This document shows, piece by piece, positions 1 through 41,663 of a stretch of 41,663 bases of DNA. The notes beneath the pieces were generated by a model, which was not told the origin of the DNA, ran no database searches, and saw only the letters and a list, made by a program, of their open reading frames with translations. The stretch spans positions 1 to 41,663 of the forward strand of contig CAZLXA010000005.1 of the NCBI GenBank assembly GCA_964563715.1. The letters are read 5' to 3'. Each line of letters opens with the position of its first letter. Positions within the stretch are counted from its first letter, which is position 1. The position numbers and the translations under genes were made by a program. The stretch is from an uncultured Candidatus Saccharibacteria bacterium (GTDB taxonomy: Bacteria > Patescibacteriota > Minisyncoccia > Phycocordibacterales > UBA9973).

Positions 1-290
1 GTATTGTTTCTAAACTTAGTAATTACTTTCATCTTACCTTTTTCTTCACTAAGATTAGATATTAGTACATTCCCTAAACTATCACATTCAAAGTATGCTT
101 TGATATAAGCACTATCAGCAGGAGTTACTATTGTATCATATTTAGTAACTGTACTTTCTTTATAAACTATACTATCAACTTTAACATATTGAGTAGCTAC
201 AGTTTGTTTAGTCCTACAACTAAATAGTAATACAAGTGTTCCACTACATATTACTAGTACAATTAATTTAAGTGTTACTTTCAAATTCAT
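1..290 (-). CDS. Lipoprotein, putative spanin-like lysis protein (runs off the window start)
   Basis: Not in the ORF track. Manual translation from ATG 290 gives MNLKVTLKLIVLVICSGTLVLLFSC-RTKQ...PADSAYIKAYFECDSLGNVL, a hydrophobic signal plus lipobox LFSC. Overlaps the end of the holin-like gene. Confidence 0.6.
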   Translation of the reverse strand, partial: MNLKVTLKLIVLVICSGTLVLLFSCRTKQTVATQYVKVDSIVYKESTVTKYDTIVTPADSAYIKAYFECDSLGNVLISNLSEEKGKMKVITKFRNN

Positions 291-483
291 TACATTTGTT
301 TTTATTTAATGCAGCACCCAACACTCTACCTGTAATCATAAATACTGCTGAAGGAATACCTATTTCAAAATAAATAGGTTCTTTTGTAATCCAACTTAAA
401 GCAATAGAACACAACATAAGTATAACCCCTATAATAGTAGTAGAGGTTATACTAAGTTTTACTGATACACTACATTTTGTCAT
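268..483 (-). CDS. Holin-like small membrane protein
   Basis: 71 aa, two hydrophobic segments, polar C-terminal tail, adjacent to a lipoprotein at the distal end of the late operon. Confidence 0.55.
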   Translation of the reverse strand: MTKCSVSVKLSITSTTIIGVILMLCSIALSWITKEPIYFEIGIPSAVFMITGRVLGAALNKNKCNEFESNT

Positions 484-1196
484 TACCAGTATATTTTATA
501 CTTACGTTCTGTATCTTTTGAATTAGAATTAGCTAATACATCAGTCTTAAGTTTAAGTATAAAGTAACCTTGTGCTACATCTGCTTTAGAGAATCTAATA
601 CTACAAGCATTAAGATAAACTTGTAATTGCTTATTCTTTGATAGTTTAAGTACAGCTTTAGTTTCACTAAGTTCAGGAGTAAAGTATCCAGTAGTCCATT
701 TAGGAGTAAGTTTCTTATATGGTATTAATTGAGCAAAAGTCATAGACTTTGTAATTAAAGGTGTAGTAATCTTTAATTCTGTAATCTCAGGCCATTCAGG
801 ATTAAGACTGTAATAAAGATTATCTTTTACATCTAATACATGATCTGTTTCTGCAAATATAGCATTTATATCACACTGACCAAGATAAGTTGAATCAAGT
901 TTAAGTTCTGTCATACCACCATCTCTAAGAACTCCCCAATAGACTGTTTCATCTTCAAGAAACCCATTCTTTACAGGTACAGTATTATCGTTAGCAAACG
1001 CCATAGCAAATCCCATAGTTGATTTACTATACTTCATTGCATTTGCATAATAATCATCTCCAATCTTAAACATTGAATAAACTTCATCACCTGTTTTATA
1101 CCAGCTATTATCTACTGGATTAATAATGTAATTCTTCATTGGGAAATTACCATTATTATAACACAAAGGTCTGTTTACTGTTGTTGAATTTTCCAT
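483..1196 (-). CDS. Hypothetical protein
   Basis: 237-aa ORF, coupled to the next gene (TAATG overlap). Confidence 0.75.
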   Translation of the reverse strand: MENSTTVNRPLCYNNGNFPMKNYIINPVDNSWYKTGDEVYSMFKIGDDYYANAMKYSKSTMGFAMAFANDNTVPVKNGFLEDETVYWGVLRDGGMTELKLDSTYLGQCDINAIFAETDHVLDVKDNLYYSLNPEWPEITELKITTPLITKSMTFAQLIPYKKLTPKWTTGYFTPELSETKAVLKLSKNKQLQVYLNACSIRFSKADVAQGYFILKLKTDVLANSNSKDTERKYKIYW

Positions 1197-1232
1197 TTTA
1201 TTATTTATTAGTTATATTATATTTATAAAACA

Positions 1233-1670
1233 CTATTTTGCTATTACTTCAAATTCTTCTGTTCTAGAACTTATTACTATTTCTCTTATAGGATTAATTT
1301 TATAAGTCCATGTAATTACAAGATAATATTTACCAGGACTTACAAATTCAGGAATGGTAATGTCATGATTCCATACTTCATAATCACCTTTAGGTAAAAA
1401 TGAAGCTACATCTGAAAAGTTTATCTGAACGTGATTAACAAGTTGATGATTTGCTCTTGCTGGAACATTCATAAGTTTATGATATTCTACAAAGTATCTA
1501 ACTCTTTCACCTTGTTTAATTATCTTATTCTCAACAGGAAATGGAACATTACCAAGACTTGCAGGTTCAAAAGGATAAAATAATAAATATCCTATGTACC
1601 CAGATAGTACCAATGTAAACACTATGATTATCATTGATAAACGATAGATTATCTTCTCTTTATTATTCAT
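1233..1670 (-). CDS. Membrane-anchored protein with a beta-rich (Ig-like) extracytoplasmic domain
   Basis: N-terminal TM helix followed by beta-strand pattern ...PGKYYLVITWTYKINPIREI. Confidence 0.6.
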   Translation of the reverse strand: MNNKEKIIYRLSMIIIVFTLVLSGYIGYLLFYPFEPASLGNVPFPVENKIIKQGERVRYFVEYHKLMNVPARANHQLVNHVQINFSDVASFLPKGDYEVWNHDITIPEFVSPGKYYLVITWTYKINPIREIVISSRTEEFEVIAK

Positions 1671-1672
1671 AA

Positions 1673-1939
1673 TTATTGAGGAAATATTAATTTCATTATT
1701 GCATATCCAGCACCCATTAACACAAGTCCAACTAATCCAAATACAATACTTCTTATAGGTATAAGTTTTTCATCAAATAACTTACAAGAAGCATCAAATT
1801 CTGTTTTAGTTATAAAGCTATCTTTTAGATTACCTTTAATCTCCTTAACATCAATTTCCATAATTTTCAACTTCTCGTCCATCCTCGCAAGTATGGTTTC
1901 AATGCTTTCTTCTCTCATATTGTCTTGTTCTTTATTCAT
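1673..1939 (-). CDS. Coiled-coil protein with C-terminal TM helix (holin/XhlA-like)
   Basis: LARMDEKLKIMEIDVKEIK heptad region plus TM IVFGLVGLVLMGAGYAIM. Confidence 0.5.
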   Translation of the reverse strand: MNKEQDNMREESIETILARMDEKLKIMEIDVKEIKGNLKDSFITKTEFDASCKLFDEKLIPIRSIVFGLVGLVLMGAGYAIMKLIFPQ

Positions 1940-1958
1940 TTTTAGTTAAATTAACTTA

Positions 1959-4900
1959 CTAAAGTAAATTAAACATTCCACCACTTTTATTTGCCATCAC
2001 CCAATTAGTATTATTACTTGGATACTCAACTATTGCTGCATTGTTGTAACTACAATATGCTCCTGTTGTTAATGCTGCCCATGCTGAATTATCAGTAACA
2101 TTAGTTATTGCAGTACCATCAGCATAATGAGTAGTTTTAAGATTAGAAGTTAACCAAGTTTGAGTGCCAATAGTTACTATTCCATATTTATTACCATCAA
2201 TGTCAGTAATAATACCAGATGCGGGAATTGAATCTACAATGCAGCGAACTGAATTACCATATACTTTACTAACATTATCAGTAACTAATGTAGCAAGAGT
2301 ATTATTTAAGTCAGTAAATGCGGCACTTGAAGTATTTGCTTGTGTTGAAGTCCAAAATAATTCCCTTAATAAAATATTAGAATAAGCTCCCGATAAATGT
2401 CTATATCCACTACCAAATGCAAAAAACCTACTACTATTATCTGCACCAGTATTAGGAGTAGCCCAAAAGATAGGATTAATACTTTTCAACTTCCCACCAC
2501 TTACAGAATGTCCACCTAAATAAGCACTCAACGTAGCCCACTCAGTAGAAGTAGGAATATGACAACCTGCTGGGGCTAATACTTTATCATTTGTAGTACC
2601 ATCAATTCCTGCAACAGCATACCAATTATAAAGTAGTCCATTACCCATTGGAGGTAATGCAGCACTTCCATTTCCTGCATAGAATTTACTTGCTGGTGCT
2701 GTTGAATAATGTAAATAAACCCAATCTAATTGTGGGTCAGGACTACCTGCTGTTAAAGCAAATGTATGTACTGCTGCTGTTGGACTTGTTATAGTGATAG
2801 GATTTGCTTGTGTTCCTATTGCTGTTAGCTTACCTACTGTTTGAGTTACACCATTAACAGGTCTTACTTTACGTCCTGCATCAATTATAAGTTCTGCAAA
2901 GGTATTAGCACCTTGAATGTCAAAATAACCTGTGTGAGAACCAGAGAATTGTACTTTGTTGTAGGTTTTACCACCACCTGAAAATGTTAAAATATCACTC
3001 CCTAATGCTGGATTAGCTATAATTGTAGAATTTTCTGCATAAAATGTTGTAGCAACAGCTATTGACATAATATTTCCAGCATTTTTAACACAAGAATAAA
3101 TGCCATTCCCCATAAATAACGTTCCAGCAGTAGTTTGGAAACCATTTCCAGTATAATTATAATCATTAAAATCAAAAGTACCAATGATTAAATTAAAGCA
3201 AGTAGCAGCGCTAAGTGTTAAAGTAAAATTTGATTTATTTGTGTAAGTTCCATTTATTGCATTAACATTAATACTATACAAAGTTTTATCATACAAATTC
3301 AAATTATAACTACCCCTACCCATCAATGTTCTTGTAAAATTCCCACTCGGAGTAATATTACTTCCCAATATCAAACTTCCATAAATCTCAACTGCATTAG
3401 CAAGAGCAGTAGTCACTGCCTGATTAACTGCACTAAAATCACTTGAACCTTTTCTTGGTACATCAATAGTTAATGTAGAACTTCCAGAGAATGAATTTGC
3501 ATCAAATATTGCACTGTCTTGTGGTAATGGTACTCTACCTGCTCCACCACCTCCATTAGTTGCGAGAAACCATTTAGTTGCATCTTTCCATGTACAAGCA
3601 CCAGAGGTATGTTTGTAATATTGTGTTGCAGCAGTAGTAAATGTTATTCCTGTATTACCACCACAATTACCACTACCACCAGTTATTGCAGATAAATCAA
3701 CAGCATTTGCCATTGCAATATCTCTGAAATCACAATAACTTGCTACTACACTTGCTGCTGTTATTGTTCTGGCTGTGCCTATTACTGAACTTGCAACTAA
3801 AAGACGATAGTTTGTTGAATTGTTTCCATTGATAGTCAAAACTCCATTAACAACAATATTTCCAGAAAATGGTAAATATTTTACTGCTGCAATACTATTA
3901 CAAGTAAAGTTGTTACAAGTAAAATTTTCAACACTGCCAGAAGCTCCTTCTGATGAACCTACTCCATTGTAAACTACATTATAAATACTATATGATGTAG
4001 AAGGTAATCGTAAATAAGTACTTGCTGTTATAGTAGAAGTACCAGCATTTAATGTAAATGTAGTTCCAGCAGCACAAAATATACTTCCAGTAAAATTAGA
4101 ACTACCAAGATTTAATGTTCTCGCTCCTGTAACTGTATCAGTTCTTAGTATATCTATTACTATTGTTTGATTATTAGTAGTCCATATCCCTCTTGATAAA
4201 TAAACAGGCACAATTGCAGTAAATCCATCATAATTTGTAACGGTATCTGTCGTATTAACACAATCAATGTACCATTTATTCCAAGTATGTACTGCTTTAC
4301 CATTAGTTCTTATTGTTCCAGTACCTTTCTGATACATATAGGCTATACCAGTTAGATTCCATGTAAGTAATGATGCGTGTTCTGTTAGATTACCATAACA
4401 GTTAAATACTACTGTACTACTTGATATTGTAATTGCATTAGTAGTTAATCCACTTGCATCAAATGAAGCACATGAAGCGGCAGTACCAGCTATTGTAATA
4501 GTTCCTGTGCCTGAATTAGCATCTATTATTGCATCTACTGTGGATGATGGGAAAGAGGTTACTTCTTTGATGGAAATATCGTCTATATGACACGATGTTG
4601 TACCTGTACCTGTGTAAATAGAAAATTGTGTTCCCTGAGAAACAAGATAAACTTCTTTTGCACCGTCTGAATTAAAATTACCAAATAGATTATAATTGTC
4701 TGAAGCCCTAACATAACCACTTGTGTAATTAGAAATTGTGAAAGTAACTTTATAGGCTTTACCTGATGCAATAAGTGAATTTCTTAATATTATTTTAGTA
4801 TTTGTTGGACAACTAACAACTTTTAATACCCCATCAGCAACAGAAACTGTTGCATCTTTTGTCCAATATCCAGTATCACTACTAAAATCTCTATCAGCAG

Positions 4901-5015
4901 CAGTTGTAATTAATTCACTTCCTAAAGTATCAGCACCAGTACCACCACTTGTACTACTCCAATTTAATGGATTATTCCAATCTCTTGTATTATTATTTAT
5001 TAAATATGCTGGCAT
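1959..5015 (-). CDS. Tail fibre / receptor-binding protein with a C-terminal Fibrobacter succinogenes major paralogous (FISUMP)-like domain
   Basis: 1018 aa, T/S/G/N-rich beta repeats; two W..T.GG.G...P....AI.DANS motifs; C-terminal GLLYNWYAV, HIPTSTEW, GGKLK, FWTST, SVRCI and DIDGNKY..VTIGTQTW motifs. Confidence 0.75.
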   Translation of the reverse strand: MPAYLINNNTRDWNNPLNWSSTSGGTGADTLGSELITTAADRDFSSDTGYWTKDATVSVADGVLKVVSCPTNTKIILRNSLIASGKAYKVTFTISNYTSGYVRASDNYNLFGNFNSDGAKEVYLVSQGTQFSIYTGTGTTSCHIDDISIKEVTSFPSSTVDAIIDANSGTGTITIAGTAASCASFDASGLTTNAITISSSTVVFNCYGNLTEHASLLTWNLTGIAYMYQKGTGTIRTNGKAVHTWNKWYIDCVNTTDTVTNYDGFTAIVPVYLSRGIWTTNNQTIVIDILRTDTVTGARTLNLGSSNFTGSIFCAAGTTFTLNAGTSTITASTYLRLPSTSYSIYNVVYNGVGSSEGASGSVENFTCNNFTCNSIAAVKYLPFSGNIVVNGVLTINGNNSTNYRLLVASSVIGTARTITAASVVASYCDFRDIAMANAVDLSAITGGSGNCGGNTGITFTTAATQYYKHTSGACTWKDATKWFLATNGGGGAGRVPLPQDSAIFDANSFSGSSTLTIDVPRKGSSDFSAVNQAVTTALANAVEIYGSLILGSNITPSGNFTRTLMGRGSYNLNLYDKTLYSINVNAINGTYTNKSNFTLTLSAATCFNLIIGTFDFNDYNYTGNGFQTTAGTLFMGNGIYSCVKNAGNIMSIAVATTFYAENSTIIANPALGSDILTFSGGGKTYNKVQFSGSHTGYFDIQGANTFAELIIDAGRKVRPVNGVTQTVGKLTAIGTQANPITITSPTAAVHTFALTAGSPDPQLDWVYLHYSTAPASKFYAGNGSAALPPMGNGLLYNWYAVAGIDGTTNDKVLAPAGCHIPTSTEWATLSAYLGGHSVSGGKLKSINPIFWATPNTGADNSSRFFAFGSGYRHLSGAYSNILLRELFWTSTQANTSSAAFTDLNNTLATLVTDNVSKVYGNSVRCIVDSIPASGIITDIDGNKYGIVTIGTQTWLTSNLKTTHYADGTAITNVTDNSAWAALTTGAYCSYNNAAIVEYPSNNTNWVMANKSGGMFNLL

Positions 5016-5272
5016 TACTTATTCTTTTTAGGGTTAGCAACCTTACTTCCATTAACAATACACTTACAGCCTTTAACAGTAAATATAGCAACATCTCCAA
5101 TGATTTCAGCACATTCTACATCTTCATCAATGAGTATTACTGAACCATCCTCAAATTCTACCTTATCTGTCTTTTTTGGTTTATTCTCTTTGTTTTTATT
5201 ACCTTTTTTGGTATCAGAGAATCCATCAGACCATCTACCATTCTTTGTAAGTTTACAATGTTTCTTTCCCAT
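5015..5272 (-). CDS. Small basic hypothetical protein
   Basis: 85 aa, Lys-rich N-terminus, coupled to both neighbours. Confidence 0.6.
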   Translation of the reverse strand: MGKKHCKLTKNGRWSDGFSDTKKGNKNKENKPKKTDKVEFEDGSVILIDEDVECAEIIGDVAIFTVKGCKCIVNGSKVANPKKNK

Positions 5273-5712
5273 TATTCAATGTCCTCCACAAAACAAAGTG
5301 TATCATTTTCAACATTTTCAAATACAAAGTAACCTATTCCAGCTTCCTTTAAATCTTTCCAAAAGGTTTCAGTTGGATTAGTAATAAGCTGTTTTAGACT
5401 TTCTGCTTTATCAGGGTAATCAACAAATACTCTGTCAATTTCAGCAGTTACAACATCAGGATAAGTAGTAATACCTAACATCAGATATTCTTTAGTCCTT
5501 TCAATAATGTTGTTTATCGAGTTACTACTAAAGAAATCATTAACTAAGGCATTAACTCCATTAAGCACATATTCATCAATGTTCTCTGGTGAATGATTCT
5601 CATCAAACTGATAGAAGTCAGCAACAAGTAATACATTCATACTTGCTGTACTAACATCAATAGTCCCATCACCTGTTAGTTGAAGCCACTTATTGTATCT
5701 TTGTGTTGCCAT
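5272..5712 (-). CDS. Putative tail-associated protein
   Basis: 146 aa; N-terminus MATQRYNKW...GTIDVSTASMNVLLV resembles small phage virion proteins; operon context. Confidence 0.5.
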   Translation of the reverse strand: MATQRYNKWLQLTGDGTIDVSTASMNVLLVADFYQFDENHSPENIDEYVLNGVNALVNDFFSSNSINNIIERTKEYLMLGITTYPDVVTAEIDRVFVDYPDKAESLKQLITNPTETFWKDLKEAGIGYFVFENVENDTLCFVEDIE

Positions 5713-5713
5713 A

Positions 5714-6280
5714 TTATACTTCTTGTGCTAATCCAACTAAATTAAATTTAGTACTAGCTGCATGATATACAAATCCAAATGTAGTTCTCTTACTTGCTAT
5801 CAAAGTAGAAGGTAAAGCTAATCCACCTTTAGCTTCAAATTTATTACCATAAGTCAATGCTCTTGCTGTACCATCACAAGTTACAGATACTACAAACTTT
5901 TCTCCACCAACATAACTTGTTACTGTAGGATTAGCAAAATCTAAAGCTGCTGCTTGTGCTGTAATCTCATAGTAATCATAAGTAGTATAATCTAAAGTAA
6001 GAGTACCTGGAGTTCCTGCAATACTAGTAGTAGTATATATTCTAGGAGTATTTATGTTCTTTTTAAAATTAGTTAAACTAATACTTGCTAAATCAGCATT
6101 ATTAGATGTTGCTGAAAAAGGAATATAGTCTGCATCAGCAATTGCTCTTTGATTAGCAGCAATTAGATCTCCTATAGTTTCAGCAGTAGGTGGAGTAACA
6201 GATACACTTTCAGCTGGAATAACATCACTTTTCATCCAGAACCATCTACTTAATTGTTTTGCTAAATATTTTATATCCAT
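5714..6280 (-). CDS. Tail fibre-like protein
   Basis: 188 aa; C-terminal beta domain (ANPT...GEKF...DGTARALTYGNKF...LPSTLIASK) typical of fibre modules. Confidence 0.6.
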   Translation of the reverse strand: MDIKYLAKQLSRWFWMKSDVIPAESVSVTPPTAETIGDLIAANQRAIADADYIPFSATSNNADLASISLTNFKKNINTPRIYTTTSIAGTPGTLTLDYTTYDYYEITAQAAALDFANPTVTSYVGGEKFVVSVTCDGTARALTYGNKFEAKGGLALPSTLIASKRTTFGFVYHAASTKFNLVGLAQEV

Positions 6281-6286
6281 AGTTTA

Positions 6287-7678
6287 TTATGTTAATGTTG
6301 TACTTAACCAGTTATCATTAGTAGATGTTAAATCAGTAGCATTACATACCCAAAGTTTACTACTCTCAAAGAATGTTTGTGCTTCTTCTCCAGGAGTACC
6401 ATCTACTCCACCTGATAAAGCTGTAGCACTTCCAGCCCAAGATAAGTTAGTTCCACTTTTTCTAATGTTTGTACCAGTACCTATAATACCTTTAGTTTTA
6501 TATGTACAACTCATTGTAGCTGCTGTAAGTTTAGCTGCTGTACAAGTAGGATGTACTTCTGTTAATGTTCCATATTCAGTACCTGGTGTCCCATTATCTG
6601 CAATAGCTGCAACTAAATTATCAATAAATGTTTCAGCTGTAGTACAATAAATATCATTAGCTGCTTCTGGATCAATTCCTCCACTTAGTTCAGTTGCTCC
6701 TTCAAACCATACACTAGCTACATCATCTAGACTTTTAGCTAAAGCTATATCATTTCCTGCAAAACCTAATGTTTTAGCTGTTATTGTTACATTTTGAGTA
6801 TCTACTTTACTAGCTGAAACTGTAGTATGTGCAACTGTTCCTGTACCTACAACTCCTGCACTATATCCAGTATTTATTGCAATAACTAAGTTATTAATAC
6901 AAGCACTTGTACCACCACCACGATAAACATCATTTGCTGCTTGTGCATCTATACCACCTGTGAAATAATCTCCTTCTGTATCCCATGATAAATTAACACA
7001 ATCTAATAATCTAAAAAAACTGTTGCCTGCAAATCCTACACTATTAGCTGTTATTGTAACTACAAATGCAGAAGTATTAACTGCTGTTACTGCAACATCT
7101 GGCACTGCTGTTCCTGCAAAATAATCAGATCCTGCAATACCTGTTCCATTAATAGCTTTGAATAATCTGGTCATTGTAACTTCTGCTGTACTAATAGCAA
7201 TATCATTAGCTTGAGAAGGAGAGTCTTTTAATCTATATACTCTAGTGCCAATAGTTACTGTATCACCATCTGTAGGGGCAGTTTCATCACTGGTTAATAC
7301 AGCAGAAGCAGCAACTCCAGCACCTAAAGCATCTACTCTAAATTTATAAACTACTCCACCTATTGTAATAGTATCACCTTCTAATGGATTAGAGTTTAAA
7401 TATAGATTCTTACTAGCTGCCACACCTACTCCTAGTGCATCTAATCTAGCTTTATAGGTTACATCGTCTATAGTTACTGTATCACCTTCAGCTGGAGTAT
7501 TAGATACTGTTAATACTTTACTAGCTGCTACTGCATTAACTGGAGTAAATATAGGTAATATAACACTAGATTCTATTTCAGATGGTAATTGTTCTACATC
7601 TGTAGATAATGTAGTAATCTGTTCCTGTAAGAGTTCTATATTTGATTTAGGGAATTTCCTACTAAGTTTTGTTTTCAT
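6287..7678 (-). CDS. Virion protein with three nested repeats of a GDTVTI..V.Y / NL..AIN / G..GN / SGG.D domain
   Basis: 463 aa; three N-half repeats followed by three C-half repeats. Confidence 0.7.
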   Translation of the reverse strand: MKTKLSRKFPKSNIELLQEQITTLSTDVEQLPSEIESSVILPIFTPVNAVAASKVLTVSNTPAEGDTVTIDDVTYKARLDALGVGVAASKNLYLNSNPLEGDTITIGGVVYKFRVDALGAGVAASAVLTSDETAPTDGDTVTIGTRVYRLKDSPSQANDIAISTAEVTMTRLFKAINGTGIAGSDYFAGTAVPDVAVTAVNTSAFVVTITANSVGFAGNSFFRLLDCVNLSWDTEGDYFTGGIDAQAANDVYRGGGTSACINNLVIAINTGYSAGVVGTGTVAHTTVSASKVDTQNVTITAKTLGFAGNDIALAKSLDDVASVWFEGATELSGGIDPEAANDIYCTTAETFIDNLVAAIADNGTPGTEYGTLTEVHPTCTAAKLTAATMSCTYKTKGIIGTGTNIRKSGTNLSWAGSATALSGGVDGTPGEEAQTFFESSKLWVCNATDLTSTNDNWLSTTLT

Positions 7679-7696
7679 TATTATTATATTTAATTA

Positions 7697-8293
7697 TTAA
7701 CCTATATATCCATGAACTCCTATAAGAAAATCTATAGTAGCATTGTTAGTAGCATTTTTAGCTTGCATCCATACTTTGTCTGTGCCTATTGTAATTCTAG
7801 GCATCATAATAGGAACAATAATATCTATACTACCACCTTGTGCTGCATCTGCAATAATTGGAAATGTACTATATTGACCTGCTGTTATAGCATCAGCCAT
7901 AGTACCTGTACCATAAACTAATCTAAGATACCATAGTGTAGTTACAGAAGATGCTGTAATAAACATATTATGAATATCCATTTTAACATAAGGTACTGCA
8001 TTAGGAGGAGTTGCAATGGTGTCATTTACTCCCCATACTAAAGCTTCATCATTTGCATCTGCCCCAAATGTAGCATTACCAGATATAGCTTGAAAAGAAC
8101 CAACCATACCAGAATCACTTATTGATTTAGCCCAAGGATTTACACCAGATTGATCTGCTGATTTACCATACCATCTTTGTACATTATGAAAATGCTTTTC
8201 TATTTCATGTCCTCTATAAGCAAGAGAATTTACAACTCCTAATAAACCAAGAGTTGCTTGACTATCTATTTTTGAAACATTATTATATGCCAT
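7697..8293 (-). CDS. Putative structural (tail) protein
   Basis: 198-aa beta-rich ORF in the tail cluster. Confidence 0.55.
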   Translation of the reverse strand: MAYNNVSKIDSQATLGLLGVVNSLAYRGHEIEKHFHNVQRWYGKSADQSGVNPWAKSISDSGMVGSFQAISGNATFGADANDEALVWGVNDTIATPPNAVPYVKMDIHNMFITASSVTTLWYLRLVYGTGTMADAITAGQYSTFPIIADAAQGGSIDIIVPIMMPRITIGTDKVWMQAKNATNNATIDFLIGVHGYIG

Positions 8294-8297
8294 ACTA

Positions 8298-9776
8298 TTA
8301 TTTTATAAAAAAGTTAGTACCATCTGTATATACATCTATTGCTTGATAGTTATCACTCATAACATAAGTAGCTGCACCATCTATTGTTTCACTTCCTTGT
8401 GTTTGTATTGTAATATTATTAGTAGCACAAAGTCCACCAGCATCTTTAATAGTTAATACATGAGTATTACTTAATAGATTAGTCATTAATTGTAAATTAG
8501 TAACTGCACCTGTTGAAGTATATGTTACATGAAGTAATTGATCTGTTGGTAATACATTGTAAGTTGCTGCATCTACTACAGTAAGCTTAGATAAGTTTAA
8601 ATCTTGTTTAACTATTAGCATAGTAACAGTAATATCAGAACTATTCCAATCAGCACTAGTTAACCATATTTCTTTTATTAATGATGAATTAACTACTTTA
8701 GTATATAAAACACCAGTTGTTAAAAGTACACTTGCATCTATATCACTTGCAGTAGATGTACTACCATAATCTAAAGTTATTTCTTTAGTTGATTCGCTTG
8801 TAATACTATAAAGTAAATAACCATATGGAATATCAATAGATAGTTTACCATTAGCTGATATTACAGTAGGAGTTAACGTTTTATTAATACGATTACTTGT
8901 AATTGTAATATCTGTATTATCTCCGATATGTGGTATTATATGAGCGAAATCTCCTTGCTCTAATAAAACATGATAAACATAATCTCCACCAAATCCAAGA
9001 AATTCAACAGGATTAGTAGAACTATCAATTTTTATAACTTCATATTTATAATCTAAAAATACTTGAGCAGCAAAATTAAACTGTAATAATGCACTTGTTG
9101 CATCTAGTAATGTTACTTTCTGAAATCTTGAAATTGCTCCACTAGATGCTAATGTTGCTTTACTAAATGCTTTTTCAGAACCTATCTTTTCAAAGTCTAA
9201 CCATGTTACTGTAGGATCAGAAACATCAGCAGGATCACTACTAATATTAGGTGTTCCTAGTGTAGTAAATACCCATTGAGAATTTCTATATACATCTCCA
9301 CTAAGTATTCTGAATATTAATCCCACAATATTATCATCTATTGTTCCATCAAATAAAGGATGTCTAGTCCAATGTCCAGATGTATTAACTATCCACAACC
9401 CATTCATGTGAGGTAATTGAGCATTAACAACAAGAAGAGTTTGTCCTGTTGTCATTGCTACACCATCTTCTGTTATATTCCCATAATAATAATGTCCACT
9501 ATGAGATTCACCAGGAGTAGTATCCATACATAGAACATCTACAAAGAATACTCCATCATATATTCTAGCTTTCCAAGTTGCTCCATCTAGATATATTTGC
9601 CAAGTTACTGAATTGTCTGCATCGTTAACTAGCAAACCTTCTTTTAATACATCTGTTGCAGCTAACAATTCTGCTACATCAACAAATGTTTCATTTGTAC
9701 CAACTATAGTTCTAGGATCTAAACTTCTACCATCAGCAACTATTAATGGTGCACTTGTTATTAAAGTATCTAACAT
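8298..9776 (-). CDS. Tail fibre protein
   Basis: 492 aa; DG..MTTGQTLLVVNAQ...NGLW...WTR and C-terminal IKDAGG..ATNNITI...GSETIDG fibre motifs. Confidence 0.7.
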   Translation of the reverse strand: MLDTLITSAPLIVADGRSLDPRTIVGTNETFVDVAELLAATDVLKEGLLVNDADNSVTWQIYLDGATWKARIYDGVFFVDVLCMDTTPGESHSGHYYYGNITEDGVAMTTGQTLLVVNAQLPHMNGLWIVNTSGHWTRHPLFDGTIDDNIVGLIFRILSGDVYRNSQWVFTTLGTPNISSDPADVSDPTVTWLDFEKIGSEKAFSKATLASSGAISRFQKVTLLDATSALLQFNFAAQVFLDYKYEVIKIDSSTNPVEFLGFGGDYVYHVLLEQGDFAHIIPHIGDNTDITITSNRINKTLTPTVISANGKLSIDIPYGYLLYSITSESTKEITLDYGSTSTASDIDASVLLTTGVLYTKVVNSSLIKEIWLTSADWNSSDITVTMLIVKQDLNLSKLTVVDAATYNVLPTDQLLHVTYTSTGAVTNLQLMTNLLSNTHVLTIKDAGGLCATNNITIQTQGSETIDGAATYVMSDNYQAIDVYTDGTNFFIK

Positions 9777-9787
9777 ATATTTTTAAT

Positions 9788-10267
9788 TTAAACAGGATAT
9801 AAAACAAACCAATTATTACTTACAAGTAGGGGTGCTAAATTAGTATAACAATAGTATGTATACTTGTATCCGTTACTAAGAGTTACATCTCTTTCTACTG
9901 TAAAATTAAAATTCATAGGAAAAAAGTTATCGGGAGATGTACTATTAGAAAAATGATCATAATCTGGAAAATCTGGATTCTTTTCTGGTATTAAAACCCA
10001 AGCATAAACCTTTTGAGTAAACAATGTAGCAAACCATCTAGTATACCAATCTAAATACACAGCAGAATATACAGTTGACCCAGGAGGATAATAAGTACTA
10101 GGACTAAGAGTTATTGCTGCACCTTTTCCTGATGCAGAAGACCCAGCTACACCTAAAGTAAAAGCATTTTCTTCTCCTCTTGATCCAAAAGGAACAGTAT
10201 TATAAAAGAACCCAATATATGCAGTTTCTCTAATACCTGCATGTAAACCATAAGGAATTGGTAGCAT
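9788..10267 (-). CDS. Putative tail-fibre-associated protein
   Basis: 159 aa, aromatic-rich, between two fibre genes. Confidence 0.5.
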   Translation of the reverse strand: MLPIPYGLHAGIRETAYIGFFYNTVPFGSRGEENAFTLGVAGSSASGKGAAITLSPSTYYPPGSTVYSAVYLDWYTRWFATLFTQKVYAWVLIPEKNPDFPDYDHFSNSTSPDNFFPMNFNFTVERDVTLSNGYKYTYYCYTNLAPLLVSNNWFVLYPV

Positions 10268-10268
10268 A

Positions 10269-12230
10269 TTATAATAAATTAGCGAATAATGGAGAAACTA
10301 CACCATACATAACACCATTGAGAATTATACCACTATAGGTAAGCCCCGAACCAGCGTTTAATGTTATAACAGTTTCCCCAACTCCAGGTATTATAGTAGT
10401 GTTATGATTAAACTTAACTGTAATATTAGTAGTAGTTGTTAGTACAGATATAATAAAACTAGTTCCATTATAAGAAGATAAAGTTCCAGATTCTGCAATT
10501 AATATAGTTAATAGACCAGTTCCAGAAGTTACTTCATAAAAGAAAGTATTATTTAAAGCAAGAGAGGGAGTTCTTGTAATACCAGTACAAGCTATAGTTA
10601 ATTCAGTAAGAGGAGTAACTTTAGGAGAACCTGTAAATACAGCAGAAGCTAATGTTTTATTAGTTAAAGTTTGTGTTCCACCAACTGTTACAGTACTTGT
10701 TGTATCTGTTCCTGCTGTACCTGATATTCTTATATCTTTACTAGACGTTAAATAAGTAACTGCTCCTGTAAGAATCACATTTCCATTTCCAAAATTTATA
10801 GTACCTGTAGCTTTAATATATGTATTATTAAGAGCAACAGTACCAGACCCTATATCAACTACTCCGTTAGAAGCAGGCATAAATGCTACACTAGCTACTA
10901 TATTTTTAGTTTCTAGAGAATCAGTAGCCGCATCATATTTTAAATCAGCATTTGTTTTAGCTGCTAAAGTTCCAGTTACACTATTTACAAATAACGGAAA
11001 ACAAGTAGTATCAGAAACTTCATCAGCTACAACAATAGTAGAAGCTGAACCTACAGCTGAATCTGTATAAGCTATAGTTTTTCTAGTTGCTGCACTAGGA
11101 GTAAAATATAAATTCGTTCCATCATACTCCATTGCCCCATTCAAAGGAGTTGTAAGATTTACTCCTGCTGTAAAATACAAAGGTCCTGTTCCTGCTGTGG
11201 CTGTTCCAGCTGCTAATGTTATTTTTTTACCAGTAAGAGTTTGTGTAGCAGTAGTAGATACTACAACTATACTTCCTGTTGCTCCAAAACTCAAACTAGT
11301 GTTTGCAGCAATAGTGTGAGTTAAAGAAAATGCCCCACTTAGTATAATCGATCCACTGTTAGGAATAGTTAATGTTCCATTTCCACCTGTAGCTGTAATT
11401 GCTAATCCATTTATTTTAGTAGCAGTAGCTATACCTAAAATAGGAGTTATTAAAGTTGGACTAGTAGCTAATACATTATCACCACTTCCAGTATTAGTGA
11501 CACTTACTAATTGGCTTGAACCATCTGTAGCAACAGCTGAACTAGAAGTTAATCCAGAAATAATAAGGTTCCCATTTATCTGTCCTCCACCACTTATCTT
11601 GCTTATAAGACCATCATTTATAAAATCATCTTTATAATAGGTATAAGCAGAAGCTGCTTCTCCAGTACCACATCTATAAAAATGTCCTGAACCACTTGTA
11701 TCTGCTGCATTATAAACAACATACACAATAGTTCTTTGAATAGGAATGTTTGATTGAGGTAATTCTGGGTATCTTGTAAAAGTAGTACTTGTTCCAGTTG
11801 CATTAGAAATATATACTCCATTTTGTTTACCCACTGATGTTTGATGCATTACTAAATATAATCCACCTTTAACAAAACTAGCAACATAAAAATCTGTATT
11901 GGGTATACTTCCAGCTATATTAGTAATAGCATTTTTACTTCTACCAAGAACAGTAATTGTAGGAGCATATTCTTCTACATAATGCCAATCAGATGGACCA
12001 GTAGGAGTTGCTGTTAAAGTATATAATTTATATATAATACCAGTTGTTACATCAATAATTCTAGCATTATTCCAAAGTAATTCAGCTGATCCTGCATTAC
12101 CAGCAGTTTCTATCAAAGCTGAAATAGAAGCATAAGTTGAATCCCCACCAACAGTAGTTAAAGCATCTACTGGTGCAGTATATTGTGTTTGTACAAAAGG
12201 AGCTGATGTTGTTATGAAAGTATTAGGCAT
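10269..12230 (-). CDS. Tail fibre protein
   Basis: 653 aa, Thr/Gly/Ala-rich; TQTLTNKT-type shaft motifs, GAMEYDGTNLYFT, Q..VGKQNGVY. Confidence 0.75.
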   Translation of the reverse strand: MPNTFITTSAPFVQTQYTAPVDALTTVGGDSTYASISALIETAGNAGSAELLWNNARIIDVTTGIIYKLYTLTATPTGPSDWHYVEEYAPTITVLGRSKNAITNIAGSIPNTDFYVASFVKGGLYLVMHQTSVGKQNGVYISNATGTSTTFTRYPELPQSNIPIQRTIVYVVYNAADTSGSGHFYRCGTGEAASAYTYYKDDFINDGLISKISGGGQINGNLIISGLTSSSAVATDGSSQLVSVTNTGSGDNVLATSPTLITPILGIATATKINGLAITATGGNGTLTIPNSGSIILSGAFSLTHTIAANTSLSFGATGSIVVVSTTATQTLTGKKITLAAGTATAGTGPLYFTAGVNLTTPLNGAMEYDGTNLYFTPSAATRKTIAYTDSAVGSASTIVVADEVSDTTCFPLFVNSVTGTLAAKTNADLKYDAATDSLETKNIVASVAFMPASNGVVDIGSGTVALNNTYIKATGTINFGNGNVILTGAVTYLTSSKDIRISGTAGTDTTSTVTVGGTQTLTNKTLASAVFTGSPKVTPLTELTIACTGITRTPSLALNNTFFYEVTSGTGLLTILIAESGTLSSYNGTSFIISVLTTTTNITVKFNHNTTIIPGVGETVITLNAGSGLTYSGIILNGVMYGVVSPLFANLL

Positions 12231-12248
12231 ATCTATTTTATTTATTTG

Positions 12249-13766
12249 TTATTCTGAAAATATAATATTTTTTGGTATCATTCTAGTTACTGTATAATAT
12301 AATATACAATCTGTAAGTTCACCATCTATTAACATTTGGTAACTATCATTTGTATAGAACTTAAAGTTAAGTAAATATGGAGGAGGTTGTCCACCTTCAT
12401 CTAAACCATGAGTAAATGCTGTTGGATAAACAGATTTAGGTACTGCTAACCATTGATAACTTTTTATTGTAGGAAGTAAAGGATTACCAAAAGTAGTCCA
12501 GAAAGCAAAAGTTGGAGTACTAGTACTTGTATCACTTCCACACACAACAGGTGTAGCTAAAGCAATTAATGCTTCTATATCTCCTTGTGGCAAATCATTT
12601 GTTGCAGAATCTAACATTCCCCAATACAAAGTAGTTATCTCTTCAACACTAGCAATTATAGATTTAACACTTGTACTACTCAAAACTTGAGTATCTTCTA
12701 TAAACCAAGAATCTTCATAAACATCTATTCTATATGAAGTAGTTTCAGATAAATTAATAGTTTCTGTAAATAATATATTAACTGTATCATCTCCAGCTTT
12801 TGTATCTACTATAGTTTCTAAATCATTAACAATACTAACAAGATTAATTACTATGTTAGAATCTAATGTTCTACTAGCTGTAGTTCCAAATGTTATTGTA
12901 TAATCATCTCCTATAACTACGTTTGATCTATTAGTAATCAAATTACTTAATGATATTTGAGTATATGATTTTTCTAATTCAAATGTTTGATATTCAGTCC
13001 ATGTATTATCTCCAACAGTTTGTGTTATAGTAAGAGTTAATATTTGATCGCTTGTTAAATAATCAACTAGCGATATATTAGAAGTAATAGTTGAATCATC
13101 AAAAACTAAATCTACATTTGCAATAGCATCTGTATTAGAACTTATAACTCCAGTTATAACATTATTTACATTATCTACATAATTATTCAAACTGCTAGTA
13201 ATTACTATTTCTTCATTCTTTGTAACAGGATCTATTGAAGTAGTAGTAGAGAAATTAGAAATACTTACTTGATCATACATAGTAAATGTTTGAGTAGCTG
13301 ATCCAACACTTAAATTATTAAGTTGTATGTTAAATGTATAAACTGTAGTTTCTTCCAATGTTATATTAACATAAGATGTATCTTCAATTATTAAATTGGT
13401 TCCTGATATTCTATATTCATCTATTAATAATGTATTAGTTCCATCTGAAAGTGTTACTAATTGAATATCTGATTCTAATATAACTACTCCTAAATCTATT
13501 GTAAACACTAATGTATTTAAATGACTTATGATTCCAACACTTGGGACAATATTAAATGAAGTTATTGTTAATACATTTCCTGCAGGAATAGCACTTAATG
13601 CAGCAAGTTGTGTTTCAATATTCTCAAATCTATTTATAATTAAATTCAATGGAAATTGTTTATCTGTATTTTCTTCTGAATCAAATCCATACATGATAAC
13701 TCCATCTTTGAAATCATCAAATATCTTATTTAATTGACTAACATGTTTTGGTGTTTTTTCACTCAT
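12249..13766 (-). CDS. Structural protein with tandem Ig-like beta domains
   Basis: 505 aa, acidic, T/S/I/V-rich repeats (ITSFNI, ISNFS, LSNLI). Confidence 0.55.
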   Translation of the reverse strand: MSEKTPKHVSQLNKIFDDFKDGVIMYGFDSEENTDKQFPLNLIINRFENIETQLAALSAIPAGNVLTITSFNIVPSVGIISHLNTLVFTIDLGVVILESDIQLVTLSDGTNTLLIDEYRISGTNLIIEDTSYVNITLEETTVYTFNIQLNNLSVGSATQTFTMYDQVSISNFSTTTSIDPVTKNEEIVITSSLNNYVDNVNNVITGVISSNTDAIANVDLVFDDSTITSNISLVDYLTSDQILTLTITQTVGDNTWTEYQTFELEKSYTQISLSNLITNRSNVVIGDDYTITFGTTASRTLDSNIVINLVSIVNDLETIVDTKAGDDTVNILFTETINLSETTSYRIDVYEDSWFIEDTQVLSSTSVKSIIASVEEITTLYWGMLDSATNDLPQGDIEALIALATPVVCGSDTSTSTPTFAFWTTFGNPLLPTIKSYQWLAVPKSVYPTAFTHGLDEGGQPPPYLLNFKFYTNDSYQMLIDGELTDCILYYTVTRMIPKNIIFSE

Positions 13767-13768
13767 TG

Positions 13769-14227
13769 TTATTCTGTATGTAATTGTAATCTATTATTTG
13801 CACCCTCAATAAACATAAATACTTCATAATCATCTCTTTCCCCATTAATGTACTGTTCATATTGAGCAATACCATCAAAAGTTAATAAGCCTTCAAATGA
13901 ATAAATATGTGTATCTATATTAAAAATATTAACCATATCTGATAGCTTTAATCCATTACAGATTAACTTCTTTGATAAGGTTGGAATATTATAGTCTGTT
14001 AATACATTCTCCCAAGTATAAGTATGATTTAACAACATCTTTCTCTTAATAGAGTAGAATATATTGAAAAAGTACTTCATTTGAGCAGATAAAGCGTAAT
14101 TAGGGCTAAATCCATTAACCATTTCAGCTTCATAGTGTCTAATCCAGATAGCTTTAAATTTAGAATAGTACTTCCTTCTAAACGTTAAATAATAACTCTG
14201 ATTGTATTTAGCAGCTAATGTTATCAT
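13769..14227 (-). CDS. Putative tail hub/adaptor protein
   Basis: 152 aa; position after the ring-like gene in the crAss-like structural block. Confidence 0.4.
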   Translation of the reverse strand: MITLAAKYNQSYYLTFRRKYYSKFKAIWIRHYEAEMVNGFSPNYALSAQMKYFFNIFYSIKRKMLLNHTYTWENVLTDYNIPTLSKKLICNGLKLSDMVNIFNIDTHIYSFEGLLTFDGIAQYEQYINGERDDYEVFMFIEGANNRLQLHTE

Positions 14228-15317
14228 TACCTATAAGATATTGATTTACTTTATAAATAATCTCTGCCATATCTTGCATTTGAGTATGAAAGTCAGTTGT
14301 GTAAGCAGATACTATATCTCCGCCAAATGAAGGAGAACTTGTATATAATGCCTTATAAGTATCACCAGTTGTTAAATGTGAAGTAGAGAATATTGAACTA
14401 CCTGTTATTACTTCAAGTACAAAGTGATCATCTACTATCCAAGAAGGACTACCTGTTCCAACTGATACACATTGATATACTTTATTAGAATATATATTAT
14501 CATTATCTGTTATCTCACCATAGTTAAATTCTAAATCTGATAACTCAATACCAAGAAAAGAATTAACTAAATTACTAACTACATTAAATATATAATCCTT
14601 TTGTTTAAAGGTTGGATAATTAACAGTTGAGTTAGGAGAACAACAGATATTCTCTAGAGATAAAGAATCTATATATTCAAGTATTGTTTTATTATTAACA
14701 AAGATATGTTTATTCTCTCTTGAATTAAATCTTGTATATAGATAATATACACCATCTGTAGATACTGGTAATGAAATATCTAATGCTTCTGTTTCTAATA
14801 TAACAAATCCATTAACTGAAACAACAGTTGTTATATCTTCTATATTCGATGTAATGTTATCTTCAACTAATGTTAAAGGATTAAGACTAGTTAACTTAAT
14901 AGCTAATTCTCTAAATCCAGTAGTTGTTAATAGTAAAGAATCTAATGTTGGAGAAGTAAGAGAATAAACATGACCAGAAGAAGATACAATCTTAATATAA
15001 TCTTCTATATAACTATAAACAGTACCATCAGTAGGGGAAGGAGGATATATAGGTGGAGGTGTACTAGGAACTACCCCAAAGGCATATAGTAAAGGAGTTA
15101 TATTTAGAATCGTATCAAAACTAACTTTTATATCTTTACTAGTACTAGTTGTATTTGCTAAATAAGTTGGAGTTATTAATGTTCCTACTCCATCTACTAT
15201 ACTAAAAAAATACCATAAATATGTAGCATTTCCACCATATGTGTTAGTAACAGTAAAGTTTATTTGTTCTCCCTTAATTGGATATAATTTGTCAGCAACA
15301 TAACTTAATGTACTCAT
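14208..15317 (-). CDS. Putative tail hub protein with N-terminal PKD-like domain
   Basis: 369 aa; GEQINFT...ATYLWYF PKD-like start; DGVYY motif; synteny. Confidence 0.45.
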   Translation of the reverse strand: MSTLSYVADKLYPIKGEQINFTVTNTYGGNATYLWYFFSIVDGVGTLITPTYLANTTSTSKDIKVSFDTILNITPLLYAFGVVPSTPPPIYPPSPTDGTVYSYIEDYIKIVSSSGHVYSLTSPTLDSLLLTTTGFRELAIKLTSLNPLTLVEDNITSNIEDITTVVSVNGFVILETEALDISLPVSTDGVYYLYTRFNSRENKHIFVNNKTILEYIDSLSLENICCSPNSTVNYPTFKQKDYIFNVVSNLVNSFLGIELSDLEFNYGEITDNDNIYSNKVYQCVSVGTGSPSWIVDDHFVLEVITGSSIFSTSHLTTGDTYKALYTSSPSFGGDIVSAYTTDFHTQMQDMAEIIYKVNQYLIGNDNISC

Positions 15318-15320
15318 TTA

Positions 15321-16562
15321 TTATTGTTTTTGTTCTGTTTGAGGAAGTTGTCCAGCAGCAGCAAAGTTCTTAGCTGCATATTGTCCAGTAGCTTTATTAA
15401 AAGCTAAAGTAACAATATCATTATGAACACTAGTTGGTAAATCTGTAGTAACATTGTACTCATAATTTACACTACAAGGTTCTTCAATATATGTTGTTTC
15501 AATAGAGTTTATATATGTATTAGAATCACATTGAACATAAACTTTATTATTTTTAATTTCAGCAATCAATGATTCTTGTGTCAAAGAATAAGAATACTCT
15601 TTAATATGTTCTATATCCTTTGAGTAAATCAATCTAACAGGAATATATCTTGTTTCAATAACAGATACTCCAGTTCCTAAAGTAATAGTTGATGTATTAG
15701 TACATCTAAAAACAACTCCAATATTTGTACCATTATAACCTCCAACAGAAGTTAAATCTGGACAAATTAGACCTGTACCAAGTGAATATACTCTATAATA
15801 TTTATCTTTTATAAAAGTAACACTACCAGATAAAACATTACCAGTATCTATATTGGATTTAATTGAAAGTAAATGAAAAAGCCCATTGTTTGTTAATGGG
15901 ATAAGTTGAACAGCTTCTATAAGCTTAGCTTTAATTCGTTTATATCTAGGTTGAGTAACCGGACTAGTTCTATGAATTACTGTATCAACCTGATTATAAA
16001 ACCATACATTAGCAGTTAGTTCTTGTAGGTAGGAATGATTAGGAGTTAATACTTGATTACCATTTGCTATATTTCCAGGATTCTCTACTATATAAGTGTC
16101 ATTATCATTAACTGAAATTGAAGTTCCTGCTATTGCTGCATATCCAAAGTCAGCTACAAACTCTTCACCAACTGCACTAACTGTAGAACCCCCATAATCT
16201 GATAAATCTTCTCCAACACCTGCAACTACTTTATACTTAACTCCATCATATAACCAACCATTTTGAACAACTATACCATCCTCATTAACTGTATTAGCAT
16301 AAGGAAGATTAAATACAACTTGATTACCTAATCTGCTATAAATAGGATTAACATAAGACTTGACCAGAGAATAGATAGGTATTTGATTATTAACTAAATA
16401 TTCACTAAAAGAAGGATTAGAATTAATATACGAATTTACAAAATCAACAATTGCAGAATTTAATATAAAATCTCTACCCTCTGGATCAAGTCTGTTAAAA
16501 AGATTAGAATTAAGCTGTTGTAAGCCTAATTCTAATCCTATATGTAGTTGCTTAACTGTCAT
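15321..16562 (-). CDS. Head-tail connector / ring protein with inserted domains
   Basis: 413 aa; N-terminal MT..QLHI.L...LQQ.NS....LDPE..D.ILN.A and C-terminal TYI..P..V......DLP..VH.DIV.LA as in crAss-like ring proteins. Confidence 0.6.
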   Translation of the reverse strand: MTVKQLHIGLELGLQQLNSNLFNRLDPEGRDFILNSAIVDFVNSYINSNPSFSEYLVNNQIPIYSLVKSYVNPIYSRLGNQVVFNLPYANTVNEDGIVVQNGWLYDGVKYKVVAGVGEDLSDYGGSTVSAVGEEFVADFGYAAIAGTSISVNDNDTYIVENPGNIANGNQVLTPNHSYLQELTANVWFYNQVDTVIHRTSPVTQPRYKRIKAKLIEAVQLIPLTNNGLFHLLSIKSNIDTGNVLSGSVTFIKDKYYRVYSLGTGLICPDLTSVGGYNGTNIGVVFRCTNTSTITLGTGVSVIETRYIPVRLIYSKDIEHIKEYSYSLTQESLIAEIKNNKVYVQCDSNTYINSIETTYIEEPCSVNYEYNVTTDLPTSVHNDIVTLAFNKATGQYAAKNFAAAGQLPQTEQKQ

Positions 16563-16565
16563 TTA

Positions 16566-17504
16566 TTAGGAAGCTTCAAATGTAGCATCAGTTCCAATAA
16601 GCCAATCTACAACATCAGATAGTACAATTGCAGCACCATTACTTCCATTTATATCATAAAATAGATAAATTTCTTGTGGGAAATTAGGTTCTAATACAAG
16701 AGTATCATCATCAGGTTTAGCAGATTTGAAAACTATTAGTCCATCACAAAGTACATTATAACCAGAAGCTAAATTAAAGAAAGCATCTTCTTTATAATTA
16801 AAGTTATGATCACCTAACATAGATTCTGCTTCTTGTTCTATAGCTTTAATTTTATCAACAGTCCATCCTATACCAGTATGAGCATAGACAATAGAAAGAT
16901 CACCAGAAGTTGCTACTAAAAGAGCCAATTCATTCATACCATTGACTTTTAGTTCTTCTTCATAATAACCAGAAGAAACAGTTATAACTATACTTTCATT
17001 ATTAGTTCCACCAACAGCAGCAGTAAATGCTATGTATGGCATATCTAACTCATTAATCATAGCTGTAAGTGCTGTAGCCAAAGTAGCATCAGTAGTTACT
17101 TTTGTTGACCCATAAGTCGAACTATGAACAGCAGATACATATTTACGACAACGACCATCATGGGCATGACCTTTATGAATAATCTCAAGAGTATATGTAT
17201 CACCAGCCATTGCAGTTGTAAGTATCGCTCCTGTTAAATCAATAGTTGTAGTTTGAGCATTAGCACTAGTAAAAGTAGTAGTTGAACCAGGAGTACTGTA
17301 AGTCATTACTTTAGGAAAAATAGGTACTGAAAGTATTTGGCCATCTCGCATATATTTCAATTCCAATCTATCATAACTAGCAGCAGCAGCACTATGACTA
17401 GCATTAATGAAAACATTAGCTGTTGGCTCAAATATAGAAAGATCACCATTTATAGCTGGTTCTGCATTTAGCTTAACCGTTGTTGCGAAAATCACTTTTT
17501 TCAT
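16566..17504 (-). CDS. Putative auxiliary capsid (decoration) protein
   Basis: 312 aa, Ala/Thr-rich; downstream of the major capsid gene in crAss-like gene order. Confidence 0.5.
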   Translation of the reverse strand: MKKVIFATTVKLNAEPAINGDLSIFEPTANVFINASHSAAAASYDRLELKYMRDGQILSVPIFPKVMTYSTPGSTTTFTSANAQTTTIDLTGAILTTAMAGDTYTLEIIHKGHAHDGRCRKYVSAVHSSTYGSTKVTTDATLATALTAMINELDMPYIAFTAAVGGTNNESIVITVSSGYYEEELKVNGMNELALLVATSGDLSIVYAHTGIGWTVDKIKAIEQEAESMLGDHNFNYKEDAFFNLASGYNVLCDGLIVFKSAKPDDDTLVLEPNFPQEIYLFYDINGSNGAAIVLSDVVDWLIGTDATFEAS

Positions 17505-17507
17505 CGT

Positions 17508-18485
17508 TTATATTTGTTTTAATTTTAATGTATATTCTTTAACCTTTTTACTTTTTAATTCATTATCGGATTTAAAGAACAATACCACTTCTTGTAAAGT
17601 ATTACCTAATACATAATCAGTATCAACAGCATCAACAATAATCTCTGTATTTGGAAGTCTATTTAAAATACCTCTATTTGTTAATCTATAAATAAGTGAC
17701 TTAGTAACTAAATCCTTATCATTAACAACAGACAGGAATCTTTCTGGTTCTGATTCTGCTATGTCAGCAAGATAAACCTTTTTATCCCATATATCTGTAA
17801 ATTGGTTAACATCTATTCCTAATACATACAATACATTATCAAGTTGTTCTTCATCTTTAGAAAGCAATAAACGTTTTTCAGTAGCTTCATCTTTCAATTG
17901 TCTATCTTTACGTTTCATCTTTTCAATATCACCTTCATAAAGAAGATAGAATCTGATATTCTTACTCTTATCAACATCAGTAAGAGTATTTGCTACATCT
18001 CTATAATTGAACGTATAGAGCCATAACAAATAATCTTCTGGTGTGATTGGAGAACCATATCTGATTTTATATACTTCTTCTACATTAAGTTTACCTTTAA
18101 CTTCACCTTCTACCCAATTGGCTAAATCTTCATCAGATTTAATTGTTTTATTATCTCTTAATAATTCTAGAACTCCTGGTTTGTTAGACATTATGTCATA
18201 ACTAAAACCTATTTCCAATTCTTTACCGTTAGGTGTAATTTGAACAGATAAAGAGTTCCAATAGTTAAGAATCATCTTACTCCAATTTGAAGAATTAGGG
18301 TCAGTACCAAGTATAGTTGGCATTAATTCTTTCATCAGTTCTGTTTTAGCAATCATGCTATTAACTCCATTAATAGAAGCACCTAAGAATCTACGAGGTT
18401 CATCTATGTTTGTAGCATTAGCTTTCCTAAAATAAGAACTTTCACTTTTCCAATGAATTGTTACTTTTTTATTTCTAAAAATCAT
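17508..18485 (-). CDS. Conserved crAss-like protein encoded directly after the major capsid gene
   Basis: 325 aa; YWNSLSVQI...GKELEIGF, PI..EDYLLW.Y...Y.DVAN, IRFYL; synteny. Confidence 0.6.
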   Translation of the reverse strand: MIFRNKKVTIHWKSESSYFRKANATNIDEPRRFLGASINGVNSMIAKTELMKELMPTILGTDPNSSNWSKMILNYWNSLSVQITPNGKELEIGFSYDIMSNKPGVLELLRDNKTIKSDEDLANWVEGEVKGKLNVEEVYKIRYGSPITPEDYLLWLYTFNYRDVANTLTDVDKSKNIRFYLLYEGDIEKMKRKDRQLKDEATEKRLLLSKDEEQLDNVLYVLGIDVNQFTDIWDKKVYLADIAESEPERFLSVVNDKDLVTKSLIYRLTNRGILNRLPNTEIIVDAVDTDYVLGNTLQEVVLFFKSDNELKSKKVKEYTLKLKQI

Positions 18486-18531
18486 ATCTTTTATATTTAT
18501 GTTATTTATAAGTTACTGATTTGATTAATTA

Positions 18532-20004
18532 CTAAACACTCTTAGATAACCAGAATGATGTAGTAGGATTAGTAAATACAATACCTTTAGAGGTAATGAT
18601 TTCATAGTATGCAATATCCTTACGTGTAGAAATCATTTGATTAGGCATTGCTCCCCATACAGCAGGTAAAGGTGACATACCTTTATAAATACCAACTTGA
18701 TGTTCTCTACCTTTAGCTGCAACAAGTGAAATATTCCTACCCCCATTATCAGTTGCAGAGTGATCTAATGATACAAGGTTATAAGAAAATGCAGGATAAC
18801 CGTTAATCATATTTCCAGCAGCTCTATCAAGTTCAGCAAGTGGACCATGATTAAAGAACTTACTTTCAATAACACGTACAATCTTACCACTAATTGTTTT
18901 ATAAGCATTGAAATACTTACCATAAGTAAGACTTCCACCCATATCCTGAATCATAGCAGAACCAAGAGATTCGAAATATGAAGAACCATTAGCTGATGCT
19001 AACATTAAAGCATTGTTGAACTCTCTAATACCACCAGCACCTGTATAAAGGATAATTTCATCAGGAGTTGCATCAACTCTATTATCCAATACAGCCATAA
19101 GTGTTCCATCAATAACACTAGTTGTTAAAGTAGAATAAGTTGAGTAGTTACCTACTTCATTAAGAATCTCTTTAACACCAGGAGCCATAGGTACAGGTTC
19201 ACCTGTTTCATCATCTATAGTAGTAATTCTACCATTTTCATCTCTATTGTATTCACCCAACCAAAGGTTACTTTCTTCAAGTAATCTACGATCAAGTTCA
19301 AATCGTTTCATATCATAAGGCATCCATTGATTAGTAGTACCTCCACCTTCCATAGGTAGCTGAATGTTCATAGCCATGTTGCTAACATTACCAGCTAATC
19401 CTTTAGAATAACGGTGATATCCAAACTGAGAAGTCCATTCTCCAGGAAGCATTGTATTATCCCTGTTACCATCAGATTTAGATGCAGGAATTGTAGGAAC
19501 ACTTAATACCCAATATTTACCAGCAGCAAACTGAGTATAAGGAATACCACTAATTGCACTAGAACCAGTAGCTGATACTGTATAATGCCAAAAACCATCA
19601 GATTGACGACCATGTTCTGTTTGAATACGAAGCCTATAATCACCATTAAGTGACATAGCACCATATTGTTTAATGAACATTCCATTTTTCATTTTAATCC
19701 TAAAACTACCACCACCAACACCAAGTGTAATAGAACCAATAGCTCCAGCACATTCAGATGTATGTTTCATTCTACCAAACACCTTCCATGTGAAAGTTGT
19801 ATCGTTTAATTGTTTTGGAGTTTTACTAGTAATAAGACCTTCTCCCATTGTTTTAGTTAACAGTGGAAACATATCCGAATCTTTACCGTACATAAATGTC
19901 ATGTTGATGTCTAATTCAACAGGATCAATCAATTTATTACGATAAAGAAGATTCTCATCAGCAAATTTAGCTGGATCATAAGTAACTGTGCTTATTTCTC
20001 TCAT
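18532..20004 (-). CDS. Major capsid protein (crAss-like)
   Basis: 490 aa; FPLL..T.G, I.DE.TGEPV....GV.E, LYTG.GG..EF..A, YG.YF..YKT..G motifs; follows portal and scaffold genes. Confidence 0.85.
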   Translation of the reverse strand: MREISTVTYDPAKFADENLLYRNKLIDPVELDINMTFMYGKDSDMFPLLTKTMGEGLITSKTPKQLNDTTFTWKVFGRMKHTSECAGAIGSITLGVGGGSFRIKMKNGMFIKQYGAMSLNGDYRLRIQTEHGRQSDGFWHYTVSATGSSAISGIPYTQFAAGKYWVLSVPTIPASKSDGNRDNTMLPGEWTSQFGYHRYSKGLAGNVSNMAMNIQLPMEGGGTTNQWMPYDMKRFELDRRLLEESNLWLGEYNRDENGRITTIDDETGEPVPMAPGVKEILNEVGNYSTYSTLTTSVIDGTLMAVLDNRVDATPDEIILYTGAGGIREFNNALMLASANGSSYFESLGSAMIQDMGGSLTYGKYFNAYKTISGKIVRVIESKFFNHGPLAELDRAAGNMINGYPAFSYNLVSLDHSATDNGGRNISLVAAKGREHQVGIYKGMSPLPAVWGAMPNQMISTRKDIAYYEIITSKGIVFTNPTTSFWLSKSV

Positions 20005-20028
20005 TGTTTAATCTTCTTTTTAAAATTA

Positions 20029-21300
20029 TTAACCTATATTAGCAGATGCTCTTGGTTTAATAAACTTAATTTTACCATTAGGTTTAGTACCTCCACCATC
20101 TGAACTCTTAATTATTCTACGTTTAGTTGTTTCGTATTTAGTTTGTGCATTAATACTATCATTTGAAAAAGGATTCTCACCTATAAATGATTCAAGTGCC
20201 TCGAAAATATCATAATGTTTACTATTCGAGTTTCGTTTTAACTCTTTTAGATAACCATTATAGGCGTATTCTGTCATTCTAACGTTCTTTCCGTCTATGT
20301 TATAAATGTTAGTATTATATATGTACTTAAAGAAATCCTCTTTTGTTTTAGTCACATAAGACGCTTCACCATTTCTTACTTTGATTACATCTGGAATAGC
20401 TATATCTTGACCTTCAATAGATAATCTTTTCTGATTCATAATAATATCATAAAAAGAATCCTTTATTCCATTTGGAGTTTGAGATTTAGTATCTATACCC
20501 CAATATGAATTTTGAAACTCAATATCTCTAGCTGCTTGTAATCGTTCAGAATTAGTTTTATCTTCTAATACTTTACTTCTTACACTAGTAGCTATATCAA
20601 ATAACTTATTCTGTGTTTCTAAGTAGTCAACATAAGCATCTGCTTCTGCAACTGTTTCACCTTTCTTAATTCTATCTTCTCTAACGATTAATCTAAGAAA
20701 AGGTAAATCATCTTTAGTTGGTTCTTTATTAATATCTAAATCAGTATTGAACCCTTTAATAGTTCCATTCTTTTCAACATAATCAAGAACATCTTTAACT
20801 ACTGGATATTTAGAATATAGGTTATTAAGAAATACACCTTCATTGTTTTCTTGTAGTGTATCACTCATTCCTTTCTTATAAACATCATCTAGATATTCTT
20901 GTAAGCCTTGTACTGATTTAGCATATTGTTTATTCTCACCTTTATCTGTTTTAATTTCAAACTTAGGTTTCTCTAACAATACATCAAATTCAGTAGTATC
21001 ATCTTCTAGTTGATCTTTAGTATATAGAACTTCTCCTTTTTCATTAACAGCATTACCTTCTGCATTGAGAAATAAAGTTGTTTCTTTACCTTCTATATCT
21101 ACCATTATTTGCTCTAATCCTTCTGTTTTAAAATCAACAGGGGGTTGAGTATTATCTGGTTGAATAGGAGGAATATTAACAGGCGGTACATCTTCTGTTT
21201 TAAAAGGAGGATTATGTTGTACATCCTCACCTAATTCAACTACATCATTTGAAGGAACTCTTTGTTTATCAAATTTAATCGTGTTACTAATCTCACTCAT
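20029..21300 (-). CDS. Acidic structural protein upstream of the major capsid gene (putative scaffold)
   Basis: 423 aa; Pro/acidic disordered N-terminus, helical core, basic C-terminal tail; synteny. Confidence 0.55.
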   Translation of the reverse strand: MSEISNTIKFDKQRVPSNDVVELGEDVQHNPPFKTEDVPPVNIPPIQPDNTQPPVDFKTEGLEQIMVDIEGKETTLFLNAEGNAVNEKGEVLYTKDQLEDDTTEFDVLLEKPKFEIKTDKGENKQYAKSVQGLQEYLDDVYKKGMSDTLQENNEGVFLNNLYSKYPVVKDVLDYVEKNGTIKGFNTDLDINKEPTKDDLPFLRLIVREDRIKKGETVAEADAYVDYLETQNKLFDIATSVRSKVLEDKTNSERLQAARDIEFQNSYWGIDTKSQTPNGIKDSFYDIIMNQKRLSIEGQDIAIPDVIKVRNGEASYVTKTKEDFFKYIYNTNIYNIDGKNVRMTEYAYNGYLKELKRNSNSKHYDIFEALESFIGENPFSNDSINAQTKYETTKRRIIKSSDGGGTKPNGKIKFIKPRASANIG

Positions 21301-21433
21301 AATTTATTGTATATTTTATGTTTAATTACTGTCCAAAAGTATCATATTTCTTATTAAGATGTATCATTAAAAGAATACCCCTTATCTCCACCGTCAGGAT
21401 GATTCGAGATAGGGTGTCAATGCTTTGCATGAT

Positions 21434-21464
21434 AGCCCAACGGAAATTATGTAATGAATATTAT
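21434..21464 (-). promoter_or_regulatory. Bipartite motif ATAATATTCATT-N6-TTTCCGTTGGGCT, copy 1 (candidate late promoter or regulator site)
   Basis: 27/31 identical to 36848-36878; intergenic and oriented toward the scaffold and capsid genes. Confidence 0.6.
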
Positions 21465-21478
21465 ATGTATGCTCTAGC

Positions 21479-21754
21479 TTATATAACATCTCTAGTATAT
21501 ATACTATATTCATTAGAACTTAACTTACTATCTAATAAAGCTATTGTATTCTCATCATATACAATTAATAGATCATCTATTTCTGTAATTAGATTAATAT
21601 ATGATTTATCTGGCAATACATAATAACCAACTATAGCTGAATCTTTAATATGCAAGTCTACAACTTGTCTTTCAAAAGAGTCAGATTGACCTTCTACTCC
21701 TAGACTAGCTAGAACATTCTTTTCTTTTAAATACACATACATTTTTAATACCAT
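21479..21754 (-). CDS. Small protein downstream of the portal gene
   Basis: 91 aa, tightly packed after the portal gene. Confidence 0.65.
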   Translation of the reverse strand: MVLKMYVYLKEKNVLASLGVEGQSDSFERQVVDLHIKDSAIVGYYVLPDKSYINLITEIDDLLIVYDENTIALLDSKLSSNEYSIYTRDVI

Positions 21755-21757
21755 AGT

Positions 21758-24088
21758 TTATTTGTTTTTATTTGTTTTTACTTTAGCTATTTCTTTTTGT
21801 GCTTTAATCTTTTTATCTTCTGCATTAGCTTTAAGTGCAGCTTGAGCAGAAGCAATACGTTCTCTAGATTCATTTGATAAACGTGCTGTTTCTGAATCCA
21901 TTTGAGAATTAGTCATAGATGTATCATTATTCATAGATTGAATTGTAATATCATATTCCTTCTGAATAACTAAGTTATTAGCATCTACATCTCCTTGATT
22001 AAGTATTTCATCTATCTTATAATTATGCTGAGTATCAAGTTGTTCTTTAGCAGCAGCTAATTGCTCTTGTACCATTGAGTTCTTACGTTCTTCCATATCT
22101 CTTTCAAACTGTTCTTTAGCTGCCTTTAATTTAGCAATAACATCTTGTATCTCTTCAATGCTATCATGTTTAACAGCAGCTACTCCTTGATCAAAGTCAC
22201 CATTCTGTGCAGCAGATAATGCCATCTGTCTAATCATATCAAGTTTCTTATCTACAGTTATTCCATTCTCAACATGTACTCCATAAGACCTACGAAATGT
22301 TTCAAATCCATTAAGTTCTACTTGTGTAATGTTTCCTTCTGCATCAAACATAGTATCTGATACACCATCTATATAGATGTACTTTGCATAATCTAAATCT
22401 GTTTCATGTTCTATTTCAAGTATTTTTCTAAATATCTCTAATGCTAAAACACTACCTAGTTTAGAACGATATATATTCTGTTCTACATTTGCTACTCCAC
22501 CCCTTGTATCTACATTACCTAATCTATCAGAGTTAGAACTTACAGACTCTAATGCTCTTTTATTAAAGTATTGTTGAAGGTTGATAAGTGTTGATATATA
22601 TTTATCAGTTGATGAACCTTGTATTAAACGAATACCTTGAACAGCAAGTTGTAAATCTACTTTTGCATCATCATAAATAATACGACCATCTTTCATCATA
22701 TAGAAAGTCTTTTCTTTAGCAGTACCAGCATTATCCTCTGCAAGTATAGATTTAGGTATAATTAGAATATCATCTTTATATTTATTAAGTGCCTTTTCAA
22801 TATGTACCATTAACATACTATCTATAACTTGATATGCTAATAGCCGATAAGCTATAGGATTAGTAAGTTTATTCTTTAACATATACTGTTTACCTGTTAC
22901 TGGAATCTTACCTGGTCTTTGAACTAGATGTTTCTTTGGTCTAGTATATAAACCAACACCGGCTCCCCCAAATCTACAACCTTCCCAAGATTCAGCTATG
23001 ATATGAGTAGTTAATGAAATATCTCCATAACTAGGTTCTAGAACATAATCATTAGATACAATAGTTGTACGTTCTTTACTTGTTAGTTGATCAATATATC
23101 TAAGTTCTTTAACTTTTCTATATGCTTGAAATACAATAGTATATTTCTTAATTATACGATCACTAGAAGTTAAGTTAGGATCAACACTAATTGGAGTATC
23201 TATACTATACCAATCTAGTTTAGTTCTTTCGGTTATAAGATTAATTGGCGCACTTATAGTACCACCTAATTTATCTCCCATATGTAGATTATGAATATAA
23301 TCCAATTGAGAATTATCTAAATCATTAACATGATTATTATAAAAGTCTTCCCATGACATACTTTCAACAAATACAAAAGCTAGTGAATCATCTACAAAAT
23401 CATTATCACCTAAATATGGAAAAGCATACTGTGGAGATAGTACAGTCTTTATAAAATCACCATCTTTAAATGTACGATAAACATAACATTCTTCTGTTGT
23501 TAACCAATTATAATAAAGTTGTAGTCTATAATAATCAAAGTTCTGTTTCTCATTTATATAGTTTAGAAACCTTTGTGCTTTAAGAGATTCTTGCTTAATG
23601 AACTTATCCTTTTCTTGTTGAATAAGATTGTTTAGTTCTTCTGCTGATGGTGGTTCTGCTTCTTTATTCTCTAATATTTTAGCTAAGGTTGTTTCCATAA
23701 TTACTTTTAGCTTCTCTTTTAACATATCATTCTGTAATGAAGCTAAATCAGGGTCATGGAAGTTAACACTTACTTTATATGGTAACTCAATATACTCTCC
23801 CATTCTATTCTCTATAATAGGAGTTATAATATTTGTATTACGAATATTATATGGATATTTAGCATTTAAATCTTCTAAATCAGAACTTTCTATGTTAAAA
23901 GGTTTAAGTAGATAGTCAAGTGTGCCGAAATCTACTTCTCCATTTGCTGCATTTATTCTTATTTGTAATTCAGATGATTGTCTAAGTGATACACATTTCT
24001 CAATCCAATAATCATAAGTAGGAACATACCATTGTTCTTTAAGTTTAGATTTATCGGATACTGTTTGATCTGGAAGATAAGTACTCAT
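21758..24088 (-). CDS. Portal protein (crAss-like)
   Basis: 776 aa; LPDQTVSD..K, IRN.NII.PI....MGEY, long C-terminal coiled coil; directly after terminase. Confidence 0.85.
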   Translation of the reverse strand: MSTYLPDQTVSDKSKLKEQWYVPTYDYWIEKCVSLRQSSELQIRINAANGEVDFGTLDYLLKPFNIESSDLEDLNAKYPYNIRNTNIITPIIENRMGEYIELPYKVSVNFHDPDLASLQNDMLKEKLKVIMETTLAKILENKEAEPPSAEELNNLIQQEKDKFIKQESLKAQRFLNYINEKQNFDYYRLQLYYNWLTTEECYVYRTFKDGDFIKTVLSPQYAFPYLGDNDFVDDSLAFVFVESMSWEDFYNNHVNDLDNSQLDYIHNLHMGDKLGGTISAPINLITERTKLDWYSIDTPISVDPNLTSSDRIIKKYTIVFQAYRKVKELRYIDQLTSKERTTIVSNDYVLEPSYGDISLTTHIIAESWEGCRFGGAGVGLYTRPKKHLVQRPGKIPVTGKQYMLKNKLTNPIAYRLLAYQVIDSMLMVHIEKALNKYKDDILIIPKSILAEDNAGTAKEKTFYMMKDGRIIYDDAKVDLQLAVQGIRLIQGSSTDKYISTLINLQQYFNKRALESVSSNSDRLGNVDTRGGVANVEQNIYRSKLGSVLALEIFRKILEIEHETDLDYAKYIYIDGVSDTMFDAEGNITQVELNGFETFRRSYGVHVENGITVDKKLDMIRQMALSAAQNGDFDQGVAAVKHDSIEEIQDVIAKLKAAKEQFERDMEERKNSMVQEQLAAAKEQLDTQHNYKIDEILNQGDVDANNLVIQKEYDITIQSMNNDTSMTNSQMDSETARLSNESRERIASAQAALKANAEDKKIKAQKEIAKVKTNKNK

Positions 24089-24109
24089 TGTTTGATTGTT
24101 ATTAAAAAG

Positions 24110-26467
24110 TTATTTTAAACCCATTTGACTTGCTACTGTATTAGTACTATTGTTAGCATTTTTATTTCTTGTTTGTTTTAATTTAAAGGCTCTTCTATAA
24201 AACATCCATACTCTAAGAGCAGATAGTCTATCAACGTTAATACCTTTTGAATATTTAGCTGCTTCTAATAAGGTAGGAAGATCTTTAACTCGTTCTATTA
24301 TATGGAAATATGATCCATCTTCTCTAACAGATGTTACATCATAAAACCATTCGTTTAGATATTTAAGTCCTTCTTCTGCTCTTTCTCCTGAACCAATTAC
24401 TATACCATATCCTGTATTAGCTGGTGCTTCTTTACCTTGTAGTATATAAGTTGGGTCTTTAACTATACGATTAACTTCACCCCATGACCTAAAATTAGAA
24501 ACAATAGTTCCTCTATCAGTTTCAGGAACTATCTTTGCATTATATAGATAAGATGTATCAAGAACAAACTTATCACAAGTTTCCATCTTATCTGTTCTAC
24601 CAGCATAGGATAACATTATTGTATCTGGTGGTATTCCATAAGCATTAGGTAAAGTTATAACATAGAAAGCATTAAGTGAATGTCTAATCTTTATTTCCTT
24701 GCTATCTATATCTTTTCCTATTGTATCATAACATATAGTATATACATCATCTGGAACATTTCCATTTTGATCTCTATAAGGTGGTGACCACATTCTCATA
24801 CAACCATGAGGATCATCATCTGGAAGAATAGGAAAGTTCTCAATGTATTTATGTAGTAGTTTCTTATAAGTAGGGTCTTGTTCAGCTAGTTCTTCTAATT
24901 GACTAAGTGTTTTAAACTTATACTTTTCATCTGAATCTTTAATAATAAATCCATCTTTATAAACTAGTTCTTTACGTTCAGCTCTAATTCTTTCTATATG
25001 GTTTGTTAATATCCCACTACTAAATAGATTATCAGTAGATGAAGAAAATGCTTCAGATGGTCTATTGGAGAATTGAGAACAATGTTTTAAATATCGTTTA
25101 GTTGATGCCCCGCCAGTAGCAGCAGCTTTAAGTGCTCTTTCATTATTAGATATTCCAATTGCATATCTATAAATACTATTACCATCTTTATCTAAAGAAA
25201 AGGAATCTTGATATTTACCTTGTAGTCCATACCAATAAGGAATAAACCAACCAACCTTACGATGTCTAGAATTAAAATCCCATATATTTTCAAATGGCAT
25301 AAAGTTATAAACATCAACAGAATTAAAGTTACGTTCAAATTGTGCCCATGAACCTTCTTTAGAACCACCTGTTCCACCAGCAAATATAAAACCAGTTAAA
25401 TATGCACCAGTTGTAGTTGTAGGAACAGTAACATCCATTACATCTTCAAAGTTAGGGAAAGCACTTAATTCATCAAATTTGATTTTATGTGCATCTTTAC
25501 CAATAGCTGCATCCGGATTATTCATAAAAGATAATGCTAGAATAGTACTTTGTTTACCAGCATCTGTCCCATCTTTACGTTTATATCCAACTTTAAGTTC
25601 TTCTATATCCTTTTTAAGTAATCCCCTACCTTTAGAATTACGATGAAATGGAGTATGAAATTCATAGAACTCAAGTTGTAGTTTAGCCATTGGAGATATA
25701 GACCTACCTTGAGTTACATATTTCTTATCATAAGCCCCATGTATAATAGTTGTTCCAGAGTGAAGGTTTACATCATTTGCTGAATCAATAGCTTCTACAT
25801 AACTCATACCTTTACGTCTAGACTTTAGAACAATCATGTGATAACCATTAGCTTTAGCAAACTCTTTAGCTTTTGATAACCAATATTGTGAATCTATAAA
25901 AAGAGGAGTAGAATCTTTCTTCTCTGCTCCTATCGAACCATCTGAAACACTATGTTCATCAAGTAATCGAATCTTTCCATAGTTTATAAAGTTATATTGT
26001 TCACCTGTTATTCTTAAAGGTTTAAGTAAACTATAAGCAGAATCAGAATCTCCTTTCTTTAACAGGAAGTTATATTCTTCTATATCTCTATGATGAAGTT
26101 TACAATTAGCAGTATATCCTGTTTTACGTCTGAATTGTTCTCTCTTTCTAAATTGCCTATGTTCAACTGTATCTTCTTTAAGAAAAGTATAAGTTTTATT
26201 CTTTTGATAAAATAGTGCAGCTTCTCTAAGTCTATCAGTTCTCTTAAATATAAAATTAATATTTGGTAGAAATCCACCACTCTCACCAATTAACCAATCT
26301 CCATCTGGATCATAATAATACTTACCAGTTTTAGGATTAATTACTTGTGATGCTTTAGTGTATTGTGATTTAGGTTCTAGTATATATCTATACAGTGGTT
26401 CTGTATTATCTAGATTATTAAAATCAAAATCCAAATATTCATCTATATTATAAGTAGTTCTAATCAT
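24110..26467 (-). CDS. terL: Terminase large subunit
   Basis: 785 aa; LKSRRKGMSY (Walker A-like), KIKFDE (Walker B), GGTGG, nuclease-domain ICYD and VDRLSA. Confidence 0.9.
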   Translation of the reverse strand: MIRTTYNIDEYLDFDFNNLDNTEPLYRYILEPKSQYTKASQVINPKTGKYYYDPDGDWLIGESGGFLPNINFIFKRTDRLREAALFYQKNKTYTFLKEDTVEHRQFRKREQFRRKTGYTANCKLHHRDIEEYNFLLKKGDSDSAYSLLKPLRITGEQYNFINYGKIRLLDEHSVSDGSIGAEKKDSTPLFIDSQYWLSKAKEFAKANGYHMIVLKSRRKGMSYVEAIDSANDVNLHSGTTIIHGAYDKKYVTQGRSISPMAKLQLEFYEFHTPFHRNSKGRGLLKKDIEELKVGYKRKDGTDAGKQSTILALSFMNNPDAAIGKDAHKIKFDELSAFPNFEDVMDVTVPTTTTGAYLTGFIFAGGTGGSKEGSWAQFERNFNSVDVYNFMPFENIWDFNSRHRKVGWFIPYWYGLQGKYQDSFSLDKDGNSIYRYAIGISNNERALKAAATGGASTKRYLKHCSQFSNRPSEAFSSSTDNLFSSGILTNHIERIRAERKELVYKDGFIIKDSDEKYKFKTLSQLEELAEQDPTYKKLLHKYIENFPILPDDDPHGCMRMWSPPYRDQNGNVPDDVYTICYDTIGKDIDSKEIKIRHSLNAFYVITLPNAYGIPPDTIMLSYAGRTDKMETCDKFVLDTSYLYNAKIVPETDRGTIVSNFRSWGEVNRIVKDPTYILQGKEAPANTGYGIVIGSGERAEEGLKYLNEWFYDVTSVREDGSYFHIIERVKDLPTLLEAAKYSKGINVDRLSALRVWMFYRRAFKLKQTRNKNANNSTNTVASQMGLK

Positions 26468-27065
26468 CGTCTAACATACTTGATGTTACTTCATCTCCAC
26501 CTAAAGACTTCTCCTGTTTCTCTTCTTCAACTTTAATCCTATCATTAAGTGATTCCAATATTGAAGTCTGTTCTTCTGCTTTTGACGAAAGAGTAAATAA
26601 AATATCTTGATTCTTAACAAGTGTATTTATTAAATTAACTTTACGTTCTAGATTATCTTTATCATTTGGTAGTTCTTTTATTTCTTTAAGCATTATCATA
26701 TTTAAAGAATTAAGTTCAGTTACAATATCTAAAGAAGTTTTCATAGACTTTAGTAACTCTTTAAGATATTTAATTGGAGCAGTATCTCTAATTTTAAAAT
26801 ATACAATTATAGCTTTTTTAACTGCTTCATCTGGTACATAAGTAGGTTCTAATCCAGCAGCATCTATAGCGTATTTATGAGTATCTGATTCATTAAAACC
26901 TTCTCTAGCAGGTTGAGCATTATAATCACATACATTATAAATGTACATCATTTCTTTATAAAACTTACTCTTACTAGCATTACGATCTCTAACTCTTAGT
27001 TCTATAAATGCTTTATCTTGAACAAAGAGTTCTACTTTATTATTATCAAAGTTTACTATTTGCAT
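26460..27065 (-). CDS. Conserved protein upstream of terL (possible small terminase)
   Basis: 201 aa, helical, overlaps the terL start. Confidence 0.45.
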   Translation of the reverse strand: MQIVNFDNNKVELFVQDKAFIELRVRDRNASKSKFYKEMMYIYNVCDYNAQPAREGFNESDTHKYAIDAAGLEPTYVPDEAVKKAIIVYFKIRDTAPIKYLKELLKSMKTSLDIVTELNSLNMIMLKEIKELPNDKDNLERKVNLINTLVKNQDILFTLSSKAEEQTSILESLNDRIKVEEEKQEKSLGGDEVTSSMLDDD

Positions 27066-27258
27066 ATACTGTATTTTGTATTTGTTCTAATCTTTCTTTT
27101 TGAGCAGTAGTATCAGCTTTTAATTCAACGATAAATGTATATTCATGTTTATGTTTATGATATACTGTTTTAATAATCTTAACCTTATAAAACTCCTTCT
27201 TCCAAAAGTTAAGTTGAGCAATTGCTTGTTTTAATGTATTAGTTACAGAATGTATCAT
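27046..27258 (-). CDS. Hypothetical protein
   Basis: 70 aa, overlapping operon packing. Confidence 0.6.
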   Translation of the reverse strand: MIHSVTNTLKQAIAQLNFWKKEFYKVKIIKTVYHKHKHEYTFIVELKADTTAQKERLEQIQNTVYANSKL

Positions 27259-27566
27259 TAATTAACATATTTATAAAAATGATGATTTATACAATTGTCA
27301 TAAATGAAACTAATCATATTTTTATCTGTAGTTCTTTCTGCTTCTACTATCCATTTGGGTCTAGATATAAATATTGCCTTATCAAACTTCTTTGATAGAA
27401 TAGTATCAGTATTAATACATTCCCAATATATAGTTCTACCTAAAGCATTATCTATAATAAAAGGAGAAGCTATAGAAACAGCTTTAGATGAAATCAATCC
27501 ATTATCTATTAGATATTGTTTAAACTCATTTATTGTTTGAGTAATTACAAGAATGTTTATTTCCAT
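27258..27566 (-). CDS. Hypothetical protein
   Basis: 102 aa, coupled to neighbours. Confidence 0.65.
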   Translation of the reverse strand: MEINILVITQTINEFKQYLIDNGLISSKAVSIASPFIIDNALGRTIYWECINTDTILSKKFDKAIFISRPKWIVEAERTTDKNMISFIYDNCINHHFYKYVN

Positions 27567-27567
27567 A

Positions 27568-27927
27568 TTAATAAATTGTATCGTGTATAATTAAATCACT
27601 TATTAATTCATCTTCATATATTAGTTCTAATCCATAGTCTTTAGCTGCTGCATGTTCAATTCTACAACGTCTAGAAGTATTCCAACCTTTTGCAAAATAT
27701 ACAATATCACAATTACTCATTGCTCGTAAAGAATCGGCTAAATAATAAAGAGGTATATTAACACCTTCTTTATGCATTAAAGGTTTATTATATTTAACCT
27801 CTAGAAATGAACTATTGACAAATTCAAAACTATGATCATTAGCAAACTTAATAACTTTATCTTTTGTGTTTGTTATGTCTTGTTCTGTCAGTCCTCTTAT
27901 TGGTTGACTTAATGTTATCTTTCTCAT
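27568..27927 (-). CDS. DUF4406-like / nucleoside 2-deoxyribosyltransferase-fold protein
   Basis: ITLSQPIRG...SL.AM..CD.VYF.KGW..S..CRIEH.AA..YGL pattern. Confidence 0.7.
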   Translation of the reverse strand: MRKITLSQPIRGLTEQDITNTKDKVIKFANDHSFEFVNSSFLEVKYNKPLMHKEGVNIPLYYLADSLRAMSNCDIVYFAKGWNTSRRCRIEHAAAKDYGLELIYEDELISDLIIHDTIY

Positions 27928-27930
27928 AAT

Positions 27931-28173
27931 TTAACATGTTACTTTATATGGTACATTTGAACAAGGACAAATAGCAGTGAATGGACTTAAAGATGCTCCA
28001 CATTTAGAACATATCCAACCATGCATTGGAGTAGGATTTGGTTTGATATTGCAAGTACAATATGGCTCTAGTCCTATTGTAAATCCCATAGGTGGAATAT
28101 CTCCTACATAAATAAAAGGTTTACCACATTTACTACAAGAATTATTAAAATCATAATTACCTACACTTGGCAT
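27931..28173 (-). CDS. Small Cys-rich zinc-finger protein
   Basis: CSKC, CTC, GWICSKCG.SLSP....CPC. Confidence 0.65.
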   Translation of the reverse strand: MPSVGNYDFNNSCSKCGKPFIYVGDIPPMGFTIGLEPYCTCNIKPNPTPMHGWICSKCGASLSPFTAICPCSNVPYKVTC

Positions 28174-28179
28174 ATTGTA

Positions 28180-29142
28180 TTAATTTATTAATTTTAAATT
28201 ACTAAACAACTTACTTTGAATGTTTTTAAAAGGATTATTAATAAAGTGATGTTCCATTATATTTTTAACTTCACTTGTAAGATCAGGTAGTTTATGACTA
28301 TGAACAATCTTTAAACCTTCATTATCATAATCATGTGTTATATGAAATAGTATATTGCCTCTATGTTCAATATTAAATAATGAAGCAAGATGTGAATACA
28401 TATTAAGTTGTAGACCATAACTATTACCTGTTGATTGAGGCAAATGGTTAATTGGATAATTAAAGAACTCTGTACGTTGTATAAATTCAGATGTTAGATT
28501 ACCATTAATGTCTTTTCTAAAGTATCCAGCTTCATAAGTAATTGGTGCTCTATTTGTTTTCCAATCTAATACTAGAAATATTCTCTTATCTGGATTGTAA
28601 GCAAATACATCAATTAGTCCAGATATTAAATAAGTAAAATGAAATACTCCAACCTCAGCATATATGTTAAAACCTTTACTTACTAAGTGGGCTATTGTTT
28701 CAAATATTGTTGGAAACTTAATATCTATTCCTTTCTCTCTAAAGTAATCCAGATTTAATGCTCCATAAGAAGGATCATTTATTATTTCAGGAACAGTACA
28801 GATTCTACCATTGATATAAGTACTAGATACTTTACGATAATTGTTTGCATACTTAATAGCTGTTTCTAATTCATTATGTTGTTCTGTACCGGCTTCACAA
28901 GCATCGTTCTTAATTATCTCCCACTCCTTCATTATCTGAAACTTGTTCTTACCTTTATACTTTAGGTAATCTTTATGTCGTGGGTTTTTACCAATAGATT
29001 CACATGCTTCTGCTACATTAAATGTTTTAAACTTATTCTTATACTTATCTATTAATGTAGTAACACTAGTATAAGGATTACCATAAATATCTGTGTACTT
29101 ATGTGCTTGTTCATTAAAATATAGTTCAATTGATTCTTTCAT
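28180..29142 (-). CDS. PD-(D/E)xK family nuclease
   Basis: HKYTD..G..YTSVTT, GT..H..LE, AE, GLID, DWKTN, Y.LQLN.Y motifs. Confidence 0.85.
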   Translation of the reverse strand: MKESIELYFNEQAHKYTDIYGNPYTSVTTLIDKYKNKFKTFNVAEACESIGKNPRHKDYLKYKGKNKFQIMKEWEIIKNDACEAGTEQHNELETAIKYANNYRKVSSTYINGRICTVPEIINDPSYGALNLDYFREKGIDIKFPTIFETIAHLVSKGFNIYAEVGVFHFTYLISGLIDVFAYNPDKRIFLVLDWKTNRAPITYEAGYFRKDINGNLTSEFIQRTEFFNYPINHLPQSTGNSYGLQLNMYSHLASLFNIEHRGNILFHITHDYDNEGLKIVHSHKLPDLTSEVKNIMEHHFINNPFKNIQSKLFSNLKLIN

Positions 29143-29184
29143 AAAAAGAAAAGGAAGGCTAAGAGTTCATCTCAACCTTCCTTT
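29143..29184 (-). terminator. Intrinsic terminator-like hairpin abutting the nuclease start codon
   Basis: Minus strand AAAGGAAGGTTGAGA-TGAAC-TCTTAGCCTTCCTTT then TCTTTTT-ATG. Confidence 0.65.
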
Positions 29185-29210
29185 ATTAATATTAATAACA
29201 AAACCGTAAC

Positions 29211-29378
29211 TTACAATAGGAATAGAATGTTCTTAATCCAATGATATGATATACCTTTGACTGTACCATTTGGTTTACTTTCAGTATCTATAGTTTTAAC
29301 TACATTAGAAATCTCATTAGCATTTATTTTAGTCAATGCCGATTCTTTAACTACTACTTCAAATTTCTGTGTTTTCAT
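29211..29378 (-). CDS. Small hypothetical protein (55 aa)
   Basis: Not in the ORF track: MKTQKFEVVVKESALTKINANEISNVVKTIDTESKPNGTVKGISYHWIKNILFLL; has an upstream promoter element and a downstream hairpin. Confidence 0.5.
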   Translation of the reverse strand: MKTQKFEVVVKESALTKINANEISNVVKTIDTESKPNGTVKGISYHWIKNILFLL

Positions 29379-29398
29379 ATCTTTGATTATTTATGCAA

Positions 29399-29406
29399 CA
29401 AAGATA
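29399..29406 (-). promoter_or_regulatory. Bacteroidota-type housekeeping promoter -7 element (TATCTTTG)
   Basis: Exact TAnnTTTG match about 20 nt upstream of ATG 29378. Confidence 0.55.
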
Positions 29407-29425
29407 CACACATTATTTAATATTC

Positions 29426-29782
29426 CTACTTTTTATCTAATCTTTTAACATTTTTTAGAATCCCACTAAATCTAGTACTTACTTGTTCATACGATAAATC
29501 TTCTCTAAGTTTTACAACCTTGGCAATCTGCTCTGTGAACAACTCATGCCTAAGTGTCTTTTCTTCATGTACTATATTAGGATGGGTCTTTTCAAGTTCT
29601 TCAACTAGACTAAGATGAAAAGGTCTTATGCCGAATTTACCTAAGTGTGGAATAGTAAAATCTCTCCTTGCGTTTATAGCTTCTTTAAACTCTCGAAGCA
29701 TTAAGTCCAGAAAGTAATCCTTATCTTGTGGGTCAAGTTTACTAGGAATCGAATGGACTATCTCCTTTAGAGTAATCTGCAT
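29426..29782 (-). CDS. HU/IHF-like DNA-binding protein
   Basis: Helical N-terminus followed by FTIPHLGKFGIR, resembling the HU I.GFG.F signature; IHF-like genes are usual near crAss-like terminases. Confidence 0.55.
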   Translation of the reverse strand: MQITLKEIVHSIPSKLDPQDKDYFLDLMLREFKEAINARRDFTIPHLGKFGIRPFHLSLVEELEKTHPNIVHEEKTLRHELFTEQIAKVVKLREDLSYEQVSTRFSGILKNVKRLDKK

Positions 29783-29786
29783 TTGA

Positions 29787-30296
29787 CTATTCTATAGACT
29801 TGGGAGTTAATTCAAATCTAGTAACTGCATCTTCTCTAGTATATTGTTTATTACCAGATACAGATTTAATAAATTTAGCATCCTCTGTTTCTTGTGGAAT
29901 ATATGCAACTATTTCAAATGATGGAATTGTAAAGTAATCAACTAGTTTAACTTTATATCCTGATTTACTAAGACCTTGTATTTCTTCCTTAGTTAATAAA
30001 TCAAACATTCTCCTTGTAGCAGCTAAACTCATTTTATTAGATGGAATATCAACTAATAAAGGTGCTAGATTTTGAACGTTTTGAGATATAACAGCACAAT
30101 CTCCTATTTCAAATCCATTTGTTAATTCCCCATAGGCTGCAATAACCATAGATTTAAATTGTGTAGGAGGTATCTTTTCAGATAATATTGCTGTTGGAGA
30201 TATAAGATAAGTAAACTCACAAAGTGTTTGATCTTTGGTTACTTTAAAATCTAATTTAGATTTAGCTTCTCTTGTTAATTCAATAGTCTTACTCAT
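29787..30296 (-). CDS. Hypothetical protein, first gene of the leftward operon
   Basis: 169-aa ORF with an AT-rich leader. Confidence 0.75.
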   Translation of the reverse strand: MSKTIELTREAKSKLDFKVTKDQTLCEFTYLISPTAILSEKIPPTQFKSMVIAAYGELTNGFEIGDCAVISQNVQNLAPLLVDIPSNKMSLAATRRMFDLLTKEEIQGLSKSGYKVKLVDYFTIPSFEIVAYIPQETEDAKFIKSVSGNKQYTREDAVTRFELTPKSIE

Positions 30297-30340
30297 ACAT
30301 TAATGGATATTTAATTAAATACTCTTGTTTATAATGATAG

Positions 30341-30348
30341 CAAATGTA
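30341..30348 (-). promoter_or_regulatory. Bacteroidota-type -7 element (TACATTTG) for the leftward operon
   Basis: Exact TAnnTTTG match about 45 nt upstream of ATG 30296. Confidence 0.55.
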
Positions 30349-30598
30349 CATTAATACTTTACATCATTACTATATGTTAAAGGATATTAACATTAAAGGA
30401 TTTAACAGTTGTTAACAATTAGGTGGAATATGAGATAGGGGTAGAGATTCAGTATATGGTATAGATAACACTTTAACATTCCTTAACTTTAAGCATTAGT
30501 TAGACCAGTAATAGAGTTAACAACTAGTGATAATGGTACAGACATAACATCTATAATATCTATACAAACATTAGAATCTAGTAAAGCTGCAATAGTGT

Positions 30599-30629
30599 AT
30601 AATATTCATTTTAAAGTTTTCTGTAGGCT
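30599..30629 (+). promoter_or_regulatory. Bipartite motif, degenerate copy 2 (ATAATATTCATT-N6-TTTTCTGTAGGCT)
   Basis: First box 12/12, second box 9/13 relative to the other two copies, same spacing. Confidence 0.45.
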
Positions 30630-30887
30630 ATATTCACAGAAAGGTACTAGTGTGTACTATCAGGTACTAGCATGTAGTAATAATAAAAATCAATATTTAA
30701 CAATAATACGTGTATGATATTCGGTACTAATGCTTGGTTAATATGTAGTAACAATAAAGGGTTAATATTCAATGATAGTAAAGGGTTAGCATCTAATGAT
30801 AATATAAAATATTTAACATTTATTAACATTAAAATTAACCTATATGTCGAAAATTTAAACTAACTTTACAGCGTTATTCATTATTAA

Positions 30888-31166
30888 ATGTTGCAAGCAA
30901 TAGAGATACAGGATATGGTTTTAAATATAGTATAGGATGTAGATAATGCAAAACATAACACGTTATTATATTTAAGGGTTGATTTAAAATCTATCAATTT
31001 TAAATCAAGAATTATTGCTTTTAATGAATGTTAAGCATTAGCTTTTAATGATTATTACACAATAACAACAGTAGATGTTGTTAATATATATAGAGATAAT
31101 GTTTGTGTTTTTAATAAGGATGATGGTTCGGTTCGCTCGATAGATGTAACAACTCATAAAATTTAA
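30888..31166 (+). pseudogene. 92-codon reading frame interrupted by in-frame TAG (30933) and TAA (31032)
   Basis: MLQAIEIQDMVLNIV*DVDNAK...FNEC*ALAFNDYY...THKI; TAACTTTA element at 30861 upstream and terminator immediately downstream. Confidence 0.35.
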
Positions 31167-31173
31167 GGTTTGT

Positions 31174-31210
31174 ACCCAATGATGTCACGAAAGATGTTAT
31201 TGGGTTTTTT
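31174..31210 (+). terminator. Intrinsic terminator
   Basis: ACCCAATGATGTC-ACGAAA-GATGTTATTGGGT followed by a T tract. Confidence 0.7.
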
Positions 31211-31608
31211 AATGTACATTCAGTACGTGATATTACAGCTTTTACATCCAGTGGTTTTATATATAATGGTATAGATATTACAGTTTAATATGCAACAGGA
31301 AAGGTTAATATACAACTGGATGAGATCAGGATACATCTTTGTATATAGCCCAAGCAAAACTTTAAAATGAATAATACATGATAGCATCAGATGGTACAAC
31401 ATTAACTGGAGATAGATGACAAGTGTTGACAATTGATGATAGATGACAGATAAGGTTGGTGTTAGATATATGATAAAGATGTATAATATTAGTAGATATT
31501 ACAAGTGATATTATAACCGATGTAGTATAAGTATTACGATTAATAGATAACAAACAGCTTGGCTGAGTAATAGGTTTGATGTTGCTTATGCTACCCACCA
31601 TATAGAAT

Positions 31609-31656
31609 GTACCCCCGTTGATTTTAAAGTTTGAAGTACCCCCGTCAATGTTTAAA
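31609..31656 (+). repeat. Direct repeat GTACCCCCGT x2 (27-nt period)
   Basis: Copies at 31609 and 31636, each followed by ..T.TTTAAAG-like sequence. Confidence 0.75.
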
Positions 31657-31789
31657 GAGCAATAGATTTGAATGATGAAAGGGGACCCAAGTTTGATAGA
31701 GTTGCATCTGATCCTATACATATACGACTTATTGGTCTTGCTCATTCTTTTGGACTTAAGTTGCGAGTTGTAACAAGTTATACTTAAGA

Positions 31790-32071
31790 GTGAGAGATAA
31801 CATGGGATACGTTGGACATTTCAACATGGAACACGGTAGAGTACTGAGTGTTACAGCTTACACAGGTACAGCTACTATTGATTGGGCAATTGAGCATGAT
31901 CTTGCACCAGTTAAAGCAGATACAATGGATCAATTTATGAATAAGGTAATGCTTAATCGTAGATGTACTAGATTCATTAGTGTCAATATCTATAGTCGTG
32001 GCACACTGAATAAAGGTGTATTTGACTGTATAAAGAGTTCATGGTATAAGGAAGGTGAACTCGTACATTAG
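31790..32071 (+). CDS. Hypothetical early protein
   Basis: 93 aa from GTG (or from ATG 31802), followed by a hairpin. Confidence 0.6.
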   Translation: MRDNMGYVGHFNMEHGRVLSVTAYTGTATIDWAIEHDLAPVKADTMDQFMNKVMLNRRCTRFISVNIYSRGTLNKGVFDCIKSSWYKEGELVH

Positions 32072-32087
32072 AAACTTGTAATCCTTT

Positions 32088-32121
32088 TGGTCAATCTCTG
32101 CTTCATTGTGGAGATTGGCCA
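32088..32121 (+). terminator. Hairpin / probable terminator
   Basis: TGGTCAATCTCTGC-TTCATT-GTGGAGATTGGCCA. Confidence 0.55.
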
Positions 32122-32302
32122 TTTATACTTCCAACTGATCCTATACTAACTTAATGGTTGTATGATGTTAATGTTGGATGATCAGCAAGACGACAATCCT
32201 ATACTAACGACCTAATGGTTGTGTGTTTCAACGGTTATCTTTAAGTTAAACGTAAGGTAAACACATTCATTAATTAATTAATTAAACATAGGAGATTGTT
32301 TT

Positions 32303-33148
32303 ATGCCTTTTACATTAAAAGCTTTTACTACAGGTCTTACAGGCCTTAACTTATCAGCACAGATTGCTGGTCAAATTGCTAGTTCGGTAACAACTGAACA
32401 GTATGAATCTACTCTTGCTGAGTTTAAAGCAAGTTTAACTGGTGTCGATGCCGCAGATATTGAAGGTATTGCTCTTAACTGGTTAAAAGCCAAACAAAGT
32501 TCACCAATTGAAACCGAAAATGTTCCTGGTGTTGAAGCAGTACCACAAAGTATCGTTGTTAAAGTTGTTGCTTTTAAACTTCAACCAGCATACCGTGCAG
32601 ATAAAGATAAACCAGCTCTTTCGGCAAGTGAAATGAACCTGAATCGCTCTCACTTTGAGCTACAAGGTGTTACAACAGACGGTAAACTTAATATCTTTAT
32701 CGTTGGCTATAAGCAAATGTACCATAATTTGGGTATGTCACCAGCTACTGAACATCAGGGTATTGTTCCAAGAACCGAAGCAATGAAGGATGCAGTTACA
32801 ACGCCTGTTAAATCGAAAGTAATTGGCAAGTTTGTTATTTTGCAATATCAATCGTTTGTTGCTGGTACTACATATCGTGTTCGTGACGATAGTAATCCTG
32901 GTAAAAAGCGTAGTTATACAGCAAATGACACAGCCAATCATGTTACTTCGCTTGCTCTTGATGAAGTGGGAGAGTTCGAGAAAGACCACGAAGTTCTTAG
33001 AGCCAATAGACTTCAGCGTGATACTAACAGTGTGACATCTGAATCAAAGGTTAAAACAGCTTCGGAATTGCTTAACCAATTGGTTGCAGCACAGAATAAC
33101 GGTTTGGCTTTTGATGCCGTTGAAATGCTTAAAGCCTTAGTTGGTTAA
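32303..33148 (+). CDS. Hypothetical early protein, probably highly expressed
   Basis: 281 aa, higher GC with biased codons, AGGAGA leader, two upstream motif copies. Confidence 0.8.
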   Translation: MPFTLKAFTTGLTGLNLSAQIAGQIASSVTTEQYESTLAEFKASLTGVDAADIEGIALNWLKAKQSSPIETENVPGVEAVPQSIVVKVVAFKLQPAYRADKDKPALSASEMNLNRSHFELQGVTTDGKLNIFIVGYKQMYHNLGMSPATEHQGIVPRTEAMKDAVTTPVKSKVIGKFVILQYQSFVAGTTYRVRDDSNPGKKRSYTANDTANHVTSLALDEVGEFEKDHEVLRANRLQRDTNSVTSESKVKTASELLNQLVAAQNNGLAFDAVEMLKALVG

Positions 33149-33153
33149 TGTTT

Positions 33154-33199
33154 GTCGTCATTAGAGAGTGGTACTTATTATCACTCTCTTAGTGACGGT
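33154..33199 (+). terminator. Long hairpin after the 281-aa gene
   Basis: GTCGTCATTAGAGAGTGGTA-CTTAT-TATCACTCTCTTAGTGACGGT. Confidence 0.6.
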
Positions 33200-33307
33200 T
33201 AATATCCTATTCAACTTAATGGTAGCATAACGTAAGCATAACCTAAATCGAGATGTATAGCAATACGACAATCAAATAGTATTTATTTAAACTTAATATT
33301 AAACAAA

Positions 33308-33718
33308 ATGACAACACTAACAATGGTTTTTGGTATTTTACTAGCAATAGCAGTAATAACAATTGGTGCTTTAATGTCAACAATCAGTAGTCTTAAATCA
33401 AGTATTTCTCTTCACCTTAAAGACAAAGGAGAATTGAGAACAGAACTTGAACGATCACAGCTTACTAGAGATGCAATACTTAAGCATAGAGATGAGCTAA
33501 TAGAAGCTAACCTTTACCTAAAAGATAAGCTACATAGTAATATGGTAAGGCTTGAAGAGATAGTCAAAAGATATAAAGCTATGGAACGTGACTTTGCTGC
33601 ATTACTTGCTGATAGTATAGTTAGTATGATAAAGCCTAAGATGACGAGTAAAGGTAAGGCAACAAAGAAGGGTAAGGATAAGCCACCATCATCCGCCACA
33701 GATTCCACTCATTCTTAA
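33308..33718 (+). CDS. Membrane-anchored coiled-coil protein
   Basis: N-terminal TM helix, heptad region, basic tail. Confidence 0.7.
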   Translation: MTTLTMVFGILLAIAVITIGALMSTISSLKSSISLHLKDKGELRTELERSQLTRDAILKHRDELIEANLYLKDKLHSNMVRLEEIVKRYKAMERDFAALLADSIVSMIKPKMTSKGKATKKGKDKPPSSATDSTHS

Positions 33719-33750
33719 CCATCTACTTCTAATTACTCTAAGGTGTTAAT

Positions 33751-33896
33751 ATCCTATATCTCCCCTAATACTTTCTCATCATCAACTAAATAATAATTAA
33801 ATATCGAATACTTATGTTGCATATTAATTGATTTACAATTTAGTTAAGCATTTAGTTGATGTTATGGTGATTAAGTGTTGGGGAGAGATTAAGGAT
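33751..33896 (+). ncRNA. Candidate structured RNA (long interrupted hairpin, about 145 nt)
   Basis: 33759-33773 pairs with 33873-33886; ATCAACTAAAT 33781-33791 pairs with ATTTAGTTGAT 33850-33860; G-U pairs favour the + strand. Confidence 0.4.
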
Positions 33897-34022
33897 GATA
33901 TTCGGCATTTTGAGTAATTAAAGTGCAAGATGAATTGACGATGATGGTAATGGATACATACCAGATCGAGAGTATTTGATGAAAATGATGTAAATTATAA
34001 ACCTAACAAAAGATAACGAACA

Positions 34023-34244
34023 ATGGCAACCATTTACTTTACAAACAGAAACAGCGATGCAGAAACATGGTATGTATCTGATGTTGAAAACCCAATTGAA
34101 GAAGTAGATATGTTGAATACCGAAGATGATAATTTCATTGATGGTGAACAAATACATTTCTTTAGTTATATTGACAAAGATGAATCAGAACATGAATTCT
34201 ATGGTTATGCTTCAAGAGAAGAAATGTTAGATGCAGTGCTTTGA
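34023..34244 (+). CDS. Small highly acidic protein
   Basis: 73 aa, about 20 D/E versus 3 K/R. Confidence 0.7.
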   Translation: MATIYFTNRNSDAETWYVSDVENPIEEVDMLNTEDDNFIDGEQIHFFSYIDKDESEHEFYGYASREEMLDAVL

Positions 34245-34262
34245 TTAATAAGAACAAACTTT

Positions 34263-34351
34263 TAAACTCTCATGCAATCGTCATAATGTGGCTGTAATCA
34301 AGCGTAACTATTGTTACTGATTATATTAAGATACAATCTTGTGAGAGTTTA
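34263..34351 (+). ncRNA. Candidate multi-stem junction RNA
   Basis: Closing stem TAAACTCTCATG/TGTGAGAGTTTA enclosing three hairpins. Confidence 0.35.
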
Positions 34352-34409
34352 TTCTTTTAATAACGTTACAAATAAAGAAACAATTAACCTAACAAATAAA
34401 GTTACAACG

Positions 34410-34751
34410 ATGAAACACAAACCTGTTACATTTACTGAACTACTTGCTGAATATAAAGTAAGATGTATTTATGATGTTATTGATTCTAATATTGTATATC
34501 CTTGGGATAATAATTCTGGATTTACTACTATTGGAAGATTGACAAATGATGAAGTTGATTCATTTCTTATTAAAGTACATTCTGCAATTAGTATTGAAAC
34601 AATGGTATCTAAAGTAAGAATATCAAATAAGTTTTGTATTCCTATGTTTATAACATATAGCCTTCATAAACAAACTACATTCTTCTGTTATGAACATGAT
34701 GGTAACCAATGGTTATTATCTAAAACTGAAGATAGTAAAATGTATGTTTAA
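34410..34751 (+). CDS. Hypothetical protein (113 aa)
   Basis: ATG 34410 with an A-rich leader preferred over the TTG at 34311. Confidence 0.65.
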   Translation: MKHKPVTFTELLAEYKVRCIYDVIDSNIVYPWDNNSGFTTIGRLTNDEVDSFLIKVHSAISIETMVSKVRISNKFCIPMFITYSLHKQTTFFCYEHDGNQWLLSKTEDSKMYV

Positions 34752-34781
34752 ACAATTACCAAATGAAAAGGAGATAATATT

Positions 34782-35231
34782 ATGATTACAGTTAAAACAT
34801 GCTACTTTAATGAAACATTCAATGTTTATCTTTATACAGATAGAACTGAACAACCTGTTAAAGTAAAGGAAACAATACGTAATTTATCAGAAGGTAGATT
34901 TAGATTAACTGAATATACTAAATGTGGATTAACATATTATACCTTTGGTTTACTTACACATGATGAACGTAAAAGACCTGGTCATAAAGGTGAATGGTCA
35001 TCTAATGAACATACAGTTAAAGAGTTATTTGATCTTGACTTAATCGGTGTTGGGTTAGATGGACTTGCGGTATCAATTAAACATGATGATTTACTTAATT
35101 TAGTGAATCTTGATGTTTATTATATCAATAAAGAAGAACGTTATCTTTGTGGATTAAGTTCTGATGCTATTGAACAACCTGAATATATGGGTTGGTATGA
35201 TAAGGATGGAAATATAATACCCATAGCTTAA
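34782..35231 (+). CDS. Hypothetical protein
   Basis: 149 aa with AGGAGA leader. Confidence 0.75.
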   Translation: MITVKTCYFNETFNVYLYTDRTEQPVKVKETIRNLSEGRFRLTEYTKCGLTYYTFGLLTHDERKRPGHKGEWSSNEHTVKELFDLDLIGVGLDGLAVSIKHDDLLNLVNLDVYYINKEERYLCGLSSDAIEQPEYMGWYDKDGNIIPIA

Positions 35232-35326
35232 GTGGTAATGAAATAATACTAAATAGACTTATAGGTTGTGTAATAACTGAACCTTTTACAATAGAATTAA
35301 CTTAACTAAATATAGGAGATAAACAA

Positions 35327-35527
35327 ATGAAAGTATTTAAACTTAAAGGTCTAGATTTCTATGTAGCAGCGTTTAGTGTAGAAGATGCAATATTACTATG
35401 TTTACTTAATAAAATAGGTATAACAGAAAATGATATTACTGAAGTATCAATAGATGTTGATAGAGAAGCTATAGGACAAGTGTTCAGAAATTATGAAGAA
35501 TTATCACCTTACATTGAACAATCTTAA
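35327..35527 (+). CDS. Hypothetical protein
   Basis: 66 aa with AGGAGA leader. Confidence 0.7.
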   Translation: MKVFKLKGLDFYVAAFSVEDAILLCLLNKIGITENDITEVSIDVDREAIGQVFRNYEELSPYIEQS

Positions 35528-35605
35528 ATGGTATAAACTTAGTAATAGGGGAAGTTTTAAATTTATAACCTGTTAACAACTTAACTAATAAAAGGAGATC
35601 AACAA

Positions 35606-35827
35606 ATGACAAATAAAGACAAACAATTTCTCTATGATAAACTTAGAGAAAAGAATGAAGTAATCGAGTTATTAAGTAATAGACTATCAAAAGCTGATGA
35701 ATTAGTTACTGCTCAAAGAACACTAATTGATATTAATGATAAACTCATTGATAAATTAGAAGAAGCAGTTGAAACAAGAGATAAATTAATTATTACACAT
35801 GAATCTAAATGGTGGAGGTTCTGGTAA
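35606..35827 (+). CDS. Coiled-coil protein ending KWWRFW
   Basis: 73 aa; aromatic/basic C-terminal amphipathic tip; AGGAGA leader. Confidence 0.7.
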   Translation: MTNKDKQFLYDKLREKNEVIELLSNRLSKADELVTAQRTLIDINDKLIDKLEEAVETRDKLIITHESKWWRFW

Positions 35828-35872
35828 TTATAAAATATAAAGCTTATTACACATTAACTAACTCAAATAATT

Positions 35873-36061
35873 ATGCAAACACTAACAATTAGAGAATCAA
35901 GACAAGACTTAGTTGACAGACTTAGTATTCTAAATACTAAACTTAAACTAACAAACAATCCACGAATATTAGTATCTATTGATACTGATGATGCCTTTAA
36001 TGAAGTTGAAGAACTTCTAATTAGAAAGAGAATACTTGAAAGTAAATTAAAACTTAATTAA
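35873..36061 (+). CDS. Hypothetical protein
   Basis: 62 aa, operon-packed. Confidence 0.6.
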   Translation: MQTLTIRESRQDLVDRLSILNTKLKLTNNPRILVSIDTDDAFNEVEELLIRKRILESKLKLN

Positions 36062-36062
36062 A

Positions 36063-36260
36063 ATGGATGGTATATTAGTAATTGGAGCATTTGTTACATT
36101 AATGCTATTAGTATTAAGTGTGACAATAATAGTAAAACTTCAAAAGTATAAAAAGATTGAAGCTGAATACTATTTTGAACAAACCCTTATTTGGGGATTT
36201 ACAGTAATAGCAACAGCTTACATATTATTTAGTATAATTAGACATTTAATACTATATTAA
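36063..36260 (+). CDS. Small two-TM membrane protein
   Basis: 65 aa, two hydrophobic segments. Confidence 0.6.
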   Translation: MDGILVIGAFVTLMLLVLSVTIIVKLQKYKKIEAEYYFEQTLIWGFTVIATAYILFSIIRHLILY

Positions 36261-36261
36261 G

Positions 36262-36450
36262 ATGTGGAAAGATTACTTCAATGCTATTATAGAACGGTAT
36301 AAGTTAAGAACCGAGTTATTGACTTGTCACCATGAATGGCAAGAGTTAAAGACCTTTAATGTGTATAAGAAAGATACACAAATACCAACTGAAATAAGAG
36401 TGACTTATGTATGCAAACGATGTGGTACATTCAAGCAAATAAATCTATAA
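36262..36450 (+). CDS. Small zinc-binding protein (C.H.W...C.RCG)
   Basis: 62 aa; CHHEW and CKRCG. Confidence 0.65.
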   Translation: MWKDYFNAIIERYKLRTELLTCHHEWQELKTFNVYKKDTQIPTEIRVTYVCKRCGTFKQINL

Positions 36451-36452
36451 TT

Positions 36453-36830
36453 ATGAAGATTACATCAGAACAAGTAAGAGAAGGTAAACTTAGTCCAAAG
36501 GATTATAAGTGTCCTATGTGTGGTAGTCCTATGAAAGTAGGAAAGAACTTTGGTTATTTGTTTAAATGCAATTGGGGTTTATGTAAATCTAGAAAATATG
36601 GAATACTGTGGTTCCTTAATGGAGAAGCTTATTCTGATCGAGTTGATCTATCATTATTTCAAAACACAACTCCCATAGGTAGTCTAGCATTTAAACAATC
36701 TCTTGATAAATCAACAACTAGAACATATAATCTAATTCTATTTAAACTAAAAATTACCATTAATACAATTCATAATTATAATGGTAAGTATTTAGGTGAT
36801 AGAATTAATTATGGTATTAGTTGGGAATAA
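36453..36830 (+). CDS. Zinc-ribbon protein (125 aa)
   Basis: CPMCGSPM...FKCNWGLC; ATG 36453 directly follows the previous stop. Confidence 0.65.
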   Translation: MKITSEQVREGKLSPKDYKCPMCGSPMKVGKNFGYLFKCNWGLCKSRKYGILWFLNGEAYSDRVDLSLFQNTTPIGSLAFKQSLDKSTTRTYNLILFKLKITINTIHNYNGKYLGDRINYGISWE

Positions 36831-36847
36831 CAAGACTGCGCCAATGG

Positions 36848-36878
36848 ATAATATTCATTTTAAATTTTCCGTTGGGCT
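36848..36878 (+). promoter_or_regulatory. Bipartite motif ATAATATTCATT-N6-TTTCCGTTGGGCT, copy 3, 100 nt upstream of the tmRNA
   Basis: 27/31 identical to the copy upstream of the capsid genes. Confidence 0.6.
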
Positions 36879-36884
36879 GTATGA

Positions 36885-36916
36885 ACAAACAATTACAAAC
36901 AATTACAAACAATTAC
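36885..36916 (+). repeat. Tandem repeat ACAAACAATT x3.2
   Basis: Perfect 10-nt units read directly. Confidence 0.9.
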
Positions 36917-36978
36917 TATCAGGCATTTATATCACAAAGAACTGTAAATGCTTGATAGTTTAATAAATCAAAACAATC

Positions 36979-37307
36979 GGGGGTGACATGGTTTTGATAT
37001 TCTATAAGTACAATTTGATCTCATGCAAGCAGTTATGCTTTGAAATAACAAACAATGTAATTGGCAACACTTACAACGTAGAAGATATGATGAGTATCCG
37101 TACAAGTCATATTGCATCTAGTAACAAGGTTATTGAGATGCCTTCCTTTAAGCAAGAAGTTCTGTTAGCTGCTTAATATTTTGTTAGTTTTGAAAAACTA
37201 ACTGGTGGACATAGACTGTTGAGTTAATAACAGCCCCAAATCAAGCATGTATTAAAAGATTAGAAAGGAAAATAGGATACACGAGGGTTCGAATCCCTCC
37301 ACCTCCA
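36979..37307 (+). ncRNA. ssrA: tmRNA (329 nt), predicted tag GNTYNVEDMMSIRTSHIASSNKVIEMPSFKQEVLLAA at 37063-37176
   Basis: Acceptor stem GGGGGTG/CACCTCC with G3:U70, discriminator A; T-arm GAGGG-TTCGAAT-CCCTC; D-like loop ACATGGTTTTGA; P2 pairs TATTCTAT/ATAGGATA and CATGC/GCATG; internal frame ending LAA-stop. Confidence 0.92.
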
Positions 37308-37363
37308 GATCTATCAAGTAACATACCTCCACGTGGTATAGATCGGGTAATGCTAAATGTTAC
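37308..37363 (+). ncRNA. Minimal HDV-like (theta-type) self-cleaving ribozyme
   Basis: P1 GATCTAT 37308-14 / ATAGATC 37338-44; J1/2 CAA; P2 GTAACAT 37318-24 / ATGTTAC 37357-63; P3 ACC/GGT; L3 TCCACGT; P1.1 GG 37345-46; no P4; GCTAA junction with putative catalytic C37353. Confidence 0.88.
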
Positions 37364-37397
37364 AGTATTTATCAAAAACTAACTAAACATTAAACAA

Positions 37398-37670
37398 ATG
37401 AAACAACAATTTGAATTTACAACAAAAGAAGCTGCTGATTGGATATGTAAGAGATTACGTATTAAACCTTTAAGTCCAGATAAAAATGGAGATTTTAACG
37501 TTAGACAACAGTCAACTATGAAAAGAGTAAAAGCTTTAATTGAAAAAGATTTAATTAATGCTAGATACTCTAATTCTAATAGAGTAATTCACGAAACAGA
37601 TAATCATACTCGGATGGATATATGGATAGGAGATGAATTATTAACAGTAAGGTGCTATAAAACGAATTAA
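37398..37670 (+). CDS. Basic protein with possible HTH (TTKEAADWI)
   Basis: 90 aa; excisionase/MerR-like N-terminal pattern. Confidence 0.5.
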   Translation: MKQQFEFTTKEAADWICKRLRIKPLSPDKNGDFNVRQQSTMKRVKALIEKDLINARYSNSNRVIHETDNHTRMDIWIGDELLTVRCYKTN

Positions 37671-37688
37671 CCAATAGGAGATATTAAA

Positions 37689-37919
37689 ATGTTTAAAATA
37701 GAAAAGAATCAAACAATTAAACAAAAACCAGATCAAAGATCACAACTTACTATTGAATTAGAACAAACATTAGATTCTCTAAAAGAAGGTGAATCTTTTA
37801 TATTTCCACGAAATAAGCTATTTACTTATTATCGAGTAGTAGCAAAAAGATCTGATTCAATTACATTTAAAAGTAATAAAATAAGTGATACAGAAGTAAG
37901 AATATTTAAAGTATCATAG
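37689..37919 (+). CDS. Small putative DNA-binding protein
   Basis: 76 aa; FKIEKN...L.EGESF...VRIFKV pattern common in phages; AGGAGA leader. Confidence 0.55.
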   Translation: MFKIEKNQTIKQKPDQRSQLTIELEQTLDSLKEGESFIFPRNKLFTYYRVVAKRSDSITFKSNKISDTEVRIFKVS

Positions 37920-37944
37920 GTTCTCTTTTTAGTTAGGTTTGGTA

Positions 37945-38029
37945 TTCTCATTAGTTTAATGGTGAACAATAGTTGGTTCTGCTTGTAACTTTCCAGCTAT
38001 AAGACTAGGTTCGATCCCTAGATGAGAAG
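37945..38029 (+). tRNA. tRNA-like RNA with elongated anticodon arm (identity undetermined)
   Basis: Acceptor TTCTCAT/ATGAGAA, T8-A9, D-arm GTTT-AATGGT-GAAC, 8-bp stem ATAGTTGG/CCAGCTAT with a 16-nt loop, variable loop AAGA, T-arm CTAGG-TTCGATC-CCTAG, discriminator G. Confidence 0.8.
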
Positions 38030-38061
38030 CAAGATTTAGTATTAATTAAATAAATAATAAT

Positions 38062-38232
38062 ATGACACTTAGAGAAGCACTTGCAAATCAAGGTAATGAT
38101 CCTGGTGATGTTGATATTATCATACAGGAAATGGTAGAAAATGTATTAAATGGTTCTGATCCAGAAGATGAATTAGAAGCACAAGGATTAGAGCCAGACT
38201 ATGTAATGGAATTATTGGAGGAATGTTTATGA
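38062..38232 (+). CDS. Small highly acidic protein (56 aa)
   Basis: Not in the ORF track: MTLREALANQGNDPGDVDIIIQEMVENVLNGSDPEDELEAQGLEPDYVMELLEECL. Confidence 0.75.
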   Translation: MTLREALANQGNDPGDVDIIIQEMVENVLNGSDPEDELEAQGLEPDYVMELLEECL

Positions 38233-38456
38233 GTAGTGCTCCAAATCAAGGTTTACCTTTAGAATTTATGTATGATGGTATGATATTTTCTAAACAAATA
38301 GATGGATATTATCATTGGTTTAAAGCTACTACACCTAGAATTAAAGAAAATTCAATAGGTAGAATAACAATATCTGAAGCAAAAGATATGTTTAATAATT
38401 GTAAATTTATTGGGAGTATAATAGTATTAAGTGATGATATAAATATTAAAGTTTAA
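38229..38456 (+). CDS. Hypothetical protein
   Basis: ATGA overlap with the previous stop favours ATG 38229 (track start 38223). Confidence 0.6.
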   Translation: MSSAPNQGLPLEFMYDGMIFSKQIDGYYHWFKATTPRIKENSIGRITISEAKDMFNNCKFIGSIIVLSDDINIKV

Positions 38457-38460
38457 GGTT

Positions 38461-38781
38461 ATGAAAAAACTATTAATTGTCTTATTAGTAATGATGTCTA
38501 CTATATCTGTTGCTCAAACCAATATAGATATACAAAGAACTGCTAAATTGTGTTATAATGATACAATACAAATTGACACAAGTTATATTCATAATGAATA
38601 TACTTTCTATGAAGGTAAGTTAAATGTATTTAATATCATTGCAGCAATTGACAGTACTATGCCAAATTACATTTATTATCATTTTTGTGTATCTGAAAAT
38701 AGACCATTATTTGTAATTGACAAAGGTAAAATAATTGGTTGTAAAAATGGAAATCATACAATTTCAGCATTAGAAAAATAA
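38461..38781 (+). CDS. Secreted protein (Sec signal peptide)
   Basis: MKKLLIVLLVMMSTISVA-Q. Confidence 0.7.
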   Translation: MKKLLIVLLVMMSTISVAQTNIDIQRTAKLCYNDTIQIDTSYIHNEYTFYEGKLNVFNIIAAIDSTMPNYIYYHFCVSENRPLFVIDKGKIIGCKNGNHTISALEK

Positions 38782-38787
38782 ACAAGT

Positions 38788-39144
38788 ATGAAAACACTTA
38801 AATTTGTAATTATTGTATTTTTATTAGTAACTACTATTACATCTGTTGCTCAAGTAATATATCAAGATCAACAGATAATTCTAACTCGATATGGTGATGG
38901 TATTTATATTGAGCCTACTAAACCTAATACTTACTTTATAGTTAACATTCAATTAAATAAAGTAGATTTAGATTGGATGGAGTTTAATAGTCTAGAATAT
39001 CTAATACCTTATAATGATTGTATTGGTAAAACATTATATTTAATTCTATATAGATATAATCTAGAAGGATTAAATAGAATAGGTCAATTTAATGAAGTGT
39101 ATTTAGTTGGTAATTATGGATTTTATATTGGAGGTAAATTATGA
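38788..39144 (+). CDS. Secreted protein (Sec signal peptide)
   Basis: MKTLKFVIIVFLLVTTITSVA-Q. Confidence 0.7.
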   Translation: MKTLKFVIIVFLLVTTITSVAQVIYQDQQIILTRYGDGIYIEPTKPNTYFIVNIQLNKVDLDWMEFNSLEYLIPYNDCIGKTLYLILYRYNLEGLNRIGQFNEVYLVGNYGFYIGGKL

Positions 39145-39182
39145 TTATAGGTATTAGTGGTAAATTAGGTTCAGGATGATAG
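39141..39182 (+). pseudogene. Orphaned original 5' end of dNMP kinase (MIIGISGKLGSG**)
   Basis: 12 codons matching the kinase P-loop start, ATGA-coupled to the upstream gene, ended by TGA TAG. Confidence 0.8.
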
Positions 39183-39268
39183 GAATATTTGTTAAAATTT
39201 ATTAAAACAATTGGTTTATGTGGAATTATTTTATACTTTTATCTGGTAAAATTTAAAAATAATCAATT

Positions 39269-40126
39269 ATGGAAACAAGTATTTATGTGTTAAGAGATCC
39301 TATTACTAATGAAATTAGATATGTAGGTTGTACTAAAAATATTGAGCAACGTTATAAAGCCCATGTCAATAAAGCTAGAGATTATAATACTCCTAAAAGA
39401 GAATGGTTAGAGTCTCTTAGAATACAAGGTTTAAAGCCAGTACTAGAAGTTGTAGAGATTGTAAATGATAATTATCTAGAAAGAGAAAAATATTATATAC
39501 AATTGTATCGAAAACAAAATTGTAATCTTACTAATACTGGAGATATTGATTTTAATGGAAATCAAACAGCTTTTAGAACAGGTCATAATCTTACTAAGGT
39601 TGTAGCTCTTTTATTAGATGGAAGTTATTATAATAGTTATGATTCTGTATCTTTAGCTGCTAAACAAAATAATACTAGTGATAGCAATATATCCTCAGCA
39701 TTATGTAAAACAACAAAAACAGCTGTTAAATTAATTTGGCTTTATGAAGATGAATATTATGATTTAACTAAAGAAGATATTGATGCTCTAGTTTTTAATG
39801 CTAATGATAATTCTTTAAAAGGTAATAAAGATACTCAATTCGAAGAAGGTCATATTGCCTGGAATAAAGGATTAAATATTAAACTAAAGCCTAATAAAAA
39901 TGTTCATCAGTATAGTGCAATAACAGGTTTATTTATTAAGACTTGGAATACAGCCAAAGAAGCTGGGGATTCATTAACCATTAACCTTGAAGCAATAGGT
40001 CAATGTGCCAGAGGTAAATCTAAAACAGCAGGAGGATATATATGGAATTATAATAAATATGAATATATAGATCCTCCTAAATATATTGGTAAAACTAAAA
40101 CATCAATAATTAATAACTTAAAATAA
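39269..40126 (+). CDS. Free-standing GIY-YIG homing endonuclease with NUMOD1-like DNA-binding domains
   Basis: SIYVL.DP....IRYVG.T.....R...H; LERE.YYI; NLTN; C-terminal VHQYS..G.FIKTW....EA.......I..C..G..KTAGGYIW. Confidence 0.88.
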   Translation: METSIYVLRDPITNEIRYVGCTKNIEQRYKAHVNKARDYNTPKREWLESLRIQGLKPVLEVVEIVNDNYLEREKYYIQLYRKQNCNLTNTGDIDFNGNQTAFRTGHNLTKVVALLLDGSYYNSYDSVSLAAKQNNTSDSNISSALCKTTKTAVKLIWLYEDEYYDLTKEDIDALVFNANDNSLKGNKDTQFEEGHIAWNKGLNIKLKPNKNVHQYSAITGLFIKTWNTAKEAGDSLTINLEAIGQCARGKSKTAGGYIWNYNKYEYIDPPKYIGKTKTSIINNLK

Positions 40127-40127
40127 T

Positions 40128-40934
40128 ATGGCAATAATTGGCATTTCGGGAAAGTCCAGATCAGGAAAGGACTTAGTTGGTAAGATAATTCAATACTTAA
40201 CTACAACTGGTGGAAATAAAGATAGTGAAATTCCATCATTCAGAGATACTGTTGATTATCAATCAGATTGGATAATTCATAAATTTGCTAATCCGTTAAA
40301 AGATATAGTTTGTATATTAACTGGTTGTACTAGAGAACAATTAGAAGATAATAAGTTTAAGAATAGTAAACTTCCAGATGAATGGATTAGATATGGTTTT
40401 GTTCAAGGTTTCTATAAATACTATAATGGAGGTTGTGTTGAAGAAACTATAATGAATAATGTTCAATGTGATAAAGAACGTTATGATTTAGAACTTAAAG
40501 TTAATTGGCAAACAGCATATAAAGGTCATTTAACATATCGTGAATTACTTCAATATCTAGGTACAGATTTAGTTAGAAATAAACTACATGAAAATGCTTG
40601 GATAAATGCTACATTTAGTAAGCATAAACCTGAATATAAGTATAATGATAATAGTAAAGCTACAGTTGATAGTTGGCATCATACATCACTACCTAATTGG
40701 ATCATCACAGATTGTCGATTTGAAAATGAAGCTAAGGCTATTAAAGATAGAGATGGATTGTTGATTAGAGTTAATAGAGGAATTTATCCTAATGATCCTA
40801 TTAATATTGGAGTTCATGAATCTGAAACAAGTTTAGATAATTATCAATTTGATCATACAATTAATAATAATGGAACAATTGATGAATTAATTGAGAAAGT
40901 AAAACAAATACTAATAAAGGAGAAAATAATATGA
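40128..40934 (+). CDS. Deoxynucleoside monophosphate kinase
   Basis: IIGISGK..SGKD P-loop, FA.PLK, T.RELLQ.LGTD..R, ITDCRF.NE, H.SE..LD, I.NNGT. Confidence 0.9.
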   Translation: MAIIGISGKSRSGKDLVGKIIQYLTTTGGNKDSEIPSFRDTVDYQSDWIIHKFANPLKDIVCILTGCTREQLEDNKFKNSKLPDEWIRYGFVQGFYKYYNGGCVEETIMNNVQCDKERYDLELKVNWQTAYKGHLTYRELLQYLGTDLVRNKLHENAWINATFSKHKPEYKYNDNSKATVDSWHHTSLPNWIITDCRFENEAKAIKDRDGLLIRVNRGIYPNDPINIGVHESETSLDNYQFDHTINNNGTIDELIEKVKQILIKEKII

Positions 40935-41663
40935 AATTGATAAAAGCATCGTATGAAATAATAACTCCTATTAATGGAGAAGAAATACTTAAACAAATAG
41001 AATTAGCAGCTAGAACTTGTTATAAGAGTGAGGATAAGATTGAATATGCTGATATAGATATGTATCATATAGGAGGAGGCAAATATGTAGATTTTGTTAC
41101 TTTTATATCAGATTCTATTAATCAGAATAGTAAGTTTGATATGAGTATCTTATTATCTTCTAATATGATAAAAGCTGGATCTTGTATAAGTGCTCGTACT
41201 CTTATACCTAAACTTATGAACCTTAATCATGAAGCTATGTTAGAATTTGGGGGAATGATAACAGTGAAATTCATAGTTGATAGAGGTATAAGTCACGAAT
41301 TAGTTAGACATAGAGTTGCATCATTTGCTCAAGAGAGTACTAGATATTGTAATTATGGTAAAGATAATAACGTTTCTTTTATATTACCTTTGTGGTGTGA
41401 TGAATTAGAAGAAGGTAATTATGATTATGTAATACAATGTGATAATGTTGGACAAGGCTTATGGATGGAAACTATGTTAGATTTAGAAGATAAATATTTA
41501 ACATTAATACAAAGAGGTTGGTCACCTCAACAAGCACGTTCTGTACTTCCTAATTCTCTTAAAACTGAAATTAATGTATCAGCTAATATTAGAGAATGGC
41601 GACATATCTTTAAACTTCGTACAGCTAAAGCAGCACATCCTCAAATGAGAGAAGTTATGTGTC
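40931..41663 (+). CDS. thyX: FAD-dependent thymidylate synthase (truncated by the window end)
   Basis: Not in the ORF track: MKLIKASYEI...AARTCYKSE...HEAMLEF...DRGISHELVRHRVASFAQESTRYCNY...PQQARSVLP...REWRHIFKLR...AHPQMRE. Confidence 0.93.
   Translation, partial: MKLIKASYEIITPINGEEILKQIELAARTCYKSEDKIEYADIDMYHIGGGKYVDFVTFISDSINQNSKFDMSILLSSNMIKAGSCISARTLIPKLMNLNHEAMLEFGGMITVKFIVDRGISHELVRHRVASFAQESTRYCNYGKDNNVSFILPLWCDELEEGNYDYVIQCDNVGQGLWMETMLDLEDKYLTLIQRGWSPQQARSVLPNSLKTEINVSANIREWRHIFKLRTAKAAHPQMREVMC

Follow-up and report, generated by a model that had tools for sequence, protein, structure and literature searches.

A phage tmRNA gene directly followed by a predicted theta-type self-cleaving ribozyme in a distant crAss-like phage

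The stretch of DNA analysed here (the window, 41,663 nucleotides) spans contig C5 completely, one of the 48 contigs of an 808-kb bin, and its genes fall into two blocks of opposite orientation. The minus-strand block harbors ORFs that match phage structural families in PHROGs, among them the major head protein (18532-20004, E 2e-66), the portal protein (21758-24088), the large terminase (24110-26467, E 3e-104) and a baseplate protein. The plus-strand block runs from 32303 onward, consists of many small ORFs without a known family, and has a GIY-YIG endonuclease, a dNMP kinase and ThyX at its end. The endonuclease, a GIY-YIG/NUMOD homing-endonuclease-like ORF (39269-40126, +), separates the small early ORFs from the dNMP kinase-ThyX pair. 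The terminase shares 35-37% identity with those of crAss-like phages of Bacteroides and Flavobacterium, and therefore the contig is taken, on sequence grounds, to be part of the genome of a distant crAss-like phage. ORFs of at least 90 amino acids in genetic code 11 occupy 82.4% of the contig, and reading TAG or TGA as sense adds 1.4 points at most, so that the phage appears to use the standard code. A first-pass annotation of the sequence had proposed both the phage origin and the standard code; the structural genes and the crAss-like terminase bear out the former, and the ORF coverage, which scarcely gains from recoding, the latter. A blastn search of 36900-37420 against 50,697 phage records gave no match, indicating that the region has no close sequenced relative among them.

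A tmRNA gene of 329 nt is located in the plus-strand block (36979-37307, +). The Rfam family RF00023 matches 36979-37310 (+) over its full model (positions 1-374) with 55.5 bits, compared with a gathering score of 47 (E 2.9e-19). ARAGORN misses the gene at its default settings and, at a lowered threshold (-ps90), places it at 36979-37307, bounds that are also reached by direct reading of the sequence, while RNA contigs, described below, extend over 36987-37307. The acceptor stem GGGGGUG/CACCUCC has 7 bp including a G3.U pair, the T-arm is canonical (GAGGG-UUCGAAU-CCCUC), and the 3' end reads CCACCUCC-A37307, the last base being the discriminator. The last three bases aligned to RF00023 are GAT, where CCA would stand, and thus the gene ends at A37307 without an encoded CCA, as the first-pass annotation had read it. 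The tag reading frame (37063-37176, +) comprises 37 codons, GNTYNVEDMMSIRTSHIASSNKVIEMPSFKQEVLLAA, and a TAA stop at 37174-37176. Its GGC codon at 37063 is aligned with the consensus resume codon of RF00023, which makes this the predicted, alignment-based resume point. The tag is long and ends in LLAA-TAA, a hydrophobic degron of the ...AA type that resembles the ends of ARAGORN-called tags of related loci. Both the full tag frame and the pseudoknot region are kept in this tmRNA.

Several other elements surround the gene. Three head-to-tail copies of the 10-nt unit ACAAACAATT (36885-36916, +), a repeat that could be regulatory or promoter-associated, precede the 5' end of the tmRNA by about 65 nt. 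The first downstream ORF (37398-37670, +; 90 amino acids) has no family match, and no terminator-like site was found between the ribozyme described below and this ORF, so that tmRNA and ORF are probably co-transcribed. Further downstream, at 37945-38030 (+), ARAGORN reports a 'tRNA-???' with a two-base anticodon. By eye, the acceptor stem of this element (TTCTCAT/ATGAGAA) and its T-arm (CTAGG-TTCGATC-CCTAG) are good, but its anticodon arm consists of a 7-bp stem and a 16-nt loop; Rfam reports no tRNA there at E up to 10. The element may be tRNA-like but aberrant, or may bear an intron. It was rejected as a second ribozyme partner, as the covariance model R1 (see below) finds no theta match after it. 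The idea that the tmRNA is a host gene at the end of a prophage was also rejected, because the gene has phage-type ORFs on either side and differs from the tmRNAs of the lineage itself, and because no integrase family was found.

The nucleotide that follows the discriminator, G37308, is the first of a predicted minimal HDV-like ribozyme of the P4-less 'theta' type (37308-37363, +; 56 nt), whose predicted cut lies between A37307 and G37308. The assignment draws on a descriptor parse, the model R1, a sub-threshold match to RF02682 and covariation. The 5' strand of P1 (GAUCUAU, 37308-37314) pairs over 7 bp with AUAGAUC at 37338-37344, J1/2 is CAA in the parse, and the 5' strand of P2 (GUAACAU, 37318-37324) pairs with AUGUUAC at 37357-37363. 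P3 (ACC/GGU, 3 bp) closes the 7-nt L3 loop UCCACGU (37325-37337), and the 2-bp P1.1 joins C37329 and C37330 to G37345 and G37346; the alignment columns of P3, L3 and P1.1 are invariant. J4/2 (GUAAUGCUAA, 37347-37356; given as GTAATGCTAA in the descriptor parse) contains the putative catalytic C37353, which lies within GCUAA and whose column is at least 90% conserved in the alignment A1 and invariant in 24 tRNA-adjacent examples. P4 is absent, with only GUAAU between P1.1 and GCUAA. All of these elements (P1, P2, P3, L3, P1.1, the missing P4 and GCUAA) had been named in the first-pass annotation, and the parse recovers each of them at these positions. The first pair of P1 is G1-C37344 and not a G.U wobble. 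Among the 15 aligned sequences this pair is G.U in 10 and G-C in 5, G-C also occurs in several tRNA-adjacent rows, and a G-C opening appears in these alignments as common variation that does not disqualify the element.

Searches of the bin and of the window give a measure of how distinctive this fold is. An earlier structure-only descriptor was far too loose (358 matches in the bin), and its tightened version matched 127 of the 270,427 G positions in the 808-kb bin; once the L3 core (xxCxCG) is added to the structure, 37308 is the sole match in the bin. The family RF02682 (HDV-F-prausnitzii) matches 37308-37364 from end to end with 29.8 bits (E 0.0037 over 1.6 kb); the gathering score of 44 is missed because the P4 of the model is absent in the window. 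No other HDV-type Rfam family was found at E 0.01 in the same scan, drz-agam-1 giving E 1.5. Theta ribozymes were also collected by their core signature, with no condition on the upstream sequence, and 30 of them had G1 at most 2 nt from the 3' end of an ARAGORN-called tRNA; the covariance model R1 was built from 24 of these tRNA-adjacent phage ribozymes, the other six, which MAFFT misaligned, being dropped. R1 scores 37308-37366 at 60.6 bits (E 1.9e-14, on a rough calibration of E-values), the next match in the window reaches 13.5 bits, and nothing else was found with it elsewhere in the window or in the 808-kb bin. The descriptor and R1 thus uphold the original proposal of a theta-type minimal HDV-like ribozyme that starts at the first position after the tmRNA. 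The nested-fold energy is no better than that of shuffled sequences (z = 0.02), as expected for a pseudoknot, for which the nested minimum free energy is uninformative.

Conservation of the fold was followed in an alignment (A1) of the window with 14 sequences from the viral and metagenomic loci of the first junction pattern (see below), which were chosen with no requirement on P1 or P2; duplicates, rows repeating the ribozyme of another row, and locus L136 were left out. In A1, P1, P3, P1.1 and the T-stem are paired in all 240 of 240 cells. P1 is 100% paired in the 15 sequences, with changes on both sides in six of its seven pairs, and the covariation score is 0.706 compared with 0.19 in shuffles, none of 500 shuffles reaching 0.706. 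When the 3' partners are slid, pairing falls to 36-47%. P2 has 7-9 bp in each of the 15 sequences with its own partner, and a mean of 3.3 bp with swapped partners. A lack of covariation in P1 and P2 among homologues had been named beforehand as an outcome that would speak against the ribozyme, and the opposite was observed, as both helices covary fully across loci.

The pairing of a tmRNA with a theta ribozyme recurs in other phages. A junction pattern consisting of the tmRNA T-loop, N6, CTCCA, G, a gap and the L3 core was found in 6 viral and 18 metagenome loci, and a looser pattern in at least 110 unique sites. In at least 16 distinct viral or metagenomic junctions, the end of an Rfam-confirmed tmRNA coincides with position +1 of the ribozyme (L009, L010, L011, L013, L019, L024, L029, L049, L071, L073, L092, L108, L130, L133, L146 and L147); the tmRNA of L024 is barely above the cut-off (47.4 vs 47), and that of L014, tmRNA-like by eye, scores under it. 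Three further ARAGORN-called tmRNAs are followed by a putative ribozyme that has A in place of the initial G (L242, identical to L244; L243; L223), and whose P1 opens with an A1-U pair. R1 places a ribozyme at +1 in 15 of 17 tmRNA-ribozyme loci and in none of 8 tmRNA loci without a descriptor match; at L011 it detects a tRNA-adjacent copy as well, so that one phage uses the device for both kinds of RNA. Some of the tmRNA-linked relatives have a P4 (L010, L029, L049, L073 and L101). The contigs of these loci range from about 5 kb to 416 kb, and a tblastn comparison of 19 window ORFs with 21 tmRNA-ribozyme loci gave a single weak match, between the GIY-YIG ORF and L108, indicating that the flanks are not syntenic with the window. 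Locus L136 was rejected as a true junction, being a chance match in GC-rich coding sequence without the fold.

Other counts set the limits of this association. No theta ribozyme was matched after an encoded CCA, and the two junction patterns found no tmRNA-ribozyme junction in 185,579 species genomes. Nine ARAGORN-called tmRNAs of phage contigs that are followed by G have no ribozyme and carry terminators or other trailers instead, so that a phage tmRNA need not have the ribozyme. When one theta subfamily was sampled without bias, 32 of its 63 unique sites lay after ARAGORN-called tRNAs and a single one after a tmRNA, which makes the tmRNA pairing a minority use of a known device. Taken together, the results show the identity of the tmRNA and of the ribozyme and their junction at distance zero, along with a fold that is conserved and covaries in many unrelated phages.

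Some of the loci carry further RNA elements. In L131 (9154-9291), L141 and L143, a 79-nt gene consists of the tRNA-like domain (TLD) of tmRNA alone, with no tag frame, and has a theta ribozyme at +1; the one in L141 matches the Rfam tmRNA model with 48.2 bits over 82 nt. These TLD-only mini-tmRNA genes stand beside ROOL RNA and tRNA arrays, the ROOL RNA being within a few kb of the module in L131 and L141. GOLLD RNAs occur no more than a few kb from the tmRNA-ribozyme module in three unrelated phage loci (L010, 269-682; L049, 11355-11762; L073, 7898-8381).

The DNA sources of the stretch are freshwater metagenomes; the runs that share few words with it (X12-X24) have no bearing on habitat. Metatranscriptome contigs from four runs, corresponding to three samples of one freshwater study, were compared over 36700-37700. 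Contigs of 322, 322, 318 and 283 nt, with three mismatches each to the window, cover 36987-37307, 36987-37307, 36989-37306 and 36987-37269, respectively. Beyond 37307, the two contigs of 322 nt have one more letter, which does not align. Neither flank of the tmRNA is covered by an RNA contig in 36700-37700, where gaps in a 1001-nt stretch do not amount to evidence of absence; the uncovered flanks provide an internal control for carried-over DNA. The contigs thus give a hint, and only a hint, of a discrete, stable RNA that ends at the predicted cut, because they are assembled sequences from one study and do not show true ends or their cause; processing by host RNase Z or exonucleases would yield the same end at 37307. 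A second kind of RNA contig in the same metatranscriptomes (335-369 nt) shares only 37072-37099 and 37177-37200 with the tmRNA, and is probably a related tmRNA of another phage or strain.

Maturation of a CCA-less tmRNA calls attention to the enzymes encoded nearby. The window ORFs tested by Pfam or PHROGs, which represent 41.7 kb of phage and include several structural-module ORFs without a Pfam scan, yielded no SmpB and no enzyme for healing or for CCA addition. In the rest of the bin, contig C22 encodes a class II CCA-adding enzyme with an HD domain (5985-7556), which may belong to the bin organism rather than to the phage, and no DRB0094 RNA ligase was found in the bin. The bin organism is bacterial, and it is linked to the phage by binning. 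Neither SmpB nor a tmRNA other than that of the phage was found in the bin (89.6% complete), a gap that is most likely due to incompleteness; SmpB occurs in 18 of 21 searched genomes, and the bin is one of the three that lack it. In the relatives listed, the SmpB gene adjoins the tmRNA gene, and their tmRNAs are mostly CCA-less, with a terminator-like hairpin as trailer and no ribozyme, sharing only the T-arm and the acceptor with the tmRNA of the window. As a separate observation, contig C8 of the bin carries two ribosomal protein L20 genes 5 kb apart (10195-10512 and 15561-15878).

The element can be placed among several known systems. With RF02682 it shares P1, P3, L3 and GCUAA from end to end, but the P4 of that family has 15 positions compared with 1 nt in the window, and its score under the gathering value makes it no member by the Rfam criterion. 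Cellular tmRNAs are matured at their 3' ends by an endonuclease cut, exonuclease trimming and the addition of CCA where it is not encoded. The product required here is the same, a discriminator followed by CCA-3'OH, and the relatives of the bin organism also have CCA-less tmRNAs, whose trailer is a terminator-like hairpin in place of the ribozyme of the window. The CDS-less phage mini-tmRNA (the phage DS6A form, as cited in PMC11915505) is likewise a phage-encoded tmRNA derivative and resembles the genes of L131, L141 and L143, whereas the tmRNA of the window has a full tag frame and pseudoknot region.

The closest counterpart is that of the tRNA-associated theta ribozymes (Kienbeck et al. 2024, PMC10879173), described in the text of that paper as minimal HDV-like ribozymes of gut Caudoviricetes. 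They have the same P4-less double pseudoknot of about 56 nt, are phage-carried and, as in the window, their cleavage site abuts a CCA-less tRNA-like 3' end. The core signature of the window ribozyme, CCTCCACGTGG-N8-GGGTAANNCTAA, is that of the 30 retrieved tRNA-adjacent theta ribozymes. Four theta ribozymes of similar size are reported in the paper to self-cleave in vitro, their C-to-U mutants being inactive, and self-cleavage is proposed there to define tRNA 3' ends (PMC10879173). The published criterion places the cleavage site within 5 nt on either side of a tRNA 3' end (PMC10879173); in the window the predicted site is at distance 0 from the tmRNA discriminator, which lies within that range, though next to a tmRNA. 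In PMC10879173 the substrates are tRNAs, whereas here it is a tmRNA of 329 nt. The window comes from freshwater metagenomes, whereas the function is described in that paper as currently limited to mammalian gut phages, and its phage has no stop-codon recoding, which takes the device beyond recoded phages. The main text of PMC10879173 contains no mention of tmRNA, and no description of a tmRNA-ribozyme pairing was found in the literature searched, including passages of PMC8040213, PMC10085705, PMC11915505 and a 2026 preprint, in agreement with the first-pass annotation, which knew of none. Structure, core sequence and model score together identify the element as theta-type by its sequence, with the tmRNA partner as the new part. 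The pairing thus adds a tRNA-like substrate to those of a published tRNA-processing ribozyme.

The model proposed here is that the phage tmRNA is fused at its discriminator to a theta ribozyme, and that self-cleavage 5' of G37308 sets the tmRNA 3' end, a reading that we regard as probable. The tmRNA of the crAss-like phage would be transcribed together with the plus-strand genes, and the ribozyme would adopt its double pseudoknot of P1, P1.1, P2 and P3 while it is being transcribed or afterwards. C37353 would then catalyse the cut 5' of G37308, the products being a tmRNA that ends at A37307 with a 2',3'-cyclic phosphate, and a ribozyme with a 5'-OH on the downstream RNA; the tmRNA 5' end would be expected from RNase P. 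HDV-type cleavage is established to leave a 2',3'-cyclic phosphate, and therefore healing would have to precede CCA addition, so that a phosphoesterase would open and remove the cyclic phosphate before the CCA-adding enzyme and AlaRS act. HD domains of CCA-adding enzymes have phosphoesterase activity, and the HD domain of the class II CCA-adding enzyme is a candidate for this step. We infer in this way self-cleavage, healing followed by CCA addition, independence from host RNases and any benefit for the downstream mRNA.

The last of these points could also be the primary one, if an active ribozyme were selected for the sake of the downstream RNA. It would separate the tmRNA from the message and leave a structured 5'-OH end that resists 5'-end-dependent decay, the tmRNA 3' end being possibly made by host RNase Z or exonucleases. 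The probable co-transcription of the tmRNA with ORF 37398-37670, with no terminator-like site between them, agrees with this account, as does the ribozyme of L073, which ends 6 nt before the next tRNA and would thus be a spacer in arrays too; the lineage of the bin, moreover, makes its own CCA-less tmRNAs without a ribozyme. However, what stays constant beside the ribozyme is the tRNA-like 3' end that precedes it, at distance 0 in the 16 Rfam-confirmed and 3 A-start junctions, whereas the downstream context varies from an ORF in the window to a tRNA in L073, and in other loci the next Rfam tRNA is as near as about 190 nt (L011) or as far as more than 1.8 kb (L108). The RNA contigs, which cover neither the ribozyme nor the ORF, give no sign of a stabilised downstream RNA, and selection for the downstream RNA is considered unlikely.

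It has also to be weighed whether the cut product is meant to stay blocked, either as an unchargeable SmpB decoy directed against host rescue or as an RNA that is activated only once a healing enzyme appears. The ribozyme-linked tmRNAs keep full tag frames with canonical ...AA or ...VA ends, which argues for translation of the tag, and a CCA-adding enzyme with an HD domain is present in the bin. On the other side stand the cyclic phosphate left by the cleavage, the healing enzyme not found among the window ORFs tested and the TLD-only mini-tmRNAs that have the same ribozyme in L131, L141 and L143. In addition, PMC11915505 cites a phage tmRNA without a CDS that acts as an inhibitor of the host tmRNA, but the same ribozyme serves ordinary tRNAs that need charging, according to PMC10879173, and a permanently blocked product seems to us quite improbable. 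As for a chance resemblance or a dead relic, that is, a trailer without catalytic role, the RF02682 score under the gathering value and the unremarkable fold energy would agree with it. It is nonetheless extremely improbable in view of the sole match with the L3 core among 270,427 G positions, the 60.6 bits of R1, the conserved column of the catalytic C, and the full covariation of P1 and P2 across unrelated phages.

A bolder proposal, which we put forward as speculative and rather doubtful, is that the ribozyme makes the phage tmRNA start its life blocked, with a cyclic phosphate and no CCA. Rescue would then be gated by healing, or else the blocked RNA and the TLD-only minis would soak up SmpB and disable host trans-translation. 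Either way, a share of the 526 'isolated' theta ribozymes of the 2024 study would be linked to tmRNAs or mini-tmRNAs, forming a conserved phage module that extends from crAss-like to huge phages and into non-gut habitats.

Returning to 3' end formation by self-cleavage as the preferred model, a device known since 2024 as an RNA-only 3' processor of phage tRNAs is now found on a ribosome-rescue tmRNA, which extends the theta family beyond gut phages and beyond recoded phages. To our knowledge, tRNAscan-SE does not report tmRNA. The partners in PMC10879173 were detected by tRNAscan-SE only, a program that the paper does not describe as reporting tmRNA, and its text gives 526 theta matches without a tRNA, most of which lie in non-coding DNA at over 200 nt from any ORF; therefore tmRNA-linked cases could sit among these 'isolated' ribozymes. 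A tmRNA gene of 300-400 nt would look like the published isolated context, and may explain some of the 526. The pairing raises the biochemical question of who heals the cyclic phosphate before CCA addition, and, as a C-to-U point mutant should stop the maturation of the tmRNA, it would offer a handle on why phages carry tmRNAs.

Follow-up and report, generated by a model that had tools for sequence, protein, structure and literature searches.

How does a gene keep working when a nuclease gene lies inside the coding sequence of its catalytic loop? Homing endonucleases are thought to persist in essential genes only by means of self-splicing introns, inteins, or gene splitting. The question is raised by a dNMP kinase locus near one end of the window (the whole stretch of DNA analyzed here, 41,663 nucleotides long), which is a phage contig on which the PHROGs for major head, portal, and large terminase were matched. 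At this locus, a short copy of the kinase start (the stub) is followed by a GIY-YIG nuclease gene and then by an intact kinase gene with a start of its own. A sequence-only reading of this DNA had proposed a splicing-free nuclease cassette that interrupts the P-loop coding sequence and carries a recoded kinase head. The core of this proposal was supported by recurrence of the layout in other phages, by a sister locus that lacks the insert, and by a nuclease-less contig in one run; no intron signal was found. We consider it very probable that the locus holds a GIY-YIG homing cassette within the P-loop coding sequence of the dNMP kinase gene, supplied with its own replacement head, and that the native head has been left behind as the stub.

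The features of the locus are collected in Table 1. The arrangement was as the sequence-only reading had described it: a 12-codon stub closed by TGA TAG (39141-39182) and coupled to the upstream gene through overlapping stop and start codons, then the GIY-YIG gene, then the restarted kinase, with Pfam matches above their cut-offs for both of the last two. The hexamer TCAGGA stands at 39171-76 and again at 40161-66, and deletion of the 990 nt at 39177-40166 does leave an in-frame kinase, as had been stated.

Table 1. Features of the interrupted kinase locus (positions are those of the window)
Feature	Position	Strand	Basis or remark
Upstream 118-aa ORF with hydrophobic N terminus	38788..39144	+	TGA stop overlaps stub ATG (ATGA)
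Stub, 12 codons of dNMP kinase head (MIIGISGKLGSG)	39141..39176	+	Ends at the G codon preceding K of Walker A GxGK
Tandem stops TGA (39177-79) and TAG (39180-82) closing the stub	39177..39182	+	Sequence read
Inserted cassette, 990 nt (stops, 5' region, nuclease gene, 13-codon replacement head)	39177..40166	+	Limits set by stub/head homology
Cassette 5' noncoding region with two copies of TGNTAAAATTTA (39190-39201, 39244-39255)	39183..39268	+	
GIY-YIG homing endonuclease gene, 285 aa	39269..40126	+	Pfam PF01541, PF22083
Replacement head of 13 codons (MAIIGISGKSRSG), including rare ones that end in G or C	40128..40166	+	Codon score, stub comparison
Intact dNMP kinase gene, 268 aa	40128..40934	+	Pfam PF21448, phrog_139
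ThyX (flavin-dependent thymidylate synthase), cut by window end; context only	40931..41662	+	PF02511, 2e-35

The kinase ORF begins MAIIGISGKSRSGKD and matched both DNMK (PF21448; 50.8 bits, cut-off 27.1) and phrog_139 (8e-44, residues 1 to 263), with an intact Walker A loop, GKSRSGKD, at residues 8 to 15. The ORF upstream of the stub belonged to no Pfam or PHROG family and had no relatives in viral_contigs; the GGAGG that precedes the stub consists of Gly-Gly codons of that gene, and an argument from Shine-Dalgarno sequences was dropped, as only 4 of the 35 window genes have a motif of that kind. The two copies of TGNTAAAATTTA in the cassette 5' region are the only exact occurrences in the 41.6-kb window, and the region resembles the DNA upstream of the nuclease gene at another locus, L064. 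Also in this region, at 39234-39241, is TACTTTTA, which had been put forward as a promoter. A sigma-70-type scan gave 17 sites compared with 22.6 expected, none of them on the + strand in 39177-39268, and a terminator scan found no terminators. TAnnTTTG is the Bacteroidota-type -7 promoter motif; it was not enriched (60 occurrences versus 66 expected), and TACTTTTA is one base away from it. No second copy of the kinase, the nuclease, or the stub region was found in the 808-kb assembly, in which the nuclease is single copy.

The stub reads ATG ATT ATA GGT ATT AGT GGT AAA TTA GGT TCA GGA (39141-39176), and its resemblance to a kinase start goes beyond chance. When the kinase head was compared with the 350 nt upstream of the nuclease, the stub gave a local protein alignment score of 42 (z 4.7), a score reached by none of 100 shuffled heads, and it agrees with the family consensus G-K-I/L-G-S-G of relatives that lack a homing endonuclease gene. 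Stub and head of the window are identical at 21 of 33 nt and at 9 of 11 residues. We rejected the idea that TCAGGA marks a target-site duplication: the hexamer codes for the conserved S-G, such a duplication is not needed, and other loci use different codons at this place.

Stub and head differ in their codons. Those of the stub are typical for the phage (40th percentile; GC3, 0), as is the codon usage of the nuclease gene (GC3, 0.10). The earlier description of the new head as rich in rare, GC-richer codons held up well: kinase codons 2 to 15 lie in the lowest 0.04% of all 14-codon windows in the phage by codon score, and their GC3 of 0.43 is reached by only 1.6% of windows; the relative usage of GGC, TCG, TCC, and GAC in the 35 window ORFs is 0.033, 0.028, 0.017, and 0.08, respectively. 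A similar tendency was seen elsewhere, with a mean head-minus-body GC3 of +0.12 in nuclease-linked kinases (n = 8) versus -0.02 in nuclease-less kinases (n = 43; one-sided Mann-Whitney p 0.007), the excess being small or absent in L087 and L091. We discarded the serine codon TCG as a mark of nuclease-linked heads, as four nuclease-less heads have it too.

The nuclease itself matched the GIY-YIG family PF01541 (E 6e-9; 36.5 bits, cut-off 22.6; residues 4 to 84) and, at 27.4 bits against a cut-off of 27, the I-HmuI NUMOD-like domain PF22083, with a predicted DNA-binding region at about aa 224 to 258. All eight related kinase-linked nucleases that we scanned were above the PF01541 cut-off. The L064 nuclease, whose gene likewise stands before a dNMP kinase gene, is 53% identical to that of the window. 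GIY-YIG catalytic residues comprise the two tyrosines of GIY and YIG, followed by an arginine, a glutamate, and an asparagine. Y6, Y18, G20, R28, H32, E73, and N89 are invariant among three nucleases, those of the window, L064, and L017, and these residues may include the counterparts of the catalytic residues of I-TevI. A phmmer search of PDB sequences with the nuclease gave no match at E 0.01.

We then consider how widely this arrangement occurs. With the window nuclease as the query, 87 loci were collected, in 10 of which a dNMP kinase starts within about 20 nt of the nuclease stop; a set of 80 kinase loci added one more nuclease-linked dNMP kinase (L248). Merging of duplicates and near-identical contigs left nine distinct elements (the window, L064, L081, L087/88, L091, L093, L094/95, L017/103, and L248), and seven of these have a kinase-head stub upstream of the nuclease. 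In all seven, the homology between stub and head stops after the ...S-G codons, the head continuing with AAA GAY, such that the break point is the G|K codon junction of Walker A GxGK each time. The same order of stub, nuclease, and head was found beside other P-loop kinases (L084/85; L086, where it is degenerate; L083; and L168, in a 642-kb phage record). Related nucleases also occur in Flavobacterium and Cytophagales phages. No nuclease domain was found in any of 31 upstream ORFs of nuclease-less kinases, and outside the kinase-linked group, no GIY-YIG relative with a callable downstream ORF had a convincing stub. Of these relatives, L116 reached a z of 2.3 in the stub scan, and L158 (z 17.4) was set aside, as the gene downstream of it resembles another copy of the nuclease. 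L114, with a deoxynucleoside kinase downstream, has a weak possible stub that was seen by eye only and missed by the aligner.

In a tree of the nucleases, the kinase-linked ones form a clade (SH-aLRT 95) of 14 rows, of which 12 are kinase linked. The N-terminal domain of the window nuclease fell outside this clade in the free tree, and an AU test did not reject its placement inside (constrained tree log-likelihood +13.2; p-AU 0.70). In the kinase tree, the nuclease-linked kinases are scattered, with 8 changes for 10 rows compared with a shuffled mean of 9.3.

A comparison of filled and empty sites was provided by a sister element. The kinase of L180 is 97% identical in protein sequence to those of L178 and L179, and no GIY-YIG match was found in the 1,500 nt upstream of it. 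Its first 36 nt equal the stub of L178 at 36 of 36 positions and that of L179 at 35 of 36, and they are followed by the same sequence that follows the new head in L179; the stub-like start joins AAA GAT directly, with GGA|AAA as the exact junction. The pair L180 and L179 delimits a 658-nt insert exactly. At one precise site, the cassette is present in some phages and absent from others, with about 98% DNA identity between their kinases. L180 and the filled allele differ at 22 of 588 nt, and these differences are strongly clustered: nt 13 to 33 of the head (21 nt) account for 12 of them, which leaves 10 for the other 552 nt (Fisher p 1.7e-10).

For the window itself, position 39165 is linked to 40158 through the two letters CT in one contig of run X1, which is a net 990 nt shorter and preserves the frame. 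This run contains the window itself and is possibly its own source, so that the nuclease-less contig, which has a depth of 5.16 versus 19.4 for the main contig and 31 letters on its shorter side, is possibly non-independent. It reads ...GGT AAA TCT AGA TCA GGA AAG GAC, that is, GKSRSGKD, which combines a stub-like 5' side with the "SR" of the new head instead of the "LG" of the stub. This allele has TCT AGA in the place of TTA GGT and so does not carry the final 11 nt of the stub, and the stub is not simply an untouched native head; the contig could instead represent a secondary deletion. The prediction that nuclease-less relatives would show the stub joined to the kinase body was confirmed for the sister element by L180, whereas the predicted GKLGSGKD was not what run X1 contained. 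A relative with a depth of 17.7 shares 39093-39164 with the window. Runs X5 to X7 contained short pieces of the stretch only, with no joint bearing on the cassette, and the nine runs listed included none of RNA. The collections searched contained no close relatives of the window phage: a distant DNA search in phages matched ThyX only, a 24-mer of the window stub had no match in viral_contigs, the kinase reached at most 42% identity in viral_contigs and 48% in metagenome_contigs, and the nuclease at most 51 to 53%.

These observations suggest how the cassette may spread. The free-standing cassette separates the G codon from the K codon of the Walker A loop, and the displaced native head persists as a 12-codon stub that ends at once. 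Because the ATG of the new head comes 1 nt after the nuclease stop, the kinase would be expressed from this head without splicing, probably by translational coupling to the nuclease ORF. In kinase alleles that lack it, the nuclease would cut within the P-loop coding sequence or close to it. A cassette-bearing genome would then serve as the repair template, with one homology arm formed by the native head and the other by the kinase body. Its diverged head would shield the occupied allele from renewed cutting and would prevent the left broken end from pairing with the wrong copy.

The most serious alternative is that an ordinary free-standing nuclease lies in the gap upstream of the kinase and that the stubs are accidental. 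T4 Seg proteins are free-standing GIY-YIG nucleases with NUMOD-type DNA-binding modules, which cut the neighboring gene in nuclease-less phages, with co-conversion of flanking markers. Their genes lie between genes, and they are not known to be accompanied by a displaced gene fragment; the window differs in that the insertion is inside an ORF and a stub remains. By such intronless homing (for the T4 Seg enzymes, see PMC2330249 and PMC2988022), the head would be the allele of the donor, and wherever upstream homology was missing, the left end would be joined illegitimately, each stub recording a separate imprecise repair. It speaks for this alternative that L064 and L017/103, two of the nine elements, have the nuclease directly upstream of the kinase and no stub, showing that the nuclease can also sit cleanly there; that the upstream genes vary between loci, so that upstream homology must often be missing; and that stub and head of one locus belong to one kinase subtype (GY/GY, GK/GK, NTNL/NTNL), as expected if homology of the kinase body guided repair. 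Against it, the break point is one codon junction in 7 of 7 stub-bearing dNMP kinase elements, and within sublineages the DNA right after the junction is common to L081 and L094, and again to L087 and L091, though the stubs differ, which a single inherited junction explains better than separate accidents do. We regard this alternative as unlikely; it departs from the homing cassette mostly over the origin of the first stub, and stub, nuclease, and head would home as a unit under either.

It is less probable still, and in our judgment quite improbable, that the locus is a decaying and immobile relic, in which a nuclease gene was captured long ago by a duplication of the kinase start and has since become inactive or domesticated. 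Cleavage by the nuclease is a prediction, the stub of L086 is degenerate, and L237 has lost the nuclease body and kept the stub and the new head, all of which would suit a relic. Against it stand the intact 285-aa nuclease ORF of the window, in which the residues conserved in three homologues sit in the GIY-YIG domain, a stub that is still a perfect consensus head with its ATG, and the presence or absence of the cassette both among phages with nearly identical kinases and within one sample.

Removal of the insert from RNA has its precedents. Group I introns can carry GIY-YIG ORFs, as does that of T4 td, which encodes I-TevI, and like the window cassette, such introns occupy highly conserved coding sequence for catalytic sites and involve the same nuclease family. 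In the window, no ribozyme was found, and continuity would be restored in DNA and translation rather than in RNA. No Rfam intron family was detected at E up to 1 across 36500-41663, which argues against a group I intron; nor is the insert an intein, as TGA TAG follows the stub and the nuclease has its own start and stop. Although removal of the insert keeps the frame, TCAGGA stands at both of its ends, and the stub ends in GGA and stop codons in a way reminiscent of the T4 gene 60 take-off site, we regard an intron with an internal ORF or a GGA-to-GGA bypass, with the stub as a true first exon, as exceedingly improbable, given that noncoding sequence makes up just 86 nt plus 1 nt of the insert, that 39120-39290 folds no better than shuffled sequences (z +0.72), that the downstream gene has a full head and its own ATG, that insert lengths elsewhere are not divisible by three (658 nt in L179), that other stubs run 2 to 5 codons past the junction before their stop with no common take-off context, and that a 990-nt bypass would be some 20 times the 50-nt gap of gene 60.

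Two comparisons help to place the homing cassette. T4 mobA is accompanied by a 50-nt bypass element in gene 60, and in Aeromonas phage Aeh1, nrdA is split by mobE (PMC2988022). These cases share with the window a free-standing phage homing endonuclease in a critical coding region, together with an accessory feature that keeps the gene working; they involve two reassembling polypeptides or ribosome hopping, whereas the window is predicted to make one full-length protein from the replacement head and to discard the native head.

The closest analogue is the endonuclease ORF with a replacement 3' end of fungal mitochondria, of which the phage case is a 5' mirror image. Such mobile ORFs carry a foreign 3' gene end in Allomyces macrogynus atp6 and in Glomus sp. 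atp6, atp9, cox2, and nad3 (PMC3630166), and partial C-terminal duplications of atp6 and cob adjoin endonuclease ORFs (PMC6279837). As in the window, an endonuclease ORF (LAGLIDADG or GIY-YIG) lies within a protein-coding gene, neither an intron nor an intein is involved, the duplicate gene end is the expressed copy and the native end is an unexpressed fragment (for the window, this is predicted from the ORFs), and the copies are far apart in DNA and close in protein, as in the Glomus atp6 copies with 63.5% DNA identity and 91% protein identity (PMC3630166). The likeness that the sequence-only reading had drawn is sound in that an ORF in the gene, a diverged duplicate end that, judged from the ORFs, takes over, and a native fragment are all present, here at the 5' end. 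The phage cassette differs in replacing the 5' end and start codon, so that it must supply translation initiation and not a stop; in having a phage and not an organelle as its host, with a replaced piece of just 13 codons; and in the association of a single nuclease clade with a single motif, the Walker A loop, in several families of kinases. A full-text literature search, covering few subscription journals, found no paper in which a replacement 5' gene end is described for a phage nuclease.

A broader reading is more tentative, and we think it slightly more apt to fail than to hold: a GIY-YIG clade would have become specialized for the DNA that encodes the Walker A loop in nucleotide kinases of phages (dNMP kinases, a deoxynucleoside kinase, and P-loop kinases left unassigned) and would spread as a "head-swap" cassette whose recoded start has three roles. 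This start would replace the native head functionally; it would be the immunity determinant, by virtue of the rewritten 21 nt beside the insertion point; and it would act as a hostage device: with the start codon of the kinase placed at the stop of the nuclease, kinase translation would need an open nuclease ORF. L237 would be the end stage, with the stub fused to the last nuclease codons and coupling restored after loss of the nuclease body.

What the phages appear to have found is a simpler solution than those above: to bring along a rewritten copy of the gene start, a solution that is recurrent and tied to the P-loop, among the most conserved motifs in biology. Pairs of stub and head are natural sets of target and immune sequences, from which the recognition site of an uncharacterized GIY-YIG clade could be read off and tested. 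Short orphan ORFs that annotation pipelines miss or miscall are predicted upstream of nuclease genes, and caution is called for, as the first codons of such genes differ in history from the remainder. The cassette also connects phage biology with the gene-end replacement long known from fungal mitochondria. If the broader reading is true, introns, inteins, and gene splitting would be joined by a fourth way for a nuclease to persist in an essential gene.

The window, contig C5 of assembly G000 (808 kb, 48 contigs, completeness score 89.6%), is a phage contig: PHROGs comparisons placed genes for the portal, the large terminase and a major head protein on its minus strand and also identified baseplate genes, and nucleotide-metabolism genes occupy its right end; it is probably phage DNA that was binned together with a small-genome bacterium. 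Rfam also identified a full-length tmRNA at 36979-37310 (+; RF00023, E = 3.6e-20, 55.5 bits where the gathering score is 47), immediately followed by a sub-threshold match to an HDV-like ribozyme (37308-37364, +, 29.8 bits against 44). ARAGORN left the tmRNA uncalled; its sole report was an unusual tRNA-like gene at 37945-38030 (+), whose anticodon has 2 bases.

The sequence-only reading had placed a nuclease cassette with a replacement 5' end in the P-loop of the dNMP kinase gene, and we confirmed this observation, every one of its coordinates being correct when the sequence was read again. A 12-codon kinase stub precedes a GIY-YIG nuclease gene, whose product has a NUMOD-like region in its C-terminal part, and the kinase ATG lies 1 base past the nuclease TAA stop, opening a new kinase head of 13 codons.

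Features around the nuclease cassette in the window
Feature	Position	Strand	Basis or remark
118-aa ORF	upstream of stub	+	its TGA stop is overlapped by the stub ATG at 39141
Stub, 12 codons MIIGISGKLGSG	from 39141	+	sequence reading; closed by TGA TAG
Noncoding stretch, 86 bases	between stub stops and nuclease gene; promoter proposed at 39234	+	sequence reading
GIY-YIG nuclease gene, 285 aa	39269-40126	+	PF01541, 36.5 bits (cut-off 22.6)
dNMP kinase, 268 aa, start MAIIGISGKSRSGKD	40128-40934	+	PF21448, 50.8 bits; phrog_139, 8e-44
ThyX	directly after dNMP kinase	+	gene context

Most nuclease-less relatives of the kinase share the consensus start M-I-I-G-I-S-G-K-I-G-S-G-K-D, to which the stub conforms. 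When the kinase head was aligned to the 350 nt preceding the nuclease gene, the score was 42 (z = 4.7), and none of 100 shuffled heads scored as high. In the alignment of stub with head, 9 of 11 residues but only 21 of 33 bases are shared, and a recent tandem duplication is therefore ruled out as their origin. As had been claimed, the head uses codons that are rare for this phage: GGC, TCG, TCC and GAC have relative usages of 0.033, 0.028, 0.017 and 0.08, respectively, and in 35 ORFs of the window 99.96% of all 14-codon windows score higher than kinase codons 2 to 15. Codon usage is ordinary in the stub (40th percentile) and in the nuclease gene (GC3 of 0.10). Head GC3 minus gene-body GC3 averaged +0.12 across 8 kinases with a linked nuclease and -0.02 across 43 without one (one-sided Mann-Whitney p = 0.007); the most extreme value is that of the window (+0.37), and there is no excess at the related loci L087 and L091.

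A profile search found related nucleases at 87 loci, at 10 of which a dNMP kinase starts within ~20 nt of the nuclease stop. With L248, added by a search using the L087 kinase as the query, and with duplicates and near-identical contigs merged, 9 distinct dNMP kinase-linked elements were left. A kinase-head stub lies upstream of the nuclease in seven of these (the window, L081, L087/88, L091, L093, L094/95 and L248) and is lacking there in two (L064 and L017/103). All seven share one junction: stub-to-head similarity ends past the S-G codons, and the head then reads AAA GAY. L064 encodes the nuclease nearest to that of the window (53% identical), and its dNMP kinase starts one base past the nuclease, with the junction ...AAATAATATG as in the window; the DNA upstream of both nucleases has a repeated TGNTAAAATTTA motif, which occurs exactly in the window only at 39190 and 39244. 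At every locus the kinase ATG lies near the nuclease stop, at most 17 nt ahead of it or 5 nt past it.

The stub layout also occurs beside other P-loop kinases, at L084/85 (stub end ...GRHG, head ...KRWGKD), L083 and L086, where the stub is degenerate. In a 642-kb uncultured phage (L168, LR756502.1, 1451-2881), a related GIY-YIG gene is flanked by a stub ending in ...IIFLGKSGSG and by a different P-loop kinase with the head ...CIIMGPSGSGKD (...PSGSGKD); the layout thus extends to a huge phage and to a further kinase family. At L114, where a deoxynucleoside kinase lies downstream of the nuclease, the stub is doubtful, and GIY-YIG relatives adjoining other genes showed no stub on alignment.

Related nucleases are present in Cytophagales, Hymenobacter and Flavobacterium records; in the unannotated record of Flavobacterium phage FPSV-D18 (L167, MW442830.1, 796-3099), an ORF flanks the related GIY-YIG gene (1486-2220) on each side, and no stub was seen. 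At L158 (2001-2940), the start of the gene downstream of the GIY-YIG gene very strongly matches the DNA upstream of that nuclease gene (score 76, z = 17.4); the explanation is probably not a stub but nuclease paralogues in tandem. L081 and L094 (1931-2512 in each) are 83.5% identical over the stub and roughly the first 510 nt of nuclease coding sequence; the genes upstream show no relationship, and blastn left the C-terminal (DNA-binding) parts of the two nucleases unaligned, a pattern that suggests domain exchange within the nuclease family. At L237 (1398-1500), the stub MIIGINGYAGS continues in frame into ~20 codons resembling the C terminus of the window nuclease; TAA T ATG GCA comes next and leads into an intact dNMP kinase. 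This looks like a cassette that has lost its nuclease body by deletion, and it fits a late stage in the life of the element.

Near-identical phages differ in the presence of the nuclease. The kinase of L180 is 97% identical in protein sequence to that of L178/L179 (the same contigs as L087/L088), and no GIY-YIG gene was found upstream of it. Its first 36 bases match the stubs of L178 (36/36) and L179 (35/36), after which it runs straight into AAAGATACTGTCGGC..., the sequence following the new head in L179; the 658-nt insert in L179 lies exactly between GGA and AAA. Empty and filled kinases differ at 22 of 588 positions, 12 of them in head bases 13 to 33 and 10 in the other 552 (Fisher p = 1.7e-10). 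Thus, for this sister element, the predicted empty-site relative with the stub joined directly to the kinase body exists; the native head survives as the stub, and its locally rewritten copy forms the new head. Between the common upstream gene and the kinase start, these phages also differ by small ORF-sized indels (~260 nt more in L179 and ~220 nt more in L178), so that the DNA to the left of the kinase varies independently of the nuclease.

We rejected the reading of the 990 nt (39177-40166) as an intron, an intein or a bypassed stretch: an Rfam search at E up to 1 found no intron family, the noncoding part of the insert is only 87 bases, the stub-to-nuclease region folds no better than shuffles, the L179 insert is out of frame, the stub is closed by stops, and the kinase has a complete start of its own. 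The recurrence at one junction, the L180 empty site and a nuclease-less contig at the window's own locus, described next, support the core of the original interpretation.

A nuclease-less form was also found at the window's own locus. The full stretch is present in four freshwater-metagenome runs, all from one study; one of them, X1, is possibly the source sample, and its main contig, at depth 19.4, agrees with the window. A single further X1 contig (depth 5.16, 31 letters on the shorter side of the joint) joins 39165 to 40158 with CT between, a net in-frame loss of 990 nt. The sequence-only reading had expected the stub joined to AAGGAC; in this contig the length and frame agree, but the allele reads ...GGT AAA TCT AGA TCA GGA AAG GAC (GKSRSGKD), its 5' part aligned with the stub and its SR codons those of the new head, with TCT for the rare TCC. 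Either the last 11 stub bases arrived with the cassette, the stretch from the cut to the insertion point having been co-converted, an outcome to be expected of an enzyme that cuts slightly upstream, or the contig is a secondary loss through stub/head recombination plus one change. Were this one contig native, the new head would differ from it by an extra Ala codon and otherwise, at the comparable codons, by synonymous changes only, which would fit recoding under selection. Another X1 contig (depth 17.7), common to the window over 39093-39164 and then diverged until 40866, is a related phage with a stub-like kinase start.

In a catalytic-domain tree, 12 kinase-linked nucleases plus L082 and L089 formed one clade (SH-aLRT 95). 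The free tree put the window nuclease elsewhere, among poorly resolved branches; a tree constrained to group it with the kinase-linked clade was 13.2 log-likelihood units better (p-AU 0.70). In the kinase tree the nuclease-linked genes were scattered (8 changes for 10 rows, versus a shuffled mean of 9.3), only 2 changes being forced by starred branches. Nuclease occupancy was low, at 1 of 62 kinase loci in the first kinase searches and 3 of 80 in the L087-kinase search, and none of 31 ORFs upstream of nuclease-less kinases contained a nuclease domain.

The comparisons show the anatomy of the element, one shared junction, its presence or absence in near-identical phages and a head that is locally diverged. 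We infer that the nuclease would cut empty alleles in the P-loop coding sequence or close to it and that repair would copy the cassette, homology arms being provided by the native head on one side and the kinase body on the other. Rewriting of the head may shield the occupied allele, and the kinase would be translated by coupling to the nuclease ORF, its ATG being close to the nuclease stop in all loci. Phage nucleases inside genes, as described in PMC2988022, split the gene or require ribosomal bypass, whereas the window element would replace the head; full-text literature searches, in a collection with few subscription journals, found no case of head replacement in phage. The closest systems described (PMC3630166, PMC6279837) are fungal mitochondrial endonuclease ORFs, which insert into atp6, atp9, cox2 or nad3 and bring an expressed 3' gene end of foreign origin, the native end being left downstream. 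The phage element would be their 5' mirror image, tied to one motif.
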